27,547 nucleotides of DNA, from assembly GCA_035275365.1 (NCBI GenBank), contig DATEMX010000149.1, positions 1 to 27,547 of the forward strand. The letters are read 5' to 3'. This document shows, one piece after another, positions 1-27,547 of the stretch. Positions within the stretch are counted from its first letter, which is position 1, and every line of letters begins with the position of its first letter. The DNA comes from Polyangiaceae bacterium (GTDB taxonomy: Bacteria; Myxococcota_A; Polyangia; Polyangiales; Polyangiaceae). The notes beneath the pieces are model-generated. The model was given only the letters and a program-made list of their open reading frames with translations. It searched no databases and had not been told where the DNA came from. The translations under genes were made by a program, and so were the position numbers.

Positions 1-56
1 TTTTGAGTACGCCCGAGGCGATTTGTTTCTTCCGGCCGCCGCTGCGCCGACGATTG

Positions 57-92
57 CGGTTAGACGATCGACTCCGCCGACCGGTCTAACCG
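57..92. other. Inverted repeat / possible hairpin upstream of rseP
   Basis: cggttagac (57-65) and its exact reverse complement gtctaaccg (84-92), 18 nt apart; extra imperfect inner pairing is possible. Function unknown. Confidence 0.3.
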
Positions 93-188
93 GAAAACGA
101 GGTTTCCTTGGCGCCGGGCCCGATTTCATCCAGACTTGCCCCCCAACCGCCGCCGGCGTCGTCCCCAGCCGCCCCCCGACGCAGCTCG

Positions 189-1856
189 ATGGACCTCCTC
201 TACTTTCTCATCCTCATTTCGGCGCTCATCTTCGTGCACGAGCTCGGGCACTACGCGTGGGCGAAGATCTTCGGCGTGAAGGTCATCACCTTCTCCCTTG
301 GCTTCGGTCCCAAGATCCTGCGGCTGCGCGGCAAGGAGACCGAATACTGCGTGGGGCTCATCCCCCTCGGCGGCTTCGTGAAGATGCTCGAGGAGACCAA
401 GGCCGATCCGGTCTTGCCCGAGGAGCGCAAGCGCACCTTCGAATCGCAGGCGCTCTGGAAGCGCGTGGTCATCGTCTTCGCCGGGCCCATCATGAACCTG
501 ATTTTCCCGGTCGTACTCTACTTTTCGGTCTTCGTGGGCGAGCATCACTTCTTGCCGCCGACGATCGGCGTCGTCCTCCCCGGACACGCCGCCGACGGTA
601 AGCTCAAGGCCGGCGATCGCGTCTTGGCCGTCGACGGCGAAGAGATCGGCACCTACGCCGAGCTCGCGCGCGCGGTGCAAAAGAGCCCCGGACGCGAGCT
701 CACCCTCAAGGTCTTTCGCGACGCGTCCTACCTCGACGTGGACGTCACCCCCGAGGAAGTCGTCGAGAGACGCGAGCTCGACATGGTCGAGCGGGTCGGC
801 CAGCTCGGCATCTACCCGAGCCTGCCGCGCGCCGTCATCGGCGTCCCTCGCCCTGACTCGGCGGCCTATCTGGCGGGCCTCCGCACATTCGACACCGTCA
901 TTTTGGTCGGCGGAAAGCCCATCCGTCGCTTCGTCGACCTCGAGGCTGCACTGCGCGACAACCACGGCGAAAACATGCCTATCACCTACCTGCGCCCGCG
1001 CGTGGCTCCGGGCGCGCTGGGCGGGCTCGCCGATTTCGCGGTCTTCGAACCCGGCGTCGCCAACCTCACGCCCGATCCCGCGGCGGGCGATCTGCTCTCG
1101 CGCACCGGCATCGAGCTCGCCGATCTCTACGCCGTCGTCGTGCCCGACGGCGCACTCCGCCAGGCAGGCCTCGCACCGGGGGACAAAGTCACCGATTTGG
1201 ACGACGTCCCCCTGCCCGCCTGGTCCGTGTTTCGCGAGCGGCTGCTCAGCGCGCCCGATCAGCCGCACACGCTCGGCTGGCTACGCGAGGGGCATCGCAT
1301 GAGCGGCACCATCCAAATGCGACGAGAGCAATGGACCGACGAATACGGTCAGCACTTCGATCGCTACGTGATGCGAACGACGCACTGGATCCCGTCGTGG
1401 CCCGAACCGTTCGTGGAAAATCCACGGCCGATCCGCTACGCGCTCGGCAACGCCTTCGAGGAGACCGGCGACGTCATGCGCTTCATTCTCGTCAGCATCG
1501 CGCGCCTGCTCGAGGGCCGGCTCAGCTTGTCGTCACTGTCCGGCCCCATCACCATCTACGACGTGGCGGGCGAAGCCGCCGCGCGCGGGCCCGACTACTT
1601 CGTTTGGGCCATGGCGCTCATCAGCATCAACCTCGGCCTCTTGAATCTCTTGCCTGTGCCGGTGCTCGACGGCGGGCACCTCTTGTTCTTCGCCATCGAG
1701 GGCCTCTTGCGGCGCCCGCTCCCGCTGCGAGCGCGCGAAGTGGCGAGCCTCGTGGGCATGAGCTTTCTCTTCGTACTCATGGGAATCGCCTTCAAGAACG
1801 ACGTCGACCGAAAATGGGACGTCATCGTGGGACAGTTCCGCGAGTTGTTCGGCTAA
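189..1856 (+). CDS. rseP: RIP zinc metalloprotease RseP (M50 family, site-2 protease) with PDZ domains
   Basis: Start reassigned to ATG 189 (MDLLYFLILISALIFVHELGH). HExxH motif HELGH in the first TM, FSLGFGP and IPLGGFVKM motifs, AGPIMN, C-terminal NLLPVPVLDGGH motif, PDZ-like GD-x-(V/I) repeats. Confidence 0.93.
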   Translation: MDLLYFLILISALIFVHELGHYAWAKIFGVKVITFSLGFGPKILRLRGKETEYCVGLIPLGGFVKMLEETKADPVLPEERKRTFESQALWKRVVIVFAGPIMNLIFPVVLYFSVFVGEHHFLPPTIGVVLPGHAADGKLKAGDRVLAVDGEEIGTYAELARAVQKSPGRELTLKVFRDASYLDVDVTPEEVVERRELDMVERVGQLGIYPSLPRAVIGVPRPDSAAYLAGLRTFDTVILVGGKPIRRFVDLEAALRDNHGENMPITYLRPRVAPGALGGLADFAVFEPGVANLTPDPAAGDLLSRTGIELADLYAVVVPDGALRQAGLAPGDKVTDLDDVPLPAWSVFRERLLSAPDQPHTLGWLREGHRMSGTIQMRREQWTDEYGQHFDRYVMRTTHWIPSWPEPFVENPRPIRYALGNAFEETGDVMRFILVSIARLLEGRLSLSSLSGPITIYDVAGEAAARGPDYFVWAMALISINLGLLNLLPVPVLDGGHLLFFAIEGLLRRPLPLRAREVASLVGMSFLFVLMGIAFKNDVDRKWDVIVGQFRELFG

Positions 1857-1930
1857 CACTACTGCTGCAGATTTCTCGCGTGCCAGATCGATCATCGGAG
1901 CGAGCATACGCCAGCTCAAGGACTGACCGT

Positions 1931-1975
1931 GACGGAGTGGACGGAGTCCAGGAACTGGACGGAGTCCACGGAGAC
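1931..1975 (+). repeat. Degenerate 9-bp-period tandem repeat
   Basis: gacggagtg/gacggagtc/caggaactg/gacggagtc/cacggagac; includes two exact copies of the quasi-palindrome tggacggagtcca (1938-1950, 1956-1968). Confidence 0.6.
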
Positions 1976-2063
1976 CTACGAAGCGAAGCGCAGTGCACAG
2001 GCAGTTTTGGGGTGCTCTAGGCTAGGAGCGGCGAGGCGTGGCGGCTCGTTCGGTCTGAACTAG

Positions 2064-2281
2064 TGCCGCTTGGCCAAAGTCGTGCCCCGACTTTGGCCAA
2101 GCCCGCGCTTCGCGCGGAGGCGGCTTCGCCTCCTGGCACTATCCCTTGGTCTCCGGGGGCTTCGCCCCCGCCCCGCCGGAGCAAGTCCGGAACGGGGCCC
2201 CACCCCCACGGCACCTCCGGCGCCGATCTACCTGCTTCTCGATGCTCTCGAATCTGAGGGCCAAATTTTCGCCGCGCGACA
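2064..2281. mobile_element. Possible nested second MITE / REP-like hairpin element
   Basis: Flanked by CTAG at 2060-2063 and 2282-2285. Ends are imperfect inverted repeats (ctagtgccgcttggccaaa vs reverse-complemented ctagtgtcgcgcggcgaaa, 15/19). Interior is a series of hairpins. Confidence 0.5.
2068..2190. repeat. Cluster of stem-loops
   Basis: 15-bp perfect stem gcttggccaaagtcg/cgactttggccaagc (2068-2102); ccgcgc-ttc-gcgcgg (2103-2117); ggaggcg-gctt-cgcctcc (2116-2133); cgggggc-ttc-gcccccg (2154-2170); ccgga-gcaag-tccgg (2176-2190). Confidence 0.75.
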
Positions 2282-2398
2282 CTAGGTGGTTCCGACAACC
2301 TCGCTGTATTTTACGCTAGGTCTTGGTCATTTTGGATGATCGTGATCTGCTCCTGCCAAAGTCTGCAGCAGTAGTGCTAAACCGAGCACGATTTTCTC

Positions 2399-3739
2399 AT
2401 GGCCACCAAGCTAGAACCGAACGCGCGCAGCATCGCCGCGCACGTCATCGAGCGCGTGCTGCGCGAGAAGGCCTTCGCCGCGGCCGTCCTCGACGCCGCT
2501 CTCGAGCGCTATCCCGAGCTCGATCCGCGCGAGAAAGGCCTCGCCACGGAGCTCGCCTACGGTGCGCTGCGAACAGCTCCCTACCTGGAGACGCGCCTCT
2601 CCAATCACGCCACGCGCGGTTTCGGCAAGGTCGACGCCACCGTGCGCGCGCACCTGCTCGTGGCGGCCTACCAGCTGCTGTTCCTCGAACGCGTGCCGCC
2701 GTTCGCGGCCGTCTCGGAGGCCGTGCGACAAGTCGGCGGCGCGCGAGGCAAGCGGGTGGGCGCTTTCGCCAACGCCGTGCTGCGCCGCCTTTCCGAAGAA
2801 GCCCCGGGCGACAAGCGCAAGGCGCTCGAAGAGGCGGAGCGTGATTCGGCCGCACCGTGGCTTCGCGAAGCCCTCGTGCGCGCACTGGGCGAGGGTGGCG
2901 CCTCGAGCTTTCTCGGCTCCGGGGGCGCGCCGACCATTACCCTTCGCATTCGCTCCGGCGCCGACCGGACAGAGTCGATGGCGCGGCTCGCCGAAGAGGT
3001 CGAGGGCGCAAGCTTCGAGGCGGGCGCGCTCTCACCGCTCGCCATCTCCATGCGCGCGGGCAAAGATCCGGAGAAGCTCTCGCTCTACCGTGAAGGAAAG
3101 CTCGCCATCCACGAAGAGGGCGCGCAAGTGATCGCGCTTTCGCTGGGAGCAGAGCCGGGCGAGCGGGTGCTCGACGCCTGCGCCGGCCGCGGCAACAAGA
3201 GCGCGCTCTTGGTCGAAATCGTGGGCCAAGGAGGCGCCGTCGACGCCGCCGATCAACACCCGCAGAAGCTCGATCGATTGAGGCTCGAACTTCTGCGCCT
3301 CGGGCTTTCGCCGCACGCTACCTTCGCCGTCGACTGGGCGGTCGGCACGGGCGACGTCCCGTCGAACTACGATCGCGTCCTCATCGACGCCCCTTGCTCG
3401 GGCACCGGAACGCTGCGAAGGCGGCCCGATCTGGCGACACATCGGCAAGCCGCGGAGCTCGGAGCGCTCGCCGATCTGCAAGTCGCCATTTTGGTAAGCG
3501 CGGCGTCACGCGCGAAAGAAGGCGGGGCCATCCTCTACGCCGTGTGCAGCGTTCTCCGCGAAGAAGCGGAGGAGGTCATCGAGCGGGCGCGCGCGTTGGC
3601 GCCGTTCCTCGTCCCCGCGCCTTTTCCGGGCGGCCCCGCACGAACGCTGGCGAACGAGGCGACGACTTTGCGCCTCTTGCCGCACCTGCACGGCACCGAC
3701 GGCTATTTCTTGGCGTCGTTCGTCCGCGCGGCGCTTTAG
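2399..3739 (+). CDS. rsmB: 16S rRNA m5C methyltransferase RsmB/Sun (NusB-like N-terminal domain + SAM-dependent MTase)
   Basis: N-terminal NusB-like segment (ELAYGALR, AAVSEAV, FANAVLRR); SAM motif VLDACAGRGNKS; DRVLIDAPCSGTGTLRRRPD; second Cys in YAVCSV. Confidence 0.92.
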   Translation: MATKLEPNARSIAAHVIERVLREKAFAAAVLDAALERYPELDPREKGLATELAYGALRTAPYLETRLSNHATRGFGKVDATVRAHLLVAAYQLLFLERVPPFAAVSEAVRQVGGARGKRVGAFANAVLRRLSEEAPGDKRKALEEAERDSAAPWLREALVRALGEGGASSFLGSGGAPTITLRIRSGADRTESMARLAEEVEGASFEAGALSPLAISMRAGKDPEKLSLYREGKLAIHEEGAQVIALSLGAEPGERVLDACAGRGNKSALLVEIVGQGGAVDAADQHPQKLDRLRLELLRLGLSPHATFAVDWAVGTGDVPSNYDRVLIDAPCSGTGTLRRRPDLATHRQAAELGALADLQVAILVSAASRAKEGGAILYAVCSVLREEAEEVIERARALAPFLVPAPFPGGPARTLANEATTLRLLPHLHGTDGYFLASFVRAAL

Positions 3740-3858
3740 GGCTAGCGCGGCTACCTGTCGAGGTCGCATGTTCCGAGCGCACGGCCTTTGCCCGAACGCG
3801 CGGCTGCCCGGCGCAAAGACTTGCATCTTGGGCCGGAAGCAATAACGGTAGGGGCCCC

Positions 3859-4758
3859 ATGTTTTCCCAAGCCGACCTAGCGGGGGCTTATACCGCGCTC
3901 GTCACTCCCTTCAGCCACGACGCCGCCGCCGTCGATCTCGAAGCGCTCGACGCCCTCGTAGAGGCGCAGATCGCCGGAGGCGTGTCGGGGCTCATCCCCT
4001 GCGGAACCTCGGGCGAGTCGCCCACCCTCACCAAAGACGAACAAAAGCTCGTGATTCGGCGCACCGTTCGGATCGCGCAGGGTCGCGTCCCCGTCGTGGC
4101 CGGCACGGGGTCGTTCTCCACGGAGGAAACCATCGCCACGTCACTGGCCGCATTCGAAGCGGGGGCCGACGCGGCGATGGTGGTGATGCCTTACTACAGC
4201 CGACCCACGCAGGCGGGCTTGGTCGAGCACGTCTGCCGGGTCGCGCTGGCCGTGAAGGGCCCCATCGTCCTTTACAACATCCCGGCTCGAACGGGGGTCG
4301 ACCTCGGCGCCGATGCCACGGAGGCCATCTGCCGCCGCGCTCCCAACGTGGTGGGTCTCAAAGACGCAACGGGCAACGTGCTCCGCTGCCAAGAGCTCGT
4401 TCGCCGGCTCGGCGAACGGCTATCGATCTTGAGCGGCGACGACGCGCTCACGCTGCCGATGATGGCGAGCGGCGCGCGCGGCGTCATCAGCGTGGTGTCG
4501 AACCTCTTGCCCGGGCCGGTCAGCGAGCTGTGTCGCCTCGCGCTGGCCTACGAATATCAGAAAGCCCAGCGCGTTCATTTCGCCCTCCTCCCCGTGTCCG
4601 AAGCGATGTTTCTCGAGGCCAACCCGGCGCCCATCAAATGGGCGCTGGCGCAAAAGGGCATGATCAAGAACGTCGTTCGGTCACCGCTCGTGGTGGCCAC
4701 CGAGGGCGTCGGCCACAAGATCATCGACGCCGTCCAGAGGTTCGAGGCCGGCTCGTGA
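3859..4758 (+). CDS. dapA: 4-hydroxy-tetrahydrodipicolinate synthase
   Basis: Start reassigned to ATG 3859 (MFSQADLAGAYTALVTPF). Motifs GTSGESPTL, VAGTGS, LYNIPARTG, GLKDA (Schiff-base Lys), GVISVVSN, NPAPIK; 299 aa. Confidence 0.95.
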   Translation: MFSQADLAGAYTALVTPFSHDAAAVDLEALDALVEAQIAGGVSGLIPCGTSGESPTLTKDEQKLVIRRTVRIAQGRVPVVAGTGSFSTEETIATSLAAFEAGADAAMVVMPYYSRPTQAGLVEHVCRVALAVKGPIVLYNIPARTGVDLGADATEAICRRAPNVVGLKDATGNVLRCQELVRRLGERLSILSGDDALTLPMMASGARGVISVVSNLLPGPVSELCRLALAYEYQKAQRVHFALLPVSEAMFLEANPAPIKWALAQKGMIKNVVRSPLVVATEGVGHKIIDAVQRFEAGS

Positions 4759-5540
4759 GGATCGCTCTCCACGGCGCGACCGGGCGCATGGGCAAGGCCA
4801 TCGTCCGCATCGTGCACGAGAAGCGCGAGGATCAGATCGTAGGCGCGATCGCCGCGGCCGACGCGCCCGAACAAGGGGCCGACGTGGGCGAGGTGGCGGG
4901 CGTAGGGCACATCGGCGTCGCGGTGACGGCCGATCATGCCATCGGCCTTTTGGGGGCCGACGTGGTCATCGACTTTTCGATCGCGACCGCCGTCGGCGCG
5001 CTCACCCGAGCGGTCAAGCGCGCCAAGGTGGCGCTCGTCAGCGGGACCACCGGGCTCGACCCCGCGAGCGCCGCCCTCTTGAACGACGCAGCCGAAGTAG
5101 CGCCGGTCTTGTGGACGTCGAACATGAGTTTCGGCATCGAGGTCGTCGCCGAAATCACCCGCCTGGCGATCGCGTCGCTCGGGCCCGACTACGACGTCGA
5201 GATGGTGGAGGTGCACCACCACCACAAGGTCGACTCGCCGAGCGGCACCGCGCTGCGCCTCGCCGAAGCGGTCCGGCAAGCTCGCGCCGGCCTCGTGCTC
5301 AAGCACGGCCGTCAAGGAGCCGACGGGCCGCGCAAGAAAAACGAGCTCGCCGTCATGGCCCTTCGCGGCGGCGACGTCATCGGCGACCACACCATTCATC
5401 TCCTCGGCCCAGGCGAGCGCATCGAAATCACCCACCGAGCCACGCAGCGCGACCTGTTCGCCCACGGCGCGCTTCGCGCCGCGCGCTGGCTTTCGGGCAA
5501 AAAACCGGGTCGCTACGCGCTAGCCGATCTGCTCGCTTGA
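4755..5540 (+). CDS. dapB: 4-hydroxy-tetrahydrodipicolinate reductase
   Basis: GTG start at 4755 overlaps the dapA stop (GTGA). GATGRMG nucleotide-binding motif, VIDFS, SGTTG, EVHHHHKVDSPSGTA, RGGDVIGDH, FAHGALRAA. Confidence 0.95.
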   Translation: MRIALHGATGRMGKAIVRIVHEKREDQIVGAIAAADAPEQGADVGEVAGVGHIGVAVTADHAIGLLGADVVIDFSIATAVGALTRAVKRAKVALVSGTTGLDPASAALLNDAAEVAPVLWTSNMSFGIEVVAEITRLAIASLGPDYDVEMVEVHHHHKVDSPSGTALRLAEAVRQARAGLVLKHGRQGADGPRKKNELAVMALRGGDVIGDHTIHLLGPGERIEITHRATQRDLFAHGALRAARWLSGKKPGRYALADLLA

Positions 5541-5547
5541 TCGCGAA

Positions 5548-6654
5548 ATGGGCGGAGGCGAACGAGCTCAACACCTGACCGCAGAGCTCGAAGCCGCACT
5601 CTTGCGCGAGCTTCGCGCGAGTTACCACGATCTCAACTCGAGCTACTTCAAGCGAGGGCTCAAGGCGCCCGAGATTCGGCTATCGCTCGCGGCGCGGCGG
5701 CTCGGGCAATGGAATCCCACGGCGCGCACCATCGAGATCTCGCAGCCGCTCCTCTTGAACGAACCGTGGGGCGTGGTGCTCGAAGTCCTGAAGCACGAGA
5801 TGGCGCACCAATACGTGCACGAGATCTTGGGGCGTACCGAAGAAGCTGCGCATGGGCCCGCGTTCCGCGAGGTGTGCGAGCGGCTCGGTATCGACGCTCG
5901 CGCCTCGGGCCTCCCCGAAAGCGCCGGCGCGCCCCCAAAAGGCGGCCACGATCACATCAAGATTCTCGAGCGCATCTCCCAGCTCCTCGCGCTCGCGCAG
6001 AGCTCGAACGAACACGAGGCGCACTCCGCCACCAGCCTCGCTCAGAGGCTGATGCTCAAGTACAACGTCGAAGCCGCGGCGATCGGCTTTCGCAGCGGCT
6101 ATCACTTTCGCCACCTCGGCGTGCCCTCGGGGCGCGTCAGCGAGAGCGAGCGGCTCGTCTCGATCATCTTGGGCGAGCATTTCTTCGTCGAAGTCATCTG
6201 GGTGCCCGTCTATCGGCCGCTCGAAAAAATGCGGGGCCAAGTCCTTGAGATCTGCGGAACCCCGCCCAACCTCGAAATGGCGAGCTACGTGCACGCCTTC
6301 CTCATGAACGCCGCCGAGCGACTCTGGAAGGAGCACAAACGCGAGCACGGCATCGCGGGCAATCGCGATCGGCGAACCTACATGGCCGGCGTCATGGAGG
6401 GCTTTCGCGAGAGGCTCGAAGCCGAAACGAAGAAGCACCGCGCGGCCGGCCTCGTGTGGGTCGGCGACGCCGACCTCCAAGCCTACTACCGAAAGCGACA
6501 CCCGCACATTCGGCACACGCACTCGTTCGGGTCGGCTCGCACCGAAGCCCATGGGGCCGGCAAGAGCGCCGGCAGGAGCCTCGTGCTGCACCGCGGCCTC
6601 ACTGCGAAATCGTCTGGGGCAACGCCGGCGCTCCTCCCCGCGCGACGGCGCTGA
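5548..6654 (+). CDS. SprT-like zinc metalloprotease domain + DUF2786-like domain protein
   Basis: VLKHEMAHQY (HExxH) followed by HGPAFREVC, typical of SprT-like domains; KILERISQLLALAQSSNEHEAHSATSLAQRLMLKYNV resembles DUF2786. Confidence 0.8.
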   Translation: MGGGERAQHLTAELEAALLRELRASYHDLNSSYFKRGLKAPEIRLSLAARRLGQWNPTARTIEISQPLLLNEPWGVVLEVLKHEMAHQYVHEILGRTEEAAHGPAFREVCERLGIDARASGLPESAGAPPKGGHDHIKILERISQLLALAQSSNEHEAHSATSLAQRLMLKYNVEAAAIGFRSGYHFRHLGVPSGRVSESERLVSIILGEHFFVEVIWVPVYRPLEKMRGQVLEICGTPPNLEMASYVHAFLMNAAERLWKEHKREHGIAGNRDRRTYMAGVMEGFRERLEAETKKHRAAGLVWVGDADLQAYYRKRHPHIRHTHSFGSARTEAHGAGKSAGRSLVLHRGLTAKSSGATPALLPARRR

Positions 6655-6670
6655 GAACGGGCCAGCGGGC

Positions 6671-7810
6671 CTATTGCTTGGTCACCTCGGCCCGAAGGAG
6701 AAAGGCTCCCTCAAGGGCGATGCGCTCCCCTTTGGAAATGCCCTGCGCGATTTCGACGACCTGGGCCGTGCGGCGGGCGACCGAAACGGTACGAACCTCG
6801 AAGTTGCCCGGCTCGATTTCGACGAACACGACGTCGTCGTCGTCGAGCGGTTGAACGGCGCCCGCTGGAACGTACAAGCGATCGGTCGCCGCCCCGGTCG
6901 CGAGCTTGACCGATCCACGAACGAACAGTCCCGGCTTGAGATCGAGTTTATCGTTAGCAACGGGGACGATGGCCCGGAGGGCGCGCGTCGACTTGCCGAG
7001 CTGCGGCTCGAGGAGAAGGACCTTACCGCTGAGGACCTTGTCGGGCATGGCGTCGACGCGAATCTCGACCTCGGTGCCGACCTGAAAGTGGACGATGTCG
7101 CTCTCGAACACCTCGAGCGAGCCGCGTAACTCCGACGGATCGGCGATGACGAAGGCGACCTCGTTCGGCGCGAGGTATTTGCCGGTGACGGCCTCGCGGC
7201 GCACGACGACGCCGTCGATCGGCGACGTGAGCCGCAAGGTACCCGCACCGCGCACGACGGATCCGGTATCGACGCCCAAGATGGCAAGCTTGGCGCGGGC
7301 CGCCTCCACCGCGCTCGCGGCTCGAATGGACTCGGCGCGCGCGACCTCTTCCTCACGGGCGGTCGTGAGCTCTTGCTTGCGCAGAAACTCCTCCCTGGTC
7401 AGGTTGTCGCCGGCTTGCTTGGCGAGGGCCTTGGCGCTCAAGTATTCGGCCTGGGCTGCGGCGATGGTGGGAACCTTGACGGTCGCCAGGAGGGTGCCTT
7501 TCTGAACTTTGTCGCCCGCCTTCACGTGGACGACGTCGACACGCCCTTCGACGAGGGTGCCGATCTCGGCGTACTTCTCGAGGCTGTAGTCGAGAGATCC
7601 GGGCACCTGCAACCGATTCTCCCACGAATTACCCCCCACGACGTCGACACGAATGCCGAGCTCGTGGAGCGCCTTGGCGTTGAACTTGACGGTCTTTTTG
7701 GTGTGCGCCTGGCCTCCCGCGTCTTGGACGCGTTCACCTTTTGCGCCGCTCTCGGCGCAACCGAGGAGCTGCCCTGACGAGAGGAAGAGGACGAAAGCCA
7801 CGAAGCGCAT
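6671..7810 (-). CDS. RND efflux periplasmic adaptor (CzcB/CusB-like membrane fusion protein)
   Basis: Lipobox-like LLGC; barrel-sandwich motif GRVDVVHVKAGDKVQKGTLL; LTSPIDGVVV; LKPGLFVRG; C-terminal GISKGERIALEGAFLL; directly downstream of the RND gene. Confidence 0.88.
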   Translation of the reverse strand: MRFVAFVLFLSSGQLLGCAESGAKGERVQDAGGQAHTKKTVKFNAKALHELGIRVDVVGGNSWENRLQVPGSLDYSLEKYAEIGTLVEGRVDVVHVKAGDKVQKGTLLATVKVPTIAAAQAEYLSAKALAKQAGDNLTREEFLRKQELTTAREEEVARAESIRAASAVEAARAKLAILGVDTGSVVRGAGTLRLTSPIDGVVVRREAVTGKYLAPNEVAFVIADPSELRGSLEVFESDIVHFQVGTEVEIRVDAMPDKVLSGKVLLLEPQLGKSTRALRAIVPVANDKLDLKPGLFVRGSVKLATGAATDRLYVPAGAVQPLDDDDVVFVEIEPGNFEVRTVSVARRTAQVVEIAQGISKGERIALEGAFLLRAEVTKQ

Positions 7811-7821
7811 GACGTCGATCC

Positions 7822-15668: not shown

Positions 15669-18600
15669 TTCTTGCCCCCGCTCTTGACCTCTGCTGGCGC
15701 TTCGGCGGCAGATCCCCCGCGCCTCGGGGCGCTGATGAGCCCCGGCAGCGAGGCCGGCGCCGAAGAACGAATTTCGAAGCCAATCTCCTTCTGCGGCGGA
15801 TAGAGCTCGCCATTCAACCGGCCGAGTGCCTCGCGCATCTTGCCCGTCCATCCGTTGAAGATGCCGAGTTCGACGGCCTTCTTCCAGCCGTTCTCGTAGG
15901 CCTCGAGGCTCTTTTCTTCGACGGGCACTACGAACGAGTCGATCTGCTGCTGGTAGGCTTCTTTATCGGGGTCTGCGAGGTTCGACGGGGGCGGCGCGTT
16001 GCGCAGCGCCAGGGCGAACGTCTCGTAGGTGTGGCCGATTTGGTAGAGCGCCGCCGTCGACCACTCGGCAACGCCCATGCTCACGCAGTCGAGGAAGATA
16101 TTGGCTGCCTGCCGCAAAAGCTCGGCCTTTTGCTTCAGCCTACCGGCGAGCTTCTTCATGTCGCCCGCGATCTCGATCTGCTCGAACGCCGTGAGGATGC
16201 GTTCTCCCTGCATGTAGCGCGCGTGGGCGGCAGCGTATTTGCCATCGGCGCCGAGCCCGCCCTTTTTTCCAATGCTCACGGCGTCGGCGAGCGCGTCGTC
16301 CGCGTCTTTGGCGTTGTTCGCCTTGAGGAGCACCGTCGCGAGCCGCACGTACGCTTCGACGCGCTTGTCGGCGCTCTTCGTGCCCTTCACGTAGTTGCGG
16401 TACAGATCGGCGGCGTCCTTCCACTTCCTTTCGCGTTCGTGGGCCTTGCCCATCAAGAAGGCGACCTCGTCGGCGTCAGCCCCCGCCGGATATTGCTGGC
16501 GGTACCGCTTCCCGGCGGCGATCGACTTGTCGTAGTCGCCCACCGTCGTGCGCAGGAGCACCGCGTTGAACGCTGCGTCCTTGGCGTGCTCGCTCTTCGG
16601 AAATCGTTCGGCCAAGACCTCGTGGTAGGTCGCGGCGTCGGCGAAGAGGCCCATCCCTTGAAATTGGGTGGCCGCCGTCCACGCGCCCAAGGCAGCCTCC
16701 GGCGCGTCTTTGTGCTCGGTGATGAGCAAGTCGGCCGACGACTTCATGGTGGTGATGTCGCCGGCCTTCTGCGATTCGATCTCGGCGTTCACGCAAGCTT
16801 GGGCGGCGCGCGTGTCTTTGGGAAATTCCTTGGCCGCTCGCAAATAGGCCGCCGCCGCGCCGGCGTGATCGCCGGCCGCCGCCTTTTGCTCGCCCTGTTT
16901 GAAGACCGACTGCACGATGAGCGTGTCGAGCCGCTTTTGTCGATCGGCCGCCTGAAACGACGGCGCCGTCTTGAGCCGCCTCGCCCACACTTCGATGTTG
17001 GAGTAGTCCTTCGATTGGTTGAACGAGTCGAGCGTGAGCTCGCCGGCTCCTGCCGCGAATTTCGAGTTGGGGAATTTTTCGAGCAAAAGCCCCCACTGGC
17101 GGACCGCGGCGTCGTAAACTCGATGGTCGTAGTAGAGCTTGCCCTGTCGAAAGAGAAGCTCGGGGATGTCGGGGTCGTTGGGATAGAGCTGCACGTAGAG
17201 CTCCATCGCCTCCGAGAATTTCTTGTCGACGTCGGATTCGCCGCGGGTCTTGCTCTTCTCGAACTCGGCGTAGCGAAGCCGCTCGAGCGCGGAGATGGCG
17301 TTGTAGAGCGCGTCGTGGGTGAGCGGCCCTTTGGGGTTTCGGCGCGCGGTGGCCATGTAGTGCGCGGCGGCGTCGCCGTTCTTTCCGAGGTGATAAAAAT
17401 AGATCTCACCCAGACCGAACTCGGCCTCGTAGGCGCCTTCCGACTTGCCGAACTTGGAGAGGTACACTTCATATAGCGCCGCGGCGCCTTCGAACTCGGC
17501 GCGGCTCGTCTTGTCGCGCTGCGCTTTGCCGTGCAAGTTGGTGGCGCCTTCGCGGAGCTGCTTTTCGATCTTGGCCGTGGCCGCCGCCGCAACCTCGAGG
17601 TTTCCTTGCGCGCGGGCCCACGCGCCGCCCTCGCCACCCTGCTCGGGCAGCGTGAAGTTCTTGAGGAGCCGCTCGTAGGCGACCTTCAGCTTGGGCCAAT
17701 CCTCGAGCGTGGCATAGCCCTCCGCGATGGCCAGCGCGTAGTCGGGCGCCTCGGGGCTCGCCGGATCGAGCTTCAACATGAGCTCGTAGGCCTCGATGCC
17801 GCGCTCGTATTGCGCCTGCTCGTAGAAGGCCGCCGCCAGGGCCTTCACGATCTTGCCGGCGAACTTGTCGCCGCCTGCCTTCACGAGGAACTTGTAGACG
17901 TCGTCGGCGCTGTTCTTCTCGTCTTCGGTGAAGACTTCGACCAGATATTTGAGGGCTTCGGCCTGCAGCTCGTCGAGTTGCTTGCGTTTCTGCGCGGAGA
18001 CCTGCTGCCCTTCGTCGGTGACTTGAAAGACGAGCAGGAAGCGCTTGGCCGCCTCGTCGGTGCGGCCGAGGCGCCATTGGCACCAAGCGCTCTTGAAGAG
18101 CGCGAGGCCATACAAATCCGAGTTCGGATACTGCATGACCTTCTCGTATTCGACGAGAGCACCGGCGTAGTCGTATTTGCCGTTGAAGGCGGCCTCGGCT
18201 CGGGCCATGTGCGCGTCGGGAACGAAGCGGCTCTTCGGGTACTCGGCGAGGATGCGATTGAAGCGATCGAGCGCCTCTTCTTGCTTGCCTTGCTCGGTGG
18301 CCAAGAAGCCGTCGACGTAAAGCGCGAGGTCGTATTGCTCGAACCACTTGTAGTCTTTGAGCACACGCGCAAAGAGCACGCGCGCACGATCGAAGTTGGG
18401 ATCGGGCACAGAACCGCGCTGATCGGCGGGCTTCTTCTCCCACTCTCGAAAGCGAGCGACGAACTGCTCGCGCTCCGTTTCCCAGTAGAGCTCGCCGAGC
18501 CGCATCAGGGCCTCCGGCATTTCGCGCGCGTCTTTCGACTCTTCTTTGACGAAGATCTCGAGCAGCCCCACCGCCTCGGCGCGCAGCGATTTCTGGGCCA

Positions 18601-18922
18601 CGATGTCACGCTCGATGCGCCGCGCGATCTGCACCTCGAGCGCCTTGCGCAAGTGCTCGGGGATGCGCGGACCGAGGGCTTTGGTTCCGCTCTTTTTGGT
18701 CGCGTCGGTCGGCTTGGGCTGGGCGCCGCGACCGACGGCGCCACCGGCGACGGCTCGCTCCCCAGCGGGCTTCACGCTCGACTTCTCCGAGGCCATCGCC
18801 GGCGCGTCGGCCGAAGTCACGGGAGCGGCCGGCACTCTCTTGTCGGCCGACCAAGCGGGAGCGACGCCGAAGCAAAGCGCGAACGCAGACGGTACCCAGA
18901 GCGACCGGACGACGCGCCGCAT
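15665..18922 (-). CDS. Large secreted TPR protein, GltD/AgmU/NfsD-like
   Basis: 1085 aa with signal peptide; repeated (Y/F)Pxs-flanked TPRs. C-terminus AEWSTAALYQIG...APPP...EEKSLEAYENGWKKAVELGIFNGWT...LNGELYP resembles the GltD/AgmU C-terminal pattern as I recall it. Confidence 0.88.
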   Translation of the reverse strand: MRRVVRSLWVPSAFALCFGVAPAWSADKRVPAAPVTSADAPAMASEKSSVKPAGERAVAGGAVGRGAQPKPTDATKKSGTKALGPRIPEHLRKALEVQIARRIERDIVAQKSLRAEAVGLLEIFVKEESKDAREMPEALMRLGELYWETEREQFVARFREWEKKPADQRGSVPDPNFDRARVLFARVLKDYKWFEQYDLALYVDGFLATEQGKQEEALDRFNRILAEYPKSRFVPDAHMARAEAAFNGKYDYAGALVEYEKVMQYPNSDLYGLALFKSAWCQWRLGRTDEAAKRFLLVFQVTDEGQQVSAQKRKQLDELQAEALKYLVEVFTEDEKNSADDVYKFLVKAGGDKFAGKIVKALAAAFYEQAQYERGIEAYELMLKLDPASPEAPDYALAIAEGYATLEDWPKLKVAYERLLKNFTLPEQGGEGGAWARAQGNLEVAAAATAKIEKQLREGATNLHGKAQRDKTSRAEFEGAAALYEVYLSKFGKSEGAYEAEFGLGEIYFYHLGKNGDAAAHYMATARRNPKGPLTHDALYNAISALERLRYAEFEKSKTRGESDVDKKFSEAMELYVQLYPNDPDIPELLFRQGKLYYDHRVYDAAVRQWGLLLEKFPNSKFAAGAGELTLDSFNQSKDYSNIEVWARRLKTAPSFQAADRQKRLDTLIVQSVFKQGEQKAAAGDHAGAAAAYLRAAKEFPKDTRAAQACVNAEIESQKAGDITTMKSSADLLITEHKDAPEAALGAWTAATQFQGMGLFADAATYHEVLAERFPKSEHAKDAAFNAVLLRTTVGDYDKSIAAGKRYRQQYPAGADADEVAFLMGKAHERERKWKDAADLYRNYVKGTKSADKRVEAYVRLATVLLKANNAKDADDALADAVSIGKKGGLGADGKYAAAHARYMQGERILTAFEQIEIAGDMKKLAGRLKQKAELLRQAANIFLDCVSMGVAEWSTAALYQIGHTYETFALALRNAPPPSNLADPDKEAYQQQIDSFVVPVEEKSLEAYENGWKKAVELGIFNGWTGKMREALGRLNGELYPPQKEIGFEIRSSAPASLPGLISAPRRGGSAAEAPAEVKSGGKK

Positions 18923-20955
18923 CAGCGTAGTCCCTCGCCGCCCACGTATTCATCGGGCCAATCGTCGCCCTCGAAAGGCCAGTATTCTTCGCTGTCTTTC
19001 AGGTAGCGCGGCGCTTCGAGCGAATCGAGCGCCGCTTGCGGGAGAACACCGCTCGCGAGCGCTTCGACCTCGACCTCGAGGGCGCGCTTGCGACCGAGAA
19101 CCGATTCGATGCGCCCGAGCCGCGCGCGCCGGAGGAGCCTCGACAACCGGAGACGCAAACGGTTCACGGCGTCCTTGGCGAGTGCCGTTCGCGCTTCGAC
19201 CAGCTTGCCCCGCGCAGCTTGCGCTGCGCCGTAGAGATCCGTGGCCGCTGATCGATCCGAACGCAAGAGGCCTGGCAAATCGGCGCCGCCCGCGCCGCCG
19301 CTTCCGGCGCCCGGCCCCGCCTCTCGCGCGGCTTTGAGCGCCGTCTCGATTTGGTCGAGCTTCTCGCGCAGCGCGGTGATCTCACCTTGGGCCGCGCGCC
19401 CCTGCTCGAGCGCTTCGATCTGCCGCCGCACACCGTCGGCCTCGGCGCGCGCGCGCCCTACCGACTCGGCGACGCCTTCGGGGCCGAGCAAGTCGGACCC
19501 CGCCCGTACGCCGCCCGTCGTGGCGAGCACGCGCGTCATGTCGTCGAGCTGCCCCATCGAGCCGCGCAGCCCCGACGTCTGCTGATCGAGCTGCTCGATG
19601 CGCTTTTGCACCATGCCATAGCCTTGGTCGATGCGAACGAGCGCGGCGATGGTGCGCGCCACGTCGGGCGAGATGCCGTTCGCCTCGGCAGCCGCGTCGG
19701 AGCCCGCCTGCGAGGCTTCGAGGAGTCGCGCGAGGCCTCGCTCGTCGGTCGCCAACTTCTTCGCGGTGTCGCGCACGGGCTCGTACTTGGCTATGAAGCC
19801 CTTCAGCGCCGCGTCGGCCTCTTCGAAGTGGCACCGCGCCAGATCGATGTAGGCGCTCAAGATCCAAGCCTCGTCCTCGTACCGGTGGTGCACGCCGAGG
19901 GCCTTCGATTCGTCGAGCAGCTCGCGCGCGCTTTCGTAGTCCTTCTTCTCGTAGCGGCTCGTGGCCGATTCGTAGAGCGCCTCGGCCAAGCGCTCGGAGT
20001 CTTGCGGAACGAGGTAATAATAATAGCGCGCGTCGTCGAAGCGGAATTGTTCGTGCGCCACGCGGCCGAGCGCGAGGCGCGCCAGGTCGCGGACGGCGAA
20101 GAACTTCTCGTCAGCGAAGAACGGCGCCGTCTTGTCGGAGCGCGCGGGATCGGCGACCTTACAAAAGAGGTTCTCGCCCTCTTTCCAGTGCCCTCGCTCG
20201 ACCTCGATGAGCCCCGAAAGATACACCGCTTGCGCCCAAAACCGCGACTTCTCGCTGACCTCTGCGTAGAACTTGAAGGCGCCGTCGGGATCGCCGGCGA
20301 GCTGTCGAGCGCGACCGCTCAGGTAGGCGATCTCTCCTTTGGTCTCCTCGGGTTGTAAAGCCGGTACCGCCTTCAGATCCTCAAGGATGGGGGGAATGCT
20401 CTCGGTGTCGAGAGCGATCTCCGAGAGTCGCCTTACGGCGCGCCGCGCGTAGGTGTCGGCAGGAGAGAGACCCAAAAGGCGCTTCAAATATCCGCGACCG
20501 GGCTCGTGCGCACCGGCTGACGCGAGCGCATCACCGAGCGCGTAGATGGCCGCGTGCCCTTCGTCGCCGTCGGCGTAGTCGGCAAACCGCGGGCTCTCGA
20601 CCAGCCGGGTCAAGAGGGCTATCTCTTCGTCGCGCCTGCCGGCGCCGGCCAACTCTTGTGCTTCGAGCAGGCGCTCGCGGATGGTCGCCGGCGTGAGGGC
20701 GACGGCGCTGTCGAGCTTTCGCTCCGCAAGCGCGCGGCCATAAGCGGCCATCGCGGCCGAGCGCGTATCGGGCTGGGCCTTCGAAGGGGCAGCGGGCGGT
20801 GCGGCCGGAGCGGAGGGCTGAGGCCCTGCCGCCGCGGGCGCGAGCGCTTTGGGCTTCGTTCCCTGCCCGAGCGCTGGAGCCGACAGCGCCAACGACGAAA
20901 GCACGACGCACGCGAATCGCGATCCCGGCAGAACCCTGCGCAGACGCACCGTCAC
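18922..20955 (-). CDS. Secreted TPR + coiled-coil protein, GltC/NfsC-like
   Basis: GTG start, signal peptide, TPR region (RDLARLALGRVAHE, EALYESA), long coiled coil, acidic-aromatic terminus EEYWPFEGDDWPDEY resembling the GltC-type YWPFxGExWxDE tail. Stop overlaps the next ATG (TGATG). Confidence 0.85.
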   Translation of the reverse strand: MTVRLRRVLPGSRFACVVLSSLALSAPALGQGTKPKALAPAAAGPQPSAPAAPPAAPSKAQPDTRSAAMAAYGRALAERKLDSAVALTPATIRERLLEAQELAGAGRRDEEIALLTRLVESPRFADYADGDEGHAAIYALGDALASAGAHEPGRGYLKRLLGLSPADTYARRAVRRLSEIALDTESIPPILEDLKAVPALQPEETKGEIAYLSGRARQLAGDPDGAFKFYAEVSEKSRFWAQAVYLSGLIEVERGHWKEGENLFCKVADPARSDKTAPFFADEKFFAVRDLARLALGRVAHEQFRFDDARYYYYLVPQDSERLAEALYESATSRYEKKDYESARELLDESKALGVHHRYEDEAWILSAYIDLARCHFEEADAALKGFIAKYEPVRDTAKKLATDERGLARLLEASQAGSDAAAEANGISPDVARTIAALVRIDQGYGMVQKRIEQLDQQTSGLRGSMGQLDDMTRVLATTGGVRAGSDLLGPEGVAESVGRARAEADGVRRQIEALEQGRAAQGEITALREKLDQIETALKAAREAGPGAGSGGAGGADLPGLLRSDRSAATDLYGAAQAARGKLVEARTALAKDAVNRLRLRLSRLLRRARLGRIESVLGRKRALEVEVEALASGVLPQAALDSLEAPRYLKDSEEYWPFEGDDWPDEYVGGEGLR

Positions 20956-21731
20956 TTGCTCGCCCGGGCGCGCACGCGCACGCGCAAGTCGTAGCTGCCT
21001 CGTTGGCCCGACGGGAAGTCGGACATGTCGGAGTCGTCGGAGATGCGAACGATGGTCTCGAGCTTTTGGTTTTCAGGCACCTCGAGGGTGACCCGCGAGT
21101 TTTGGCCGGTGCGGAACGTTTCGCCGCGATCATCGCGTCGATCGACGTCGACGCCGAGGACGTGACGCCCCGGAGCGACCGCGTGATCGTAGACGACGAG
21201 CTCGTCGTCGGCCGAAAAGCTGCCCGGCGCCGTGTACACGATGCCTTCGTCGAGGCTGAGCGCCAGCTTGCCGATCTTCGCGTGATCGCCTCGCGTCTCG
21301 ATCTTGACCACGATGCGACTCTTGAAGAGCGTGTCGCCGATCGCCGCGACGCGCGCGCGCAGCGTGGCGATGTCGCCGAGAATCTTGTCGAGCTCGGCGG
21401 GCGTAGAAACGGCGCCGCCGTCGGGAAACTCGTCGGCGCGCGGATTCAAGGGCGAGCTGCGAACACCGGCGTCGCCGTACGTCTTCGCCGATTCAGGCGG
21501 CAGAAGGGCGGCGCTACCTGCTGGAACGGGCGCCTCGGCCGCGGGTGCTTCTTCTTCGGCAGCCTTCGGCTTCTCTTCGGGCGCCTCGGGCTTGGCCTCT
21601 CTGGTAGAGGAAGCGGCGGCCGGCGTCTTGGGCTTGGGCTTGCCCCGTACGACCTTCTTTCCCTGCGCAAGCACCAGGGTCGTCACCGCGAGAGATGCCA
21701 CTAGCAGCCTGAAAGCGAGAGGGCGACGCAT
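20952..21731 (-). CDS. Hypothetical secreted protein (Pro/Ala/Glu-rich linker, short coiled coil, beta-rich C-terminal domain)
   Basis: Signal-like MRRPLAFRLLVASLAVTTLVLA; low-complexity linker; ELDKILGDIATLRARVAAIG helix; beta-strand-rich end. Stop overlaps the downstream GTG (GTGA). Confidence 0.8.
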   Translation of the reverse strand: MRRPLAFRLLVASLAVTTLVLAQGKKVVRGKPKPKTPAAASSTREAKPEAPEEKPKAAEEEAPAAEAPVPAGSAALLPPESAKTYGDAGVRSSPLNPRADEFPDGGAVSTPAELDKILGDIATLRARVAAIGDTLFKSRIVVKIETRGDHAKIGKLALSLDEGIVYTAPGSFSADDELVVYDHAVAPGRHVLGVDVDRRDDRGETFRTGQNSRVTLEVPENQKLETIVRISDDSDMSDFPSGQRGSYDLRVRVRARASK

Positions 21732-22178
21732 CGACCCGCGATGCTACCACTCGTAAGGACAAAAGCGGACGCCGAGAAGATGGCAGGGGTAGGCCGAGGT
21801 GTGACATCGCGCCTCCCTCCGACCTCGCATGGTGCTCGAGGCAGCTCGGTGCAGATAGCCGAGTGGCTGACGGCGGACGACGTCAACCGCAAAGTGAGCC
21901 GCCACGCCTGGCCAGCCTCGCTCCGCTGATGCGGGAATTCTGCTGTTCGATCAGGTTGAGTGGTCTTAATGGCCACTCCTCCCCTTCGGGGGTTCCCAGA
22001 GTTTCGATGATCGATCTGATAGCGATAAATCTGAGGCAATAGACACCATGCGCCTTCGGCACACCTCCCGTGCATGAAAAATCCGACTACCTACCATGTC
22101 TATTTTCATGGTGGTGCTAGTCGCAACGGCTAGCGTGCTGCAGTGAGAATCAGCGACGTGCTGACTAGGCTCGGGTTT

Positions 22179-22192
22179 GGGCAAGCTTGCCC
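22179..22192. other. 14-bp perfect palindrome
   Basis: gggcaagcttgccc is its own reverse complement; lies in the long divergent intergenic region. Confidence 0.35.
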
Positions 22193-22323
22193 TTATCGAA
22201 TGGTCACGTCGTCAACGATGCCCGCACGAAGGCGTCGGGGGGTGACGTAGGGTCTTCCGATCTTCGACAATCAACGGCTCACGACTGCAAAAGTCTGCTG
22301 CCTCGTCCTCGTCGCGCGGCGAC

Positions 22324-22379
22324 TTGACGCTAATTTGACTCAAAATTTCGTTGACGGTCTCCGGTAGTGCCCGCAAACT
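22324..22379 (+). promoter_or_regulatory. Candidate promoter with upstream direct repeats for the 22484 operon
   Basis: TTGAC at 22324, 22335 (11-bp period) and 22351; TTGACG (22351-22356), 17 nt, CAAACT (22374-22379) is a weak sigma70-like pair. Confidence 0.3.
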
Positions 22380-22483
22380 CGACTAACGCTAGCGGGATCT
22401 CACCGATCCGTGTTGCACAAGATCGGGACGGATCTGCAGCGTGCGCAGTTAGCAATGATCCATTTGTAAAGGAGAGTACCAAT

Positions 22484-22954
22484 ATGAAGTCCAAGCCCTT
22501 GAAGGCAGCTGGTCTGATGATGGTCGGCGGCGTGGCCCTGATGTCCCACGTGCGCGGAGCAGATGCGAAGATCTCGACGTCGGGTACGGTCTGTAATCCG
22601 TTCAACGCCGGTGAAGCCAACGATACCGACTATGTGCCGAGCGGCGTGCGAAACAAAGCTACGTCGAGTCGCCAGGTGATTTGCGCGGTTCCTCGTCACG
22701 ACTTGAGTGGTGCGGCATCGGTCACCGTGTCAGGCACCAACACCGGTGCGAACACTACGTCCATCACGCTTTATTCATACGACTCCCTCGGCAACCTGAA
22801 GGCTTCGATCAGCAACACCGGCGGTCCCGGTCTCTACCTCTTCGGCATCAACCTGACGGCGGTGCAGGCTCCGTCCGACGCTCGTCTAGCGCTCCTCGTG
22901 ACGTTACCGGCCTCGTTCGGCGGCACGTTCTTCGGCACAAGATCAGACCAATAA
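22484..22954 (+). CDS. Hypothetical secreted protein, 156 aa, two Cys
   Basis: Strong RBS aaggag (22469-22474) before ATG 22484; signal-like MKSKPLKAAGLMMVGGVALMSHVRGADA; mature part Ser/Thr/Gly-rich and beta-strand-like with Cys in GTVC and QVICA. Confidence 0.8.
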   Translation: MKSKPLKAAGLMMVGGVALMSHVRGADAKISTSGTVCNPFNAGEANDTDYVPSGVRNKATSSRQVICAVPRHDLSGAASVTVSGTNTGANTTSITLYSYDSLGNLKASISNTGGPGLYLFGINLTAVQAPSDARLALLVTLPASFGGTFFGTRSDQ

Positions 22955-22968
22955 GAGTTTCGTCTCTA

Positions 22969-22999
22969 GGCGCGGGGAAGTCCTCGCACTCCCCGCGCC
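22969..22999. other. Intercistronic GC-rich stem-loop
   Basis: ggcgcgggga / tccccgcgcc 10-bp perfect stem, 11-nt loop, 14 nt after the stop; no U-tract follows. Confidence 0.55.
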
Positions 23000-23043
23000 G
23001 CATACGCCCTCGATGGGTGAGGCAGATCACAACGGAGGATCGA

Positions 23044-23661
23044 ATGAGATACCTCGTCTTCGGCGCGCTCACTGTCGCCGCCCTGTCAGCAACCTGGTTC
23101 GCCTATCCCCTCCTCACGCACAGCGATCATCGCCATCCGACTGCTGTGGCGCAGCCCGACGTGGACCGGCGCTCAGAAGTCAGCGCGTCGGAAGTAGCGC
23201 GATTGCGGGACGACGTCGCTCGACTTGGTGCGCAACTATCGGACCTTCGTGGTCAGGCGACCATAGCAAGGATAGAGACAGCTTCTACCGAGCCTGGAGC
23301 CGCTGCTCAGGCCCAAACGGTTGAAGACGAGCGTCAACAACGGAAACAATACGTCGCCTCGCTCGAAGCATCGTTTGATCACGAGCCACGCGACGTGACT
23401 TGGTCCAATTCGGTGATGACCGAGATCCACGACGCGCTCAGCAGTGAGGTCATTGGTTTGGCGGCGAAGGACTTCGAGTGCCGATCGCTTACGTGCCGCA
23501 TCGTGCTGCCCGCCGATGAACGTATGGCGAAGGGGCTTCCCATGCTCGTTCATCTACTGGGCAAATCGTTGCCGAACACCATCATCGATCAACTGGACGA
23601 CAACAAGGGAGGCACCACCACGGTCGTCTACCTCTTTCGCGGCGACCCGCCCGTGTTGTGA
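23044..23661 (+). CDS. Hypothetical membrane-anchored protein with coiled coil and CxxxxC domain
   Basis: RBS ggagg (23034-23038) before ATG 23044; N-terminal hydrophobic anchor; coiled coil EVARLRDDVARLGAQLSDL; EPRDVTWS ... FECRSLTCRIV domain; 205 aa. Confidence 0.78.
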   Translation: MRYLVFGALTVAALSATWFAYPLLTHSDHRHPTAVAQPDVDRRSEVSASEVARLRDDVARLGAQLSDLRGQATIARIETASTEPGAAAQAQTVEDERQQRKQYVASLEASFDHEPRDVTWSNSVMTEIHDALSSEVIGLAAKDFECRSLTCRIVLPADERMAKGLPMLVHLLGKSLPNTIIDQLDDNKGGTTTVVYLFRGDPPVL

Positions 23662-23716
23662 TGGCGAAGGGGCGCCGATCGTGTCTTGCGCTTTTCCACG
23701 GAGGTTGCCCGTTCGC

Positions 23717-24556
23717 GTGGTGAATGCCAAACACCGCCGCGTCGCCGTGCCCCAAGAGGGAAACGGCAGCCGAACTGCCGGCGCAATCCATGTCCTCGTT
23801 CCAGACCAACCAAGTCAAGGCCGATTCGTCGGGAGCTCCGCGGCGATCTTCGTTCTTCAGTCGGGACAGTGTATCTGGATTCAGGGCAACGACGAGCGCT
23901 CGGTATGCGATCTGGCGACGAAGCTTCCCAGCTCGTGGAACCGGTGGCGTCGAATCGGCTCGCTATCGGAGCTCGATGACGCGCTGAGAAGAGAGGGACG
24001 GCTGCGCAGTCCCGATCTGCTGATCGTTGCCGACCGAGCAGCCTCCACACCATTCATCCAATCGATACACCACGCCTACGGCTCGATCCCAGTTCTCTTC
24101 GTCGCGAAAGGGCAGGACCCGTCGTTGGAAGTCGAGGCGCTTCACGCTGGAGCCGATGCCTTTTGCGCGTTGCCCGTGAGCGCGGCGCTGTTCGAGGCGC
24201 GCGTCGTCGCACTTTTGAGGCGAGTATCGGGCACGTTTGCCACGACGGAATCCAGCACGGTCGACTTCGATCCCAGTCAGCGTATCTTACGGGTGGGGGA
24301 CACCGTCATCGAGCTGTCATTCGTGGAATGCGCCATTGCCGCGAAGCTCTACGCATCGCTCGGCGTTTGGGTTCCGACGCGAGAGCTCTGGTCCGTCCTC
24401 GCCAAGAACGAACCGCAGCACGGCGCGTCGCTGCTTCGCACGCACATCTGCAACATGCGCAAGAAATTAGGTGCAAAGCGTTGGGCACTGCGCACCGAGC
24501 GCGGTCGAGGAATCATGCTGACCCATTTGCGACTGAGTGACTTTGCTGCCAGCTAA
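23717..24556 (+). CDS. OmpR-like winged-helix transcription factor with degenerate receiver domain
   Basis: C-terminus ELSFVEC...LLRTHICNMRKKLG...LRTERGRGIML matches Trans_reg_C; receiver remnants ALHAGADAF and FEARVVALLRR. Start uncertain (GTG 23717 chosen; other in-frame starts nearby). Confidence 0.78.
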   Translation: MVNAKHRRVAVPQEGNGSRTAGAIHVLVPDQPSQGRFVGSSAAIFVLQSGQCIWIQGNDERSVCDLATKLPSSWNRWRRIGSLSELDDALRREGRLRSPDLLIVADRAASTPFIQSIHHAYGSIPVLFVAKGQDPSLEVEALHAGADAFCALPVSAALFEARVVALLRRVSGTFATTESSTVDFDPSQRILRVGDTVIELSFVECAIAAKLYASLGVWVPTRELWSVLAKNEPQHGASLLRTHICNMRKKLGAKRWALRTERGRGIMLTHLRLSDFAAS

Positions 24557-24762
24557 CACTCCCGAGATCGGACTCCCGCATGCGTTCGCTGAGCTCGGTG
24601 AGATGGTCGAGCAGTCCACCGGGTGTTTTGGCTCACCTGGCACCGAAGCCGATTTCCCATGCGCGGCCCGGGCGGGAATTCTTCTCGTCCGCTATGGCCG
24701 CGAGGACTACCACGCCGCCGCTCGGGTGTCGTCTCGCGGCGAGAGCAGCGACGAGGCAACGG

Positions 24763-25959
24763 CTACTGGGTGTCGACGATCGTGCCTCGCCGCACGGCCC
24801 ATTCGGCGGTGATGCCGGTGCGGCGCGCGCCGCACGGATGGAACTTCAACGGTCCGGTCAGTCCCGAGTAGTACAAGGCGTCACGGCGGCGCAGGCGATC
24901 GAGGCCGGTCTCGATTTTATTCCACGTAAGAGCTTCGCCGGGAGGGGCGGAAGCCTGCAACACGGCCTGCGACATCGTGAGCGAGGCGTCGTTGGCCGAT
25001 CTGGCCAGCGCGACCGCGAGCAGCGCCATTGCGTCGTAGTAAAAGTAGGCTCCTTCGAGGGGCAAGTCGCCCACCCAGCGTTCCGAGAACGCTTCGGCGA
25101 AGCCGTCGTCGCGCTCGTAAATCTTCGGGGCCACGCCCAGCGCGCCCTCGAGCGCTTCGGGAACGACATTTTGTATGAACAGGTCGGTTTTGAGCAGCGA
25201 AGACAGGAACCACTGAGGTCGTTTGCTGTCCAGGACGGCGAACTCGTTGACGAAGATTGCCGCGGTGCGTGGCGACATCGACAAAATCGCCCCAGTGACG
25301 TTTGCATTGATCGCGTCGGAAATTTCGCGTGCATAGCTTTGCGCGTCGGGTTTCAGCTCGAGCTCGAGCGCCACTTCTCCACCTAGCTGGACGAAGCGCG
25401 TTGCCGCAGCGCTGCCGAGCGCCCGATCGTAAGGTGATGTCACATAAAACACCGCGATGCGTGTCATGTGATCGAACGCTTGCTTGGCCAAGGCTTCGCC
25501 GAGCGCCTTGGCCGACGGCGCCAGGCAGAACCAAGGAGCGTTACAGTCGAGGCTAGGCTCCGCGCTGGCACCCACCAAGGGCGAGAGAAAGACGACGTTT
25601 TTTTCAGCCAAGACCGGACGTATCTGCTCCGCGATCTCGGCGCTCTCCGGGCCGATCACCGCGACTGCGCCTTCGTCGGCCAGCATGCGGGCTGCGTCGA
25701 CGCCACGCCCTATTTCGGAATGCGTGTCGCGCGGCAGTATTCGGATGTTGGTACCATCGATGCCGCCCCCTGCGTTGATGCGATCGGCAGCGTACCGCGT
25801 GGCGCGCTCGAGATTGCTGGCGGTGGCGGAGCTGCTGCCGGTGAAAGGGAGTAGCAAGCCGACCACGATCCCGTCCTGGGCTCTCGAGCCGTCCGACGAA
25901 CAACCCAAAAAGCCGAGCAACAGACCCAGGCAAGCGAGCTTCGAGCCGCTAGTCAACAT
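24763..25959 (-). CDS. Periplasmic substrate-binding lipoprotein, branched-chain amino acid (LivJ/K-type, type I PBP fold)
   Basis: Lipobox LLGFLGC; VVGLLLPFTG, ADRINAGGGIDG, RDTHS, AVIGPESA, AYFYYDAMALLAVAL, YSGLTGPLKF. Confidence 0.87.
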   Translation of the reverse strand: MLTSGSKLACLGLLLGFLGCSSDGSRAQDGIVVGLLLPFTGSSSATASNLERATRYAADRINAGGGIDGTNIRILPRDTHSEIGRGVDAARMLADEGAVAVIGPESAEIAEQIRPVLAEKNVVFLSPLVGASAEPSLDCNAPWFCLAPSAKALGEALAKQAFDHMTRIAVFYVTSPYDRALGSAAATRFVQLGGEVALELELKPDAQSYAREISDAINANVTGAILSMSPRTAAIFVNEFAVLDSKRPQWFLSSLLKTDLFIQNVVPEALEGALGVAPKIYERDDGFAEAFSERWVGDLPLEGAYFYYDAMALLAVALARSANDASLTMSQAVLQASAPPGEALTWNKIETGLDRLRRRDALYYSGLTGPLKFHPCGARRTGITAEWAVRRGTIVDTQ

Positions 25960-26234
25960 GCTCGCTCTCCAGACAGCTGCACCGGTTGGATCTGGATCGA
26001 ATGCTCGGAGCCAGAAAAACGCGGATCGGGTCCGCGCTTCACCAGCAGGTTCTTGCCGCGCAGCTTCACGAAGCGCGTCATCCCATCGTCCCGGCTGCCG
26101 ATGCCGGGAATGCGCCGTGTAGCGCTCTTGAAGACCACGTACTGAGCGTTTGCACCGGGGCTAGACCCTCGTCCTGCGCATGCAAGTGCGCGGGGCGTGA
26201 GCCATGTACCTCCCATGCCGGTTCGATACGGCAT
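25953..26234 (-). CDS. Small hypothetical protein or gene remnant (93 aa)
   Basis: gaggtg precedes ATG 26234; the 3' half has strongly G/C-ending codons (ttc gtg aag ctg cgc ggc aag aac ctg ctg gtg aag cgc); its stop overlaps the start of the binding-protein gene by 7 nt. Confidence 0.4.
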   Translation of the reverse strand: MPYRTGMGGTWLTPRALACAGRGSSPGANAQYVVFKSATRRIPGIGSRDDGMTRFVKLRGKNLLVKRGPDPRFSGSEHSIQIQPVQLSGERAC

Positions 26235-26431
26235 CGTCACCTCGACTCTTTAGCCCGCCTCCACCCATTGTCGCGCGCGAACAGCGTCGGCTCAGCTCGA
26301 GCTCCCGCCGCGTGTCGGACAATGTCGGTTTCGCACGTTCACCCGCGCGGCGACGCACACAAGCTGGCCACTCACGATTTTCGATAGCCGATCTTCCCCC
26401 GCCGAGCCCCGCACTCTTCGCAACCCGCGGC

Positions 26432-26461
26432 GGCCATATCGAGCAATTGCTCGACATGGCC
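26432..26461. promoter_or_regulatory. 30-bp near-perfect palindrome, candidate operator
   Basis: ggccatatcgagcaattgctcgacatggcc has one mismatched pair; the core tcgagcaattgctcga (26439-26454) is perfect. Confidence 0.5.
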
Positions 26462-26652
26462 CGCATGAAATCCTCGATGTTCGCGACGAGGTTCCGGAGT
26501 AATAGATCGGTGTGCTGCCTCGCTGCATATCGGCCCGCTCTTTTGCCGCGATATTCTCCCGCGCTTACGATTTCTCCCTCCCGACATCCCTGCTTTTTTG
26601 AGACGGTTCCTCAGGTTTGAAACAGACACACCGTTCCTGTCAAGTGACCTTG

Positions 26653-26700
26653 GGGGAGGACTCGTCGCGGGGAGGACTCATCGCCAGGAGGGCTCAACGA
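26653..26700 (+). repeat. Three-copy 16-bp tandem repeat containing GGAGG
   Basis: ggggaggactcgtcgc / ggggaggactcatcgc (15/16) / caggagggctcaacga (11/16 vs copy 2). Confidence 0.65.
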
Positions 26701-26830
26701 ACTTTCAGGGAGATGAAATGACATTCAGGTGCCGACCGCTTTCAGTCGCATGATAAGGCCGCTTTGTTGCAAGCTTTTATCGACAACCCACCTGGCACCT
26801 GAGCCTCTGGCTCGAGGCATCGCTCGTCTC

Positions 26831-26961
26831 CCGCTGGCCCCGCTGTCTCGTCTCGCGGGGCCGCTGACGGTAACTCGCAATGTGATGTGATCCGCTGGCC
26901 CCGCTGTCTCGTCTCGCGGGGCCGGTTCCGCCGACAGTACTCGCAATGTGACGTGATCCGC
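26831..26961 (+). repeat. Degenerate tandem duplication directly upstream of the TonB-dependent receptor
   Basis: 33-bp exact repeat ccgctggccccgctgtctcgtctcgcggggccg at 26831-26863 and 26892-26924 (8-bp hairpin inside); actcgcaatgtga(t/c)gtgatccgc at 26873-26895 and 26939-26961. Confidence 0.85.
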
Positions 26962-26962
26962 C

Positions 26963-27547
26963 ATGCACAAAGCCCACGAGACGACCGTGAACCGCCGCGT
27001 CGTGAACCGCTCCCTCTCCTTGCTCGTAGGCGCGCTCGTCTTCGCGAGCGCAGAGAACGCGAACGCCAAGCCACCCGCGCCCCCCCCCGAAGAAGCACCC
27101 GCCACCGGCGAACCTTCAGCCCCGAAGATCGCCACGCCTCCGGGTCAAGCGTCCGCGGCTCAAACATCCGCGAGCGACAGCGATCTCCAAGAGCTCGAGT
27201 CGCTGAGCCTCGAGGTTCTCCTCGAGACCAAAGTCGTCACCGCCACCAAGACGGCGCGAACGGTCGAGGAAGCGCCCGCCGTCGTGTCGGTGGTGACGCG
27301 CGAAGACATCGCGCGCTGGGGCTATCAATCGTTGTCCGAAGCCCTGCAGCACGTCGTCGGGTTCTACATCATCGACGACCACGCCATCGCCAACGCGGGC
27401 GTGCGCGGCATCTCGGGGGGGCTCTTCGGAGAGAGCAGCGGCATCAAGCTCATGATCGATGGTCACTCCGTCGCCTTTCGCCCTACGGGCGGCAATTGGC
27501 TAGGACCCGAGCTCGTTCCGCTGTCGGCGGTCGAGCGCGTGGAGATC
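26963..27547 (+). CDS. TonB-dependent receptor, N-terminal part (signal, Pro-rich linker, plug domain); truncated by window end
   Basis: My translation from ATG 26963 is open to the end (195 codons): ...LESLSLEVLLETKVVTATKTARTVEEAPAVVSVVTREDIARWGYQSLSEALQHVVG...GVRG...KLMIDGH...VPLSAVERVEI, a classic plug-domain pattern. Absent from the ORF track because no stop is reached. An alternative GTG start slightly downstream is possible. Confidence 0.92.
   Translation, partial: MHKAHETTVNRRVVNRSLSLLVGALVFASAENANAKPPAPPPEEAPATGEPSAPKIATPPGQASAAQTSASDSDLQELESLSLEVLLETKVVTATKTARTVEEAPAVVSVVTREDIARWGYQSLSEALQHVVGFYIIDDHAIANAGVRGISGGLFGESSGIKLMIDGHSVAFRPTGGNWLGPELVPLSAVERVEI

What the first reader, a model, noticed from the sequence alone, without database searches (positions are those of the whole stretch)
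1853..2380. Complete MITE-like insertion that duplicated the rseP stop codon and split an rseP-rsmB operon
Seen: 15-bp perfect TIRs (1857-1871, 2362-2376), a second internal matching block, and CTAA on both flanks, the left copy containing the TAA stop of rseP. Removing the element and one CTAA leaves only 18 nt between the rseP stop and the rsmB ATG, which looks like an ordinary operon junction. Established: IS5- and IS701-family elements duplicate 4-bp YTAR targets. Inference: a non-autonomous element of such a family, possibly uncatalogued, which targets stop codons and could change rsmB-dapAB expression through its hairpins or an outward promoter.
Basis: partly seen in the sequence, partly recalled or inferred. 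Interest (0 to 1): 0.72.

Follow-up and report, generated by a model that had tools for sequence, protein, structure and literature searches.

The report
Nested jumping-DNA relics between rseP and rsmB
The 520-base spacer between the rseP and rsmB genes of this uncultured soil myxobacterium is a gene-less mobile element of the IS701 family. It landed on the rseP stop codon and was later hit by a second small element, so it is real but ordinary selfish DNA.

Summary
Perfect 15-bp inverted ends (1857-1871 and 2362-2376) are flanked by CTAA on both sides, and the left CTAA holds the rseP stop codon.

The element is mobile:
- Its ends occur 143 times in this draft genome, and 110 of those are flanked by YTAR.
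- 20 of 29 paired copies carry identical 4-bp duplications.
- Three genomes of the same genus have an empty rseP-rsmB junction of 15-36 nt.

The ends fit the published IS701 terminal consensus. They match up to 13/13 the ends of 1.4-kb IS701-transposase elements in other Polyangiaceae genera, which are also flanked by YTAR. The outer element is therefore an IS701-derived MITE. No IS701 transposase was found in this genome or in its four congeners.

The window copy is a nest. The ~298-bp outer MITE, which itself contains a 67-nt repeat module, was hit at an internal CTAG by a second MITE (2060-2285, about 137 loci). That second MITE is most likely IS630-type.

One third of the YTAR-flanked ends use a gene's stop codon as the duplicated target. 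This is explained mostly by YTAR specificity plus loss of insertions inside genes. No promoter was found, and any effect on rsmB is untested.

The scan has seen stop-codon-landing YTAR/CTAG MITEs before in other genomes. This is a new member of a known kind.

The parts
108..1856 (+). rseP-like gene (site-2 protease, M50 with PDZ); its stop codon TAA is at 1854-1856
   Evidence: Pfam Peptidase_M50 at 225 bits plus PDZ_6; ORF list
1853..1856 (.). Left copy of the 4-bp target-site duplication CTAA, which includes the rseP stop codon
   Evidence: The same tetramer lies at 2377-2380. The empty site of congener G004 has a single CTAA at its rseP stop.
1857..1871 (+). Left terminal inverted repeat of the outer IS701-type MITE
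   Evidence: It fits the IS701 consensus ---YACT-Y--YR (PMC2266710). Its C-variant is 13/13 identical to the ends of the IS701 element in G010.
1884..1896 (+). Left subterminal inverted-repeat block (CAGATCGATCATC)
   Evidence: Read from the sequence. It pairs with 2336-2350 in the predicted fold. It is conserved in the congeners' MITE subfamilies.
1930..1996 (+). 67-nt GGACGGAGTCC-rich repeat module. It is present in the ~298-bp subfamily and absent from the ~230-bp subfamily of the outer MITE. Boundaries are good to about 1 nt.
   Evidence: The module also occurs on its own inside other repeat contexts (C687, C15, C129, C540, C353).
2060..2285 (+). Second (inner) MITE nested in the outer one. 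It has CTAG at both ends (2060-2063 and 2282-2285) and a perfect 15-bp hairpin at 2068-2102.
   Evidence: There are about 137 loci in the genome. Uninterrupted outer copies have a single CTAG at this position.
2336..2350 (+). Right subterminal inverted-repeat block
2362..2376 (-). Right terminal inverted repeat of the outer MITE
2377..2380 (.). Right copy of the CTAA target-site duplication
2381..2398 (+). Original 18-nt rseP-rsmB spacer, now directly upstream of rsmB
   Evidence: Congeners have 15-, 16- and 36-nt spacers here.
2399..3739 (+). rsmB-like 16S rRNA methyltransferase gene, followed by dapA and dapB
   Evidence: Pfam NusB plus Methyltr_RsmB-F; DHDPS; DapB_N and DapB_C

Best explanation
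Window 1857-2376 is a nest of non-autonomous DNA transposons (MITEs).

Step 1. A MITE of about 298 bp with IS701-family ends was inserted by an IS701-type DDE transposase supplied in trans. The insertion site was a CTAA that overlaps the rseP stop codon. A staggered 4-bp cut and repair duplicated the CTAA, so rseP keeps its TAA and rsmB keeps its original 18-nt leader.

Step 2. A second MITE, most likely IS630/Tc1-mariner type, which inserts at the TA of CTAG, landed in the CTAG inside the first element. It added 222 bp.

Result. The rseP-rsmB gap grew from 18 to 542 nt of strongly self-pairing sequence.

Shown: mobility, the target duplication, the empty sites, the nesting, and the identity of the ends to IS701 elements.

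Inferred: which enzyme moved it; that the transposase has since been lost or lies in unassembled DNA; and that any effect on rsmB-dapAB expression would come from RNA structure (pausing, termination or processing of a read-through transcript) rather than from a promoter.
For: Copies in the genome:
- 143 matches to the TIR with up to 2 mismatches; 110 are flanked by YTAR (CTAA 41, TTAG 35, CTAG 32, TTAA 2).
- 29 paired copies of 32-765 bp; 20 have identical tetramers on both flanks. Positions 1 and 4 co-vary between the two flanks, which shows a 4-bp duplication.
- 137 loci for each of the two families.

Empty sites: congeners G004, G003 and G001 have rseP and rsmB 16, 15 and 36 nt apart, and G004 has CTAA at the stop.

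IS701 assignment:
- The published IS701 family table gives terminal consensus ---YACT-Y--YR and a duplication of exactly 4 bp (PMC2266710). The TIR fits all 7 specified positions.
- Elements of 1386-1437 bp encoding NF033540 transposases (up to 418 bits against a cut-off of 150; L146 ORF 409.7 bits, Pfam DDE_5) in other Polyangiaceae genera end in CACTACTGCCGC or CACTACTTTGACA and are flanked by YTAR on all 8 flanks examined.
- 8 of the 10 strong-hit loci show this end: seven with YTAR|YACTACTG (one flanked CTAC) and one with CTAG|CACTACTTTGACA. None of the weak-hit loci do.

Nesting: uninterrupted outer copies (C26, C151, C207) join query positions 207 and 425 across a single CTAG.

Other:
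- The RNA fold of 1845-2400 gives -262 kcal/mol, z = -5.6, closed by the TIRs.
- No Rfam family matches.
- ORFs inside the element reach at most 93 aa, and copies differ by indels.
Against: - No IS701 transposase was found in this genome (72% complete, contigs of 2 kb or more) or in four congeners, one of them 98% complete. This was tested by HMM and by protein search. The mobilising enzyme is therefore inferred from other genera.
- Those IS701 elements share only the terminal 13-20 nt with the MITE.
- Copies are 86-96% identical to each other and none is identical, so activity may be ancient.
- The interior of a repeat in a short-read metagenome assembly could be partly a consensus of several copies.
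- The inner element's family rests on only about 5 nt of its ends beyond the TA.
Confidence: 0.9

Rival explanations
1. The outer element derives from an IS5-family insertion sequence rather than from IS701. IS5-group elements also duplicate 4-bp YTAR/CTAG targets.
For: The YTAR 4-bp duplication does not discriminate between the two families (from established knowledge). IS5-family transposase genes (DUF4096 plus DDE_Tnp_1) are present in this genome at C321 and C233, and they abut CTAG.
Against: Those IS5-family elements end in G(G/A)GCGTGTCCCCATAT, not CACTAC. None of the four PF01609 loci in the congeners contains CACTAC. The TIR fits the IS701 consensus and is identical to the ends of IS701 elements.
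Confidence: 0.03
2. The nest is partly an assembly artefact. The outer MITE really lies at the rseP-rsmB junction, but the inner MITE or the 67-nt module was stitched in from other copies by the short-read assembler.
For: The genome is a fragmented metagenome bin of 820 contigs. About 30% of MITE loci lie within 150 bp of contig ends. Many contigs of a congener break 125-150 nt (mostly 136-141) into the repeat in a k141 assembly.
Against: Copies differ by 4-14%, so long k-mers are mostly unique. The contig runs through into syntenic unique genes on both sides. Nesting into the same CTAG is seen independently at C280, and nests also occur at C15 and C687.
Confidence: 0.05
3. The spacer is a conserved, non-mobile regulatory leader of rsmB-dapAB, or a REP/REPIN-type repeat handled by a RAYT enzyme.
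For: It is highly structured RNA, lies between genes and is rich in GC hairpins.
Against: Three congeners lack it at this site. It has TIRs and target duplications, which REP elements lack. It has more than 100 dispersed copies in unrelated contexts. No Rfam family matches.
Confidence: 0.01

Closest known systems
IS701-family insertion sequences (NCBIfam NF033540, Pfam DDE_5), as defined in De Palmenaer et al. 2008 (PMC2266710); here the 1.4-kb copies in other Polyangiaceae genera (L146, L148, L150, L154)
   Same: The terminal sequence fits ---YACT-Y--YR. The ends read CACTACTGCCGC. The duplication is exactly 4 bp at YTAR.
   Different: The window element has no transposase gene. It is 298 bp (520 bp with its passenger) instead of about 1400 bp. 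Its interior is unrelated to the IS beyond the first 13-20 nt. No parent IS was found in its own genus.
Bacterial MITEs in general (for example Correia elements of Neisseria and IS630-derived MITEs of cyanobacteria; recalled from the literature, not tested here)
   Same: Short, non-coding, with TIRs and target duplications, high copy number, intergenic, hairpin-forming when transcribed, and prone to nesting.
   Different: It belongs to a different IS family and host: uncultured soil Polyangiaceae. No promoter or RNase III processing has been shown for this one.
IS630/Tc1-mariner family (TA duplication, preferentially in CTAG: Tenzen & Ohtsubo 1991, as cited in PMC2170065; Feng & Colloms 2007), for the inner element at 2060-2285
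   Same: It inserts at CTAG. Its ends, C-TA-GTG(C/T)C, resemble those of IS630-family elements in Polyangiaceae, including one in a congener (L165, CTAGTGCTCCGTCCC).
   Different: Only about 5 nt beyond the TA are shared. A TA duplication cannot be told from a CTAG duplication here, and one copy (C424, CTAT on both sides) favours 4 bp.
IS5-group and IS1380-family YTAR/CTAG-targeting MITEs noted earlier in this scan in other genomes
   Same: The same target word and the same habit of regenerating a gene's TAA or TAG stop codon.
   Different: They derive from different transposase families and have different ends.

Membership tests
MITE (non-autonomous DNA transposon) | Terminal inverted repeats | tested here: met
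   15/15 perfect TIRs, plus a subterminal inverted repeat
MITE (non-autonomous DNA transposon) | Target-site duplication of fixed length at independent copies | tested here: met
   20 of 29 paired copies have identical 4-bp YTAR on both flanks
MITE (non-autonomous DNA transposon) | Small size, no transposase ORF, many dispersed copies | tested here: met
   32-765 bp; about 137 loci; internal ORFs of at most 93 aa that are not conserved across indel variants
MITE (non-autonomous DNA transposon) | Empty site in relatives | tested here: met
   G001, G003 and G004 have 36-, 15- and 16-nt rseP-rsmB spacers
MITE (non-autonomous DNA transposon) | Autonomous partner with the same ends in the same genome | tested here: not met
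   No IS701 transposase in the own genome or in 4 congeners. The own bin is 72% complete and lacks contigs shorter than 2 kb.
IS701-family derivative | Terminal consensus ---YACT-Y--YR | tested here: met
   CACTACTGCTGCA fits all 7 specified positions (one search compared)
IS701-family derivative | Duplication of exactly 4 bp | tested here: met
   the family property is stated in PMC2266710
IS701-family derivative | Ends shared with elements that encode a bona fide IS701 transposase | tested here: met
   L154 (CACTACTGCCGCA, 13/13 with the C-variant of the MITE), L146, L148, L150; 8 of the 10 strong NF033540 loci show the end
IS701-family derivative | Mobilisation by an IS701 transposase | not testable with these tools
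   Needs a transposition assay
IS5-family derivative | Ends shared with IS5-family elements of the lineage | tested here: not met
   The C321 and C233 elements end in G(G/A)GCGTGTCCCCATAT. No CACTAC occurs in the congeners' PF01609 loci.
IS630-family derivative (inner element only) | TA duplication at CTAG and ends shared with IS630 elements | tested here: inconclusive
   CTAG flanks most of the 21 near-full copies. IS630-family elements of Polyangiaceae end in C-TA-GTG(C/T)C. TA and CTAG duplication cannot be separated.
REP/REPIN | Imperfect palindromes without TIR or target duplication, linked to a RAYT gene | tested here: not met
   TIRs and target duplications are present. A RAYT gene was not searched for.

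The most novel reading that the evidence does not exclude
Two MITE families with about 137 loci each, plus diverged sister families in every congener, thrive in a genus where no IS701 transposase can be found in five genomes. These orphan MITEs might be moved by an enzyme of another family, or by transient, horizontally visiting IS701 copies. Alternatively, copies sitting on stop codons might have been retained as 3'-end RNA structures such as terminators, insulators or processing sites.
Probability: 0.1. Interest if true: 0.5.

Novelty: new member of a known kind. Interest (0 to 1): 0.28.

Why it matters
The finding has mainly practical value.
- It explains an anomalous 542-nt gap in a normally tight rseP-rsmB junction.
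- It defines two uncatalogued MITE families (IS701-type, and probably IS630-type) in uncultured soil Polyangiaceae.
- These repeats sit at many contig ends of the metagenome assemblies, and a congener's k141 contigs break inside them.
- It gives a clean, quantified example of why YTAR-specific elements in GC-rich genomes pile up on TAA and TAG stop codons without harming the genes.

It does not reveal a new mechanism.

Tried and rejected
Search for the autonomous partner:
- PF01609 and PF13340 in the own genome found IS5-family elements with unrelated ends.
- PF01609, PF13546 and PF05598 in the congeners found none with CACTAC ends.
- Two wide TIR pairs in G003 (4.4 and 4.8 kb) turned out to be separate MITE copies.
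- A self-BLAST for long repeats found only 3 of 450 bp or more; the bin has no contigs under 2 kb.
- tblastn and HMM searches with IS701 found nothing in the genus.

Collection scans:
- A conserved subterminal 19-mer in genome-contig hit only congeners (Polyangiaceae soil MAGs SMAG_U2730, SMAG_U12427, SMAG_U12425), chance singletons, and two contigs binned as Vicinamibacterales.
- The exact TIR was found in none of 150 other genomes of the order.
- The rseP 3' 24-mer and the MITE left 23-mer were not found in metagenome contigs.

Function:
- No sigma-70-type promoter was found. There is one weak terminator-like hairpin at 2374-2389, which is no more than chance.
- No Rfam match.
- No orientation bias of copies at stop codons: 11 left ends against 19 right ends, p = 0.2.

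Tools and look-ups that gave nothing:
- The look-up of encoding contigs gave no record.
- Literature searches for myxobacterial MITEs and for IS701-derived MITEs found nothing specific.
- One search was an uninformative alignment.

Full report
**1. Observation**

- ggCTAA|CACTACTGCTGCAGA starts the element at 1857.
- TCTGCAGCAGTAGTG|CTAAaccgag ends it at 2376.
- These are the only two matches to the 15-mer in the window with up to 2 mismatches; 0.04 were expected by chance.
- The repeat finder extends the inverted repeat to 21 nt at 90%.
- ORF 108-1856 is a site-2 protease of the RseP type (Peptidase_M50 plus PDZ). ORF 2399-3739 is RsmB (NusB plus Methyltr_RsmB-F). DapA and DapB follow.
- The TAA at 1854-1856 is the rseP stop codon and lies inside the left CTAA.
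- The 'second internal block' is a subterminal inverted repeat, 1884-1896 against 2336-2350, with a 2-nt indel.

**2. The element is mobile**

A search of the window's own assembly with the 520 bases gave dozens of hits. The assembly is a 4.7-Mb, 820-contig, 72%-complete bin.

The hits fall into two classes:
- Query 1-207 joined directly to 425-520. These are uninterrupted copies of about 296 bp, at C26, C151 and C207.
- Query 204-429 on its own, in many contigs.

The window copy is therefore a nest. An outer element was interrupted at an internal CTAG (2060-2063) by a second element (2060-2285, with CTAG at both ends).

Counts for the outer element:
- The outer TIR occurs 143 times with up to 2 mismatches, at positions where the flank can be read.
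- 110 of these are preceded by YTAR: CTAA 41, TTAG 35, CTAG 32, TTAA 2.
- 29 inverted pairs define copies of 32 to 765 bp.
- 20 of those pairs carry the same tetramer on both sides: CTAA 8, TTAG 6, CTAG 5, TTAA 1.
- The first and fourth bases vary between copies but agree within a copy, so the duplication is 4 bp and not TA.

Each family occupies about 137 loci, and about 30% of them lie within 150 bp of a contig end.

**3. Empty sites**

In three genomes of the same genus, rseP and rsmB are adjacent. The flanks are 82-83% identical in nucleotides.
- G004: ...ttcggCTAA + 16 nt + ATG
- G003: ...ggcTGA + 15 nt + ATG
- G001: ...ggcTGA + 36 nt + ATG

Removing 1857-2380 from the window gives ...ttcggCTAA + 18 nt + ATG.

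A collection scan named the congeners as Polyangiaceae soil MAGs: SMAG_U2730, SMAG_U12427 and SMAG_U12425.

**4. Which family**

De Palmenaer et al. 2008 (PMC2266710) list the IS701 family as follows:
- length 1400-1550 bp;
- conserved terminal bases ---YACT-Y--YR;
- a highly conserved duplication of exactly four bp.

CACTACTGCTGCA fits all seven specified positions.

I then searched 60 other Polyangiaceae genera with NCBIfam NF033540 (IS701 family transposase). Ten genomes had hits above the cut-off.

Next to those genes lie inverted ends:
- ttag|CACTACTGCCGCA...|ctag (G010, 1401 bp)
- ctaa|CACTACTGCCGCCAATTTCGC...|ttaa (G175, 1437 bp)
- ctaa|CACTACTGCCGGAAACTT...|ctag (G024, 1435 bp)
- ctag|CACTACTTTGACA...|ctag (G058, 1386 bp)

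Further support:
- The G175 ORF scores 409.7 bits against NF033540 (cut-off 150) and 223 bits against Pfam DDE_5.
- Eight of the ten strong loci show this end: seven with YTAR|YACTACTG (one of them flanked CTAC) and one with CTAG|CACTACTTTGACA. None of the ten weak-hit loci do.
- About half of the MITE copies carry the C-variant CACTACTGCCGCAGA, which is 13/13 identical to the G010 element.
- The IS5-family elements of this genus end differently, in G(G/A)GCGTGTCCCCATAT.

The outer element is therefore an IS701-derived MITE.

**5. The missing partner**

No IS701 transposase was found in the own bin or in the four congeners, one of which is 98% complete.
- PF13546 found none.
- NF033540 found none.
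- tblastn and a protein search with the G175 transposase found none.

The own bin has no contigs under 2 kb and almost no long repeats, so a collapsed IS could have been discarded.

Other observations bearing on age and spread:
- Full-length copies are 86-96% identical to each other.
- All four congeners carry diverged sister subfamilies. G003, for example, has CACTACGCTGTCAG... in copies of about 230 bp with CTAG/CTAA flanks.
- The exact TIR was found in none of 150 other genomes of the order.

This suggests an old expansion confined to the genus, whose transposase has been lost or was not assembled.

**6. The passengers**

The inner element:
- It ends in CTAG-TGCCGC... and ...GCGRCA-CTAG, and it added 222 bp at a single CTAG.
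- IS630-family elements (NF033545 or PF13358) of Polyangiaceae end in C-TA-GTG(C/T)C or C-TA-GTACC. One of them is in congener G001.
- IS630 is known to insert at the TA of CTAG (Tenzen & Ohtsubo 1991, cited in PMC2170065).
- An IS630-type origin is the best candidate but is not shown. One copy with CTAT on both sides (C424) favours a 4-bp duplication.

The 67-nt module:
- The outer MITE of the window also contains a GGACGGAGTCC-rich module at 1930-1996.
- The roughly 230-bp subfamily lacks this module.
- The module occurs separately inside other repeats.

**7. Stop codons**

- For 37 of the 110 YTAR-flanked ends (34%), the TAR of the duplication is the stop codon of a gene-like ORF reading into the element.
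- The figure is 9.6% for all YTAR site-orientations in the genome.
- It is 13-20% for those outside crude coding masks that cover 64-89% of the genome. With the most complete mask the odds ratio is 2.0 and p = 0.001.
- An in-frame TAR cannot exist inside an intact gene, and insertions inside genes are lost. Most of the enrichment therefore follows from YTAR specificity plus selection. The residual two-fold is within the error of my gene map.
- There is no orientation bias: 11 left ends against 19 right ends, p = 0.2.

**8. Consequences**

- A read-through transcript of 1845-2400 is predicted to fold at -262 kcal/mol (z = -5.6), with the TIRs and the subterminal repeat closing the structure.
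- No sigma-70-type promoter was found, and only one chance-level terminator-like hairpin.
- No Rfam family matches.
- Whether rsmB-dapAB expression is changed cannot be decided here.

**9. Verdict**

It is a new, uncatalogued member of a known kind. The scan has reported YTAR/CTAG-targeting MITEs on stop codons in other genomes before, which agrees with this being a common pattern.

Noticed in passing
window 21880-22040: A decayed, 5'-truncated copy of a sister MITE subfamily (the type seen at C402 and C183, with ends CAYTACTGYCTGAGTCTTGG... and ...AAGGCAGTAGTG|CTAG). It lies in an intergenic gap. Its right end has degraded to aaatctgaggcaatagaca and it carries a roughly 30-nt extra insert. 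At least 9 related loci occur in the genome.
   Followed up: partly
window 1930-1996: A 67-nt GGACGGAGTCC-rich module separates the 298-bp and 230-bp subfamilies of the outer MITE. It also occurs inside copies of the inner family (C687, C15, C129, C540, C353), and the number of 9/18-nt units varies. It may be a third mobile or recombining module.
   Followed up: partly
own genome, C280:810-1574: Another copy of the outer MITE carries a roughly 530-bp pile-up of further CTAG-flanked repeats in exactly the same internal CTAG that the inner MITE hit in the window. That CTAG is a recurrent landing pad, and the genome holds more CTAG-targeting repeat families.
   Followed up: partly
own genome, C321:1-850 and C233:1-470: IS5-family (IS427/IS1031-like) transposase genes (DUF4096 plus DDE_Tnp_1, apparently frameshifted), cut off by contig ends. 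Their upstream end is CTAG|G(G/A)GCGTGTCCCCATAT. They are unrelated to both MITEs.
   Followed up: partly
L089 and L126 (DASPWV01 contigs labelled Vicinamibacterales bacterium SMAG_U11550): Two short contigs binned as an acidobacterial MAG carry the MITE. L126 has a 235-bp copy whose CATTACTGCCGCAG end is the one common in Polyangiaceae MAG SMAG_U2730; L089 has only a partial match. Mis-binning of repeat-bearing contigs is the likely cause.
   Followed up: no
L189 reverse complement, 774-850 (G154, another Polyangiaceae genus): A roughly 75-bp mini-MITE whose left end is 21/25 identical to the left end of the window's inner MITE. It sits just upstream of an IS630-family transposase gene, so the inner superfamily extends beyond the genus.
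   Followed up: partly
own genome and congener G002 (contig ends): About 30% of MITE loci lie within 150 bp of contig ends. Many contigs of a congener's k141 assembly stop 125-150 nt (mostly 136-141) into the repeat. These MITEs are probably a major cause of the fragmentation of these MAGs.
   Followed up: partly
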